A DNA stretch of 53,852 bases from a virus (IMGVR_UViG_3300009428_000011:1-53852); one strand, 5' to 3'; shown: positions 1 through 53,852, counted from the first letter of the stretch. Program-made: numbers and translations. Notes: a model not told the origin generated them from the sequence alone.

Positions 1-1
1 G

Positions 2-133
2 CCCCATACCTGAGCCTTTGCCAACATGAGCAAGTACAACTGTTTCGGGATTGCGGTTGCATACGCCAGGTATACGCACTTGGCATTGCTGGCCGCGTGC
101 ACTATTTCTTATTTTTTTACTAATGAGCGACAT
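2..133 (-). CDS. DUF1364/YbcO-like Zn-binding putative nuclease (5' part; runs off window edge)
   Basis: Manual translation MSLISKKIRNSARGQQCQVRIPGVCNRNPETVVLAHVGKGSGMG carries the ARGxxCxVRIPGVCxxNPETVVLAH motif of lambdoid nin-region proteins. Confidence 0.85.
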   Translation of the reverse strand, partial: MSLISKKIRNSARGQQCQVRIPGVCNRNPETVVLAHVGKGSGMG

Positions 134-572
134 TGTTTGACTCCCCATACATAGCTAAGTGATAAAGATCGTCCGGCTGTGGTAGTAAAAGCTCTAAATA
201 TTCAGCGCAGTATTGCTCTAACCAATTTAGATACTCGCAAAACTCTTTTGTGTTTAGCTTGCGCGTTCGCTTGCGCACGATAATTGGTTCCTCGTTGCCG
301 GCTTGAATAACTTTTACACCAAACTTTCTACGCACAAATACTTCGTGTACGTCCTCTGAGCTATTTTCTTGCCCGTAGTGCTCACGAAAATAATCAGCAA
401 TTATCTGGTTCCACATCCAAAGCAGTCTGTTTTGAGCTAAAGAGCGCTTAGCTTTATGCTCTTTAAACTCAATGACAACGTTTTTGCCTTGCTTTAAAAG
501 CGCCCTTACCGCCTGCCCTATTTGGGGCATGAAGTATTGGGCGTTAGTAGTGGTTACTACTTTCTTTGCCAT
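120..572 (-). CDS. ninB: NinB/YbcN-family recombination protein
   Basis: KRSLAQNRLLWMW motif and C-terminal RTRKLNTKEFCEYL; nin-region position. Confidence 0.75.
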   Translation of the reverse strand: MAKKVVTTTNAQYFMPQIGQAVRALLKQGKNVVIEFKEHKAKRSLAQNRLLWMWNQIIADYFREHYGQENSSEDVHEVFVRRKFGVKVIQAGNEEPIIVRKRTRKLNTKEFCEYLNWLEQYCAEYLELLLPQPDDLYHLAMYGESNNVAH

Positions 573-889
573 TACGCGGCCTTATCTGCTTTTTTAGCTG
601 GTTCGACCTTTGTCTCGCTCTCTTGTGCTGCTAACGCTTCTTTTTGTGCTTGCACTAAAATGTGTGCACCAATTGATATAAGCGCATCACGCACTTGACG
701 GTCTAAGCCGTATTTTTCAGCTAGTACAGCTGTGCACTTGGTTAAGTTAGAAAATGCTGCGTCATGGTTTACCGCTGCACCGTCCTGAATTGCTTTTGTA
801 GCCTGTGCTTTTGAATTTGAGATAAACCCATCACAAAAAACCTCGCCGGCTGGTGATAACTGAGTAAGTGTGCTTTTTTTGGTAGTCAT
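572..889 (-). CDS. hypothetical protein
   Basis: 105-aa ORF with GGAG RBS, coupled to the downstream gene. Confidence 0.75.
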   Translation of the reverse strand: MTTKKSTLTQLSPAGEVFCDGFISNSKAQATKAIQDGAAVNHDAAFSNLTKCTAVLAEKYGLDRQVRDALISIGAHILVQAQKEALAAQESETKVEPAKKADKAA

Positions 890-898
890 AATTAGCTC

Positions 899-1330
899 CT
901 AAGCTGTTTTTCTTGCATTGTTAAATGTTTTTTCTAGTTGCTCGTTAAGTGAGAAACCTTGATTAGCCGGCACCTTCTTTGATGTGAAGTTGCCAGGGCT
1001 CGCTTTAACGTCTTGCATACGATTGGCCGCTTGCCTGTTTTGGCTGTGCGACTTGTTACGCTGTGCATGTTTGTTTTTTGCGGCCTCTTTTTGGTCCTTG
1101 ATGTACTGCGGTACGCTATCAACGCCACACGCTTTAGCTGCTTTTGCCATTGCGCGATTAGCTTCTGCTGTTGCAAAGCCTAATTGCTTTGGTGTCGGGT
1201 TTTTAATTCCGCCCAGGGCTGCGGCCTTTGCTTGTTGCGCGTCTGCTAAAGCGGCTTGATAGTGAACGCCTAAAATTTCTTTTAAGGCTCGAATAAATTC
1301 TTTTTGATCTTGCTCGTATGATTTAGCCAT
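899..1330 (-). CDS. hypothetical basic protein
   Basis: 143-aa ORF filling the operon between P and the next gene. Confidence 0.75.
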   Translation of the reverse strand: MAKSYEQDQKEFIRALKEILGVHYQAALADAQQAKAAALGGIKNPTPKQLGFATAEANRAMAKAAKACGVDSVPQYIKDQKEAAKNKHAQRNKSHSQNRQAANRMQDVKASPGNFTSKKVPANQGFSLNEQLEKTFNNARKTA

Positions 1331-1333
1331 GGC

Positions 1334-1906
1334 TTAACCTACGTACTTCAAGTAAGCCGGCGGCTCGTTAAACTCGATTTTTAGCGGTATCGGACTTAAC
1401 TCATTCTTGCCGTACTTATCAGCAAGTTTTGTATATCGGTCCTTAGCCATCTTTTGCCATGAGCTATCCGCTAGCGTTGCGCGAGCTGCTGCGATTTGCT
1501 GGTTAAGCCAATAAACTAAAGGCTCCGACCATTCTTTATCCTTGCCGTAATTTTTAATGCGCTGCTCGTTCATTTCAGCAATGCACTGTTCTAGCGTTGG
1601 CATTCCGCGTGCCTGTAAGCATAAAATTTTAAATTCGATAGGATTTGGCGCGTGTCGTTCCGTTGCTGATCTTAATCGGGCAGCATCAAGCGCCATGCGA
1701 ACGTGCTTAGCAACAATGCCCATACCGTAAAGCTGGCTAGCGTACTCATTTGCAAATAACGCTAGGTTGCCGCGCCAATTAAAATCGCTGTTTGGGTAGT
1801 AAGCTTTAAGTCCTGGTAACACTTCGTCACCAATGATTTTAATAAGCACGCTGTTTGCTTGTGGCTTATCGCCATGCTGGATTGTTGGTAACTGGTTATT
1901 CATCAC
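1334..1906 (-). CDS. lambda P-like replication (helicase loader) protein
   Basis: Follows O with a 4-bp overlap. The PNPIEFKILC..GMPT and WSEPLVYW motifs resemble the lambda-P family. Confidence 0.65.
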   Translation of the reverse strand: MMNNQLPTIQHGDKPQANSVLIKIIGDEVLPGLKAYYPNSDFNWRGNLALFANEYASQLYGMGIVAKHVRMALDAARLRSATERHAPNPIEFKILCLQARGMPTLEQCIAEMNEQRIKNYGKDKEWSEPLVYWLNQQIAAARATLADSSWQKMAKDRYTKLADKYGKNELSPIPLKIEFNEPPAYLKYVG

Positions 1907-2805
1907 AACACCTCGTCGTCATGTGGTGAAGGAATGTGAGAAAGTGAGTCCTGCAAGTAAGCCAGCTGATCGCCGATGTTGTTTGATGGGCGTTGGCCAG
2001 TGTTTGAATATTGAGTTTGGTTCGCGTTAGCTATCCAAGAATATTTAAAACCTTGCCAATTTCTCGTTATGCACTCTGACAAACAATCATCAACACTAAG
2101 CCCATGATCGAATGCGATTTGAAATTGCTTACCGAAGTTGTTGATCACGGTTTGGCTAACACTGGCTTTTTTGGTTTTACGCATTGCTATCCAATCATCA
2201 AAAATTTGATTGCTAGGCAGTGCCGGCCAAGTGGAAAAATCCAAAGTTTCTAAAAGACTTTTTTTATTTATTTTTTTAGTTATTTCTTTTGTAATAGTTT
2301 CTTTCTTTTGTGTTACCCGTTTTTGGGTAAGTTTTTCCCCGTTTTCGGGTAAGTCGTTACCCGTTTTTGGGTAAGTTTTTCCCCGTTTTCGGGTAAGTTT
2401 GCTTTTACCCGTTTTTGGGTAAGTTTTACCCCATTCTGATACAACAGGATTAACGCCAATGTTTCGGCCATCAACACATAAAACGCCTTTTTCAATAAGC
2501 GTATTTTTAATCTCGCTAATGTGTGATTGCGAAATTCCTGTTAGCTCACTTAATTGAACGTTGTTGATCCAATCAGTTTTTTTATGCCAGCGAAAAGTTT
2601 TTCCAATAACTGCGTTTATTATTTGGAACTCTCTCCCGCTTAATTTTACCGGTGGCTTTGCTAGAGTATTAGTAAGCATGTGCGCAACTCTGTCATAGCC
2701 ATCTTCAATATCTGCTTTCACATAATCACCTGGTTTATGCTCATGCTGATTCACCTCTTTGCAAGGTGGTTCAGGGAACTTGTAAACTTCTGCTAAATTA
2801 GCCAT
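1903..2805 (-). CDS. lambda O-like replication initiator
   Basis: N-terminal KADIEDGYDRVA..LSGREFQII..KTFRWHKKTDWI wHTH; C-terminal NWQGF motif; contains internal iterons. Confidence 0.9.
   Translation of the reverse strand: MANLAEVYKFPEPPCKEVNQHEHKPGDYVKADIEDGYDRVAHMLTNTLAKPPVKLSGREFQIINAVIGKTFRWHKKTDWINNVQLSELTGISQSHISEIKNTLIEKGVLCVDGRNIGVNPVVSEWGKTYPKTGKSKLTRKRGKTYPKTGNDLPENGEKLTQKRVTQKKETITKEITKKINKKSLLETLDFSTWPALPSNQIFDDWIAMRKTKKASVSQTVINNFGKQFQIAFDHGLSVDDCLSECITRNWQGFKYSWIANANQTQYSNTGQRPSNNIGDQLAYLQDSLSHIPSPHDDEVL
2250..2423. repeat. Replication origin: five 19-bp iterons plus adjacent AT-rich tract
   Basis: TTACCCGTTTTTGGGTAAG at 2313, 2357 and 2405 alternates with TTCCCCGTTTTCGGGTAAG at 2335 and 2379 (spacing 22, 22, 22, 26). 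A very T-rich tract lies at ~2250-2310. All are inside O, as in lambda ori. Confidence 0.9.
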
Positions 2806-2866
2806 AATTACCTCGTTGAATTGAAACCCGCTATCTTGCCTCCTAAGCTGATGCGGGTTTTGTTTT
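2780..2866 (+). ncRNA. oop-like small antisense RNA with its promoter and terminator
   Basis: TTGTAA(2780)-17bp-CATAAT(2803) overlaps the O start codon on the opposite strand. The RNA would start near GTTGAA (~2815) and end at hairpin AAACCCGC...GCGGGTTT followed by TGTTTT. Confidence 0.5.
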
Positions 2867-3083
2867 ACCTGCGAGTTGCGTAGTTTCTGCTACGTAACTC
2901 GCGCATTTCTGCACAACCAATACATAAATTGGTTTTAATAGCCTTTCTACGGGCCTCTTGAATTTCATTACCGCACTCAATGCAATCATCTGTTGGATTA
3001 ACTTCCGGCTGCTTTAAGTTGGCAATCAAGCGCGACTCCACTTGTTCTATTTCTAATTGCGCTACGTCTGCGTGATCAGCCAT
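2865..3083 (-). CDS. TraR/DksA-family C4 zinc-finger protein
   Basis: N-terminal DxxDxA (MADHADVAQ) and CIECG..I.EARR.A....LCIGC; 72 aa. Confidence 0.9.
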   Translation of the reverse strand: MADHADVAQLEIEQVESRLIANLKQPEVNPTDDCIECGNEIQEARRKAIKTNLCIGCAEMRELRSRNYATRR

Positions 3084-3608
3084 TTACGCCACCTTTAACG
3101 CTGTTGCTTTAGCTGCTGGCTCATTAGGATCAGGTCTAACCATCTGCTCAATCTCAGCGATAAGTTGAAGCGCAGTAGTAATAATTGAATCACCATTTTT
3201 TTGAATATCATTAAAATCAGATTGCGTAATGAAGCCTTTTTGACGAGCAAGGCGAAACGTTTTAGCAAAATCACCCATTGTTTCTTGTTGCTTTAAAAGC
3301 TGATCCGCAACCTCCTCATCTGACAAACCAGCATCCGGCAAATCTATAATTGTCTTGCCTTCGCTATGGGCCCAGGCGTTTAAAATGCGACAGTCGTTAG
3401 TGATATTCTGAATGGCAATTGCTTCTTGCAGTGTTAATACATGCGAATCAATATTTGTATTTAGCTTATTGCTAAGTGTTGTTGGTGACTTAGCCATAAC
3501 GCGCGCAATTTCAGACACATTAAAGTCGCTAGCAATACTTGCCGCTGCTTCAAGTGGGCATCGAGCGCTTGGTTTTGCGTTTCTCGTACTCTTTTTAGAT
3601 AAAAGCAT
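3084..3608 (-). CDS. phage CII-family regulatory protein
   Basis: HTH IARVMAKSPTTLSNKLN..HVLTLQEA typical of 186/YmfL-type CII; lies directly downstream of cro. Confidence 0.75.
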   Translation of the reverse strand: MLLSKKSTRNAKPSARCPLEAAASIASDFNVSEIARVMAKSPTTLSNKLNTNIDSHVLTLQEAIAIQNITNDCRILNAWAHSEGKTIIDLPDAGLSDEEVADQLLKQQETMGDFAKTFRLARQKGFITQSDFNDIQKNGDSIITTALQLIAEIEQMVRPDPNEPAAKATALKVA

Positions 3609-3619
3609 TTATAGTTTTC

Positions 3620-3826
3620 CTATGCTGCTGACTCAGGTTGCTCATCTTCGTATAAAGACAGATCAACTTTTAATTGTCCGCCTGTAATAAGCTGAAGCTC
3701 ACAGGCCCTGCCTTTTGGCAATCGACCTGCCTCTACCCACGGGGTGATCGCGCCGCGAGTTAATTTTAAAGCTCTGGCTAGTGCCGCTTTAGTTTTGTAG
3801 TAATCAATAGCGTCTTGAGTTTTCAT
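3620..3826 (-). CDS. cro: Cro-like repressor
   Basis: 68-aa HTH (KAALARALKLTRGAITPW..P..RACELQLITGGQLK), divergent from cI. Confidence 0.9.
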   Translation of the reverse strand: MKTQDAIDYYKTKAALARALKLTRGAITPWVEAGRLPKGRACELQLITGGQLKVDLSLYEDEQPESAA

Positions 3827-3851
3827 AAAGCGCTCCTTAGTTTGCGTTTTT

Positions 3852-3927
3852 TGTATAATAGGTTATACACGGCAATTGTTCAACACAAATAAACAAACTT
3901 TAAATACAATGTATAGATAACTAAACA
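3852..3927. promoter_or_regulatory. OR operators and PR promoter
   Basis: 18-bp palindromes TGTATAA-TAGG-TTATACA (3852-3869) and TGTATAG-ATAA-CTAAACA (3910-3927). Minus-strand promoter TTGAAC(3883-3878)-17bp-TATTAT(3860-3855) precedes cro. Confidence 0.8.
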
Positions 3928-3940
3928 CTTTTGGATTGTT

Positions 3941-4582
3941 ATGAGTTTCTCAGAAAGATTAATATCTCGAATGAATACCTTGGGAGTAAAAGGAAGTGAA
4001 CTAGCAAGGCAGCTTGGTACTGGTAGAGCTTCTGTTAGTCATTGGCGAACTGGTCAAGTCGCTCCATCTAGTGAGAACCTATTAAAACTATCGAAAGCAT
4101 TGAGATGCAATGCTAGGTGGCTTGCGTCCGGCGTTGGCACACCAGAAGGGAATGTAGAATTAGAGCTTGGGCCAGATCTAAGAGGTAAAGCTCCTTTAAT
4201 ATCTTGGGTTCAAGCAGGAAAATGGAAAGAAATAGATATGGCAGGCTTGCGCCAAACTGAAACGGTGTTTTATCAGCACACTGCAAATGTTAGCGATGAG
4301 GCGTTTGCGTTACGCGTCAAGGGTGACAGTATGACCTCTTTTAATGGAGGTAAATCAATTCCTGAAGGTTCGGTTATTATTGTCGATCCCAACGTACCAG
4401 CAGAGCATGGCAAAGTTGTTGTTGCGCGACTGGAAGAAAGCAACGAGGCAACATTAAAGCAACTGGTTATTGATGGCGGGGTTAAATACTTAAAGCCTTT
4501 CAATAGCAGTTATCCAACAATGCCGATAAATGGTAACTGCACAATTATTGGCGTGGTTAAGCAGCTGATTCAAGATTTTTAA
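3941..4582 (+). CDS. cI: CI repressor (XRE HTH + S24 autopeptidase)
   Basis: N-terminal HTH; Ala-Gly cleavage site (VQAG); catalytic Ser (GDSM) and Lys (TLKQL). Confidence 0.95.
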   Translation: MSFSERLISRMNTLGVKGSELARQLGTGRASVSHWRTGQVAPSSENLLKLSKALRCNARWLASGVGTPEGNVELELGPDLRGKAPLISWVQAGKWKEIDMAGLRQTETVFYQHTANVSDEAFALRVKGDSMTSFNGGKSIPEGSVIIVDPNVPAEHGKVVVARLEESNEATLKQLVIDGGVKYLKPFNSSYPTMPINGNCTIIGVVKQLIQDF

Positions 4583-4606
4583 CTTTACTAAAAAAGGCAG
4601 TTAGTA

Positions 4607-4798
4607 ATGAGTCAAAAAATAAGAAACATAGGAACCGCGATCGCGATTTTATCCTTCATAGCAATAGTTGGCGCGCACACCTATTTAACACCTAAAAATG
4701 CAAATGAGTGCATCCTAGCGAATATTGAAAATGCAAATTCAGATATGGCAGCAAAGGCCATTGTTCACTCTTGCAATAATTTATACAGCAAAAAATAA
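4607..4798 (+). CDS. small membrane-anchored protein with a two-Cys motif
   Basis: N-terminal TM helix, then ANECILANIENANSDMAAKAIVHSC; co-oriented with cI. Confidence 0.7.
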   Translation: MSQKIRNIGTAIAILSFIAIVGAHTYLTPKNANECILANIENANSDMAAKAIVHSCNNLYSKK

Positions 4799-4814
4799 TA
4801 GTCGAGGTTTGAAA

Positions 4815-5117
4815 GTGAATAAAAACATATTGCCAGTTATATTAATTTTTACTGTTACTGGATGCGCCTCAAGCAAAGCTATAGGCACAATTAAAGAAAC
4901 CAGCGCAAAAAATGTAGAGTATTGCGATTATATAGCCAATGTTAGCGGCACCTCTGGCTGGGGCGGGCTCGCTGCTTCTTCCGGGATTGAAAACGCTAAG
5001 GAGCAAGCAAAACAAAAAGCGATTGATTCCGGGGCCACACATATCGTATGGCAAAATATTAATGGTGGTTACTCGCCTAGCGTTTCAGCCAACACGTATA
5101 AGTGCGAAACAAAATAA
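4815..5117 (+). CDS. lipoprotein (DUF4156/RcsF-YbjQ-like fold suspected)
   Basis: GTG start after GAGG RBS; signal peptide with lipobox VTG-C; ENAKEQAKQKAIDSGATHIV pattern. Confidence 0.75.
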   Translation: MNKNILPVILIFTVTGCASSKAIGTIKETSAKNVEYCDYIANVSGTSGWGGLAASSGIENAKEQAKQKAIDSGATHIVWQNINGGYSPSVSANTYKCETK

Positions 5118-5147
5118 ACCGCTGACAACAGTGCTTAACACCCCACT

Positions 5148-5172
5148 GCGCCTATCAAGGCGCTTTTTTTTT
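5148..5172 (+). terminator. intrinsic terminator of the cI operon
   Basis: GCGCCT-ATCA-AGGCGC followed by T9. Confidence 0.85.
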
Positions 5173-5180
5173 GCCTCTTT

Positions 5181-5259
5181 TGTATAAATAATTAAACAAT
5201 TCTGTTGACCGGCCTGTATAAATGGTTATACTCATCATCATTGTATAAAGAATTAAACA
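5181..5259 (+). promoter_or_regulatory. OL operators (three) and PL promoter
   Basis: TGTATAA-N4-TTA(A/T)AC(A/T) at 5181-5198, 5215-5232 and 5242-5259, the same consensus as OR. TTGACC(5205)-16bp-TATACT(5227). Confidence 0.85.
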
Positions 5260-5273
5260 AAGTTGGGGTTTAT

Positions 5274-5567
5274 ATGGATAACAATTCTCAAACACCTAGT
5301 CGATTATCACTTGAAGTAAAAACGCTTATAGCAACGCTTACGGCTGAATCATTCAACTTTAGAAGTCGCGTGCATGTAAACGTTGTTACTAATGCAAATG
5401 ACCCATCTATTAGTGTTTTTATTTATGTTGACGGCAAGTGTGAAAAGTCTTTCTTAACAATGCTTAACGAAGAAAATGCGGCAACAGAATTAAAGAAAGT
5501 GCTTGATGCGACAAGAGAAAGCAAGCGCATAGGCACTTACACCCTACCTACTCTACTAGCGAGCTAG
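5274..5567 (+). CDS. hypothetical protein, first gene of the PL operon
   Basis: ATG at 5274 after GGGG RBS. The track's 5205 TTG start is the -35 box. Confidence 0.7.
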   Translation: MDNNSQTPSRLSLEVKTLIATLTAESFNFRSRVHVNVVTNANDPSISVFIYVDGKCEKSFLTMLNEENAATELKKVLDATRESKRIGTYTLPTLLAS

Positions 5568-5571
5568 ACCA

Positions 5572-6510
5572 ATGAGCAACGCAAAAACATCAGCAGAGAT
5601 CCAACGCTTATTAGCCGACCCATTTGAAGCGCACGATATTGAATGGCGCGTTCAACAAAGTGGCGTATCTGGCAAGAGTAAGCCTTGGGTAATGGTTATC
5701 CCTTACATCACTAACCGCGCCATTCAACAACGCTTAGACGATGTTGTCGGCATTGATGGATGGAAAAACGAATATAAAGAAGCCGCGGGCGGCAAAGGCT
5801 ACTTGTGTGGTTTAAGTGTTCGCTTTGGCGATAACTGGATCACTAAATGGGACGGTTCAGAGTATTCGCAAATTGAATCGTTAAAAGGTGCTTTATCTGG
5901 CGCTATGAAGCGTACAGCGGTGCAATTTGGCATTGGTCGCTACCTTTACTCACTTGACACCGAGTTTGCAACATGTGCACCGGTTGAAAGCCGATTTGTA
6001 GCTAACGGCGAGTTTATCAACATACCGCTTAATAAGAGCAATAAAAACGGCCCTCGCATGAGTGCAGAGTGGTTCCCGCCTGAATTACCTGATTGGGCGC
6101 TACCTAAAGCTAAGTTTGATAAGTACCTAGATGCTATCGAGCAAGCAACCAGCTTATTAACACTGCGCGAACATTACGAGCAGGCTTATAAATTTGCCGC
6201 TGTCGTTAATCGCATTGATATACGCGATAAAGCAATTGAAATAAAAGATCGCAAAAAAGCAGAGCTTGAAGCTAAAGAGCAAGAAAACACCTTGAACGAA
6301 AACAAGAAGTTTCACGCCTGGCTTAATCAATCTATCAAAGATCGCATTGTAACTGCGGAAAACGAATCAGTATTAAATTTGAACCATAAGCACTTATTAC
6401 AAGAGCTAAAAGGTCATTGTCGAGCAACCAAAGTAGATAGCAGTAACTTTGTAGCTCAAGTCAACCAAGCGCATACAGAGGCGCTAAACAAACTTAAAAA
6501 CGGAGTATAA
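5572..6510 (+). CDS. Rad52/Rad22-family (Sak-like) ssDNA annealing protein
   Basis: DIEWRV..YITNRAIQQRLDDVVG..W and KGALSGAMKRTAVQFGIGRYLY motifs. Confidence 0.9.
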   Translation: MSNAKTSAEIQRLLADPFEAHDIEWRVQQSGVSGKSKPWVMVIPYITNRAIQQRLDDVVGIDGWKNEYKEAAGGKGYLCGLSVRFGDNWITKWDGSEYSQIESLKGALSGAMKRTAVQFGIGRYLYSLDTEFATCAPVESRFVANGEFINIPLNKSNKNGPRMSAEWFPPELPDWALPKAKFDKYLDAIEQATSLLTLREHYEQAYKFAAVVNRIDIRDKAIEIKDRKKAELEAKEQENTLNENKKFHAWLNQSIKDRIVTAENESVLNLNHKHLLQELKGHCRATKVDSSNFVAQVNQAHTEALNKLKNGV

Positions 6511-6512
6511 CC

Positions 6513-7700
6513 ATGGCTAACAATCAAAGTACAGCAACCAACTTAGTAGAAGTTGTTTACCAGGAAGATTTAACCAAGAAAGGGCTATCTGATTTACGCA
6601 AGCAATACCCTACGTCGTTTTCGCTTGATATGTCTGACGAGGACGAGTTTAAGCAAGGCCGTAAAATACGCACTGAGCGCAACAAGCTGGTTAAATCAAT
6701 TAACGATCGCCGCATTGGATTCACTAACGAGCTTAAAGCCTACGGCGACGAATTAATATCTAAAATTGATGTGATTTACGATCCAATCATTAACGCTTTT
6801 GAGCTTGAAGATAAACGCCGCAAAGAAGAAGCCGCACGCATCGCTAAAGAGCGTGAAGCATTTTTAAATAAGCAGCGTGAAGAAATAGCGCAAATGAGCA
6901 GCTTTGTTGACCAATGCAAAAATCAAGGTTCACAGTTTATTGCTGACACAATCGAGGCCGTTGATCTTGTTGATACCGAAGCGTTCGACAAAGAGCTTAT
7001 TCACGAAGCTATCGACACCAAGAAAAACATTATTGAAGCGCTTAACAGCATGTATCAAGCGGCTAAAGCAGCAGAAGCGGTAGCAGCAGAGCGCGAGCAG
7101 TTACGCATTCAGCAAGAAGCCATTGCACAGCAAGAGCGCTTACAAAAGCAAGCGCAAGAAATTGGCGAACGCATTAACAACCTTCGCAATGATCCAATGA
7201 ATTACTTCGATAAATCTAGCGCAGAGATAGCCGCTCGCATTGAGAAGTTAGACCAGTTCACGCCTACCAATGAAAAGTTTGGTAATCGCCTTGATGAAGT
7301 TATTCAAGTGTTAGCTCAAGTTATTCAACAGCTAAAAATGATGCACCAACAAAAGATACAACTTGAGTCTGTAGCCGTCACTGCAGCGCCAGAGCCGCAA
7401 GCTCAAGTAAGCCAAGAACCGGTTGAGCAAAGCGCACCTATTGAACAGCAAGAGCATGAAGCGCTAACCGAAGTAAACCGCATGTTAGACCAAGACGAGC
7501 CTTTGCTTGGAAATGAGTTTAAGTCAGCAGTGTTTGAAAATACAAGCGCGCCTACAGGTTATACGCCTCTTTCATTATGGCCTAGCAGCCAGGACCGCGC
7601 AGACAATGACGAGCTAGACCGTGTTTGTGACCAATTAGACATAGCAGAAAGCTACATCGAAGTATTAGAGCAGCGCTTAAACAAAGCGCACGCAGCATAA
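6513..7700 (+). CDS. coiled-coil hypothetical protein
   Basis: 395 aa, E/Q/K/A-rich heptads, GGAG RBS. Confidence 0.8.
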   Translation: MANNQSTATNLVEVVYQEDLTKKGLSDLRKQYPTSFSLDMSDEDEFKQGRKIRTERNKLVKSINDRRIGFTNELKAYGDELISKIDVIYDPIINAFELEDKRRKEEAARIAKEREAFLNKQREEIAQMSSFVDQCKNQGSQFIADTIEAVDLVDTEAFDKELIHEAIDTKKNIIEALNSMYQAAKAAEAVAAEREQLRIQQEAIAQQERLQKQAQEIGERINNLRNDPMNYFDKSSAEIAARIEKLDQFTPTNEKFGNRLDEVIQVLAQVIQQLKMMHQQKIQLESVAVTAAPEPQAQVSQEPVEQSAPIEQQEHEALTEVNRMLDQDEPLLGNEFKSAVFENTSAPTGYTPLSLWPSSQDRADNDELDRVCDQLDIAESYIEVLEQRLNKAHAA

Positions 7701-7758
7701 GTTTCCAACTCCGACCGAGTAAGCGCCTTCGGGCGCAAGCTCTTTTAATGAGGTTTAT

Positions 7759-7998
7759 ATGAAAGATTCAAGAGTTCCACAATTAAGAATGGTCGAGCAT
7801 TTACGCTGTGATGATATTCGATTTGGCCTAGCCATCGTTAAAGCGTCTAAGTTCCAGGGCTCAGAAGGCTGGACGTTGCCTGGCTGTAAATTCACTCGCA
7901 ATAGAATTGAAGCCTATAACGTGTGTAAAAAGATACACAACATAATTGAAGCCGCAGGCGGTATTCCATTAGTAGCAAAAATTAAGCGAGCAGCCTAA
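7759..7998 (+). CDS. DUF1317-like small phage protein
   Basis: GWTLPG...RNRIEA motif; GAGG RBS. Confidence 0.6.
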   Translation: MKDSRVPQLRMVEHLRCDDIRFGLAIVKASKFQGSEGWTLPGCKFTRNRIEAYNVCKKIHNIIEAAGGIPLVAKIKRAA

Positions 7999-8141
7999 TG
8001 ATGCACGACTACATGGCAATAACCGGAAACAGCTCAAGCGCACAGGAAAAGCAGAAGCGCAGAGATTTTATAAAGATGGTAGCAGTAAATACAGTGCGCG
8101 TTTTAGTGCTAGCCATGATCGTTTTAATAACAACTAAGTAG
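7998..8141 (+). CDS. 47-aa small membrane protein (not in ORF track)
   Basis: TAATG coupling to the upstream gene; [47 protein letters not shown] with a hydrophobic C-terminus. Confidence 0.55.
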
Positions 8142-8149
8142 GCATAACA

Positions 8150-9301
8150 ATGAAAAACATTCATGTATTCGCAGCAGAGCTGCCAAGTATTTCAGCTTTA
8201 GAAAGTAAGGTTGAGGAAGAACAAGGCGTTATTTTTACAACGCTAACAGATAACCAGTGGAGCAATTTGGGCTTTAAAGTAGATCGCCAATTTGTAGCAC
8301 TGGATAACGGTTACCGCATTGATTTCACCTATAGCGCTAAAGACTACCCTAAAGCACAAGTTTTAGAGCGCATTAATGAAGTGGCAGACACTTGGCCTCA
8401 CGAGCCTAGTAAAGAAGAAATGGGGAAAATAGCAGAGCAGGTTAACGCGGACTTTTGCGCTCGCTCAATAGTAAAAACAGTTAACTTCTCAGCCTTTTAT
8501 CACGAAAAAAAGCAAACGCTAATTTTTGATAGCAAAGCAGCATTAGCGCAACGTGCACTAGGTCTGCTTATAAAGCTGGTTGAATCAGTTGAAACCAAAA
8601 CACTTCACTGTAGCGGCATTTCCAATTCACTAACAACCAATATGCTTGATCAACTGAATAATTCAAATAGCGAATACGACACCAAGCTTTACTTTGCTGG
8701 CTTTGAGGTTGGCGACTTGTTGGTTATGCAAAATAAAGATAAAGACGTTGCACGTTTTAAAGGCGATTACCCTACCGAAAATATCAAAGAACTTATCGAG
8801 CAAGGTTACGAAATCAAAGAAATTGCTCTTTCAAAAGATGGGCTTTCATTCTACCTAAATCACAACTTCAAAATTAAAGGCGTAAAAGAGCTGTTTGAAG
8901 TTGAAGGAGCCATGTTCGATAACGCTGATGATTATGAAATACACAAACAAACAATCACTTTAGAGCTAATGACAAGTCATTGCGAGCAACTAAGAGCAGC
9001 GTTTGATAAGCAAAATAGTGACGAAGATCATCGAGCGCCATTAGATGACGAGCAAGACGATGGCAACGAATCACTACTAGCCGAACACAATGCAAAGCAT
9101 AAAGACAGCAACGGCAATGACGTGTTTTACAGCGATGCTGTTGATTTTGTTAAAGAGACTCAACGCGCATCTGTATCAGCCATTCAACGTAAATTGAGAA
9201 TAGGTTACAACCGCGCAGCAAGAATAATTGAGCAGCTTGAAGCTGACGGCATTGTAACCGCGCCAGGTCATAACGGCGCTAGAACAGTTTTAATTAAGTA
9301 A
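8150..9301 (+). CDS. RdgC-like recombination-associated protein fused to a C-terminal FtsK gamma (wHTH) domain
   Basis: The C-terminus [48 protein letters not shown] is a clear FtsK-gamma. The N-terminal ~290 aa resemble a divergent RdgC (less certain). Confidence 0.7.
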
Positions 9302-9311
9302 GGGGTGAGCC

Positions 9312-9698
9312 ATGACCATAAAAACTTCAATTTTTGAGAGGTTAAGTCGCTTTCAAGTTAAAACTGGAAGTGGGTGTTGGTCTTGGTCTGGCTCAACGGA
9401 CGGAAAAGGATACGGCCAACTTTCAAGTCGCATGGGGTTTGGCAACTCACCTGAAAAAGCGCATAGAGTTAGCTATGAAAAAGAATTTGGAGAAATTCCA
9501 AGCGGCAAGGTTGTTTGCCATAAATGCGACAACCCTGAATGCACGAAACCTAGCCATCTGTTTTTAGGAACCCAAAAAGACAATATGTCTGACTGTTCCA
9601 AAAAAGGAAGGCTTAGTAAATTATCTTTAAACAACCTAGTCGCTGGCAAAAAAGGCTATAACGGCGCAGCAACAGAAATGAATAAGGTGCAAAAATGA
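9312..9698 (+). CDS. HNH endonuclease
   Basis: CWSWSG...GYG...AHRVSY...[24 protein letters not shown] motif. Confidence 0.9.
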
Positions 9699-10345
9699 GC
9701 AGAGGAATAAATAAAACGATTTTAGTGGGTAATTGTGGCGATGATCCAACTGTTCGCTACATGCCTAATGGCAATCCGGTAGCAAAAATCAGTCTTGCGA
9801 CTAGCGACAGCTACAAAGATAAAAACACAGGCCAAATGGTTGATAAAACCGAGTGGCACCGCGTTATTTTCTTTGGAAAATTAGCGGAAGTTGTGGGCGA
9901 ATACTGCCGAAAAGGTTCACAAATTTACGTTGAAGGTAAATTACAAACTCGTAAGTGGACCGACCAACAAAGCATTGAACGTTACACGACTGAAATTGTA
10001 GTCGATGGCTTTACAGGTCAAATGCAAATGCTTGGGCAAAGACAACAAGGTCAAGCTAACAACGCGCAAGGTGGTAACAGCCAAAGCAACCAAAGCACAC
10101 AAGGTAATAATTCTTACCAAAATAGTAATAATAATTACCAAGGCAACAACCAAGGTCAAAACAAACAGCAACAAGGTGGTTTTGCCCCAAAGCAGAATCA
10201 AGGTGTTAGCAATAGCCAATACATGAGCGGCGGTCAACAAGGCGGCGCATCTAACCCTATGGGTCCAGGTGCTAACTTTGATGACGACGATATTCCGTTC
10301 GCGCCAATCGGCTTGCAATACCCAGCACTCTTAATGTGCATGTAA
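9695..10345 (+). CDS. ssb: single-stranded DNA-binding protein
   Basis: [47 protein letters not shown] fold; Q/N/G linker; DDDIPF. Confidence 0.97.
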
Positions 10346-10355
10346 GGAGCGCCCC

Positions 10356-10984
10356 ATGTTTGAACAATTTAAAGACCAAAAATTTAACCTTATTTACTGC
10401 GATCCTGCTTGGCAGTTTGGCAATAAAAAAACAGGCGGAAGCATGACAAGCGGCGCGGCGCACCAATACAAGTCAACAATGAGCGTAGACGAGCTAAAAG
10501 CTATGCCTATTGATGATATTGCGGCGGACGATTGCATATTGGTTATGTGGTACGTAGGTTCAATGCCACAAGAAGCCCTGGACGTTGTTAAGGCATGGGG
10601 CTTTACGCTTAAAAATATGAATGGCTTTGTATGGAACAAGCTAACTGTAAATAACAACCCGTTTTTTGGTATGGGCTTTTGGACTCGCGCCGGTAGCGAG
10701 TCGGCCATTATCGCAATTAAGGGCAAGCCGAAAGTAGCAAGCCGTTCAGTGCGTGCAGTAGGCAATTATGACACCGAAAGCCTAGACGAAATATTAGGCC
10801 GTGGCGTATTTTCCGGCGCTTACCCTATCGGACAGCATAGCGAGAAGCCAAACGAGTTTAGAGAAGCGTGTGTTGATTTGGCCGGCGATGACCACGCATC
10901 GAGCTATTTTCTCGCAAGCGCGTTAAAGGCTGGGCTGTTTGGGGTAATGAAGTAGGCAAATTAAATAAAAGGAAAGCAGCATGA
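10356..10984 (+). pseudogene. MT-A70-family DNA (N6A/N4C) methyltransferase with a 1-bp frameshift near 10890
   Basis: DPAW motif and HSEKP are present. The conserved tail PRIELFSRKRVKGWAVWGNEV is in a different frame after ...GGC GAT G|A CCA CGC and ends at TGA 10982-10984, overlapping the next ATG. Confidence 0.8.
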
Positions 10985-12402
10985 GCTTATTAAAAAATGA
11001 AATAGTCGTTGATAATTTTGCTGGCGGTGGCGGTGCTTCAACTGGTATGGAGCTAGGCCTGAATACGCATGTTGATATAGCGATTAACCACGACCCAGCT
11101 GCAATTGATATGCACAAAATAAATCATCCAGAAACAAAACACTATTGCGAGTCTGTTTGGGATGTTGATCCTGTTGAAGCGTGTGCTGGTCGTCCTGTTG
11201 GATTGGCGTGGTTTAGCCCTGATTGCAAACATTTCAGCAAGGCAAAGGGAGGAACACCAGTAGAGAAAACTATTCGCGGCCTTGCTTGGGTAGTGGCTCG
11301 CTGGGCTGCGTTAGTGCCAATGCGTGTATTTATGCTAGAAAATGTTGAAGAATTTATGAGCTGGGGGCCACTTTTAGAAGTTTCGCCTGGTGTATTTAAA
11401 CCAGACCCAGATAGAAAAGGCGAAACCTATGCCGCTTTTATAAAATGCATGACTACTGGGTTAGTGAAAGGTCATACGGCGTGGCCTGAAATAAAAGAAG
11501 CACTTGGCGAAGACTTTCCATATCACAAACTTGAAAAAGGCTTAGGTTATAAAATTGAGCATAAAATTTTAACCGCTTGTGATTTTGGCGCACCAACAAG
11601 CAGAAAGCGCTTTTTTCTTGTTGGCCGTAACGATGGGCAAAGTATTAAATGGCCAAACCCAACACACGGCAAAGCGGGATCAGGTTTAAAACCATATCTC
11701 ACCGCCGCAGATATTATTGATTGGTCAATACCCGCAAAATCAATATTTAACCGGCCTAAGCCATTAGCAGAAAAAACAATGAAGCGTATAGCAAAAGGCA
11801 TTATGCGTTATGTAATAGATGCAAATGAACCTTTTTTAGTTTCAAGTGAGCATGTATTACCATTTATAACTGAACACGCCAACGCATCTAAGCAGCGCAA
11901 CATGAAAGCAGATGAGCCAATGAGAACAATATGCGCTCAGGTTAAAGGCGGTCATTTTGCGGTAGTAACAAGCCATATTATTAAAATGCGTGGTGATAAT
12001 GTTGGTCATGCAACTAACGAGCCTTTGCAAACAATATCAGCCGGTGGCAATCACTTTGGCGAAGTTCAAGCATTTTTAATCAAGTATTACGGCACTGGTA
12101 CAGCTCAATCAATTGAACAACCATTAGATACAGTTACAACCAAAGATAGATTTGGACTAGTCATTATCAATGGTGATAAATATCAAATTGCTGATATTAG
12201 AATGCGAATGTTTGAACCACACGAATTATTTGCAGCTATGGGCTTCCCTGCTGATTATAAAATCGCACTCGACTCAAATGGAAAAAAGAACACCAAGAAA
12301 AATCAAGTTGCACGTTGCGGTAATGCGGTTTGCCCCCCAATCGCTAAGGCTCTAGTGAAAGCCAACTTTGATCAAGTTGAAGCTATTGGCATTGCTGCCT
12401 AA
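10981..12402 (+). CDS. DNA cytosine-C5 methyltransferase (orphan)
   Basis: Motif I DNFAGGGG, IV SPDC, VI ENV, VIII R.RFF and X GNAV. Confidence 0.95.
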   Translation: MSLLKNEIVVDNFAGGGGASTGMELGLNTHVDIAINHDPAAIDMHKINHPETKHYCESVWDVDPVEACAGRPVGLAWFSPDCKHFSKAKGGTPVEKTIRGLAWVVARWAALVPMRVFMLENVEEFMSWGPLLEVSPGVFKPDPDRKGETYAAFIKCMTTGLVKGHTAWPEIKEALGEDFPYHKLEKGLGYKIEHKILTACDFGAPTSRKRFFLVGRNDGQSIKWPNPTHGKAGSGLKPYLTAADIIDWSIPAKSIFNRPKPLAEKTMKRIAKGIMRYVIDANEPFLVSSEHVLPFITEHANASKQRNMKADEPMRTICAQVKGGHFAVVTSHIIKMRGDNVGHATNEPLQTISAGGNHFGEVQAFLIKYYGTGTAQSIEQPLDTVTTKDRFGLVIINGDKYQIADIRMRMFEPHELFAAMGFPADYKIALDSNGKKNTKKNQVARCGNAVCPPIAKALVKANFDQVEAIGIAA

Positions 12403-12500
12403 TGAAACCACAAGTTAAACGCAGATCGCATACCTGGTATGCGCTAATCCCTAAGAAGGCAGTAAAGCCTGAGAATAAAGAAAGCAAGGTGAAACCATGA
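12402..12500 (+). CDS. 32-aa basic peptide (not in ORF track)
   Basis: MKPQVKRRSHTWYALIPKKAVKPENKESKVKP; coupled by TAATG upstream and ATGA downstream. Confidence 0.5.
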   Translation: MKPQVKRRSHTWYALIPKKAVKPENKESKVKP

Positions 12501-13123
12501 AAACTATACCAATGATATTTAACCAGCAAATGGTTGCAGCGCTAGCTGATGGCCGCAAGACTGTTACTCGTAGACCGCTAAGCAATCAGCCTATTAAGAA
12601 TGGTTCTTTTTGGGATTTCAAATGGGGCGCTGGTTCTTCACTTGATTATTTGCCGATAGTAGCAGGGCATGCAACTGCTAACGCGGCTCCTTTCAAAGTA
12701 GGTGATCTTATTTGGGTTCGTGAAACATTTTGTTTGGGCCGTCTTGATGAAGTTGACGCAGAGCATCCAGCAGATAGGACGTTATTTGTTGATCAAGGTT
12801 GCGGCGATGAATATTTCATACAAAAAGAATGGGCCGTTTCCAAGGGAGCTGACGAGCTAGATGAAGTTAAATGGAAGCCATCTATTCACATGCCAAGAAA
12901 AGCCAGCCGCTTAACATTGCGCGTTACAGACGTTCGCTGTGAAAGATTGCAGAAAATAGGCAGGCAGCAAGTTATCAAGGAAGGATTTAACGATTGGACG
13001 GGTTTTGCATTTGCATGGTCTTGTATTTATTCAAGTTCAGGAAAAGGATGGGATGAAAGCCCGTGGGTGTGGGTAATTGAGTTTGAAGTTATACACAAGA
13101 ACGTTGACGAGGTGACAGCATGA
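12497..13123 (+). CDS. ASCH/PUA-like phage protein
   Basis: MIFN..MV.A...GRKTVTRR, GDLIWVRETF, WKPSIHMPRKASRLTL and PWVWVIEF motifs. Confidence 0.75.
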   Translation: MKTIPMIFNQQMVAALADGRKTVTRRPLSNQPIKNGSFWDFKWGAGSSLDYLPIVAGHATANAAPFKVGDLIWVRETFCLGRLDEVDAEHPADRTLFVDQGCGDEYFIQKEWAVSKGADELDEVKWKPSIHMPRKASRLTLRVTDVRCERLQKIGRQQVIKEGFNDWTGFAFAWSCIYSSSGKGWDESPWVWVIEFEVIHKNVDEVTA

Positions 13124-13536
13124 ACAACGCAAAAATAAAAGCCCTAGCCTTACAGCATGGCTTTAAATTAAAAGAGCAAAAAGGCGGTGAAATGGATTTA
13201 AACGAATACGTTTATTCATTCGCCTGGGCTCTACTTCAAAGCGGTAAGCATAACGTATCGCATAAAGACTACTTGGCTGATTTGTTAAAGGATGCCGCTA
13301 ATTGTGTGCCGGAAAAAAGCGTAGGTTACCGTGTGACTATTTACGTTAATGATGTAAGCGCAGATGAACCACGTTTTCAGTGGGATTTTTTCAACGGTGT
13401 TGAGCGTAGCAATTTTGAGTGTCGCATACCGGACACACGCGAAGAATTAAACAAAGCCCTTAACAATGCCAAAGGCTGTATGAAGTCGGCTTGTTATAGA
13501 GCTATGAACCCTGATTATGCCAAAAAGTTAGCATAG
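13120..13536 (+). CDS. hypothetical protein
   Basis: 138 aa; ATGA overlap; GAGG RBS. Confidence 0.75.
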   Translation: MNNAKIKALALQHGFKLKEQKGGEMDLNEYVYSFAWALLQSGKHNVSHKDYLADLLKDAANCVPEKSVGYRVTIYVNDVSADEPRFQWDFFNGVERSNFECRIPDTREELNKALNNAKGCMKSACYRAMNPDYAKKLA

Positions 13537-13543
13537 GTGATTT

Positions 13544-13828
13544 ATGAGCAATTACACATGCAGAAAATGCAAAGCTAAGCTAAGAGCAAATGAAGCATAC
13601 GAATATCGAGGCGCTATTTCTTGTGAAGAACACTTTGATGAAGTTATTGAAATGCGCGACTTTGAGCGCAACCAAATAATTCAAGAAGAACACAGCAAAA
13701 CCAAGATCTTTAAAGGCCTTGATCTAACAGATAGCGTTATAGGTAAAGCAAACCAAGCGCTTTTAAAACCACGCATTGAAGTGGCTAGTAAAGAAAGCCA
13801 GCGTCTAAAAAATTATGAGGACAGATAA
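13544..13828 (+). CDS. hypothetical Zn-ribbon protein
   Basis: CRKC...CEEH; AGGTG RBS. Confidence 0.75.
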   Translation: MSNYTCRKCKAKLRANEAYEYRGAISCEEHFDEVIEMRDFERNQIIQEEHSKTKIFKGLDLTDSVIGKANQALLKPRIEVASKESQRLKNYEDR

Positions 13829-13829
13829 A

Positions 13830-14702
13830 ATGCAAGCATCACTACATTCAAGCGAGTTACTAACTAGCTTTATCCACTCTTACAATGAAGAACAGAAAGA
13901 AATTGAGCAACAAGAGCAAATCCACGCGATATACAAAGCTAACGTGCAAGATGAAATAGCTTTACTTAAATCTAAATTAGAAGCTGAAAAGCGTTTAACA
14001 ACTAAGTTGAAAGAAGATATTAATCAAAACAATATCGATCTTAACAAAGCAGCTAAAGCGGTGGAAAATGGTCTTGTCATTGCAAAAAAACAAACTGCGC
14101 TAAAAAAAGAAGTCGAATCGCTGGAAATTAAGAACGCCAGATTGCACGAACAACTTAAAACGGCACAAAAGAAAGTTGCCGAATTAAGCCAGCTCAACCC
14201 TAAAAAGCTAAAAGAGCAAAGCAAGCGCCAAAAAGAAGCAAACGAAAAAGCGCAAACACGCGCTAAAAAACTGGAGGTTGACAATAAGAAATATCGCAAT
14301 GAAAATCAAAAGCTTGAGATTGCTCTAGCTAAGGCTGTTAGCACTGCTGTCGAGCTAAGGAATGATCTAGATCGCAGTTGCGGCACTGGCCTTTACCACA
14401 ATGGCGAACACCATTTAACTATATGGCCACAAGCTATAAAAATAGAGCGTGAGGATGGCTCACACTTTGAAGGTCGCACACTTCTCTACTTACACCAAAG
14501 CGGTAGAGGTGGACTGATCGCGCAAGACTCAGATATGAACGCGCACTTATGTTCAGCACCAAAAGGCGGGTTAAGACCAAACAAAGCAACACTTGAGTTT
14601 GCTAGCAATTGGCTAACGCAAGTAAACACAGTGCAAAGCGGCAATATAACAGATGCAGATATGCTACCAGTTAATTTCAACTCTCAAGAAGGTGATTTAT
14701 GA
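13830..14702 (+). CDS. coiled-coil hypothetical protein
   Basis: Long heptad region followed by a globular C-terminus. ATG 13830 follows GAGGA (track start 13815). Confidence 0.75.
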   Translation: MQASLHSSELLTSFIHSYNEEQKEIEQQEQIHAIYKANVQDEIALLKSKLEAEKRLTTKLKEDINQNNIDLNKAAKAVENGLVIAKKQTALKKEVESLEIKNARLHEQLKTAQKKVAELSQLNPKKLKEQSKRQKEANEKAQTRAKKLEVDNKKYRNENQKLEIALAKAVSTAVELRNDLDRSCGTGLYHNGEHHLTIWPQAIKIEREDGSHFEGRTLLYLHQSGRGGLIAQDSDMNAHLCSAPKGGLRPNKATLEFASNWLTQVNTVQSGNITDADMLPVNFNSQEGDL

Positions 14703-14902
14703 GTTTACCAACAAGCCAGTACCTAGCAACAAAAGACGTAGCCGCGCTGTTCGGTGTTAAATCTAAAACTATTTTAGAATGGGAAAAAGACGGGAAGTTC
14801 CCGCCGGCAACAATCATTGGAAAGCCTAAGCGCTGGGACACTGAAATAGTTGATAAGCACCGCCAATCGCTTAGAGAACAGGCTACCCGCCTTTCAGCAT
14901 GA
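14699..14902 (+). CDS. xis: excisionase/AlpA-type recombination directionality factor
   Basis: YLATKDVAALFGVKSKTILEWEKDGKFPP...RW wHTH; last PL-operon gene, convergent on int. Confidence 0.8.
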   Translation: MSLPTSQYLATKDVAALFGVKSKTILEWEKDGKFPPATIIGKPKRWDTEIVDKHRQSLREQATRLSA

Positions 14903-16082
14903 TAACCCAACGGTTAACCCACTCAGTTAATCCTTCTAACATTGGCGATTTGTTATATATCGCCAATACCCCTTTCATCTTATGCCCTAGTAGCTTCTCA
15001 GTGAACTGCAAAGGGCATCCCGCATCTGTTAAGTGTGTTGATATAGTCCGCCTTAAATCGTGCATTCTGAACGGTGAAACGCCTTCAATAGACTCGTAAC
15101 AAGGTTTAGATATTTGACTCACGCTTGAGCCGCTAGCGGGATGATCACCATCGCGGTTAGGAAACATATAAACGAACGCCGGCGATTGCGCTTTTAAATA
15201 TTCTAGGTCTTTAATAAGATCATCCGGTATGGGCCTAATAATAGAGTGCAAAGCCCCCTTTGTATTTTCTCTTTGTGTTGTAAAAAGTTTATTGTCTAAA
15301 TCAAAGTCTGTTTTTTTCGCGCTGCATAGCTCGCTTATGCGACAACCAAACACCATTGCACAACGTAAAAGAACTTTATTTCTATCAGTTATATTTAGTA
15401 AATCTATGTTTGACCAAATCAACTGGCATTCTTTAAGTGATAAAAAGTGCTCACGCGAAGCATAATCGCTAGCGAAGTCGCTTGGTCTTAATGCTTCAAA
15501 TTGCGAGTTATTAATAAAGCCCTGACGAATGCAAAAACGAAATATCGATCTAATCTCAATAATCGCAGTAAAAGCAAAGCCCTTACCTCTACCCTTTTCG
15601 ATTGATACATCACTCATCGACTTAAAGAACGCTGTAAAATGCGTTTTATCCATTAGTGATACATATTGATTGCCCCAAGTGTCATTTATACATGATCTTA
15701 TTCTTGTGCTTATACCTTCAGGATTATCTCGCTTAGGCAGGCAATAGTTTTCAAACCAATAATCAAAGCAATTATAAATAGTTGGGTTTTCGATAAATTC
15801 AGCTTCAACCGATTTTATTGCCGCCATGTTTCTAGGATCTAAATTTTTATCTACTAACGACATTTGTGCTGCGCATTCTTCGCGTGCTTGTGCAAGTGTC
15901 ATTGCTGGGTAGGTGCCTAATTTATACCTAACTTGCTTACCGTTAATTCGATAGCGTATTTGAAATGAGATCTTTCCCCTTGGGGAGATCCTAAGCGATA
16001 GGTTATCGCCGTCCGTTATTTCAGGCTTACCGGTATACTCTTTACCGTTTAAGCTCTTTAGTTTAGCTGCTGTAATGTTCAT
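14883..16082 (-). CDS. int: tyrosine integrase with N-terminal arm-binding domain
   Basis: ITDGDNLSLRISPRGKISFQIRYR..LGTYPAMTLAQARE arm domain; catalytic GCRISE, HDLRRT, LGH and Y. Start at ATG 16082 after GGAG. Confidence 0.97.
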   Translation of the reverse strand: MNITAAKLKSLNGKEYTGKPEITDGDNLSLRISPRGKISFQIRYRINGKQVRYKLGTYPAMTLAQAREECAAQMSLVDKNLDPRNMAAIKSVEAEFIENPTIYNCFDYWFENYCLPKRDNPEGISTRIRSCINDTWGNQYVSLMDKTHFTAFFKSMSDVSIEKGRGKGFAFTAIIEIRSIFRFCIRQGFINNSQFEALRPSDFASDYASREHFLSLKECQLIWSNIDLLNITDRNKVLLRCAMVFGCRISELCSAKKTDFDLDNKLFTTQRENTKGALHSIIRPIPDDLIKDLEYLKAQSPAFVYMFPNRDGDHPASGSSVSQISKPCYESIEGVSPFRMHDLRRTISTHLTDAGCPLQFTEKLLGHKMKGVLAIYNKSPMLEGLTEWVNRWVIMLKGG

Positions 16083-16096
16083 TGAGGCTCCGACTC

Positions 16097-16412
16097 TGAG
16101 TACCAAATGTGACCAAAAAAAGGGTCAACTTTAAAATGGTACACAACTTAGGACACAAAAGTCACCAATAATAGCGGCTTACAAAGGTTGTTAGCGGTAG
16201 ATAGAGGACATTGAAAGCGGTGTAAGTTGTTGTTTTTTAGATAATAAAGGTCGTTATAGGAGGATAAAAATATATAGCGGAATATGACTAAAGGCAATGA
16301 ATCATTAAGTTTAGTATCTTGCCTGCGTCGGTGCCAAACTCATGTTTTGTAATGTTTTTTTCTTCTGTCATAACGTTGCCTTTTAAGCTTTTGGTACACA
16401 CTTTGGTACTCA
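16097..16412. other. attP: arm-type Int sites flanking a core near 16290-16315
   Basis: TGGTAC(A/T)CA-type repeats at 16097-16105 (inverted), 16108-16115 (inverted, degenerate), 16137-16145, 16149-16157 (degenerate), 16392-16400 and 16404-16412, in the non-coding gap next to int. Confidence 0.75.
16288..16371 (-). CDS. 27-codon HtpG (Hsp90) N-terminus-like ORF; replacement 5' end for the integration target gene
   Basis: MTEEKNITKHEFGTDAGKILNLMIHCL* with AAGG RBS. It aligns with the HtpG start (F...+..+L.LMIHSLYSNKEIFLRE) and diverges right after LMIH. Confidence 0.75.
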   Translation of the reverse strand: MTEEKNITKHEFGTDAGKILNLMIHCL

Positions 16413-16454
16413 TTCAAATTTTACATCGAATGCGGACCAACTAACATGAGTAGA

Positions 16455-16485
16455 ATATTGTGCTACTTGGTGGACAATTCAAGGG
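16455..16485 (-). promoter_or_regulatory. sigma32-like heat-shock promoter for the HtpG-like ORF
   Basis: CCCTTGAA(16485-16478)-15bp-CACAATAT(16462-16455) versus consensus CTTGAA-N13-15-CCCCATNT. The -10 box has two mismatches. Confidence 0.5.
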
Positions 16486-16593
16486 CAAGTTATAAATTTC
16501 TCGTAGACTTAACGACTCGCCTACTATAACTTAATTACGCGATATTAATACAGGTAGTTTTTATATTGCTGGTTGACGACTCGATACTCTGTT

Positions 16594-16619
16594 AAAAGCC
16601 CTCTTAATTGAGGGCTTTT
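16594..16619. terminator. bidirectional intrinsic terminator after ant
   Basis: AAAAGCCCTC-TTAATT-GAGGGCTTTT. Confidence 0.85.
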
Positions 16620-16624
16620 GGTTG

Positions 16625-17380
16625 TTATGCTGCGTGATCCTGATCTCGTTCACTCCAAAGCTTTTGAAGTTTGGCGAGCCCTTTGCCGGTAACAAGTGCT
16701 GTTACTGATTGCTTAAGCCCGTGATCTGGATGCTCCCAGCTACCAAGCTTAACATCAAGATAGCCTGCTTCTATTTTTGTTTGGTAAGGTTCGTTACGTC
16801 TTGAGATCCAACCTATTTGACGAAGAAACGCAAATAATCGCCGCTGACCTGTACCAATAATCTTCGCCGCTTGCGCTACACTTATTGCGTCAGGTGCTAC
16901 CTCAACTTGCTTAGCGAACGCTACGCGCGGGGCTTCCTCTTCAAGCTGATGCTCAAGCTTTAGTTTTTCTTGCTCAAGCCTAATGCGATCTTCTTCTGAT
17001 TGCATGGCCAGTTGCAAAATATCCATGCGCGATAAGTTTTCCGCTGGGGATTGGCGCTTGTTCAGTTCGTCACGCATTTCAAAGAATGCTTTGATCAGTG
17101 CTTTTTTGAATGCTTTAACCGTATCGTTGTTTCTAAAGTACGTTAATAGCAAGGCTGATTGCTGCTCGTTAAGAATTGCGTATTCAACCTTTGAGCCGCC
17201 GCCCTGCGGACGTTTCACCACATGGATTTCAAATCCAAGTGGGCCAAACTCTTCAAAATCAGCAATATTCTGGCGGATCACTTTTATTACCGACGCATGC
17301 GGGTTGCCCACCCCTTCGGCAATTGCCAGCGAGGTGGTGATCGGGCAATTTGTATCATTTAAGGTCACGATGCTGTTCAT
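16625..17380 (-). CDS. ant: antirepressor (Rha N-terminal + KilA-C/ANT C-terminal)
   Basis: TTSLAIAEGVGNPHASVIKVIR..LNEQQSALLLTY..FKKALIKAF (Rha); APRVAFA..ISVAQAAK..RLFAFLR..PYQ..TALVTGKG (ANT). Confidence 0.9.
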   Translation of the reverse strand: MNSIVTLNDTNCPITTSLAIAEGVGNPHASVIKVIRQNIADFEEFGPLGFEIHVVKRPQGGGSKVEYAILNEQQSALLLTYFRNNDTVKAFKKALIKAFFEMRDELNKRQSPAENLSRMDILQLAMQSEEDRIRLEQEKLKLEHQLEEEAPRVAFAKQVEVAPDAISVAQAAKIIGTGQRRLFAFLRQIGWISRRNEPYQTKIEAGYLDVKLGSWEHPDHGLKQSVTALVTGKGLAKLQKLWSERDQDHAA

Positions 17381-17649
17381 TGGATGATCCTCATTGGCAT
17401 TGATTCAAATTTAGCTTGCATATCGCCAAGGCGATCAGATACGAGCCACAATAAATTAGAAATCTGCTCTTTGGGAAACCCTTCTATATTGTCGTTACCC
17501 ACCATAAAATCTACGAGCGATTTAGTCTGTGTTAACAGGCGATCAAAGTCATCGTAACTGTCGTTAGTCATAATGTTTGCTGTTACGAGTAATTCACTTT
17601 TATTTACTCGTTGTGTGCTTTGCTCTTCATTTGGTATATTATTAGCCAT
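17377..17649 (-). CDS. hypothetical protein coupled to ant
   Basis: 90 aa; strong AGGAG RBS; ATGA overlap with ant. Confidence 0.75.
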   Translation of the reverse strand: MANNIPNEEQSTQRVNKSELLVTANIMTNDSYDDFDRLLTQTKSLVDFMVGNDNIEGFPKEQISNLLWLVSDRLGDMQAKFESMPMRIIQ

Positions 17650-17728
17650 GAAGACTCTCCTTTTCTATGTTTTGTTTGGTTAGTTCTTTACTGGCCTCAA
17701 CTGTTACAGCAGTTGGGGCTTTCATTTT
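17632..17728 (+). ncRNA. sar-like antisense RNA (~80 nt) with promoter and terminator
   Basis: Extended -10 TGGTATATT (17632-17640). The transcript covers the start and RBS of 17377..17649 and ends in hairpin GCCTCAACTG-TTACAG-CAGTTGGGGC plus a U-rich tail. Same position as P22 sar. Confidence 0.6.
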
Positions 17729-17729
17729 A

Positions 17730-17879
17730 TTAAGCTGCTTTAGTTTGCTCATTCATTTTTTCCTTTATCCACATTTCAATTTGCTTGTTCTGTGAGCGGC
17801 CATTTTCTTCGGCTTGCTCTCTTATAAACTCTCGCATTTCTGATGGTATTCTTAATCCAAATATTTTGTGCTTTCTCAT
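17730..17879 (-). CDS. arc: Arc-like ribbon-helix-helix repressor (49 aa, not in ORF track)
   Basis: MRKHKIFGLRIPSEMREFIREQAEENGRSQNKQIEMWIKEKMNEQTKAA. Confidence 0.85.
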   Translation of the reverse strand: MRKHKIFGLRIPSEMREFIREQAEENGRSQNKQIEMWIKEKMNEQTKAA

Positions 17880-17899
17880 TGCTATTAATCCTGTTATTA

Positions 17900-17964
17900 A
17901 TGATAGTAAAATGCAACCATTTGGCTACCATTGATAATGTAGTAGCATTTCACTACCATGTCAA
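17900..17964 (-). promoter_or_regulatory. Pant-like promoter with Arc/Mnt-type operators
   Basis: TTGACA(17964-17959)-TGGTAGTGAAATGCTAC-TACATT(17941-17936). 21-bp quasi-palindromes ATGATAG-N7-CAACCAT (17900) and GTAGTAG-N7-CTACCAT (17939). Confidence 0.75.
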
Positions 17965-17989
17965 TACCATCAATAAATATTGCCACCTT

Positions 17990-18754
17990 ATGCCAAAAAG
18001 ACCACCTCAAATAAATGTCAGAGTTTCTGAAGAATTAAAAGAGGCGCTGCATGATGCAGCTAATGTAAATGGACGATCAGTAAACTCTGAGATAGTTTCA
18101 AGATTAGAGAAGTCTTTTGGTGACGAAAGCATAGATGTTGATAGTGGCAGTAATGGCTTGGCAAAACAGCTGCAGGATTCTCTACTAAAACAGCAGAGGC
18201 TTATAGATGCGCATCGAACAATGACTGAGCAAATGCAGTTTATGGCTGATAAGTACAACTCATTAGTTCGCCATGTTTTACCGGCCATTTGCGAGTCTAA
18301 GGTTGTAAGACTTCAAAGAACGTTTACAACATACGGTGATAAAGATAGATTAATTGCTTTCTTTAAAGCTATACCCGACATCAGTCGTATTCTAGTTGCT
18401 GTTCGTGATGGGCATTCAAACTATAGTGCAATGACGTTCGTTATTTATAACGAGAGCCATATTTTTATCGCAGATGCGACACCCATGACGGTGGAAAGAT
18501 TGCCGCGTGAGGCTGAGGTTTTAGAATTGTTTGAAGAGCTAGATAGAGTTGGGCTACTTGACGTTACCGAATGTATTTTAAGTAGGGTTGAGCAAACGAA
18601 AGATTTGATTCCAGAAAAGGCGGTTAACACTCTAGAAAATAATGACTCTCGACCTATCAGGAGGAATATTTACGAATTTTTAAGCCTGTTTTTTAGCGAG
18701 CCAGAGCAGGTTAAGCCTGATTGGTTTGTTGACGAATGGAAAAAGTTGAATTAA
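17990..18754 (+). CDS. Mnt/Arc-family RHH repressor with a long C-terminal extension
   Basis: MPKRPPQINVRVSEELKEALHDAANVNGRSVNSEIVSRLEKSF; divergent from arc; ~200 extra residues. Confidence 0.8.
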   Translation: MPKRPPQINVRVSEELKEALHDAANVNGRSVNSEIVSRLEKSFGDESIDVDSGSNGLAKQLQDSLLKQQRLIDAHRTMTEQMQFMADKYNSLVRHVLPAICESKVVRLQRTFTTYGDKDRLIAFFKAIPDISRILVAVRDGHSNYSAMTFVIYNESHIFIADATPMTVERLPREAEVLELFEELDRVGLLDVTECILSRVEQTKDLIPEKAVNTLENNDSRPIRRNIYEFLSLFFSEPEQVKPDWFVDEWKKLN

Positions 18755-18779
18755 CTAAATATATAAAAAGGGATTTAGC

Positions 18780-19151
18780 ATGAAAAAACTCCTAGCTGGC
18801 CTTTCCGTGATAGCTGCGCTTAGCGGTTGCACAAGTCATGAATTTATAAAAACTGGAGCGCATGATGGGTATCAACCTAAGCATGAAAACTGTGGAGCGC
18901 ACATATTTAGATCTGCCCCAAAAGGGCAGGACTTTATTGAGCTAGGCTTGTGCATGGCTACATCTCCTGGCGGGGGCGTAATATCAGATAACACACCTGA
19001 CGCTGTGAGAGAATTGCAAAAATGCACCTGCCTTCAAGGTGGGGACGCTGTGATTTTGCAGAATATGTCCGAAAATGGCACTGTAGGTTCAGCTTTTGGA
19101 ACTTCGCAGCAGCAAGTTAAAGTGACTGGTATAGCAATAAAATATAAATAG
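18780..19151 (+). CDS. lipoprotein (RcsF/YbjQ-like fold suspected)
   Basis: Lipobox LSG-C; FIELG...AVRELQK....GGDAVIL. Confidence 0.8.
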   Translation: MKKLLAGLSVIAALSGCTSHEFIKTGAHDGYQPKHENCGAHIFRSAPKGQDFIELGLCMATSPGGGVISDNTPDAVRELQKCTCLQGGDAVILQNMSENGTVGSAFGTSQQQVKVTGIAIKYK

Positions 19152-19165
19152 TAAAGGAGTTAGAC

Positions 19166-19375
19166 ATGGGCGGTATAAGTATTTGGCAGATATTGATTTT
19201 AACAATCCTTTTTGCAGGCGTTATATTGCCCTGTATTCTTGCGTTATGTTCTAGCAAAGCTAAAGGGCACCATAAATTTATTTGGTTTTTACTTTCTCTT
19301 TTTTTCTTATGGATAGGTTACGCCGCTTACTATTTTTCAGTAATAAAAAAGCTACAAGATGAGAGCGTCCAATGA
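19166..19375 (+). CDS. small two-TM membrane protein
   Basis: AAGGAG RBS; two hydrophobic segments; begins MGGISIWQIL. Confidence 0.75.
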   Translation: MGGISIWQILILTILFAGVILPCILALCSSKAKGHHKFIWFLLSLFFLWIGYAAYYFSVIKKLQDESVQ

Positions 19376-19869
19376 AAATCAGAGGCATCTTTACAGCCCC
19401 ACCATTGCTTGCGATTTTTTTATCAGTAACGGGTTGCGGGGAGTTGCTAGGTCCAAGCTCATATAATGATTGCGTTCTTAAGAATATAGGCAAAGTTTCT
19501 ACAGATAAAGCCGTTAATCTCCTAAGTAAAACCTGTAGAGCTAAGTTTTCAAGCCTAGGCTCGCATGAGTCAGCATCCTTAAATAGCTCACAGATTAGAA
19601 ATATTCAGGGTAAAGCTGGATTTGACGAGGTTGCCGGCAGTTATTATTACATGGGGTTTATTTATAACGCTAATACTGATGTAACTGTCACTGAGATTAC
19701 AATAAGGATTACAGCTACTACCAAGAGTGGCGATATTGTCAGAGACTATAACGACACTGTAACTGTTAAACCGCTATCTATGGCCGATTTTATGGTTGAA
19801 ATTCCAAGCGAGGGCGATGATGCCGGTTACTCTTGGCGTCTACTTTCCGCTCAAGGATATTCTATTTGA
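19372..19869 (+). CDS. lipoprotein with a two-Cys helical motif and beta-rich C-domain
   Basis: Lipobox VTG-C; SYNDCVLKN..STDKAVNLLSKTC; ATGA overlap. Confidence 0.75.
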   Translation: MKIRGIFTAPPLLAIFLSVTGCGELLGPSSYNDCVLKNIGKVSTDKAVNLLSKTCRAKFSSLGSHESASLNSSQIRNIQGKAGFDEVAGSYYYMGFIYNANTDVTVTEITIRITATTKSGDIVRDYNDTVTVKPLSMADFMVEIPSEGDDAGYSWRLLSAQGYSI

Positions 19870-19883
19870 GGAAGGAGTTGTTT

Positions 19884-20144
19884 ATGCCAAAAAATGACGA
19901 CAGCTTTGAACCCCTAAAAAAGCTAGAAGGGGAATCTGAACGAGCTTACTGGGACAGGCTTAACGCTCAGATTCGTGAGGAGCCACCTTGGCTTAAAAGA
20001 AAAAGAAGGGAATCTAGAAAAGGCGCTTTGATATATTTCTGCTTCGTAATTGGACTGCCCCTGCTGTTTGGCCCTTTCACTTTAATTGGAACTATACTTC
20101 TTGCAATTGCATGGTTTGCTATAACTGAGAATAAAGGGAGGTAG
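19884..20144 (+). CDS. small membrane protein
   Basis: ATG 19884 after AAGGAG; charged N-terminus and C-terminal TM hairpin. Confidence 0.7.
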   Translation: MPKNDDSFEPLKKLEGESERAYWDRLNAQIREEPPWLKRKRRESRKGALIYFCFVIGLPLLFGPFTLIGTILLAIAWFAITENKGR

Positions 20145-20160
20145 CCTCCTTTATTCTCAG
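20125..20160. terminator. hairpin between convergent moron and late operons
   Basis: 13-bp perfect stem CTGAGAATAAAGG / CCTTTATTCTCAG. Confidence 0.65.
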
Positions 20161-20167
20161 CTAACCG

Positions 20168-23100
20168 CTAATCATTTTTGATTATGCGGTTAAATCGACT
20201 TCTTACCTCCCTTGCTGATTCATTGTCCATTATTAGTTGCGCTCGTTTTACTGCGCTTTCAAATGAACGATCTGATAGGTTTACTGGCGGCACTTGTTCG
20301 CGCAGTAAAAAGCCAACATTGCGCTTACTTATTCCTGCTAGTAGTAGTATTTGCATCACTTGCCTGCGGCTTGCGCCCCCTGTTTGAGCGGCTTTAATTA
20401 AGCGCGACATTTGCTTAAATGCTTGCTCTTGCTTTGTTTTAGCTCGCTCTTTAGCTGCGCTTATTTCATCATCAGATACTTTATTTGGATCTCTTAACAC
20501 GCCGCTTAGCTCTTTTCGGGCTTCGGCAATGGCGCTGTTAAAGTCAAACGTGCGGTAGTACAGGCCAACTTTAGGATCAAAGGTAGAGCTTCGGAAACCA
20601 GCAAGTGCCAGCATTTCATCCGACAGGCTATAAGGCTTGCCTGTTGAGCGCTTAACATCGGTTGCGGCCATGCCAATACGCCACGCATTATTTACTGCGC
20701 CAGGCGCTAAGCCTAATGCTAAGTGACCAGCAATATCAGCGCTTTTACGTATGGCTGTATCGTTTTCTTTATATACCTGACCGCCGCTTTGCTTTTTATT
20801 GCTGACCACTTCAAGTATTTTGCCTGTACTAATGTCAGTACCTAAAAATGGCGACACCATATCACTGAGCGATGAGGCGATAGCCTCGTTAACAGGCTGG
20901 TCACGCATCATGGCCTCTATTGGTCGTTTCCAGTAGGCGTAAGGGTCTAAGAACGACATATCAAAGTAACGTAAATTATTGTCGCTATCTCGACCTGCAT
21001 AGATAAAGGTTGAGTTTTTTTGCCATGGCGGGGCTAAGTCTCTTAGCGCTTCCTCTTCATCATCGGTCACGCCAAACATGGCGGCGCTTAATGCAGATAG
21101 AGCAAACATGCCGCCACTGGCCAAGCTCATGCCTACGATTCGTTTTGCGCCCATTTCGCGTATTTTGGGGTTGTCTGACTTTATTTCGCTGGCTGCAAGC
21201 TTCATCATGTTGCCTGTCGTTCTAATAACTTCAGCAGGGAACGATACAAACGTGCCGGCCAACGGGAACCGTGACAGCCACGCCCCCGCTTTACCTACTC
21301 GGCTATATGTTGGATAGGTATTTTGTATCCGCTCAGCGGCTAATGCTTCTGCTTCGCCTTCTTTCATGCCTGTGCGGACGAGTGCGGCTTTTTCATTTTC
21401 AAAGCCTACTATCTTCCAAAAGTCATCGCCAAAGCGATAGAAACCTGTCGCTTTAGCGGTTAGCCATCGTAGGTTTTCAAAAGCGGCTCCACTCTTACCT
21501 TCAAGCATTTGGTTTATCTTTCCATCAGTCATAACCTTGACTATATCGCCTGCGTTAGCTGAGTCATAAAGCACGCCCAACTTAATTAAGCGCTTTATGT
21601 AATCAGATTCGCCGTCAGTTACTTTTTCTTTAACTTGTGCGTTAAATGCTGCAACGGCTTGCTTCATGTATTTTTGATTAAAGTGTCCGTTGGCAACGGT
21701 GAAAAAATACGCCGACATTACATTACGCATGGCGGTTGTGGGTGATAGTACGGTTTTGCCGAATTTAATGAAGCCGTTTATTTGTATAGCCTTGTCTAGC
21801 CAGCCCTCACCACGTTCACCGCCCATCGCATCTTCAAACGCTTCTTTTATTTCTGGCGTTGTCCACATGCCATTCAGTGGTGCATATACTTCCGATGCTT
21901 CACCTGCAAGCTGCACTGTGGCATTAGGTGGCCGACTGTCCTTTTCAAAAATGAAATTGTTAATGCCCATATCGCGTATTGTGCTTAGGAGTTTATCATT
22001 AGCGATCATAGCTGACATTTTTGAGACGGATTTAGCGTAGTTAATGCGTGGGTCTGCGTATTCACCTAGTAATGCTCTGATTTCAGGTGATATGTCTTTG
22101 CGTGGTATTAGTGTAGATAAGTCTTTAGAGCCTAGCTTACTTTCGGCAATAAACGATCCCAAGCTGTCGTAAGCGGTGCTGGTTTTAACCATTTCGTTCA
22201 TAGTTACTTGGGCTTTTTGCTGTGCTTCTTTTGCTGTTGCGCCGTCTTTTTCATATTGCTGCATTAAGTATGCACGTGCATCATCAATTACCTTAGTCGG
22301 TATTTTTTCAAACCATTTAGGATCGTCAAATGCTTTATAGCTGCGGTTTAAATATTTGCCCATGTTACCTAGCATTTTTTCAAGGCGAGCCGACTCTTTA
22401 GGGTCAATATCGCCATCCTCTGCAACTCGCTGCTGAAGCTTGTTATTGACACTTGCAACGTAATCTTTTGTCAGTCCATCGATATGTTCGCGCATTAGTA
22501 TCAGCGTGTCTCGCTCACTTTGATTAAGCGCCTTGCCATCATTTTCACCTATTAAAAATTGGTGGTACTTAGTCCATTGATCATCGGCTAATCTGTCAGG
22601 ATTTATTTTGGCGGCTTTCATTGCTGAATTTAGCTTGCCTACCAGCATAGATACATCAAACTCATGTACAGCTACATCGCGATCACGGCCTCTCTTAGCT
22701 TGCTGGACGGTTTCAGGTAAGTTGCCACCTGGCATAAACCAGCGTGAAAGTTGGCGTTTTATTTTATCGCCTGCGGTTTTGTCGGTTTCGCGTAGTTGTG
22801 CGTTTAGCGCCTCCCATTCTGGCACGCTTGATTTTTCAAAGCGGTCGCGGTTAAACGCCTTTTTTACTGATTCCGCTATTTTGTTTGGTGCTGGGCTAGT
22901 GTCGTTATTGGCTGTGCGGCTGAATTTTTTATCTGACTGACTATAAGCTATTTCGGCTTCACTGCCAGCCATTGACTCACGCTGCGCTTTGAATCCTTTA
23001 ACTATACTCTCAAGCATTTCACGCATTGCTGTTAGCTCGGTATCTTCGCTATAAGCCAGGCCTACTTTATCAAGCTGTGCACGTATAAAGCGTTTAAGTG

Positions 23101-26100
23101 CTTGCCACCAATATTTAAGCTCGCCTTTTGTGGGCTCGTTTTCTACAAAGCGTGCAAATATTTCTTCAGCTTTAACGTCCTCGCTTGCATCCCAATAATC
23201 GTTGTTCGCATCTTTCCAGTATTTCTCAAACGCTTTACGGCCCTTGGTCTTTTTAATACGATCAATAAATTCTTGCTTAGCTTCTTTACCAATAACAGTA
23301 TCAAGGCCACCATGAGCAATAGTTTCATGCGCTAAAGTTTGTTTAAGATCCTCTATACTATCCATGTTTTCAGCAATGATATAAACAGTATTGGACATTT
23401 CACTATAAGCGCCCTTAACTGTTGCACCTTCTAAACTCATGCGCCATAGTTTTTCTGCTGTGGCGGTATCTTCAAGTATATTAACAGTGATGCCGTTGGC
23501 GCCTTTTAAGTCTTTAACAAACTGATCAGCAATACGCTGCGCTTGCTCAGTGCTGATTGATTTGCTGCTAGCTGGCTTTTTAGATTTTGACTTTGAAAAC
23601 TTAACATCGCTAGCTATTTGTACTTCTGGCGCATCGCTTGGCTTCTCAATAACGATTGCTTTAGTATTTACGTTTGTTGGGTTTAGCGAGCTTTTAAATG
23701 CGCCTTCTGGTAGCGTTTGCTGCTCTGCGTCTAAAGAATCTAGCCATGTGTTAAACTCTTTGTTTGCTTTGTTGCTTCGCTCACCTGCCATGCTAGACGT
23801 TATAGCCACAAGCTTGCCGCCTGGGTTAAGCATTTTATATGCGTGTTCAACATGCTTAATATCTTGGTCATTGCTAAATGGCGGGTTCATTACTATACGG
23901 TCGTAGCCATTTTCTGGCGCAAACTCTAAGAAGTCATTACCAACTAGGTTATGCCCCTTTTCTTGTAGTATTTCTCTAAGCTGCCCGCCCATTTCAACCA
24001 CGTCTACGGTCGCGCCTTGCTCTCTTGCTGCGTCGGCTAAAAGTCCGTTGCCTGCTGATGGTTCAAGCACACGCATGCCTGGCTCAATATCTGCCATTTC
24101 AGCAATATCGCTAGCAAGACTTTCAGGTGTTGGGAAAAAATCGTTAAATGCGTTTCTATTTCCTAACATTGTTCGCTGCAAGTCTCTTTCCATTTGACTT
24201 AGCTTGCTTGGTGCTTTACCTGTAGAGCTATTTTCGCTTAAATTCATGTACTCAATTAATGCAGTTCTAAGTGTCGGCACATTAGTAATACCCATTCTAT
24301 CTAGGCGCTTATAGTTTGCAGCGGCATCGCGTAGCATGTCGTATTGGCTAAGATTGTTTTCTATGTAATCAATATATTTAGGGATCAGGGTATCATCAAC
24401 ATCAATATAGTCTTGATCGCTCTTGCCTTTGACTAGCGCGTTCATCTTGCGACCCAGCAACACAAAGCCTTTAGTATCTTCCATATCGCGAGCAATTTCT
24501 TTTAGCCTAAATACCTTTGTGGTTTTTAAAGGCATTCTTGCGTGCTTTGCTCTTTCGGCCTTTGATACTTCGGCTTTAAATGTTCTTCTGCTGTTGCTGT
24601 CCTTATTCACTTGGCTTTCTGGCGCGCTATTAACTAGGCTTCTTGCTAGTGAGTCTAATAGCTCAACCTGCACTTTTTGAGTCGCATTTTTTAATACTAT
24701 CGTGTCCGAACCTGGTAGCTCTCGCATGATCTTAGATAGCTCAATTTCCTTTTCAGCTTTTGCGGTTGCTGATTCTGCCTCACCAAGACGTTTAATAGTG
24801 TTTGTTTTTCTATCTGCGTTTAGGGCTTCACTTGCGCGCTGCTCCGCTTTCTCAGCCATAGCTTGCAGTTTGTCCGCATTTTTCTGACTTCTCGCCTCCT
24901 GCCTTTCAGCCTGTTTCTCTGTGGTGTCTACAGTTTCACCGTTAACCCACCCACTAAATAGCTCGGCATCTTCTACAGATTTAAAGTAAAAATTACTCCG
25001 GTAGTAACCGCCACCCATTGAACGCGCAAAGGCTGCTGCTTCTTTAAATGCGTCTTTTCCAAGTCGGCTAATTACATTTACATTAAATATCTTTTCGCCT
25101 GTTTTGCCATGCACGCCCTCAGTAGGCTCGCCCAACTCAACATCGCCACCTGTTTTAAGACCTTCTTTTTCGGTTGGCTTTTCATTTTTGCTGGCCATGG
25201 TTTCACCTGCAATTAGCTTGTCGTATTCTGCTTGTTGCTCGGTAGTTAGGCTGTCTTGTCCCTGCGCTTTGATCTTCGCTTTGAAGTCATCTAGTGTTTG
25301 AGGGTTTTTAAGTTTATCTAGGTACTGATCAAATCTTTCTTTTTGCGCGTCTATTTTTGCCTTTTGCTCTTGTGAATATTCCGCGACCTGCTGATCAGTC
25401 AAAGAGTCAACATGCTTTTTAGCCTCGCTTATTTTATCCTCTAGCTTGTAAGAGTTCGTGGTAATAAACTCGCTCTGTTCGCCTATAAATCTAAAGCGCG
25501 TGAACATATCGCGGTATGCGCTATCTACCAGCTCGTCTTTTTTGGTGTCACTCCAAACATGACCGCTCACCAACCTAGTCAGTTGCTTTTTATTTAGCTT
25601 TCTAAGCTCGGCTTTTACAGAGTCTTTATTATCTGCCAGGTAATCAAGTACGCGCTTAACTTCTTGAACGCTACCAAGCTCGCCCTTACTCATTGCGTCT
25701 GTCATGCTGTCGTAAGCGTCCAAACCCGACTCGATAGGCGTTTGCTTGACTGGTGCTTGACTGGTGCTTGATTGCTCACCTCCCGTCACGGTTTCAATTT
25801 CTTTCCATAACTTACTGCGTGATCCAAGCACGCTTTTAAGCGTAGTCCCGCTATTTTTAAGTGCGCTTTCTATTTTATCTATTGCTTGTGCTGCCTCATC
25901 CCCATGAGTGCTTAAAATCCTATCCCATGCTTTTTTAGCTCTTGGCATAAACGCTGATTTGTTTAAGCCTGGGGTTTGCATTGCACCTAGCTCGTTAGCA
26001 AAATCAATGATCGATTTTTGCTTATCGCTTTCTTTTTTCCTTTGTGTTGCCGCTGCTCTTTGATCTTCATTCATTACCGCCTCAACTCTAGCGGCTATGT

Positions 26101-29100
26101 TTTTCCTTTTTGAGTCTAAGCGTTCAAGCTCTTCACTAGACTCTCTTGCTTGGCGCTCTGCTTTGCTGTTGTACTTATCAAGATCAAGGTTATCTCTACC
26201 GGTTATGGCCCATGACGGATTGTTAGCGGCCCGATTAGATTCGCGATAAATGTATGACTTACTATCTTCTAAATAACTCTCTATAACCTCTTTGGCTTTG
26301 CTCTTTCGCTCTGGCGTATCTAGCAGGCCCTTGTCGTTTAAATGTGTAAGTATAGACTCTGCACTAATCCTTAACTCTTCGTTAAAGTCTCGGCCTCTTC
26401 CTCTGTGCGTAGCCATGTTGTATTGGCGCTCTGTATCGCTATCAATTGCAGGTACGCTAACATCAACGCCAAACTTAGATGTATTAGCGTTTTGAGCGGT
26501 TGAACTATCTGGAATTTCCGGATTGTTGGATTGAGCTGTAGGCTCTTGGTCAAATAGAGTCGGCTCGCTATCTCCAAACATATCAGGGCCATTTTCTTGC
26601 TCTACGCTTTCTGGCTCTACTGCTGTTTCTTCTACTTGAAACGTATCATCAATGCCAAATTCTTTACGCAGTTCGCTGTACGCTTGTCGGTTAATACTTT
26701 CTGGTGTATCACTATTAAACTCTTGATACGTTTCAAACGATGATTCAGCTAGGGCCTTATCAATGGCTGGTTCATAACCTTCTTCAATTTTAGCCATGGC
26801 AACATCAAAGCCAGGCGAGCCTTTTTTAAGGCCCTGCTCTTTGGCTTGGCTCTGTAACCATTTGCGTTTAGTGGTTTTTAGTATTGGTGGTAGCTCGGCT
26901 GATTGTTCAGGATTAACAGCGTCTTGTTCACTATTTTCAAGTTTTTGCTCTGGAATAACACTGTTTTGTTCATTTTTAACTTCAATTTGTTCATTCGTAA
27001 CAGTCTGGCTATCCTGCGTTTCAGTGCTGGGCATTTCTTTAGCCAATGGCACTAGTTGTTCAATAGGCGCATTTAAGCGGATCACTTTTACTGGCTCGCC
27101 TTTTTCGCGGGCGGCTAGCCACTGGTGATGACCGTCGAGTACATAGTTATCATTCGATACTAATATAGAACGGTTGCCGCCTTCAAACTCCATTGCCTTT
27201 TTAACCTTGGCTGGTGAAAACTCTTGCTGCGTTGGCTTTAATGACTGTGCTGGCACTTCATCTTTTTCACTGTCGATGTCACGCGCTTTCATAAAATTAA
27301 CCATAGCGCCACGGCTCTCAGCTTTGACTTGTGGCATTTCTGAACGTGGTATATTTTTGGTGCCGCTCTCCTTGGTAAAAGATTGCCATTCATCATCAAT
27401 CATTTCACCTGCGATATTCTTACCTTCTTCGCTACTCACTTGTTCCGCGTCTACGTTTAACGATAACGCTTCACCTTCTTGTTGGGCTGGTTGCGCTTGA
27501 TCGCCCTGTTCATTTTGCGCAACCGTATCAGTTTCAGGGCTTTGCTCCGCTGCTGCCTGTTCTGAATCTTGCTTAGTGCCATCATCGCCTTTAATCGTCC
27601 AGCCAAAACCATTATCAAAACTTACTGCTTTTGTTTTGTGGCCGGCTCTGCGTGCTGCTCGCGCTTCTTTACTTAATAGCGCATCGCGTTTGGTTTTAAA
27701 TGCTTCACCATTTTTAGCCACGTTAACGCCGCTTTCGTTACCAGCAAAGATAATATCTTTTTGTGGTAATAAGTTTTGCGAGTCTTTACCGGCTTGCTTA
27801 ACCTGCTCTGCTGCGCGCTGCTGTGGTCGGCCATCTTCACCAAAAATAATATCTTTTTGTGCAATGCCTTTAGGCTGTGACTCAAGATCCGCTTGTGCTT
27901 GCTCGCGCATTTCACGGTTTTTAGTTTGCTCTGTTGTTGGCAGCTTGCCTTGCTCTGGTATTACTTGGCCGTCTATTGGTGCGTTTTCTATGCCTTGTGC
28001 GTTTTTAGCGTCTGGACCTAATAGCTCGCCTTCGTGCTGATACTTTATAGGACTAAAGCGATCCTCTGGCGTTGGTGACTTGTCAAACGCTGCCGCTTTT
28101 ACTCGCTCGTCTACAGTAGGTGCGTTGTTGCCTGCTTCTAAGTCTCTTAGCGACTGTTGCGCTGGGCTTGTAAGCATATCACCATACTGGCCGGCTGCTT
28201 TTGCTGTCTGGTCAAAGCCTGCTTGTCTTGCGGCTGTTGGCGCATCGTAATCAATATCATCATTTTTAAATACAGGCGTTTCGGTATCTTCTGGTATTGT
28301 TTGCGCTTGCTCTGTTTCTTGTGATCCCGGCTGATTTTGTTGGGCTGCGGCTGTAAACAAAGGATCATCAATGCCGAATTTTTCTTTCATTGTACGGGCA
28401 ACAATTGCTGACGCTTCAACCTCTGTAAAACCTTGCTTAATGGCTGAGTCGTATTGCTGCTTTTTAACTGTTTCAATGGCTTCTTCTGGTGCTGCGCCTG
28501 CTTCTACAAGCTGATCAACACCTTCCTTAACGGCTTCTGCTGATTTTTGCTGATAACCCATAGCCTTTTGCGCCGTTTCTGAGCCGGTACGCATAACGCC
28601 ACCAACCAAGAGGCCACCAACAAAGGCTTCGTCTAGCCCTTCAAATTCATCAACGCTTTTGCCAGCACCCCATTGCGCTAGTGCTTCTTGCCCTGTCTCA
28701 GTTAAACCCTCTGCGCCTGCGCCTTTCAGTATGCGCTTAGCAAAGGTTGGATCGCGTACCGCTTCGACCAGCTCACCACGGCCCATGCGTTTAGCCGTTT
28801 CGACTACGCCATCTTTTAAAATGTCTTTACCAAGTTGGCCCATGCTAACTTTGATACCTAAACGCTCAAGTAACATTTGCCCGGCACCGGACGCAACCGC
28901 TTTAACTTCGTCTTTTTCGCCTTCTGGTTGTTTCTCGTAAGCTTCGTTAGCTAAGCCGCCCGCCATACCAAACGCACCAACACCGGTAGCCGCACCCGCC
29001 ATGTAGGGCAGTGAGCCCGCAACTAGTTCGCCTGTGTAGCTACCTAAATCGCTGAGGCTTTCAATGTCCTTATATGATTTTACTGTCGGCTCGTACTGCT

Positions 29101-29371
29101 CTTGCTCTTTAACGTTACGATCAATGCCTTCTTGAGCCCACTGCGATAACGCTCCGCCTTGACCTATTGCACGACCTATAGCACCCGTTTGTTCTTCCTC
29201 TGGCACTCCAACGTCAGTAAAGCCCTTAACGGCTCGGTACCCAATCTCTTGTAACTTATCAACACCTGCCCCTAGTGCTGCAGACATACCTCCTTCAGCT
29301 TCTGGCTTTGCAAAGGGATCGATAAATTCAATTTCTTTATTAGTAAATGGGTCTAATATTTTATTGGCCAT
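20168..29371 (-). CDS. giant polyvalent internal virion/ejection protein (ParB-like, N6-adenine MTase, zincin-like and C-terminal helical domains)
   Basis: 3067 aa at the end of the late operon. LKPTQ..ILVSNDNYVLDGHHQW (ParB/Srx); FFPTP..VLEPSAGNG..YDRIVMNPPF (MTase); KGAY..VYII..TLAHETIAHGG..EEIFA (metallopeptidase-like). Confidence 0.85.
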   Translation of the reverse strand: MANKILDPFTNKEIEFIDPFAKPEAEGGMSAALGAGVDKLQEIGYRAVKGFTDVGVPEEEQTGAIGRAIGQGGALSQWAQEGIDRNVKEQEQYEPTVKSYKDIESLSDLGSYTGELVAGSLPYMAGAATGVGAFGMAGGLANEAYEKQPEGEKDEVKAVASGAGQMLLERLGIKVSMGQLGKDILKDGVVETAKRMGRGELVEAVRDPTFAKRILKGAGAEGLTETGQEALAQWGAGKSVDEFEGLDEAFVGGLLVGGVMRTGSETAQKAMGYQQKSAEAVKEGVDQLVEAGAAPEEAIETVKKQQYDSAIKQGFTEVEASAIVARTMKEKFGIDDPLFTAAAQQNQPGSQETEQAQTIPEDTETPVFKNDDIDYDAPTAARQAGFDQTAKAAGQYGDMLTSPAQQSLRDLEAGNNAPTVDERVKAAAFDKSPTPEDRFSPIKYQHEGELLGPDAKNAQGIENAPIDGQVIPEQGKLPTTEQTKNREMREQAQADLESQPKGIAQKDIIFGEDGRPQQRAAEQVKQAGKDSQNLLPQKDIIFAGNESGVNVAKNGEAFKTKRDALLSKEARAARRAGHKTKAVSFDNGFGWTIKGDDGTKQDSEQAAAEQSPETDTVAQNEQGDQAQPAQQEGEALSLNVDAEQVSSEEGKNIAGEMIDDEWQSFTKESGTKNIPRSEMPQVKAESRGAMVNFMKARDIDSEKDEVPAQSLKPTQQEFSPAKVKKAMEFEGGNRSILVSNDNYVLDGHHQWLAAREKGEPVKVIRLNAPIEQLVPLAKEMPSTETQDSQTVTNEQIEVKNEQNSVIPEQKLENSEQDAVNPEQSAELPPILKTTKRKWLQSQAKEQGLKKGSPGFDVAMAKIEEGYEPAIDKALAESSFETYQEFNSDTPESINRQAYSELRKEFGIDDTFQVEETAVEPESVEQENGPDMFGDSEPTLFDQEPTAQSNNPEIPDSSTAQNANTSKFGVDVSVPAIDSDTERQYNMATHRGRGRDFNEELRISAESILTHLNDKGLLDTPERKSKAKEVIESYLEDSKSYIYRESNRAANNPSWAITGRDNLDLDKYNSKAERQARESSEELERLDSKRKNIAARVEAVMNEDQRAAATQRKKESDKQKSIIDFANELGAMQTPGLNKSAFMPRAKKAWDRILSTHGDEAAQAIDKIESALKNSGTTLKSVLGSRSKLWKEIETVTGGEQSSTSQAPVKQTPIESGLDAYDSMTDAMSKGELGSVQEVKRVLDYLADNKDSVKAELRKLNKKQLTRLVSGHVWSDTKKDELVDSAYRDMFTRFRFIGEQSEFITTNSYKLEDKISEAKKHVDSLTDQQVAEYSQEQKAKIDAQKERFDQYLDKLKNPQTLDDFKAKIKAQGQDSLTTEQQAEYDKLIAGETMASKNEKPTEKEGLKTGGDVELGEPTEGVHGKTGEKIFNVNVISRLGKDAFKEAAAFARSMGGGYYRSNFYFKSVEDAELFSGWVNGETVDTTEKQAERQEARSQKNADKLQAMAEKAEQRASEALNADRKTNTIKRLGEAESATAKAEKEIELSKIMRELPGSDTIVLKNATQKVQVELLDSLARSLVNSAPESQVNKDSNSRRTFKAEVSKAERAKHARMPLKTTKVFRLKEIARDMEDTKGFVLLGRKMNALVKGKSDQDYIDVDDTLIPKYIDYIENNLSQYDMLRDAAANYKRLDRMGITNVPTLRTALIEYMNLSENSSTGKAPSKLSQMERDLQRTMLGNRNAFNDFFPTPESLASDIAEMADIEPGMRVLEPSAGNGLLADAAREQGATVDVVEMGGQLREILQEKGHNLVGNDFLEFAPENGYDRIVMNPPFSNDQDIKHVEHAYKMLNPGGKLVAITSSMAGERSNKANKEFNTWLDSLDAEQQTLPEGAFKSSLNPTNVNTKAIVIEKPSDAPEVQIASDVKFSKSKSKKPASSKSISTEQAQRIADQFVKDLKGANGITVNILEDTATAEKLWRMSLEGATVKGAYSEMSNTVYIIAENMDSIEDLKQTLAHETIAHGGLDTVIGKEAKQEFIDRIKKTKGRKAFEKYWKDANNDYWDASEDVKAEEIFARFVENEPTKGELKYWWQALKRFIRAQLDKVGLAYSEDTELTAMREMLESIVKGFKAQRESMAGSEAEIAYSQSDKKFSRTANNDTSPAPNKIAESVKKAFNRDRFEKSSVPEWEALNAQLRETDKTAGDKIKRQLSRWFMPGGNLPETVQQAKRGRDRDVAVHEFDVSMLVGKLNSAMKAAKINPDRLADDQWTKYHQFLIGENDGKALNQSERDTLILMREHIDGLTKDYVASVNNKLQQRVAEDGDIDPKESARLEKMLGNMGKYLNRSYKAFDDPKWFEKIPTKVIDDARAYLMQQYEKDGATAKEAQQKAQVTMNEMVKTSTAYDSLGSFIAESKLGSKDLSTLIPRKDISPEIRALLGEYADPRINYAKSVSKMSAMIANDKLLSTIRDMGINNFIFEKDSRPPNATVQLAGEASEVYAPLNGMWTTPEIKEAFEDAMGGERGEGWLDKAIQINGFIKFGKTVLSPTTAMRNVMSAYFFTVANGHFNQKYMKQAVAAFNAQVKEKVTDGESDYIKRLIKLGVLYDSANAGDIVKVMTDGKINQMLEGKSGAAFENLRWLTAKATGFYRFGDDFWKIVGFENEKAALVRTGMKEGEAEALAAERIQNTYPTYSRVGKAGAWLSRFPLAGTFVSFPAEVIRTTGNMMKLAASEIKSDNPKIREMGAKRIVGMSLASGGMFALSALSAAMFGVTDDEEEALRDLAPPWQKNSTFIYAGRDSDNNLRYFDMSFLDPYAYWKRPIEAMMRDQPVNEAIASSLSDMVSPFLGTDISTGKILEVVSNKKQSGGQVYKENDTAIRKSADIAGHLALGLAPGAVNNAWRIGMAATDVKRSTGKPYSLSDEMLALAGFRSSTFDPKVGLYYRTFDFNSAIAEARKELSGVLRDPNKVSDDEISAAKERAKTKQEQAFKQMSRLIKAAQTGGASRRQVMQILLLAGISKRNVGFLLREQVPPVNLSDRSFESAVKRAQLIMDNESAREVRSRFNRIIKND

Positions 29372-30626
29372 TTGATAAGTACCCTTGTTGGATAGCTATT
29401 TGCGTAGCTTGTTGTTCAGTAAGATTTTTGTTGACTTCCATAAATTTATTGATAACACCGCTTGCATCGACACCATCTATCTTGCTTATATATTTAGCTT
29501 TATTTTTTCCATTTCCTGCCTCTGGCGGTTCTTCTATGGCTTTTTTGCCATATATCTCACCTAGCTTATTCTTGCGCTGCTCAAATTGGCTCCTAACTGC
29601 CGCTATCGCTTCCTTTTTATCCGCTTCTTCACTTGAGTCTTTTTCAGGTTTTCCATAGTTGTATTCTATTTCAGCAAGCGCACTAGATTCGTCCTCGATT
29701 ATTTTTACCCTTGCCTTTCGGTACTCGGACTCTTGAGGGGCTTCTTTTTGCTGTACGCTTCTTCTTCCAAAGTTTGCAGCAACTTCGGTCCCCATTTTGT
29801 CCCAATATTCAGGGCGCTCTATCATATCTGCCATCATTGCGCGTGTTTTGATGGTGCCAACCAACTCTTTAGGCGTGTAAGTCATTACAGGATCGTCGCC
29901 CTCAGACGTTCGCCCCTTAGTCATTGGCTTGATTTCTTTTGCGCCATTTTCATAGGTAACTTGTAACGCCAGGGCTACGCTTCCATCTTCACGTTCAGCC
30001 GGCACAAAGCCAGCAAAATCCACGCTCGCAATTTTTGACTTAACGGTTTCGTCATACTGCCCAACGGATGAATTTATCTTGTCTTTAAATACACCGTTAA
30101 ATAATTTAATTGTTTCAGGCGAGTTGGCTTCGGCCATATTTCCGCTTTTGATAACGGTATCAAGCTTTGTGCTTAATCCTTTTACCGCTTCACGATATTC
30201 AGGCTTCATGTAAGTACGCGGGTCCATGCCTTTATTGCGTGAAAGTACATCGTTTAAATCTTCAGGTATCTGGCCTGTTTCTCTGAATGACTGCCACGCT
30301 ACAGGTATTGCCTGCTGATCTTTTTGCCACTGCGCCTGTTGTGATTGAAAATTTTGTTGCCACTGCCTTTGCTGTTTGTTTGCGTCTAGCGTTTCGTTGC
30401 GATAATCGTTAGCTGATTGCGCTTGGCTTTCACGCCATTTAACGTCCTGCTCGCGATTTTGAACGCGCTCATTATCAAGTTGTGATTGTCTATCTAGTCC
30501 ATCTTGATAACGCTGATCGTTTCGCTTATCCATATCAGCAAGGCGAGCTTTATTGTCCTTGCGTGCTTGATGGCGCTCCATCATTTCAAAGCCCTTTAAC
30601 GCCCCGTCTACAAATGCGCCTGCCAT
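29361..30626 (-). CDS. putative DNA ejection protein
   Basis: MAGAFVDGALKGF N-terminus followed by a Q/R-rich coiled coil; precedes the giant gene. Confidence 0.65.
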   Translation of the reverse strand: MAGAFVDGALKGFEMMERHQARKDNKARLADMDKRNDQRYQDGLDRQSQLDNERVQNREQDVKWRESQAQSANDYRNETLDANKQQRQWQQNFQSQQAQWQKDQQAIPVAWQSFRETGQIPEDLNDVLSRNKGMDPRTYMKPEYREAVKGLSTKLDTVIKSGNMAEANSPETIKLFNGVFKDKINSSVGQYDETVKSKIASVDFAGFVPAEREDGSVALALQVTYENGAKEIKPMTKGRTSEGDDPVMTYTPKELVGTIKTRAMMADMIERPEYWDKMGTEVAANFGRRSVQQKEAPQESEYRKARVKIIEDESSALAEIEYNYGKPEKDSSEEADKKEAIAAVRSQFEQRKNKLGEIYGKKAIEEPPEAGNGKNKAKYISKIDGVDASGVINKFMEVNKNLTEQQATQIAIQQGYLSNGQ

Positions 30627-30636
30627 ACATTACCCC

Positions 30637-30894
30637 TTAAAGTGAACCAGCAACTAAACCAATAGCGCCGCCTATAGCTGCACCCCAAGGCCCGCCAACC
30701 GAACCAGCTTGCGCACCTGCCATCCAGCCAACCATGGCACCGGTGCCAGCACCGCTAATTTGTGAGCTTTTTTGCTGCTGCTTTAGGTTTTCGTTAGTCA
30801 TATCGCGGTTTTGCTCCATATCAGATAGAGATTTAAGCGAGCCTGTGGCCTTGTTTTTTGTACTTTGACCTGCTTGCAGTATTGAATAAGCCAT
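30637..30894 (-). CDS. small glycine-zipper virion/ejection protein
   Basis: C-terminal GAGTGAMVGW..GGPWGAAIGGAIG glycine zipper. Confidence 0.7.
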   Translation of the reverse strand: MAYSILQAGQSTKNKATGSLKSLSDMEQNRDMTNENLKQQQKSSQISGAGTGAMVGWMAGAQAGSVGGPWGAAIGGAIGLVAGSL

Positions 30895-31328
30895 TATTTA
30901 CCACCTATATCAGCTAGAGACTTAGGCGCGCCGCCTTGCCCCGTTAGAATTGAGTTTTGCAAATCGTCTACTGACTCGCGTGTTTCGTTGTTTACAGAGG
31001 CCGTTGTTAGGCTTTTTAATAAACCTGTATTGGCGCTGCTTTGCTTTGTTTCATCTGGCGTTAAACCGTATCGCCCCAAGCGTTGCGACTCGGCCACTTT
31101 CGATTGATTGAAAGAAGTGCTTATATTTTTTTCATTGCGCGCCATCTGTTCATTTAGCAACTTGTCGCTTGTCGCTAGGCCAAACAATTCCTCCTGGACC
31201 GGTAAGAAGCGCGTTTTATAATCTTCAAATTGCTGGCGAGTTAGATCGGCTAAGGCGTTTTGATATTTATCGGTTCTAATGCTTGAGCTATCAACACTGT
31301 AAATATCGTAATCAAAATCATCTTCCAT
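30894..31328 (-). CDS. putative internal virion protein
   Basis: 144 aa; AGGAG RBS; within the ejection-gene cluster. Confidence 0.7.
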   Translation of the reverse strand: MEDDFDYDIYSVDSSSIRTDKYQNALADLTRQQFEDYKTRFLPVQEELFGLATSDKLLNEQMARNEKNISTSFNQSKVAESQRLGRYGLTPDETKQSSANTGLLKSLTTASVNNETRESVDDLQNSILTGQGGAPKSLADIGGK

Positions 31329-31337
31329 AGATTTCTC

Positions 31338-31388
31338 CTATGTAGTCCAGTTGTTGGGGTCGTTATTGCTTGCTAAGTTGAAACTCAT
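31338..31388 (-). CDS. 16-codon mini-ORF in frame with the downstream gene
   Basis: GGAGG-8nt-ATG; MSFNLASNNDPNNWTT-TAG, then 3 codons and the in-frame ATG 31328. Confidence 0.4.
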   Translation of the reverse strand: MSFNLASNNDPNNWTT

Positions 31389-31389
31389 A

Positions 31390-32025
31390 TTAACCGCCTC
31401 CCATTAGTGATTTATTTACATCGCTTGGCGTTGCTGCGTTAGCATTGATCACTGGGTCTGGCTTTGGAGGTGGTAAGTTTTTATAATAACTACCTGCGGC
31501 ACCAGCCAGCGCACCCGCAGCGCCAATTATTGAGTCACTTTGGGCTCTGCTGTTTGCTGCATCATTAAACGCTTTTCGTTGTGAGCTGCCGGCAATATCG
31601 CTTAGCGTTGCTGTCGCTTCCTGTGACTGCCCTTGCCCCATAGCCATTACATTTGCCATCTTGCCTGTGTAGCGCTCCTGCCCCGCAACTTGTGAACTTG
31701 ATTTTGCATCGCTTGTTACTGACGCTTCGTTGTCGGCCATATCACTAACAACGTTTTTGAACTTGCCGCTATTTGGGTTTATGCCGTTCGCTTCCATACT
31801 TGAAAGTGCGTTATTACTGGCATCTGAAAAGGATTTTTTATAACCAAGATTTGTATTCTCGGCTATGTCATCGTAAACGCTTGCGTCATTGGCTTGCTTT
31901 GCTTCGTCAATAACTTGGTTTTCAAACGGTACAATGCTGTCTTGGTAGTAAGCCCATTCTTCGCCGTATACTTTGGCAAGCTCTTTTTCGTACTCTGTTT
32001 CTTTGACTTTGTTGGACTTACCCAT
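31390..32025 (-). CDS. putative internal virion/ejection protein
   Basis: ATG 32025 (MGKSNKVKETEYE) after GGGG; C-terminal GAAGALAGAAG. Confidence 0.7.
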   Translation of the reverse strand: MGKSNKVKETEYEKELAKVYGEEWAYYQDSIVPFENQVIDEAKQANDASVYDDIAENTNLGYKKSFSDASNNALSSMEANGINPNSGKFKNVVSDMADNEASVTSDAKSSSQVAGQERYTGKMANVMAMGQGQSQEATATLSDIAGSSQRKAFNDAANSRAQSDSIIGAAGALAGAAGSYYKNLPPPKPDPVINANAATPSDVNKSLMGGG

Positions 32026-32030
32026 GAATG

Positions 32031-32447
32031 TTATTCCCCTAAAAAGTGTCGCCACACGGTTAAACCATCACGCACGCCAGCGTGAGCCCAGCCATGTGAG
32101 GGAGCTACTTTGTTAAACCCGCGTCTAGCGGTTGCAAATTCGATAAATTGAGCCTTGCCGCACTTAGCAAGCCTAATGATGTGATGTAGGTAACGCTGCG
32201 TAGCATTTCCGCCGTGGCAAGACGCTACGGTTATTTCGATAAAGGTTTGGTTTTCAATGTGACGAGGCCACAAAATAAAAAAACCATCTGGCACCAAAAA
32301 CAAAAAAGCCCACTCGTTTGAGCAGGCTTTATTGATTTCTTGGTATAGGTGCGGGTCGTTTGCAATGTTGCCTATTCGAGTTATTGGCTCTTTAAGCCGA
32401 TCACGGTGTTTATCCCATGATACGCATTGCAGATAAGACTTTTCCAT
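32031..32447 (-). CDS. hypothetical protein, possibly GNAT-like
   Basis: 138 aa; GFFIL..I..LAK..KAQFIEFATARRGF pattern seen in podophage genes at this position. Confidence 0.6.
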   Translation of the reverse strand: MEKSYLQCVSWDKHRDRLKEPITRIGNIANDPHLYQEINKACSNEWAFLFLVPDGFFILWPRHIENQTFIEITVASCHGGNATQRYLHHIIRLAKCGKAQFIEFATARRGFNKVAPSHGWAHAGVRDGLTVWRHFLGE

Positions 32448-32456
32448 TGTGTAGAA

Positions 32457-32485
32457 ATACTAACCTATATTGGGGGGTTTATCCA
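32457..32485 (-). promoter_or_regulatory. candidate internal late promoter
   Basis: TGGATA-17bp-TAGTAT. It shares AAACCCCCCAA with the main late promoter at 53513-53541. Confidence 0.45.
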
Positions 32486-35400
32486 TTATGAAATTGAGCT
32501 CGCCTTTTTAAACACAGAGCATCGTATATCTCCACCCACAGTAGGGAACCCATCCCTATAAGATGTAGACTGATTTAATTTTGCTGTATATGTTCTTGAT
32601 GTATTTGCTGGTATGTCGTGGATAAAGTTACTAAATTCCTCACCCGCTGATGCCTTTTTTCTTGATACTATCGAGCTTGACCCGCTTCGATAAAAGTCAA
32701 CGGTTCCGTATATGGGGCCGCCTTCATAAGCCGCGTAACCACTGCATTTTATGCCGGTTATCTCTACCTTTCTTGCAAATGGTTCAGGTGAAATGCTAAA
32801 TGAAACAATAGTGTCTCCGCTGCTATTTATCGAAAGAGAAATACCCTCTTTTATAAGCACATCATATACATCACCTTCAAGATTTTGAGCATATACGGTG
32901 CCGTAAAAGCTCGCATTCTGCCCAAACAGCGAGTTGATATACGCCGTATCTATTTGCGCGCTACCAATAGCGCCATTGGCAATGTAGGTAGTTACATTTG
33001 AGCTCAATATTTTACTAAGTCCTGCGAATGGCCCAAGTGAAGGCTTGCCAGTTATGCTGTTGTAAGCGAGCGAGTTTAAGTAAGCTAGTGAGCCCAAGCT
33101 CGGCTTTCCTGTCACTTCGTTGTAAGACAATGAATTTTTAGAGGCTAGACTTCCAAGTGTGGGTCTGCCGCTCAAGTCTGAATAACCTAAACTACTTAAA
33201 AACGCGAAAGTTCCCAGGTTTGGCCTACCGCTAAGCTCGTTGTAGCCAAGCGAGTCTTTAGAGGCTAAGTTACCTAGCCCTGTCACTTTGGATGAAGGTA
33301 TTGCGCCGGTGGATGACATTACAACGTTGCCGTTATTATCCTTAATCGTAACTGATTCAAGTGTCGCGCTCTTTGCAAGCATGTTGCCGCCAGGATCAAT
33401 TGAAAAGTTACTGCTTCGCGCCCCGCTAACTGGATTGTAATTAATAGACGGTGTTGTTAGTGTTGAACCAACAAGCAAGCGATTTGCAAGCAGATCATCA
33501 GTAACAAGGCTTTTTATAAATGCCTCGTCAATAATTGCAGTATTAATAACTGTCTTACCATCTGACACCGCAAACACAGGTGTTAAGTTAGTAGGATCTT
33601 GATCTGTTATAACAGCAAGCTTAGCGCCTTTAACTGCGAATATAGGTTCAACACCATCATTCACAAGACCAAGACTTGTTGTGAGTCCATTAACAGTAGA
33701 CTTGACACCCCATAATGCGCTGTACTCACCTTGGTTTGTTGCTACAGTTTCGCTTACTATTTGTAGTGAAGATCTTACGTTGTTTACTTCGGATAATAGC
33801 GTTTCAGACGCGGTTGCTATCGCCTGGTCTGCTTCCGTTTTTGTTGTGTAGTTACTAATAATAAGCGCGCCAATACTATCACCTTCGGGATCTTCGATAA
33901 GTGACCTAAGTACGTTAGTTGCCGAGCTTATTGCGCTATTTGTATCAGACTTTGTGTAATAATTTAATTGTAAATTCGCGCCTATGCTGTTGCCTTCGGG
34001 ATCTTCAATAGTTGCACGTAGCGCAGTATCCGCACTGGCTATTGCTTCGCCTACTTTTGCGCTAGTTAAGTAGTTGTTTAATAGGTCAGCTGAAACATTA
34101 TCAATATCACTATCTAGCTTTTCTATTATTTCTGCGGTTGCCTCTGTGCTACTTGCAAACGTTGATTGGAGTTCATACAGGGTTGCTCGGTTTTCACCCA
34201 TTGCAGCATTTAAAACCGTTAGAGACTCAGCAAAAGCGCTTTGTTCATTAGCAAAAACATTTTGCCTTTGTATTATATCCGCCTCGGCTATCGTCCTTCG
34301 CTCTTGCTCCAAGTCATTAGCTAAAGCGTTTTCAATTGCGGCTATAGCGCTTGTTTCATACTCCGCTCTTAATTGCTGATTTGTTGAAGCGCTTGATTGC
34401 TCCGCATCTGCTTTGGTTTCATACTCATTAAATAGCGTAGCGCCAAGGCTGTTGCCCTGCGGATCTTCAATTTCGCTTTTTAGTATTGTTGTGGCTTGGC
34501 TTATCGCTTGCTCTGTCTCTACAGAGGTTAAAAAGTTTTCGTAAATATCAGAGGTAGCCCCTTCTATTGCGCTTTGCATTGCGTTTGTTGCTTGGCTTAT
34601 AGCGCTTTCTGTATCGACTTTTGTTAAATAATTAACTTCAAGGAATGCCTTGTTTTCATCTACCTTTGTATTTAGCTGTAGAATGTCACTTGCTGTTGAG
34701 CTGGTCGCGTCAGAGAATGCCGCGCTTAACTGCGTTAATTTTGATTCGCTTTCGAGAAAGTTTGTTTCAATAACCGTGATTGATTGCGCTAGCGCCTCTG
34801 TTTGGCTGGTTGTAGCCTCTTGGGTCCTTAGTATGCTGGCGGTAACAATTCTTTGTTGGTCTGCCTGCTGATCATTAGCTAGCGCGTTTTCAATAACAGC
34901 TTGTGCTAACGGCTCGTTTGCAAGCTCAACTTCACTGCTTAGCTGAAATATAGCTCTTGATACTGCTTCTTCTACGCTGGCCTTTGTGCTGTATTCGTGA
35001 AATAGCGTAGCGCCTATGCTGTTACCCATAGGATCTTCAATTTCAGCTTTAAGCAATTGAGCCGATGATGTTATTGCTTCGTTGGTTTCTGTTTTGGTGT
35101 AGTAATCTTGCGTGAGTGTCGCGCTTACTTCTTCGTCTATCGTAGATTTAAGCTGCGTTGTTGCCTGGCTAATAGCTGAATTAGTTTCTACCGTAGTGCT
35201 GTAATCTTGTTTTATTAGCGAGCCTAGACTTTCACCGTCCGGATCTTCTATCTCACTTTTTAACTGTAGGCCATAAGCTGCTATTGCATTGTCTGTCGCA
35301 GTTGATGTGTAGTAATCGTTAAATAGCGTAGCACCTACGCTGTCGCCTTCGGGGTTTTCAATTAATGATCTAAGCGTTTGCGTTGCAGCGGCTATCGCTT

Positions 35401-36499
35401 CGTCTGTAGTCGCTTTGGTGTAGTAGGTATTTGCAATGTCGCCACTTAACGCGGTTCCATTTTCCTCTATCATTACCTGTATGGTTTCTGCTGCAGCTGC
35501 TATGGCTTCATTTGCTTCTGTCTTTGTTAAAAACTCGGCTTCTATGCGAGCATTAACATTACCAAGCTTAGATTCAAACTCGTACAGCTTAACCGCATTC
35601 GCCTCCCAATTTAGATCGCCAACAAGCGCGCTTTCAATTAACTGTCTAGCTAATGAGTCCGTATCAAAGTCGAGTGCTTCAACTCTGTCTATCGCGTCCT
35701 CGGCATCTTGTTTTGCCTGCTCCGTAATAGTATCTAGGCTTTCTATGCGCTCTTGTATGCTGGGAATATCAATTAAATGCTGGTCAACATCGGCGCGTAA
35801 CTCGTCTATATCTAAATCAAAGTTATCTATTTCGACTTTTAATGCTGGTATTTCATTAAAAGCAACATCTTCAATTAAGTATTCCAGCCCCGGTATTTTA
35901 TCGACTGCCGTTGATAGAAAATCACTCAAATGCGATTTCTCTATAAGCCCGCCAATTTCACCAAGTATAAGTTCAGCTGACTTTTGCGTCTTTGCAAAAA
36001 CACCGGCTGCGCCCTGAGTTGGTCCTTTTACATCGGCAATATTTACAAAGCGAACCCAATAGTAATATTCAGCTCCCATATTTACAGTATCGCTAAATAC
36101 GTCCGCAACTTCTGTCGCTATTAGCGTGGCACTGTTAAATGAGTCTGTTTCGCTGCGCCATATTTCAGCGTAAGCATGGCCTCTATAGGTGGGGTGATCC
36201 CAGCTAACGGCTATAAATGTAAAGCCACCTGTGGCCGATAGGTTGACAGGCGCGTGCGGTCTTTCCACGCCACCTGTTGTAATTGGCAGTCCGCCATCAT
36301 TGGTGCCGCCACTCGCATTATTAATAAGTGCCTGGCGCTTCATATCATCAAGATCAACAAGGTCGCTCATTAATAAAGCTCTGTTATTACCTCGCTGGCC
36401 TGTTAGCAGCTCTATATTTTCAGTAATAGCGCTACTAGTGGGATCTTGCCGGCCTTTTCTTACTATGCCAGGGAATGTGCCTTTTTTTAATTTTGCCAT
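32486..36499 (-). CDS. tail tip/fibre protein (FN3-like N-domain, repeated coiled-coil stalk, DUF1983-like domain, C-terminal receptor-binding region)
   Basis: 1337 aa; YAEIWRSETD..YYYWVRFVN; six IEDPxGxSxG repeats; PVFAVSDGKTVINTAIIDEAFI; 20-aa repeats. Confidence 0.8.
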   Translation of the reverse strand: MAKLKKGTFPGIVRKGRQDPTSSAITENIELLTGQRGNNRALLMSDLVDLDDMKRQALINNASGGTNDGGLPITTGGVERPHAPVNLSATGGFTFIAVSWDHPTYRGHAYAEIWRSETDSFNSATLIATEVADVFSDTVNMGAEYYYWVRFVNIADVKGPTQGAAGVFAKTQKSAELILGEIGGLIEKSHLSDFLSTAVDKIPGLEYLIEDVAFNEIPALKVEIDNFDLDIDELRADVDQHLIDIPSIQERIESLDTITEQAKQDAEDAIDRVEALDFDTDSLARQLIESALVGDLNWEANAVKLYEFESKLGNVNARIEAEFLTKTEANEAIAAAAETIQVMIEENGTALSGDIANTYYTKATTDEAIAAATQTLRSLIENPEGDSVGATLFNDYYTSTATDNAIAAYGLQLKSEIEDPDGESLGSLIKQDYSTTVETNSAISQATTQLKSTIDEEVSATLTQDYYTKTETNEAITSSAQLLKAEIEDPMGNSIGATLFHEYSTKASVEEAVSRAIFQLSSEVELANEPLAQAVIENALANDQQADQQRIVTASILRTQEATTSQTEALAQSITVIETNFLESESKLTQLSAAFSDATSSTASDILQLNTKVDENKAFLEVNYLTKVDTESAISQATNAMQSAIEGATSDIYENFLTSVETEQAISQATTILKSEIEDPQGNSLGATLFNEYETKADAEQSSASTNQQLRAEYETSAIAAIENALANDLEQERRTIAEADIIQRQNVFANEQSAFAESLTVLNAAMGENRATLYELQSTFASSTEATAEIIEKLDSDIDNVSADLLNNYLTSAKVGEAIASADTALRATIEDPEGNSIGANLQLNYYTKSDTNSAISSATNVLRSLIEDPEGDSIGALIISNYTTKTEADQAIATASETLLSEVNNVRSSLQIVSETVATNQGEYSALWGVKSTVNGLTTSLGLVNDGVEPIFAVKGAKLAVITDQDPTNLTPVFAVSDGKTVINTAIIDEAFIKSLVTDDLLANRLLVGSTLTTPSINYNPVSGARSSNFSIDPGGNMLAKSATLESVTIKDNNGNVVMSSTGAIPSSKVTGLGNLASKDSLGYNELSGRPNLGTFAFLSSLGYSDLSGRPTLGSLASKNSLSYNEVTGKPSLGSLAYLNSLAYNSITGKPSLGPFAGLSKILSSNVTTYIANGAIGSAQIDTAYINSLFGQNASFYGTVYAQNLEGDVYDVLIKEGISLSINSSGDTIVSFSISPEPFARKVEITGIKCSGYAAYEGGPIYGTVDFYRSGSSSIVSRKKASAGEEFSNFIHDIPANTSRTYTAKLNQSTSYRDGFPTVGGDIRCSVFKKASSIS

Positions 36500-38109
36500 T
36501 AAGCCGCAACCTCTCTCATGGTTGTTGCAATAGAAACGCTGTGTATTGTGCCTTTGCCATAAACCTCAAATGACCACTTATCACCGCGATTAGGTGGCAA
36601 TCTAAATGCCATGCTGGGTATTTGCCCTGGCGCTAAATGCAATATCTCTACTTCATCGGCGTAAATGCGAACCCCTGAAAGCTCTGTATCGACTCCTTTT
36701 ACCATTGCACATGCAAAGCTTAGGTCGCTCGCTGAAAAGTCCTTAGACTTCCATTCATAGCTTGTAAGCTCGTTAGACTCACCCCATTTGCTCAAGTCCG
36801 CGCCTTGGCAAATATACAGAGTGTCATCAACAAGGCTGTTAAATCCGCAATCAGCTTTGGCCGTAAAGTGTCTAAAATCACCGGTATTCGGATCAAAAAT
36901 AAACGCCTTGTCTAAGTTGGCGCCATAAAAAGCTAAATAACGGCCCTCTTGGTGGTACGCCTCTATTGTTTCTGGTTCGTATTCTTGCCACTGCTCACGC
37001 GTTATTATCTGGTTAGTTAGCATGGTTAACCCGCCACTAGTTAAACCTATCAAACCGTCAGGGCTTGCATATATGAGCGTGCCGTTTACGATTACCGCTG
37101 AGCGTGCGCTTGTGCATGATTGATTAGACTCTAGCTTTTGGCCGGCCATTGCGTCAGGACTAATGCCGCTGAATAAGTAAGGGTAGCCTTTTGTTAAAAC
37201 CGCTAGCGTATTGCCTAGTGCTGCAACGGTTACTATTTCGTGTTCAGTCGTTAACTGATAAGCGCTAGGCCAAGCGTAAGGAAGGTATGACTCACTAAAG
37301 CAAACAGTGCTATCAAAAAAGCCGGCCAAAATACCGTTTGCCATCGACGTTAAACCGATCATGTTTTCGTTCGGCATTTCATAGTCGTAAGTATCAAGCG
37401 ATGATCCTAGCTCGTCTGTTGGAATATCATCAACAAATTGGTTTTGTGATATTGGTATCTCTGCCACAAATAAATAATCTGCTATGCCTCCGCTGGTTGC
37501 CGTTCTGTATATTCTGCGATGCGTAATGTTTGACGCATTTACATTTGGCGGCGATAAAGCAAGCGTTACGTATGTGCCTTCTTCATCCGGGTATCTAATA
37601 TCAATACGTTGTGACGCTTCGCCCGGCGGCCCTTCTTCACCCTGCTCTGTGACAAACGTGTGCGTGTAGTAGCGTGTTTCATCATCGTTAGGATCTATTT
37701 CATCGGTAGCCGCATCGGTAACAATGGCGATTATCGGTACTTCTGGCGATTGAACGCCAAGTCGATAAGCACTAGCCGGCATATTAGAACCGCTAAAAAT
37801 AGCGTTGTTAGTTACTTTTGGGTAGCCATCACCCGTAAAGTAAACGCGTTGCCAAGGGTCGTTTGCAATTGGGCTCGCTACGGCATTAACTGCTTTATTC
37901 CATGAAAACCAATACTGGTCTAAGTAATGGTAAATTGTTTTTGCGTTCGAGATCACCGATACGTCTGTCAACTCAGGAAGTCTTAAAGGCGATAGGTTGC
38001 CATTATCAAAATGACAACCATAAGCTTTAGATGCTGATTCATTGGGAAGTAATCGCGGATCGATTTTAGGCCGTTCACCGGCAAAAGTTTTAACGGATAT
38101 TGCAGGCAT
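36499..38109 (-). CDS. tail tube/stabilisation protein (tubular protein B-like)
   Basis: 536 aa; F.GERPKIDPRLLP, FSESYLPYAWP and YASPDGL motifs; position in the podophage tail cluster. Confidence 0.7.
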   Translation of the reverse strand: MPAISVKTFAGERPKIDPRLLPNESASKAYGCHFDNGNLSPLRLPELTDVSVISNAKTIYHYLDQYWFSWNKAVNAVASPIANDPWQRVYFTGDGYPKVTNNAIFSGSNMPASAYRLGVQSPEVPIIAIVTDAATDEIDPNDDETRYYTHTFVTEQGEEGPPGEASQRIDIRYPDEEGTYVTLALSPPNVNASNITHRRIYRTATSGGIADYLFVAEIPISQNQFVDDIPTDELGSSLDTYDYEMPNENMIGLTSMANGILAGFFDSTVCFSESYLPYAWPSAYQLTTEHEIVTVAALGNTLAVLTKGYPYLFSGISPDAMAGQKLESNQSCTSARSAVIVNGTLIYASPDGLIGLTSGGLTMLTNQIITREQWQEYEPETIEAYHQEGRYLAFYGANLDKAFIFDPNTGDFRHFTAKADCGFNSLVDDTLYICQGADLSKWGESNELTSYEWKSKDFSASDLSFACAMVKGVDTELSGVRIYADEVEILHLAPGQIPSMAFRLPPNRGDKWSFEVYGKGTIHSVSIATTMREVAA

Positions 38110-38151
38110 AGGATTCGCTTATTTTGTATGGTTTTGTGAAGGTTTAACTAA

Positions 38152-38562
38152 CTATTCAATCGGTAGGCTCATAGCGTAGCATCGCTGCGGGGTGAAGCGT
38201 CCTACAAAATCTAGGTTTACATAGTCTAGGCAGTAAGCAACAAGCTCAGAGCAAAACCACTTGTGCGGATCATTCCAAGCACTAAAGTAATGACCAATAG
38301 CACCGCCAAAATCATATTTTTGACCTAAAAGCGCATTAGCATCTGTAGAGTTTCCATTCATCACGCGTATTTCGTGATCAGGGTAGTCGAGCTTGAATTT
38401 TTTAAGCGGCTCCTTAATAACGCCCTTAAATGCTTTTGCATGTATAACGTAGTCAATGCCCTGCTCTTTCACAATGACACCGCAATGATGCCACTGTGAC
38501 CATGTAACTAACTTAATCAACAGGCTAAACGGCATGTTGTTAGTGCAAAAAATCACTCGCAT
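38152..38562 (-). CDS. permuted papain-like NlpC/P60 amidase (YiiX/YebB-like)
   Basis: His before Cys: WHHCGV..HA..GV..LGQKYD..WFCSELVA. Confidence 0.8.
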   Translation of the reverse strand: MRVIFCTNNMPFSLLIKLVTWSQWHHCGVIVKEQGIDYVIHAKAFKGVIKEPLKKFKLDYPDHEIRVMNGNSTDANALLGQKYDFGGAIGHYFSAWNDPHKWFCSELVAYCLDYVNLDFVGRFTPQRCYAMSLPIE

Positions 38563-38563
38563 G

Positions 38564-39274
38564 TTAAGCGCTCCAATCTAGGTTGCTAACAAAATCACTT
38601 ATTTCCTGCACGCTGGTTAGTGCTTCTAAGGCATCTTTAAACTCACGCGCCTTGTATACCAAAAACTTTTTTCGGTTAGCGATGGTAAGTCCAAGCGATT
38701 TCATATCAGAAATGGTCATGTCAACTTGATAATTACCTGTAGTTAGCCAAACGGTGTCCGTATCGGTAACAATCGCACCCATAATATCACTAATTGATTG
38801 GGTATCCGTTTGGAACGTGTGGCCGTTATATTCAATGCCACTTCCATGAATCCGATCTCGTTCGGTGTTTATGAATGTTTTAGCGTTGTCTTTTTTACTA
38901 GAAAGTAGCCCTGTTCTCTGGCTCTGATCTAAAAGGCCCGACACTGACCAGTTTAAATCACTCACACTTGGCGTTGTCTCAGTGGTTACCCAATAGCTTT
39001 TAGGGATTACTTCTTGAGAACAAAAATCTTCATCTACAATGGCTTTGACAAAGCAGCCATCTAAAGGCTCTGTTTCGGGATACTCACCACCACTACCATC
39101 ATCAATCATTTTCCCTGTCGCTTTTAAAGATTTTTCTCTGATTAGTAGCTCATAAGGATACGATTTATTATTGTGCTCAAAGTCGCCGCGAGTGATTAGC
39201 TCGTTATCTACACTTGGGAAAATATTATTAACTTCACTTATACTTTGAAATTTTAGTGTTAAAACAACTTTCAT
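38564..39274 (-). CDS. tail fibre assembly-like protein (DUF4376-like C-domain)
   Basis: INTERDRI..GIEYNGHTFQTD..S..WLT..N..V.MT..D motif; ATGA overlap with the fibre gene. Confidence 0.7.
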   Translation of the reverse strand: MKVVLTLKFQSISEVNNIFPSVDNELITRGDFEHNNKSYPYELLIREKSLKATGKMIDDGSGGEYPETEPLDGCFVKAIVDEDFCSQEVIPKSYWVTTETTPSVSDLNWSVSGLLDQSQRTGLLSSKKDNAKTFINTERDRIHGSGIEYNGHTFQTDTQSISDIMGAIVTDTDTVWLTTGNYQVDMTISDMKSLGLTIANRKKFLVYKAREFKDALEALTSVQEISDFVSNLDWSA

Positions 39275-41064
39275 TTTGGTGCTCCCCATGATGCAATTTC
39301 ACTTTCACTTGCTGCGTAGTTTAAGACTTTCAGGTTCTTTAAATATCCATCACGGTTAATAAGGCCTGATCTTGTCGCAGACAAGTAGACAAAGCCGTTG
39401 GTAGTAAATGCAAGCCCATCGCCTTCATAATCTCGATCTATTATCTTTTCTCCATTGTGGAAAGTCTTTATATTCCCACCCTCTGATGTGGGGGTGTAAA
39501 CAATAACTAGGCGATTCATTCCTGTCTCTGTGTTTTCATTAAAATCAAACGCTTCCCACGCGCCTAGTGAGTGTCTAAGTCGCGCAGTCCCAGCGCTATT
39601 ACCTTCTAAGCCAAGGTAAGTAGTCGGATTTCCTAGCGTAAAAAAGCTCCCGTATTTTTCGTCACCTCGATCCATGTGCATATCAACGTCTATAGCAAAT
39701 GTAAATGCCCCTCCATCCGTAGGAACGTTACCAGCAATTGGTATTGATATCCTAGATTCTGGTGTGGTTACAGCGCTTCCAGCCGTGAAAACAAGAGGCC
39801 TCAAATATCTAGTTTTGGTTATTTGGGCGCCTACTATAAATACCGAGCTTGTGCCATCCCCCATGTAAGATGAATCACTGTCTATCGTTAACTGAAATCT
39901 AAAGTCTATGTTTCCTGTAGCTGCCGCCTTTATTGAAAAGCTTATTCTGTACCAGCCATCAGAATACCTTTCAAGATCAACCATGCTGCCACTTTTAATG
40001 GTTAAAACACCCTCATCGCTAACGTTAAACCTAGCAGTTTCGTTTGTGCCGACGGATCTTAGCATCACCCCCCTAGATCCTGGGCCACTACCCGCCTTTA
40101 CAAAGGCTGAGATATTATAGTAATCACCCTCCACTGCAGATAAAGTCACAAGTTTAACAAAGTGCTCATTCAGCTCATCATCTTCGACAATCTCGGTGCA
40201 AGTATTCCCTATGGGTGTGTATATCTCAGCCTCTGAAGTCGTTAGCCCTATGGTTGAAAGTAGGTGCATCTGGGTGTTGTTTGTCTGATAGTTGGTGTAC
40301 TCGGCATTCAAATACAAGCCCTTTTCGGTTATTGCTGGCTCACCAGGGCTAAGTTCTTCAAAAATACCGGCCTTGTTGAAATTCCACCGCACGCCTAACG
40401 CGGTGTAACCTGCAGACTTTGTAGGTAAATCCACAACCAAACTACCATCTTGAGCGGCGCTAATGTCTAGCTTGTCATGAACACCATAGCCATGCTCAAT
40501 GCGAATGCCATCGTTAAATGGGATGCTAAGCATTGGAGTTTCTGATGGTTTAATGTCGCTTGCTATGTTTAAAGCGCTATCAATTGCGGTTTGAATGTTT
40601 TCTGCCGCGTCATTCGCTCTGCTTTCAGCCAAGTTAGAAGCTCTATCGATCTCGGTTATTGTTCTTGTTTCTCTGCTGACACCGTGACTATCAGTAAGCG
40701 TTGCTGTTTCATCTTCTGAGGTTAGCCAGTTGCGCAACTCATCTAAAAACAATTGCTTTTGGTTAAATTGTACGGCTATTTGGCCGGCAATACGTGTAAG
40801 TATGGTTCCCGAAGTATTTCTTAGGATTGCATATTCAACATCGTTTGCTGTTGCGCCTTCAAAGCCACGATCAAGGGTAATGCTTGTATCGCTGTTTACC
40901 GCTATGACTTCATACCAGGTCTTTGCGTCAATGGTGAACGCATCACCAATGGCTATTGCAATCACATCGTTTTGCCAATTACTGCCAACACCTACAATAG
41001 CTGCGCTACCATTTGTTACATTTACTGTTCCTACGCGATACCACGCGCCTGCGCTTGCTGTCAT
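39271..41064 (-). CDS. tail fibre/spike protein with lectin-like (LamG/CBM) C-terminal domains
   Basis: WYRVGTVNVTNGS..VG.G..W fibre N-terminus; GWYRIS and GAQI..Y.RP...T.GSAVT motifs. Confidence 0.8.
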   Translation of the reverse strand: MTASAGAWYRVGTVNVTNGSAAIVGVGSNWQNDVIAIAIGDAFTIDAKTWYEVIAVNSDTSITLDRGFEGATANDVEYAILRNTSGTILTRIAGQIAVQFNQKQLFLDELRNWLTSEDETATLTDSHGVSRETRTITEIDRASNLAESRANDAAENIQTAIDSALNIASDIKPSETPMLSIPFNDGIRIEHGYGVHDKLDISAAQDGSLVVDLPTKSAGYTALGVRWNFNKAGIFEELSPGEPAITEKGLYLNAEYTNYQTNNTQMHLLSTIGLTTSEAEIYTPIGNTCTEIVEDDELNEHFVKLVTLSAVEGDYYNISAFVKAGSGPGSRGVMLRSVGTNETARFNVSDEGVLTIKSGSMVDLERYSDGWYRISFSIKAAATGNIDFRFQLTIDSDSSYMGDGTSSVFIVGAQITKTRYLRPLVFTAGSAVTTPESRISIPIAGNVPTDGGAFTFAIDVDMHMDRGDEKYGSFFTLGNPTTYLGLEGNSAGTARLRHSLGAWEAFDFNENTETGMNRLVIVYTPTSEGGNIKTFHNGEKIIDRDYEGDGLAFTTNGFVYLSATRSGLINRDGYLKNLKVLNYAASESEIASWGAPK

Positions 41065-41065
41065 G

Positions 41066-41719
41066 TTACTGCCCCTTCTCTTGCGCCATCATTGCAACGT
41101 CTGCTTGGCTTTTCTCGCCTAGCTGACTTTTAAATGCGTTCATGTGCATTTGGCTCTTATTCGGATTGGCCGCATATTCAGCATCTTTCATGTATGAGCG
41201 GTATAAAATCCATTCAATGATCGCGTTAACGTATATATCATCAAGCGCAATAACTTCGCCCGACTCGTTATCTGTTAAGCTGATAGCTGGCGGAGCTTTA
41301 GAATAAACCAGCGTTAGCTTTACGTTTTCTATAACGCCAGGGTAAACATAAAACGTCTTAGGGTTGCGCTCGTCATAGATATAAAGCTCAACTTCGCTTG
41401 CTTCTTTACCCGCATACCATGTGTCATAGTTATCATCGAGCACTTGTCGGTTATATGGACCGCGAATGGCTTTGCCGCTTTCGTTACGTGTTACATCAAT
41501 AAGTTTCAATGCGTCAACCGGCAAGAACTGCTTAGTGCCTTCTACACACGCAAAGTCATCGGTATCTACAGTGAAAGAGTCAGGACGGCGCAATACAATT
41601 GCACGCTGCGCGTCATTTAGATAATTAAGCAATTCTTCTTTGGTCCAACGTGTAAAGTTAGGATCGTTAAGGAGCTTATTAACCCGCATTAAAATTTCAT
41701 TTGAGGAAACAATAGCCAT
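41066..41719 (-). CDS. head-tail adaptor/tail tubular protein A-like
   Basis: RWTKEELLNYLNDAQ..RPD; WILYRSYMKDAEYAAN. Confidence 0.7.
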   Translation of the reverse strand: MAIVSSNEILMRVNKLLNDPNFTRWTKEELLNYLNDAQRAIVLRRPDSFTVDTDDFACVEGTKQFLPVDALKLIDVTRNESGKAIRGPYNRQVLDDNYDTWYAGKEASEVELYIYDERNPKTFYVYPGVIENVKLTLVYSKAPPAISLTDNESGEVIALDDIYVNAIIEWILYRSYMKDAEYAANPNKSQMHMNAFKSQLGEKSQADVAMMAQEKGQ

Positions 41720-42279
41720 TAGTAAAACACTCTTTGTTGTGTAGGTCTTTGCTCGTCTAGTGCCTCGATAGCAACTTGAAAAGCATCGCGGTAGCCATCG
41801 GTAAAACGGCGTTTAAAGTAATCAGACTTTGCAAGATCAGTCCATGCAGTATTAGGCATCATCAACAACGTTGACGCGGCACCATCTGCAATAGCATCTG
41901 CCCACCGATTAACAATGGTATTATCCGCATCAAAGTCATTAGGTAGCATGAATTGCGGGGCAATGTGGTAAAACACACGCACTTTAGGTGTCGTGTTGAT
42001 CACGGTTACTGTGCCATTTGACGATACCAAGTAGTCATCTGAGCTTTTAAGCTCGCTACCATTGGCATCTAAAACAAAATCAACACTGACAAATACGTGA
42101 TTATCATCAATGTTAAGTTCCCCGCTTTGCCCTTTCTCAATTTCTTGAGTGCGAGCTAAAAAACGAGACTCATAACAAAACTTTTGATAGGCGCGACCTA
42201 GCTGGTCTTTCGCCATTTGGTCAAGAACGCCCCCGCAGCGTTCGCGAACTAACGGGATCAAGCTAGATAATAGCGCCAT
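41719..42279 (-). CDS. putative head-tail connector protein
   Basis: 186 aa in the structural cluster; AIADGAA..LLMMPN..W motif. Confidence 0.6.
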   Translation of the reverse strand: MALLSSLIPLVRERCGGVLDQMAKDQLGRAYQKFCYESRFLARTQEIEKGQSGELNIDDNHVFVSVDFVLDANGSELKSSDDYLVSSNGTVTVINTTPKVRVFYHIAPQFMLPNDFDADNTIVNRWADAIADGAASTLLMMPNTAWTDLAKSDYFKRRFTDGYRDAFQVAIEALDEQRPTQQRVFY

Positions 42280-42281
42280 GA

Positions 42282-42737
42282 TTATTCGCCCTGGTCTGTA
42301 TCTTCGTCAGCAACAGAAGCGCGGAACGCATCACGTACTTTTTTACAGTATGCTGGTACTGGCTTTTTAGCACCTTCAATAGTTAAGTCGTGCGCTTCAA
42401 CGAATGTACTAAGTTGATTTGAGCTGTACTTGCCTAAGTCAATTTCTTCGCCATCAACGGTGATTAACATACTTGCATCAAGCGCTTCTTGCTTTTCAGC
42501 TTCTTCGCGTGCAATGCGTTCTTTTTCGGCCTGTACTTCTAAGAACTTTTGGCGCTCGACAAAGGCTTTAGCATATTTTTCAGCAACCCAAACTTGGTTA
42601 AAGTCTAAGAATCGTTGAACAAGCTCAGACGGTACAGCCGTTGGCTCGCCTTGCTTGAAAATAGTACGGGTATTACATACGGTGTCTTTTTTAAAAGGCT
42701 TCTTACCGATATAAACGATATTTGTTGTATTGCTCAT
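42282..42737 (-). CDS. hypothetical virion-associated protein
   Basis: 151 aa; IVYIGKKPFKKDTV; downstream of the capsid genes. Confidence 0.7.
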   Translation of the reverse strand: MSNTTNIVYIGKKPFKKDTVCNTRTIFKQGEPTAVPSELVQRFLDFNQVWVAEKYAKAFVERQKFLEVQAEKERIAREEAEKQEALDASMLITVDGEEIDLGKYSSNQLSTFVEAHDLTIEGAKKPVPAYCKKVRDAFRASVADEDTDQGE

Positions 42738-42751
42738 GGATATTCCCCAAT

Positions 42752-42776
42752 AAAAAGCCCCGCAATTAGCGAGGCT
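42752..42776 (-). terminator. intrinsic terminator after the capsid/decoration genes
   Basis: Minus strand AAGCCTCGC-TAATT-GCGGGGCTTTT. Confidence 0.7.
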
Positions 42777-42801
42777 TGATTTAAACGTGTACCGAAAAGG
42801 C

Positions 42802-43194
42802 TTAGTAACCTTTGTAGCGGTACTCTAATTGAAGTACAGCTTCTCCGGTTGCCGCAGAAGAACCCGTATTTTTAACAACTAAGTCGCTTGGACCTTCATC
42901 ACCAATATAAACAGGCTTGATAAATTCGCCTGCATTACCAGCGCTAGCAGTATTAAAAGCGGCTAAGTCCTTTTCACCACCTGAATGATCAGCAACCTGA
43001 ACTGTTAGCTCAGTGCCAGTACCTAGCGCATCATTAATAATACGAACGGCAGTGATTTGCGTGCCAATAGGCAAACTTTCTGAGGCGATAGCTGTAGCAT
43101 CAACTGCTAGAGCAGCAAGTGAAATCGTTGCTACGTGTAGCGATAGGTTACCAGCGGCACCTTTATAAAATGTTTCTTTCATAATTTTATCCAA
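42802..43194 (-). CDS. putative capsid decoration/cement protein
   Basis: ~130-aa beta-rich protein immediately after the MCP. Confidence 0.6.
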   Translation of the reverse strand: MDKIMKETFYKGAAGNLSLHVATISLAALAVDATAIASESLPIGTQITAVRIINDALGTGTELTVQVADHSGGEKDLAAFNTASAGNAGEFIKPVYIGDEGPSDLVVKNTGSSAATGEAVLQLEYRYKGY

Positions 43195-43239
43195 TTACTA
43201 AAAATTAAAGTGAAAGCCGGATTGCTCCGGCATAAAGGC

Positions 43240-44454
43240 TTACTGTAGAGATACAGCCGTATCAATTACCATCGTGCCGTAATCGTTTACGCGACCTGTT
43301 TTGTCAGAGAAGCGTACTTTCTTACAACCATTCATCCATACGATAGCTGTTTCGTTCGCGTTGCCGTGGTCGGTTTTCTCTGTAGTCATAGAGAAGTGCG
43401 AGCCTGAATCAGACTTACCGTAAGCATTCGCAAGCGCTTGACCACCAAGTAAGATAGCGCGGTCAATGGTTGTGCCGGCTGTTACTTGCTTGGTTGTTGC
43501 TTGCTTATCGTTGTTAGATACTGTTACCGTATCGCCCGCGTAGAAACGTACTGGCTTGCGGTATTGGCGCACAAGAATGTTACGCCACATGATCACATCA
43601 CCTTTGAATACAGGATGATTGAAACCTTGGCCGCGTTTCATGGCGCGAGATTGAAGCTCTTGTAACTTTTTATCAGTCGCAGAAGCATAAAGGTCACGCC
43701 ATTGGCGAGGACTAACGAATAACAAGAAGAACGGCGACTCGTTAGCCATTTGGTCAGCTTCAAAGCTAATGTGCTTCATTGGATTAGCTTGCTCTTCCAA
43801 GATAAGCGCTAAGTCGTCCAGCTTTTCAAGCGTCATAATATCCGCAGCATCAATTGCTTCAAAGCTTGTCGCATCACCGCCAAACTGGTGACGGTCATAC
43901 GTTGGTGCCATCACATCGTTAACCATGATTTCTTTAAATTCTTCATGATCTTCAAGTGGAATGATGATGTCATCAGGAGCAAATGAGCCGCGCGCACCGG
44001 CCAGGTGATACATAGCAACTTCATCTTTAAGATCGTTGTAGTAGTTACCTAGCAACGTTTTAGCTGTGCTAAGCAAGTTGTGCTTAGTACGCTTTTGCGA
44101 CATTTTACCGCCGCTATCAACCATCTTACGGCCATGGTCAATACGCAATTCAAATACTGTTTTGCTCAAGCTTTCGCCACGGCCTTCCAGTTTTTTATCG
44201 CCCATTGTTGGTAAACCGCTTAGGTTGTGGAATAAATCCATTTCAACCGAATCACCGGCTTGGCTTTGCAAGTCGTTGATCATAACCACTGGCGCGCCCT
44301 TTTCAGTTTGCTTTTTGCCGTGGGCCATATCAGCTTTAGCCGCTTTTGGGGCAGAACCGGTTAACATGTTCACGAACGTATTTTGACGGCGTGTATGTGT
44401 AAACAGGGCAGCGCCAAACGCTTTAGCCGCTTGTGCTTTTGTAATTGTGCTCAT
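43240..44454 (-). CDS. major capsid protein (DUF4043/N4-gp56-like family)
   Basis: 404 aa; PVVMINDLQSQAGDSV..DL..L.G.PTMGD..LEGRGE; HLAGARG; RAILLGGQALA.AYG; strong codon bias. Confidence 0.9.
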   Translation of the reverse strand: MSTITKAQAAKAFGAALFTHTRRQNTFVNMLTGSAPKAAKADMAHGKKQTEKGAPVVMINDLQSQAGDSVEMDLFHNLSGLPTMGDKKLEGRGESLSKTVFELRIDHGRKMVDSGGKMSQKRTKHNLLSTAKTLLGNYYNDLKDEVAMYHLAGARGSFAPDDIIIPLEDHEEFKEIMVNDVMAPTYDRHQFGGDATSFEAIDAADIMTLEKLDDLALILEEQANPMKHISFEADQMANESPFFLLFVSPRQWRDLYASATDKKLQELQSRAMKRGQGFNHPVFKGDVIMWRNILVRQYRKPVRFYAGDTVTVSNNDKQATTKQVTAGTTIDRAILLGGQALANAYGKSDSGSHFSMTTEKTDHGNANETAIVWMNGCKKVRFSDKTGRVNDYGTMVIDTAVSLQ

Positions 44455-44463
44455 TTTAATTTC

Positions 44464-45477
44464 CTAGAGAAAATCTGACGCGCTTTCAAGCATCGCTTCA
44501 ATTTGCGCTTCGGTCATACCTTCCATTTCTGCTGTGATAGTCGCAGCATCTTTGTCCAGTAAGTTTGCGTTAGCGCTCATATCGCTGGCTTGTGTGCCTA
44601 CGTCAGTGGGGGTATTTGGGATTGGTGCAGAGTTTGCGTTGCTTGGCTTAGGCTTGTGCTGTTCACCAAAGGCGCTTTGTACGCGCTTTTCAACTTCTTT
44701 AAATCGCTCTGCTACAGATTTGTTTGCAAACGATGGGTCTTTTGCGAGCTTGTCATCAATAACCTTTGCCATATCCCACTTATCAACGTCACTTTCCATC
44801 CACTGTTTTAAGTGCTGTGAATTAGAAAACGCGTCTTGCACTTCATTTTGTGAAGTAGGTTGTTGTGGTGCCGGCTGGTTTTTGGTGCCGTATTGCTGAA
44901 TTTGGTTAGCAAGTTCACTAACTAATTCGCCTAGCTCTGGATATTCGTCCTTTATGCGTTCCATTAGCTCAGGATCTTTAAGCATTTCACCTGGTAGTTT
45001 GCGTGGATCTATTCCAGCCTCTTTAAGTTGGCTGCTATGTAGCTCGGCTACACGTTTAGATTCTGCAAACTGGCTTTCAAGTTCTGCTTTTTCGGTGGCT
45101 AGTCTTTCGCGTTCGGCTTCGGCTGCTGCTACACGCTCTCGCGTTTGAACAAGTACGTCATACGGTAAACTGTGCTGACCGTTCTTGCTGCTTATATCCG
45201 TTGCTTCTACGTAATACTTACCGTCAATTTCAACAAAACCTTCTGGTGCTTCACCTTCTTTGGTTGACGACTCCCCTTCTACGTCTGTTTTAGCTGGTGT
45301 TTCGCTTACTTCCTGCTTTGGCTCTGCCGCTGGTGTTTCTTGTTTGATTTCTACTACAGGCTCTTTTTCGCCATCTTCGCCACCAAACAACGTATCACCA
45401 TCAATATCAAGACCAGCTAGTGCCGCCTCAATTTCTTCGTCAGTGCCATTTGCTAATATCTCGTCTAGTTCGTCCAC
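44464..45477 (-). CDS. capsid scaffolding protein
   Basis: GTG 45477 after GGGG; acidic coiled-coil protein directly upstream of the MCP. Confidence 0.75.
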   Translation of the reverse strand: MDELDEILANGTDEEIEAALAGLDIDGDTLFGGEDGEKEPVVEIKQETPAAEPKQEVSETPAKTDVEGESSTKEGEAPEGFVEIDGKYYVEATDISSKNGQHSLPYDVLVQTRERVAAAEAERERLATEKAELESQFAESKRVAELHSSQLKEAGIDPRKLPGEMLKDPELMERIKDEYPELGELVSELANQIQQYGTKNQPAPQQPTSQNEVQDAFSNSQHLKQWMESDVDKWDMAKVIDDKLAKDPSFANKSVAERFKEVEKRVQSAFGEQHKPKPSNANSAPIPNTPTDVGTQASDMSANANLLDKDAATITAEMEGMTEAQIEAMLESASDFL

Positions 45478-45563
45478 TTTATTACCCCATCGACCATTTA
45501 ACGTATGGTTACGAAAATTAAAATTTAGGCGTATCGCTGCCCTTGCGAGTTTGTGCATCGCAC

Positions 45564-45596
45564 AAAAAAGCCGCCTTAATTTCTCAAAGCGGCTTC
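45564..45596 (-). terminator. intrinsic terminator
   Basis: Minus strand AAGCCGCTTTGAG-AAA-TTAAGGCGGCTTTTTT. Confidence 0.7.
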
Positions 45597-45624
45597 ATTT
45601 CTGCGTAGTACGTGTTTTTTTTAT

Positions 45625-46356
45625 TTAGCCTGCGTGAATGGCTTGTTTGACAATAGCGCTAAAAATATGGTCTTTAGCTTGTTGCTCTGCTGGTAGGTGA
45701 TGGAATGGCACCATGCATGGATGCTCTTTTTTCTTTGCATCTTTCACCTTGCCATACTTCCAACCAGCAACCACTTTTTCAGTCATCCAGCTATCGTGAG
45801 AAGCGCTTGCCGGCGCATCAGGGTTTAAAATATGGAATGCTACGCCCTTGATGGCTGAATCAATTTGCCATTGTGGTGCCATTTCCCAACTTGGCTGATC
45901 TTCTCGCAGTGCTGCGCAGTATGCGCGGTTAACTTCGTGACACATTTTAGCAATGGCTTTAACTTGGCCCATATGCTCTTGCGGTATACCAAGTTCGTTA
46001 TCACCACCTACATCAGCAAATTCAATTTTGTTATAGCCTTCTTCAAATACTTGCTTAGGGCTTATTGATACATAGTCATTTTCATACAGCACAATATAAT
46101 CGCCGGCTACTGGTGTGTAGCGTGCTATTAGCGCCTGGCTAGCAAGGTAAGGTAAATCAATGTCAGTTCCAGGTATGCCAATAATTAAGGAAAGATCAAG
46201 TTGTCCGTCCACTGTAGCTACCGATTTAATCTCAGCGGCTTGAACCACTTTAAAGCACTGGTACTCGGCCATTACTTCGCGTATGTGGACTGTTGCGCCA
46301 TCATCACCACAAAGCACCACGTTGATAACTTCTTTTGTTTCATTACTCACTTTCAA
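45625..46356 (-). CDS. two-domain protein: PGDYG-like N-domain + RyR (ryanodine receptor repeat) domain
   Basis: N: YQCFKVVQAAEI..PVAGDYIVLYENDYVSISPKQVFEEGY. C: SHDSWMTEKVVAGWKYGKVKDAKKKEHPCMVPFHHLPAEQQAKD. Confidence 0.75.
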   Translation of the reverse strand: MKVSNETKEVINVVLCGDDGATVHIREVMAEYQCFKVVQAAEIKSVATVDGQLDLSLIIGIPGTDIDLPYLASQALIARYTPVAGDYIVLYENDYVSISPKQVFEEGYNKIEFADVGGDNELGIPQEHMGQVKAIAKMCHEVNRAYCAALREDQPSWEMAPQWQIDSAIKGVAFHILNPDAPASASHDSWMTEKVVAGWKYGKVKDAKKKEHPCMVPFHHLPAEQQAKDHIFSAIVKQAIHAG

Positions 46357-46645
46357 CTACCTCGATACCAAGTACAGCCACGGTTGTTCCCTTAACTGTT
46401 GCTTTAATGCCTGCTGCGCTTGCGTTTGTTTCGTAGCGCCAGCCCTTATAATAAATAGCTAAGCCGCCGTCATTAGAAGTCGGCTCACCGTCCGTTTCGT
46501 GGATAAACACATCAACTTCACTTTTGTTTTGTATTTTAAGCACTGTGCCTGCTGGTAGCTGCGGCAAGTTTGGCTGCTCATTAAGTAAAGCTAAAACATC
46601 GTTTGTGGTTTTAGGGTGAATTGTAATGTTTGGTCTAAACGGCAT
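46343..46645 (-). CDS. hypothetical protein
   Basis: 100 aa; beta-rich; overlaps its neighbours. Confidence 0.7.
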   Translation of the reverse strand: MPFRPNITIHPKTTNDVLALLNEQPNLPQLPAGTVLKIQNKSEVDVFIHETDGEPTSNDGGLAIYYKGWRYETNASAAGIKATVKGTTVAVLGIEVVESE

Positions 46646-46934
46646 TTTGCTCGTCCTCTACTGGTGTGAAGTGCGCAACAATTTCACGCGCTTGATTAAT
46701 GTTGCAAATAAATGGGCCAATAATGCCTTGCTCCATTTGCTCAATCGTTTCGCTTGTTGACAGGTATTTAAAGTCGGCTTCTGAATACTCAGCCTCGATA
46801 GGTGCTAAATCAGAGCCAGCAAAAACTAGTAATTTATACCCGCCAAAGGTCGGTGCGTCAGGCCATCTTTCGGATAGTGAGCGCTCCCAGTCACCAACTG
46901 TAACTAACGCGTATTTTTGATTAGCTATTGGCAT
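46635..46934 (-). CDS. hypothetical protein
   Basis: Likely start ATG 46934 (MPIANQKY) after GGAG. Confidence 0.65.
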   Translation of the reverse strand: MPIANQKYALVTVGDWERSLSERWPDAPTFGGYKLLVFAGSDLAPIEAEYSEADFKYLSTSETIEQMEQGIIGPFICNINQAREIVAHFTPVEDEQNAV

Positions 46935-46935
46935 A

Positions 46936-47526
46936 CTATATTTGCTCCCATACGTCCGAGCTATAGTTGGGCATAAACGCATTAACATTGCCTACCGTTG
47001 CAAGCTGTGTAGCGCCTTGCTCTTTGTTGGTTAGTGGCATTTTGTATGTAATAACTTCATCGATCAATATTTCAAAATCGTACACGCACCCTTGCAAAAA
47101 GTAAGTTTGACCATTGTTATGCGCGCCTATGTCTTTTATATAGAAAGTATTAGCTACACTAAGCTCAACTTGATGAGTAAGCCCGTCTAATGGGTACGAT
47201 TCATCCATATCAATACCGTCAACAGTACCGGTTATATCCCCCTTTTGCTTCATGTAAGCAGGCCTGCCTTGAGTAGCGTCTAGGTATAACCTTGTTCTTA
47301 CTGTGTCCCCCTCATCATGACCGAAAAGCACTTCTGAAATATATGGAACCTCAGTTATTCCAGCCATCTTAAAGCGTATTTTAGCCCCTGCTGGCACCTC
47401 TAATATTTCACTAAAGCGCCAATACTGACTAAGCCCATCAAGTCTAGCCACCCACTTAATAGCAATAGCTATCTTGCTCTTAACAAAGCCCGCCTGCTCT
47501 AATGTTGGTGAAATTAAACCGCTCAT
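46936..47526 (-). CDS. hypothetical beta-sandwich protein (possible head fibre/lectin-like)
   Basis: 196 aa right after portal; LDGLSQYW..IGA....YFLQGCVYDFEI pattern. Confidence 0.6.
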   Translation of the reverse strand: MSGLISPTLEQAGFVKSKIAIAIKWVARLDGLSQYWRFSEILEVPAGAKIRFKMAGITEVPYISEVLFGHDEGDTVRTRLYLDATQGRPAYMKQKGDITGTVDGIDMDESYPLDGLTHQVELSVANTFYIKDIGAHNNGQTYFLQGCVYDFEILIDEVITYKMPLTNKEQGATQLATVGNVNAFMPNYSSDVWEQI

Positions 47527-47528
47527 AA

Positions 47529-49625
47529 TTACACCTGTATCGCGTCTAGTTGCTGTTGAATGTTGGCTTGTACGTTTGATTTCATTGCCGCTATTTCGGC
47601 ATTGCTTCTGCGTACTTCACTTAAAATCTTTTCAGTTTCAGCTATCAACTTGTCGTCTTTAACTTCTTCTGTTTCAGTTTTCTTCTGTAATTCAATAATT
47701 TTTACTCTTAGCTGTTCGCGCTCAAGAGTTAGCTTTTCAAGATTGCCTTGAATTTCTTGCATTTGTAGCTGTTCCATTGCCTGTGCTTTTTCAGCTTGGG
47801 CTTTTGCTTGTGCAAGTTCTTCTTCGCTCATATCCTCTTGCGGCTTAGGAATATTTAACGCTTGGCGTAGAGTAGCTAAAAATTCCTCTTTATTCGGTAG
47901 GTCCATTAGTTCAACGAACATAGGCATTGTCGCTGCTTGTGCTTCTGGCGGTATTTGTGCCATTACATTGCTTAATAGCGTTGCTTGTTGTTGGCGATAC
48001 GTTGGCGTAGCTTTAACCGGTGCTAATGCTAAGTGGCCTTTCCATCGTGCAACATCGTTATTGCGCTTGCCTTCTTCGTTAGGCTGGTTAAGTACAATTT
48101 GCTTGCGTTTGGCCTTGTCATCACGGTTAACGGTTACCGCCACATTGTTTTGTGGCTTTAAATCTTCAATTTGGTAAGCAAGTAGTACATCGCCCACTCT
48201 GTTACGTGAAAAATGAAAGTTATCGTTTACTTCAGCAAGTGTTGTTGTGCCTTGCTCAACCAAGTTAGAAATAGCAACACCACTTGTCGCATTACTGTCT
48301 TGGCCTAACATCGAGTTATAAACGCCGGCTGTATCTTGGATTAACTTCATATCGTTTTGCATGAGGTTAAATTGCTGCGCTGCTATGCCTACATCATTTT
48401 GAATGCTTAACGCGTCAGAGGCTTTTAGCTTATTTTTACGCTCAGGGTTTAATGGTATGTAACCGTCCGGCTTTTCTACTTCTTCTTTTAGTCTGTCATT
48501 ACTTAATTGTGTCGCATCTTCATCAGCAACAATTCTGCGAGCTTGCAGTAAGTAGTTAAGACGTATAACGCGCGCATTAATACCGTCTTGCGCTGGCACC
48601 ATGCGACTAATAAGGCCGTAAGGTTCGCCGCTTGCATCTTTTTGGTAGCCAATGAAAGGCACTAAGTTATACATGCCGCCCGGCGCTTCACTAGGTCTGT
48701 CGATAATGCGATGAGGACCAACAAACCACGCTTCACGAACGTTAGGGAAAGAGGCGTATTCTAGTTGTACCTTGCCGCTTTGCACTGCTGCTTGGTGTAT
48801 CTGATTTGTTTTATCGTATTCAATAATGCGCCCGTCACTCATTTTAATAACGTGTGCACGCTTCCATACTTTGTAGTAGATAACCTGCAGTAATACGCGG
48901 TTACGAGTTTGGTCTAGCCACTCGCTTTGCCCGCGTGTCCAACTTTGACTGTCGTGCCATGCTGAATGTAACGCGTGTTCTTCTACATGCTCTTTATCAA
49001 CTGTGTTGTAAAAATCTTCCCACAAATTAACTGAGTTTTTTAAAATCTCTTTGTGATCAGGGAAAGTTGCAAGTGCTTCGTCCAGATCCATCCATTTTTT
49101 ACGCAGCATCCAACGTGCATCGCTGCGATCTGCCTCTTGTGCGTTCCAATCCCACCACACTTCGCGGCGGTGAATAAACTTAACACGATAAGGTGCGGCA
49201 AAAGGAATAGGGTTTTTTGTGACTTCCACCCAGCCAATGCCGGCTTTTAATTGACTAGCATACGCATCTGAACAAGCACGATCAGCATGAGATAAACGCC
49301 AAGCGTCATTAAACTTCTCATTTAGGCCTTTTGCTAGTTCTTCGCCGTTTTCATCATCGGCCACAATCATTAAATCAGAGCGTGAGCGAGCTTCTAAACC
49401 AAGTACGCCATCAATAGTAGGCCCAATCATGTTGTGCACTATTTCTGGCTGGCCGCGATCCTGCAACACCTTTCTAACAGCTTCACTTAATTGGTCGCCA
49501 TCATAGTAAGCACATGCTTTAGTTGCTGGTGTGCGCCAATCCGGTTGACTATCTATATCGCCTAGTAGTGTTAACAGCTTATCTAGCGTAAAGCCGTCTT
49601 TATTTGATTTTACGTGATCAGCCAT
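47529..49625 (-). CDS. portal protein (P22/933W type)
   Basis: 698 aa after terL; AYYDGDQL..RGQP..N.I.PTIDGVLG; SGVAI; C-terminal coiled-coil barrel. Confidence 0.9.
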   Translation of the reverse strand: MADHVKSNKDGFTLDKLLTLLGDIDSQPDWRTPATKACAYYDGDQLSEAVRKVLQDRGQPEIVHNMIGPTIDGVLGLEARSRSDLMIVADDENGEELAKGLNEKFNDAWRLSHADRACSDAYASQLKAGIGWVEVTKNPIPFAAPYRVKFIHRREVWWDWNAQEADRSDARWMLRKKWMDLDEALATFPDHKEILKNSVNLWEDFYNTVDKEHVEEHALHSAWHDSQSWTRGQSEWLDQTRNRVLLQVIYYKVWKRAHVIKMSDGRIIEYDKTNQIHQAAVQSGKVQLEYASFPNVREAWFVGPHRIIDRPSEAPGGMYNLVPFIGYQKDASGEPYGLISRMVPAQDGINARVIRLNYLLQARRIVADEDATQLSNDRLKEEVEKPDGYIPLNPERKNKLKASDALSIQNDVGIAAQQFNLMQNDMKLIQDTAGVYNSMLGQDSNATSGVAISNLVEQGTTTLAEVNDNFHFSRNRVGDVLLAYQIEDLKPQNNVAVTVNRDDKAKRKQIVLNQPNEEGKRNNDVARWKGHLALAPVKATPTYRQQQATLLSNVMAQIPPEAQAATMPMFVELMDLPNKEEFLATLRQALNIPKPQEDMSEEELAQAKAQAEKAQAMEQLQMQEIQGNLEKLTLEREQLRVKIIELQKKTETEEVKDDKLIAETEKILSEVRRSNAEIAAMKSNVQANIQQQLDAIQV

Positions 49626-49628
49626 TTG

Positions 49629-51362
49629 TTATCTTGCCATCCAATGATTAGGGTTATGTGGTGCAGGTGTGTCGTCTTTAATTAGTCGCTTAGGCATTCT
49701 TACTCGCATTTCTTGTGCAATTGCATAGCTCATTACTTGGTCGTCAAAGCCGCCTTGTTGCGCGCCCATTCGACCTTTTTTGTCGTAAACAAACGTATTA
49801 AGCTCGTTAACTGTACCGCGCCAAACAATGCCGTCTTTATCGTGAGTAAGCAGTTCATCAAGCCCACTCGTTAAAATTGGCTTTGACTGTGCGCTTGTAT
49901 GCCAGCCAACCTTGCGTGTTTCTTCGTCCGTATCTTCACGATCAATGTGTTCTTCCGTGTAAATCCGGCTAGTTGGGTAAATCTCAACAAGCTCTTGAAG
50001 TGTTGCATGACCGTGATTGTTTCGCTCAACGCCGATATAGGCCTTGTTATACATAAGTCCGATATGCTTGTTTATATGTGCAAACCGCTTAGGGTCTATA
50101 TGACCGAACCAATGTGCTACCTGTCGCCCGTCCGATCTGGCAACAACGTCTAATGAGCTTCTGTCTCCGTGTTCCAATCCTTCGGCAACATCGGCACCGA
50201 TTGCATAATCTTCGTTTTCGTCTGGTAATTCCCACACAAGAAAGAAACCAAGTGTTGATTGAGCCAGCTTATCGCCACCTTTAGCGCTTAAATCAACTTT
50301 GCCGTTCATTTTTTTGCGCTTGCCGGTGTATGGCTCAAGATCATAAACAAGTAACGGCTTAACGCATCGCCCTTCGGCACGCATTAAATCATCACTATCA
50401 AACACTTTACGGCCTGACGTTAAGAATGCTTCCATCGGTGTAGATGGATATTCCTGCTTCATCTTGCCTTTTTGGTTGCGTTCCTTGCCTATGTACCAGC
50501 TAATTTGCTCGTCTGTGAGTATTGCGCCGTTAGCTTTCTCAACCGCTTTAAAGTATTTAGCTTTTTCCTTTGATAGCTTTAAGCCACCCGGCGGTACTGC
50601 TGCTACATACTTGGGATCATCAAACCAAGGATAAAAATGAAATTTAAAGTCTTGCGGACCAAGCATTAAGCCTGACGCTAAAAGCTCCATCGCATCGACT
50701 GACATATCAAAGAAGTTACCGCTTGCGCCTTCTGCTGTTGACTCTATAAAAATATAAGAGCCTTCATGTACCGCATTCAGTGAGCCCGACTGAACCTCGT
50801 CTGCTCGTAATGGGTAGTTAGCGCATATTTTGCCGTATTCAGATACGTGTAAAACCTGCAGTGTTCCCGAACGAAAAGAAACCGCAACTCGAATCCATGA
50901 GTCATTATTAAACTTAATGCCGGTGCCAGTTTTACTTTTAACTGAGCGCTTACCTGTTTTTAACCAACTTGGTAGTCGCTCGTAGGGATACAATATCTTT
51001 GATGAGAATATTGCCCCCGCTTCGTCCTTGCCCTGGGCGATTACCCCGCACTGCCTGTTGTCGTTAAACATGGCATGATCCAGGATAAAAACTTGTATTG
51101 CTGTACTAAACCCCAATTGACGCGCTTTTAAGATGATGTTTAAAAACCACATCGTCATAAACAACACGGTTTGCGCTATACGACAACGAAATAAAACTTC
51201 ACGGCCTTTCTCGTCCGCAATGATGTATAAGTTGTTTATTCGCCACCACCAACAATCAAGGTATGGCTCGCAACGCTCTAATAGCTCAACTTCGTCTAGT
51301 TCAAAGCGTTCTTCTGGTGTTAACCAGGTGCTTTTAGGGTATTTAGCTAGTTTGGGTTGCAT
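49629..51362 (-). CDS. terL: terminase large subunit
   Basis: Walker A ILKARQLGFST; Walker B LHVSE; ESTAEG; nuclease IGADVAEG, VERNNHG and DDQVMS. Confidence 0.95.
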   Translation of the reverse strand: MQPKLAKYPKSTWLTPEERFELDEVELLERCEPYLDCWWWRINNLYIIADEKGREVLFRCRIAQTVLFMTMWFLNIILKARQLGFSTAIQVFILDHAMFNDNRQCGVIAQGKDEAGAIFSSKILYPYERLPSWLKTGKRSVKSKTGTGIKFNNDSWIRVAVSFRSGTLQVLHVSEYGKICANYPLRADEVQSGSLNAVHEGSYIFIESTAEGASGNFFDMSVDAMELLASGLMLGPQDFKFHFYPWFDDPKYVAAVPPGGLKLSKEKAKYFKAVEKANGAILTDEQISWYIGKERNQKGKMKQEYPSTPMEAFLTSGRKVFDSDDLMRAEGRCVKPLLVYDLEPYTGKRKKMNGKVDLSAKGGDKLAQSTLGFFLVWELPDENEDYAIGADVAEGLEHGDRSSLDVVARSDGRQVAHWFGHIDPKRFAHINKHIGLMYNKAYIGVERNNHGHATLQELVEIYPTSRIYTEEHIDREDTDEETRKVGWHTSAQSKPILTSGLDELLTHDKDGIVWRGTVNELNTFVYDKKGRMGAQQGGFDDQVMSYAIAQEMRVRMPKRLIKDDTPAPHNPNHWMAR

Positions 51363-52036
51363 TACTGACTAACCACGGTATCTAAACCGCCTATGCGTTT
51401 ATCAATGAAATCATCAAGCTTACTAGTGCCGCCAGCTTCTTTACGTGCTTTGGCTGCTTCATGCTCTGCAATTTCCGCCTGATGTTTACCGCGCTTAGTA
51501 GCATTAACAAGTGCTTTTGTTTGCTGTTTGATGCGTGTTGTTTCAGCAATCAACTTACCGCGTGCTAAAGAATCTGTTTCTATGCTTGATAGCGTTTTAG
51601 TTATCGACTCTGCGCGTGTAATGTTTCTATCAAGTGCGTTTTCTGCTTTGAACAACGACTCATAAAGCCGTGTTCTTGCGTCATTGTCAGTGTCAGGATC
51701 ATCTAATAGATTTTGAATACCTGGCAAAGCTTCCATGACCATGTGAATGCGTGCACGACAAAGATCAAGTTCATCTTCTAAAGTGGTAGCTTCAACAAGT
51801 TCGTTAACATCGCCATTAAAATACTTTGAATAACCGCCATGCCTAAAGTTAGGCGCTCTTGTGAGCTTTTGCCCTTCATCTTTTACTACTTTGCGCGGCG
51901 CCGCTCTTGATGTTCTTATATGCTTTCGCGCAGTGCTGTAGTTTAATTTGTTGTTATCGCAAAAATCACGCAACGATATTTTTGTTTCGCCATGCTCTTT
52001 TTGGAATAGCTCGTTTAAATCGCCCCATTTTGACAC
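51362..52036 (-). CDS. terS: terminase small subunit
   Basis: N-terminal HTH (SLRDFCDNNKLNYSTARKHI); NFRHGGYSKY; directly upstream of terL. Confidence 0.85.
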   Translation of the reverse strand: MSKWGDLNELFQKEHGETKISLRDFCDNNKLNYSTARKHIRTSRAAPRKVVKDEGQKLTRAPNFRHGGYSKYFNGDVNELVEATTLEDELDLCRARIHMVMEALPGIQNLLDDPDTDNDARTRLYESLFKAENALDRNITRAESITKTLSSIETDSLARGKLIAETTRIKQQTKALVNATKRGKHQAEIAEHEAAKARKEAGGTSKLDDFIDKRIGGLDTVVSQ

Positions 52037-52308
52037 TACTTGCCACCGTTAGAGTCCTTGAGCTCACTAAGTGCTTGCTCGTCATCTTTTAAAAGCTCTG
52101 CCATTCTGGCTCGATGAAACTCAGCATCTTCCTCTCTTTTTTGCAAGTCGAGTGTATATCGCTTGCTCTGACTGCGCCAATTGATAAAAAACGTAGCGGC
52201 TGTAAAAATTATGCCGAGTATTAGCGCTATTGTGTTTAGCGATAAAAGTCCGCCTGCAGCGGTGCCAATACTTGCGGTGTAACTTGCTACTGTTGTTGAT
52301 TTATCCAT
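52036..52308 (-). CDS. holin (HP1-like)
   Basis: MDKSTTVASYTAS..LSLNTIALILGIIFTAATFFINW followed by a charged tail. Confidence 0.75.
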   Translation of the reverse strand: MDKSTTVASYTASIGTAAGGLLSLNTIALILGIIFTAATFFINWRSQSKRYTLDLQKREEDAEFHRARMAELLKDDEQALSELKDSNGGK

Positions 52309-52582
52309 TGTTCTCACTGGCCCACTGTTTGATTCGGTTAATGTTTTCATTGCATTGGTCTACTAATGCCTCTAAAAGTTGTGCATAGCTAAGCAAGTCC
52401 GCATTGTCTGCTATGACTGTTTGATTGACTTCGCAAGGGGATAAATATTCGCTTGGTGGCGTAACATACTTGTACTGAGTTTGAACAATAATCTCAGTTA
52501 CAGTTTGCGGTTCTTGTGTACTTGAGCAAGCTGATAGCATCACAAGGAATACTGTTATTAGCCCATTTTTTAACAGTTTCAT
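52301..52582 (-). CDS. o-spanin (Rz1-like lipoprotein)
   Basis: Lipobox LSA-C; PP..L.PC and CN.....I..W; overlaps the i-spanin 3' end. Confidence 0.85.
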   Translation of the reverse strand: MKLLKNGLITVFLVMLSACSSTQEPQTVTEIIVQTQYKYVTPPSEYLSPCEVNQTVIADNADLLSYAQLLEALVDQCNENINRIKQWASENNG

Positions 52583-52919
52583 TGTGCGACTCCCTCAAGC
52601 TGTCGATTTCAAATTGTGTTACTGCGAGTTCAGACGTAATTATTTCTATTCTGCGCTCGTATTCGCTGTTGATGCGTGAGATTGAATCACGTTCACGCAT
52701 TAGTTTTTGGTTCTGCTGCTCTGATAGCTTGACGCTTTGAGATAGGTACTCCGCTTGAATTGATAGCGTTTCGAGTTGAGCGTCTTTTGTTTTGATTGTT
52801 GTGTGCGCTGCGTTTAAATCACTTTCTGACTGCGCAAGCTGGTACGTTGCGTAAGCTAGTGCGAGCAATAACGCGAGTATCAATGCTCTTTCAATGCTGC
52901 TGAATAGTGTCGTTATCAT
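52494..52919 (-). CDS. i-spanin (Rz-like)
   Basis: N-terminal TM, coiled coil and WAN..IP motif. Start probably MITTLF. Confidence 0.8.
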   Translation of the reverse strand: MITTLFSSIERALILALLLALAYATYQLAQSESDLNAAHTTIKTKDAQLETLSIQAEYLSQSVKLSEQQNQKLMRERDSISRINSEYERRIEIITSELAVTQFEIDSLRESHNETVKKWANNSIPCDAISLLKYTRTANCN

Positions 52920-53394
52920 TTTTAGCACTGTTAACACCCTCTAAACACATTTTACGCTCTTGCTCTCTGCGAGTGATTAAGCCCGGTAATTTTTGGCCCT
53001 TCGCATAAACCCAGCGTGGTAATTCATTACATGCACGTAAGCGTTGACCTTCGTTTAAATAACGTAACAATGAGCTTCGGCGGAAATTGGCTGTGCCAAC
53101 ATTGTAATGAAATGACAAGTAAGCAATGTGCTCGCCTTGACTTAGCTCTACGTTCACAGCGTCCATTAGCATGCTGTTATGCTCGTCCAAGTCTTGAGCC
53201 AACAAGCCTAAGCATTCATCTTCTGTGTAGGCTTTTCCCGCTATAGCTGTTTTAGTATGACCATAGCAAGCCGTTTCAATGCCAACTGGATCTAAATAAC
53301 CTGTTAGCTCTTTACCTTCAAACGTTGCCACTGTTACGCCAGCTGCAGCAAGTACACCAGACAAACCAAGTGCGATTAACTTTCCTGCTTTCAT
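52891..53394 (-). CDS. endolysin, GH24 lysozyme with SAR-like N-terminus
   Basis: FEG....YLDPVGIETACYGHT (E-8-D-5-T); YNVG; GL..RR..E; Gly/Ala-rich hydrophobic N-terminus. Confidence 0.92.
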   Translation of the reverse strand: MKAGKLIALGLSGVLAAAGVTVATFEGKELTGYLDPVGIETACYGHTKTAIAGKAYTEDECLGLLAQDLDEHNSMLMDAVNVELSQGEHIAYLSFHYNVGTANFRRSSLLRYLNEGQRLRACNELPRWVYAKGQKLPGLITRREQERKMCLEGVNSAKNDNDTIQQH

Positions 53395-53415
53395 AGTGGG
53401 CCTTTTGTTTCGCGC

Positions 53416-53445
53416 ATAAAAAAGCCCGGCTGTTAAACCGGGCAA
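53416..53445 (-). terminator. second late-leader terminator
   Basis: Minus strand GCCCGG-TTTAACAG-CCGGGC-TTTTTT. Confidence 0.7.
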
Positions 53446-53462
53446 AGCAAGTAGCATAGAGC

Positions 53463-53498
53463 AAAAAAAATCCGCTCAGTCATAAACTAAGCGGATTT
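53463..53498 (-). terminator. tR'-like terminator
   Basis: Minus strand AAATCCGCTTAGT-TTATG-ACTGAGCGGATTTTTTTT. Confidence 0.8.
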
Positions 53499-53512
53499 CT
53501 TCAACATGTGAA

Positions 53513-53541
53513 AAGATATATCAATCTTGGGGGGTTTGCAA
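53513..53541 (-). promoter_or_regulatory. late promoter (PR'-like)
   Basis: TTGCAA-17bp-TATCTT, immediately followed by two terminators and then the lysis genes. Confidence 0.7.
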
Positions 53542-53592
53542 GGTGATGTTTGATTTTTACTCTTAGCGCTTCAAATTCCACAGCGCAAAAAA

Positions 53593-53832
53593 GAACATTG
53601 AGTCGATAAACAGGACAAATCGTTATAATTCCCCTTCAATTGTTCCGCTAAAACAGAACATCAATTAAATATCAATAACTTACAGTTTAGATTGTTCCGC
53701 CATTTGTTCCGCGTTGTTCACCCTAAATTTATCAATAAACAATAAAAAACGCCCTTAATTAGATTAAGAGCGCTATTTTGTTCCGCCAATGTTCCGTTTT
53801 GTTCTTTAATGTTCTACTAAATACTTATCAAT
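53593..53832. repeat. array of TGTTC(CGC) direct repeats with IHF-like sites
   Basis: TGTTC at 53641, 53693, 53705, 53715, 53779, 53790, 53800 and 53810; inverted GAACA at 53593 and 53656. TATCAAT at 53670, 53730 and 53826; the first is a full WATCAANNNNTTR. Confidence 0.7.
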
Positions 53833-53852
53833 GAGCACTGGATATTTAATTA

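Follow-up and report, generated by a model that had tools for sequence, protein, structure and literature searches.

The DNA stretch analysed here (the window, 53,852 bp) is a complete, linear virus record of IMG/VR in which attP lies internally. One side of the attachment region is occupied by a minus-strand gene (14883..16082) for a tyrosine integrase (Int) of 399 aa, whose N-terminal arm-binding domain (Arm-DNA-bind_3, PF13356; E 1e-17, 64.5 bits versus a cut-off of 27) and catalytic domain (Phage_integrase, PF00589; E 3e-17, 63.3 bits versus a cut-off of 27.1) are recognized by Pfam, and in whose translation the motifs GCRISE (R), HDLRRT (H-x-x-R), LGH (H) and AIYNK (Y) can be read. The ATG at 16082 is the likely start of the gene, which the ORF caller extends to a TTG at 16106. 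Its 3′ end is overlapped on the opposite strand by a 67-aa ORF (14699..14902, plus strand) with an HTH_17 domain (27.2 bits versus a Pfam cut-off of 27) and weak additional Pfam matches to MerR and AlpA; domain and position together suggest an excisionase-type role, which makes this ORF a candidate recombination directionality factor. On the other side, the first phage gene past the att module is a Rha/antirepressor (KilAC) gene (16625..17380, minus strand; Pfam ANT, E 1e-23, and Phage_pRha, E 8.5e-15), separated from the integrase gene by a non-coding stretch of 518 bp that holds a mini-ORF. Compared with deposited phages, the integrase reached 33.5% identity at best in a tblastn search, so that the phage has no named close relative among them, and a megablast search of the region returned only a chance-like match of 47 nt.

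The mini-ORF is read on the minus strand from an ATG at 16371 to a stop at 16288 and encodes MTEEKNITKHEFGTDAGKILNLMIHCL*, i.e., 25 codons MTEEKNITKHEFGTDAGKILNLMIH that resemble an htpG 5′ segment, followed by the phage-specific codons Cys-Leu-stop (16288..16295, with base 16296). The ORF caller extends it to an upstream ATG at 16413, and relatives conserve the start at 16371. Neither a search of the window with PF00183, for which no match is expected from a 25-codon piece, nor a Pfam search with the extended 41-aa ORF returned anything. A ribosome-binding site, AAAAGG/AAGG (16379..16384, minus strand), precedes the ATG by 8 nt, and a putative promoter (16454..16485, minus strand), recognized from sequence and conservation, consists of CCCTTGAA at 16485-16478 and CACAATATT at 16462-16454, separated by a 15-nt spacer. 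Just after the Rha/antirepressor gene, a 10-bp inverted repeat, AAAAGCCCTC-N6-GAGGGCTTTT (16594..16619), lies in a stretch that is 89-91% conserved in three relatives (G004, G006 and L122). It may act as a terminator that shields the downstream module from upstream phage transcription; a terminator scan of 16000-16700 called no site, this repeat included.

A repeat search revealed copies of the motif TTTGGTAC(A/T)C on both sides of the attachment core. The P′ arm carries two direct copies, GAGTACCAAA GT GTGTACCAAA on the minus strand (16390..16411, with the copies at 16390-16399 and 16402-16411), placed inside what would become the 5′ UTR of a rebuilt htpG, and the int-side P arm (16097..16157) carries TGAGTACCAAA in inverted orientation at 16097-16107 and TGGTACACAACTTAGGACACA at 16137-16157. 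These putative GTACCAA-type arm repeats are conserved on both arms in relatives, and pairs of the P-arm motif recur upstream of int in four integrated elements (G049, G138, G073 and G075). Since the motif also adjoins integrase homologues of 40-42% identity at loci other than htpG (G165), it is an integrase arm site and not a feature of htpG. The arrangement of a minus-strand ORF with a ribosome-binding site and a promoter-like element between arm-type repeats, proposed by the first-pass annotation, is present in the window exactly as described.

Homologues of the integrase were searched in one genome per species, with Pseudoalteromonas represented by 140 species genomes. The closest one, 99% identical, is found in Pseudoalteromonas sp. 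APC 3691 (genome G001, locus L002), and another with 78% identity comes from a short contig assigned to a Psychromonas MAG (L003); a third match, with 22% identity, is irrelevant. At L002, the host genes apt, dnaX, ybaB, recR, an MFS/acyltransferase gene and an rluA-like gene precede, in this order, the attL junction, which consists of a canonical heat-shock promoter, CCCTTGAA-N14-CCCCATAT, and the ORF MTAAQKETLGFQTEVKQLLNLMIHCL*, which reads as the start of host HtpG closed by the phage Cys-Leu-stop. The sole Hsp90 gene of this genome is located on another contig, so that attL and attR are not physically joined in the assembly: here, phage genes are followed by an arm with 76% identity to window positions 16286-16623 and then by htpG, whose product starts with MTNKKDITKHEFGTDAGKILNLMIH, continues with SLYSNKEIFLREL and comprises 638 residues, with adk downstream. 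The prophage of G001 is a mosaic with an int side 96-99% identical to the window and an attR arm at 76%; the latter is, therefore, not the attR of the window phage itself, whose own attR form rests on a metagenome contig (L127) and on contigs from RNA libraries, both described below.

Five of the 140 Pseudoalteromonas genomes are lysogens with a related integrase and both junctions. Besides G001, these are G049 and G138 (integrase 78% identical; elements of 55 and 57 kb, each contained with its two junctions in a single contig) and G073 and G075 (67% and 69%; insertions of ∼60 and ∼41 kb), and in each of the five the integrase homologue, 67-99% identical, is encoded directly downstream of attL. 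Integrase relatives had been predicted to be flanked by htpG, and it is indeed in the htpG 5′ end that the integrase search located them; homologues at tRNA genes or other loci, which had been named as evidence to the contrary, were not found at an identity of at least 67%, and only those of 40-42% lie elsewhere. A degenerate pattern for the phage-type N-terminus matched three of the 140 genomes (G001, G049 and G138), and a pattern for the promoter in front of the LMIH codons matched seven, with no hit in reversed-pattern controls. A family-level sample of 401 genomes yielded only G001 and the 40-42% homologues of G165 at other loci, and is uninformative about other genera. The large structural protein of the window (C-terminal 900 aa) was not found in G075 and G073, indicating that the int-att module rides on different phage backbones. 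In a tree of HtpG bodies, the lysogens appear in four places, and the body of G001 is identical to that of non-lysogens; the tree covers a non-random sample of 51 of the 140 genomes (best matches to a host-type query, all pattern matches and five hand-picked large genomes, leaving out the other 89). Two further sources proved unsuitable. The IMG/VR proviruses G002, G004 and G005 are uninformative about junctions, as they are trimmed at gene borders and miss both of them, and a homologue search with HtpG residues 1-40 does not serve to count lysogens, as chimeras cluster with normal HtpG, although it did reveal the types of N-terminus; chimeric HtpGs fall inside ordinary clusters at 90% identity.

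Comparison with unoccupied sites defines the core. Empty attB sites in G012 and G087, sister species of the genome with L002, equal attL up to ...ATGATTCATT and then continue into htpG; over 18 bases (16296-16313; minus strand TAAACTTAATGATTCATT), which encode L-N-L-M-I-H, attP and these sites do not differ. The crossover had been placed in the (N)LMIH codons at about 16295-16312, and this identity bears it out. In G073 the two junctions differ on either side of ATGATTCA (CTG..CATTCA at attL versus CTA..CACTCT at attR), which confines strand exchange to these eight bases (16298-16305). The attachment site thus covers codons 19-24 of htpG (L-N-L-M-I-H), with the crossover in codons 22-24 of a gene of 637/638 codons. 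Other breakpoints fall at or near the same position: the L002 prophage matches the window from the phage interior through int as far as 16316, contigs from RNA libraries break at 16289 and 16313, and a 55-kb TARA scaffold begins exactly at 16296. At attL, a sigma32-type host promoter and the host N-terminus are followed by a phage stop and then int. At attR, the phage promoter and the phage N-terminus stand in frame with full-length htpG, followed by adk.

Based on these comparisons, the window very probably contains the attP of a temperate marine Pseudoalteromonas phage that integrates into the 5′ end of htpG and rebuilds a chimeric htpG. The tyrosine integrase would recombine attP with the 18-bp site in codons 19-24 of the host gene. 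Since htpG is entered at its 5′ end, the phage arm that precedes the core would have to carry a replacement module, which would comprise the heat-shock-like promoter CCCTTGAA-N15-CACAATATT, a 5′ UTR with two arm-type sites, the ribosome-binding site and 25 codons. After integration, the host promoter and host codons 1-24 would be left at attL, facing int and closed by the phage stop two codons past the core, and at attR the module would be joined in frame with codon 25 onward to give a full-length HtpG of 638 aa. Core, junctions and the intact chimeric frame can be read from the aligned sequences, as can the conservation of promoter, arm and peptide. The module is presumably there to preserve the function of htpG and not to change it.

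The arrangement also occurs outside sequenced isolates. Free (attP) forms are represented by the window, L003, G006, G003 and L115, and the G003 contig is bounded by attP on one side and by a host-type attL on the opposite side. Among 14 metagenome contigs that match the phage-type N-terminus pattern, nine are attR, four are attP and one is cut at the core. In L127, the exact 25 residues of the window run on into htpG, and the flanks match the window at 95-98% identity. IMG/VR contains the same arm in attP form (L115) and in attR form (L116). In three seawater metatranscriptome runs, contigs bridge htpG to window positions 16289-16485 with two differing letters; in the DNA run X3, one of the runs containing about half of the sampled words, no junction-bridging contig was found. 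As the origins of the metagenome, IMG/VR and run data overlap, these counts are not independent. Depths of the RNA contigs were 165/75/27 for attR and 15/8-10/3-6 for int, with the attR values pooling htpG of non-lysogens. As such libraries may also hold DNA and the depths are pooled in this way, the contigs document junctions in nature and not transcription from the phage promoter, which would drive the chimeric htpG; accordingly, neither depth ratios nor uncovered parts (e.g., 16197-16221) are taken as evidence. Together with the lysogens, L127 and the RNA-library contigs agree with the proposal of the first-pass annotation that a full-length HtpG with a phage N-terminus lies behind a phage promoter at the far junction, and the continuation of the mini-ORF in frame into full-length htpG in lysogens marks it as more than a chance ORF.

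Alternatively, the mini-ORF and promoter could be the neutral scar of an old imprecise excision. The phage would still integrate in htpG, but the rebuilt gene would be silent or dispensable and lysogens effectively htpG mutants. In favor of this, the −10 box departs from the sigma32 consensus and a sigma70 scan does not list the site. However, an alignment of 11 arms (five attP-type, five attR and G088/G125; 75-95% identity) shows that CTTGAA, CACAATATT, TACCAA..TG.GTACCA, the ribosome-binding site with its A.GG columns and the ATG are invariant, and that the promoter spacer, the UTR and the flanks of the arm repeats vary freely. Hexamers, ribosome-binding site and peptide are thus conserved among diverged arms of only 75-85% identity, and synonymous changes dominate in the peptide: among nine distinct ORFs compared over codons 2-20, pN/pS ranges from 0 to 0.63 in 35 of 36 pairs, the remaining pair having one non-synonymous and no synonymous change. 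Together with the invariant promoter, these values are typical of a segment that is translated and under selection, behind a promoter that is selected as well. Moreover, the reading frame is intact in all five lysogens and in all nine attR contigs from metagenomes: the chimeric ORF has its full length of 638 aa in G001 and in G125, and in G049, G138, G073 and G075 the frame is open to the end of the locus. Two genomes without the prophage, G125 and G088, retain the cassette as the sole 5′ end of htpG, and attR-bridging contigs are present in three RNA libraries. A neutral scar is, therefore, very unlikely.

Since promoter, ribosome-binding site and ORF are complete in the free phage, which would yield MTEEKNITKHEFGTDAGKILNLMIHCL, the peptide of 27 aa could also be a product of the unintegrated genome, e.g., a mimic of the HtpG N-terminal strand that hinders host Hsp90 during infection. 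That all attP forms carry a stop 2-3 codons past the core would fit such a product, but follows just as well from the requirement to terminate the host fragment orphaned at attL. The tail past the core is not conserved, with CI*, SI* and SIQ* occurring besides CL*, and the conserved part stops exactly at the core, as expected from selection on the fused form. We consider a dedicated peptide extremely improbable as the explanation of the locus, even if its production would be compatible with the replacement of the htpG 5′ end.

How the rebuilt htpG is controlled depends on its promoter. The sigma32 consensus is given as CTTGAAA-13/15 bp-CCCCAT in a study in which htpG is the top-scoring gene in Shewanella (PMC3168786). 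Judged against this consensus, the −35 box of the module, CCCTTGAAT, matches CTTGAAA perfectly, and its 15-bp spacer lies within the range. The −10 box, CACAAT versus CCCCAT, agrees at four of six positions, whereas the host htpG promoter with CCCCATAT fits the consensus fully. As two of the six −10 positions deviate, control of the rebuilt gene by heat shock through sigma32 is regarded as likely, by a slight lean, rather than as settled.

A different reading is that the module rewires htpG: CACAATATT would belong to a promoter under phage or sigma70 control that uncouples HtpG from the heat-shock regulon, Int bound to its sites in the UTR would tune expression, and the host sigma32 promoter set free at attL would drive int during heat stress. 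In favor of this, the −10 box differs from the host CCCCATAT in every variant, and two Int arm sites lie between −10 box and ribosome-binding site. The host promoter at attL faces int from ∼270 nt upstream with no terminator-like site called between them, and one RNA-library contig bridges attL; yet no RNA-library contig links attL to the int ORF, as cover breaks at 16197-16221. Against this, the −35 box CCCTTGAA is perfectly preserved, which would be unnecessary for sigma70. In addition, CACAATAT is the −10 box of the resident htpG in other Pseudoalteromonas clades, where CTTGAA-N14-CACAATAT is the htpG promoter of non-lysogens and thus probably provides normal htpG control. Rewiring of this kind appears unlikely, and we continue to favor a module that maintains expression of htpG.

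Judging from Hsp90 structures, integration would exchange the swapped strand at the N-terminus of HtpG together with most of helix 1. Counted back from the core, phage and host N-termini have NLMIH and the preceding L in common, and of the other 18 positions only a T and an F; the phage version is one residue longer. The chimera nevertheless covers positions 2-614 of the 614 in the NCBIfam HtpG equivalog profile NF003555 (850.9 bits versus a cut-off of 371) and matches Pfam HSP90 (440 bits), HATPase_c and HATPase_c_3. An AlphaFold2 model of the chimera (alignment of 18 rows) has a mean pLDDT of 71 and values below 50 for residues 1-29, and, apart from predicting a helix at 12-29, supports no conclusion on how the phage-encoded segment folds. 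In other Hsp90s, N-terminal residues and helix 1 touch the lid and affect closure, and the segment takes part in the strand swap, according to PMC4381864. The same source describes bacterial Hsp90 as having no significant strap, so that the first-pass annotation was right that the N-terminal segment is replaced and imprecise in calling it the N-terminal strap. Resident HtpGs of other Pseudoalteromonas lineages start with ...NHSFGTDAKQILNLMIH, ...NHQFGTDVGKLLNLMIH or ...NHSFSANTKQLLQLMIH (FGTD-type N-termini), so that the chimera probably represents a functional variant of a naturally occurring kind and nothing exotic. The simplest interpretation is that the module derives from one of these lineages and maintains htpG function in hosts whose own start is of the ...GFQTEVKQLL type.

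Several genomes show signs that the cassette outlives the prophage in some species. G131 contains, in this order, a frameshifted host-type 5′ copy, an integrase pseudogene (57-62% identity over residues 141-278), a 15.8-kb island that includes an IS and genes for sugar metabolism, and an htpG that is intact and has a canonical promoter. In G125 and G088, htpG carries the phage-type promoter, arm repeats and N-terminus, and these ∼190 bp are the sole 5′ end of the gene. Neither an integrase (E up to 1e-40), a host-type 5′ copy (E up to 1e-5) nor an adjacent prophage was found in the two genomes, and in G125 the 11 kb upstream of htpG hold non-phage genes. Their homology to the attR arm of a close relative, the lysogen G075, ends ∼20 nt above the −35 box, and their HtpG bodies cluster with those of G075 and of the host-type G084, in which recR lies directly upstream. 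The large phage protein (C-terminal 900 aa) was not found in G125 and G088 either, which is uninformative given its absence from the lysogens G075 and G073.

The pattern TACCAA 60-100 nt before the LMIH codons occurs in 21 of the 140 genomes and in none of the controls. Besides the seven genomes with the promoter pattern, these are 14 species of two related clades whose resident htpG is preceded by CTTGAA-N14-CACAATAT as promoter and contains repeats of the GTGTACCAAA type in the 5′ UTR. Eleven of them make up one clade, in which GTGTACCAAATAAGTTAGGGTGTACCAAATG and this promoter come directly after recR, and the other three are luteoviolacea-type species. In the tree of HtpG bodies (51 of the 140 genomes), these 14 species together form one supported group (95/83). 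This suggests that the resident htpG 5′ regions of these clades could descend from a phage arm. Tentatively, and with somewhat less than even confidence, we propose that the cassette serves host gene evolution in addition to patching the interrupted htpG: repeated lysogeny with later loss of the prophage would have permanently rewritten promoter, N-terminal strand and helix 1 of Hsp90 in whole lineages, and in present-day lysogens the orphaned host heat-shock promoter would be coupled to int. Judging by the remnants in G131, G125 and G088, and perhaps by those of entire clades, such a cassette may end up as the permanent start of a host gene; turnover of a promoter and an N-terminus by this route is rarely documented.

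Classical phages integrate into the 3′ ends of tRNA or protein genes and duplicate the 3′ end. As in those cases, the part of the gene beyond the crossover is duplicated in the attP described here, and the target stays whole; in contrast to them, it is the 5′ end that is duplicated, and the host promoter is left pointing into the prophage. Therefore, the phage must also bring a promoter, a ribosome-binding site and a start codon. Closer parallels exist among other elements. SXT reportedly supplies a new 5′ end and promoter to prfC, as is said of work by Hochhut and Waldor from 1999. SXT/R391 ICEs use int/xis to integrate into the prfC 5′ end, as stated in PMC4344509; the likeness lies in the site-specific entry at the 5′ end of a protein gene, and probably also in the int/xis pair and in a target gene that stays functional, but these elements are conjugative and not phages, and both target and integrase are different. 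Prophages and genomic islands with dusA-specific integrases recognize one site in the 5′ end of dusA and replace this end, with putative −35/−10 elements before and after insertion and a new N-terminus that forms an equivalent structural element (Farrugia et al. 2015, PMC4482086). They share with the htpG phage a tyrosine integrase, a single site in the 5′ end of a housekeeping gene, and an element-supplied 5′ end with promoter-like elements. In contrast to dusA, the target here is htpG (Hsp90) in Pseudoalteromonas hosts, the −35 box is of heat-shock type, and Int arm sites lie in the new 5′ UTR.

Integration into a 5′ end with supply of a replacement is thus already known from dusA and prfC, and the new aspects are htpG as the target and the signs of a cassette that outlives its prophage. 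Among the papers listed on htpG in connection with prophages, attB, integration sites, integrases and Pseudoalteromonas, none is indicated to name htpG as an attachment site. With this phage, htpG becomes a further member of the small group of protein genes into which elements integrate at the 5′ end while supplying a replacement for it, and since HtpG is the bacterial Hsp90, the phage replaces both the control region and the N-terminal segment of this chaperone. A lysogen and its cured strain would form a natural, isogenic-by-design pair for studying the role of the first 25 residues, of the promoter and of the gain to the phage. For genome annotation, an orphaned 26-codon htpG fragment upstream of int marks the prophage boundary.

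Phage-type htpG 5′ ends were also found in Pseudoalteromonas genomes that carry no prophage at this gene. In two members of the species-genome set, G125 and G088, the sole htpG 5′ end is a phage-type segment of ∼190 bp comprising promoter, arm repeats and N-terminus (G125:C9:79500–93500, locus L084, 2370–2563; locus L083 in G088), and searches of both genomes revealed neither an integrase nor a host-type htpG 5′ copy. Similarity to the arm of the lysogen G075 ends ∼20 nt above the −35 element, and the recR synteny is lost upstream of the segment.

The same kinds of elements form the resident htpG 5′ region in two related large-genome Pseudoalteromonas clades, one of 11 genomes (loci L070, L071, L085, L089–L094, L097, L100, L101 and L105) and one of three (L069, L088 and L099). 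In both clades, and in the absence of any prophage, htpG is preceded by the promoter CTTGAA-N14-CACAATAT and by GTGTACCAAA-type repeats within its 5′ UTR. Within the clade of 11 genomes, the htpG start codon directly follows the second repeat, and recR lies immediately upstream.

A decayed attL is present in the species-set genome G131 (G131:C1:1165000–1184500, locus L066, 868–1863 and 16720–16870), comprising a frameshifted host-type htpG 5′ copy and an integrase pseudogene with 57–62% identity to the window integrase. It is followed by a 15.8-kb island with an IS transposase, sugar-metabolism and TonB-receptor genes, beyond which lies an intact htpG with the canonical promoter CCTTGAA-N14-CCCCATAT. 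The locus resembles an old element that once targeted htpG and is no longer mobile.

Outside htpG, two loci of G165, a genome from the family-level sample, encode integrases 40–42% identical to that of the window (L067 and L068). Both integrases have TTTGTGTACCAAA-type repeats upstream, as in the window, and no tRNA was found at either locus. Thus, the arm-site motif appears to be common to a wider integrase family whose targets differ.

The two ends of the single assembled IMG/VR contig G003 (55,979 bp; L023, L024) differ: one has the attP form and the other the attL form with its host-type N-terminus, as would result from a mixture of free and integrated copies in the sample. In many marine DNA runs, a share of ∼0.46–0.54 of the words sampled from window 15000–17400 is present, which is about the share of the integrase side as far as the core; this would fit integrated relatives, or relatives with a different right arm.

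Elsewhere in the window, a single 3,067-aa ORF occupies 20168–29371 (minus strand). Its C-terminal half is conserved as a 1,721-aa ORF in the prophage of the lysogen G001 (L008, 230–5395) and is lacking from the elements of G075 and a further lysogen, G073. Near divergent ORFs (17730–17879, minus strand, and 17843–18754, plus strand), the window encodes a small DNA-binding protein resembling Arc (Pfam Arc, E 2e-9), and this region may represent the lysogeny switch. Unrelated to the htpG finding, a host ORF in the attL-bearing locus of G001 (L002, 108–675), upstream of the apt-dnaX cluster, consists of tandem GKCGEGKCGGDAKDAKAK repeats.
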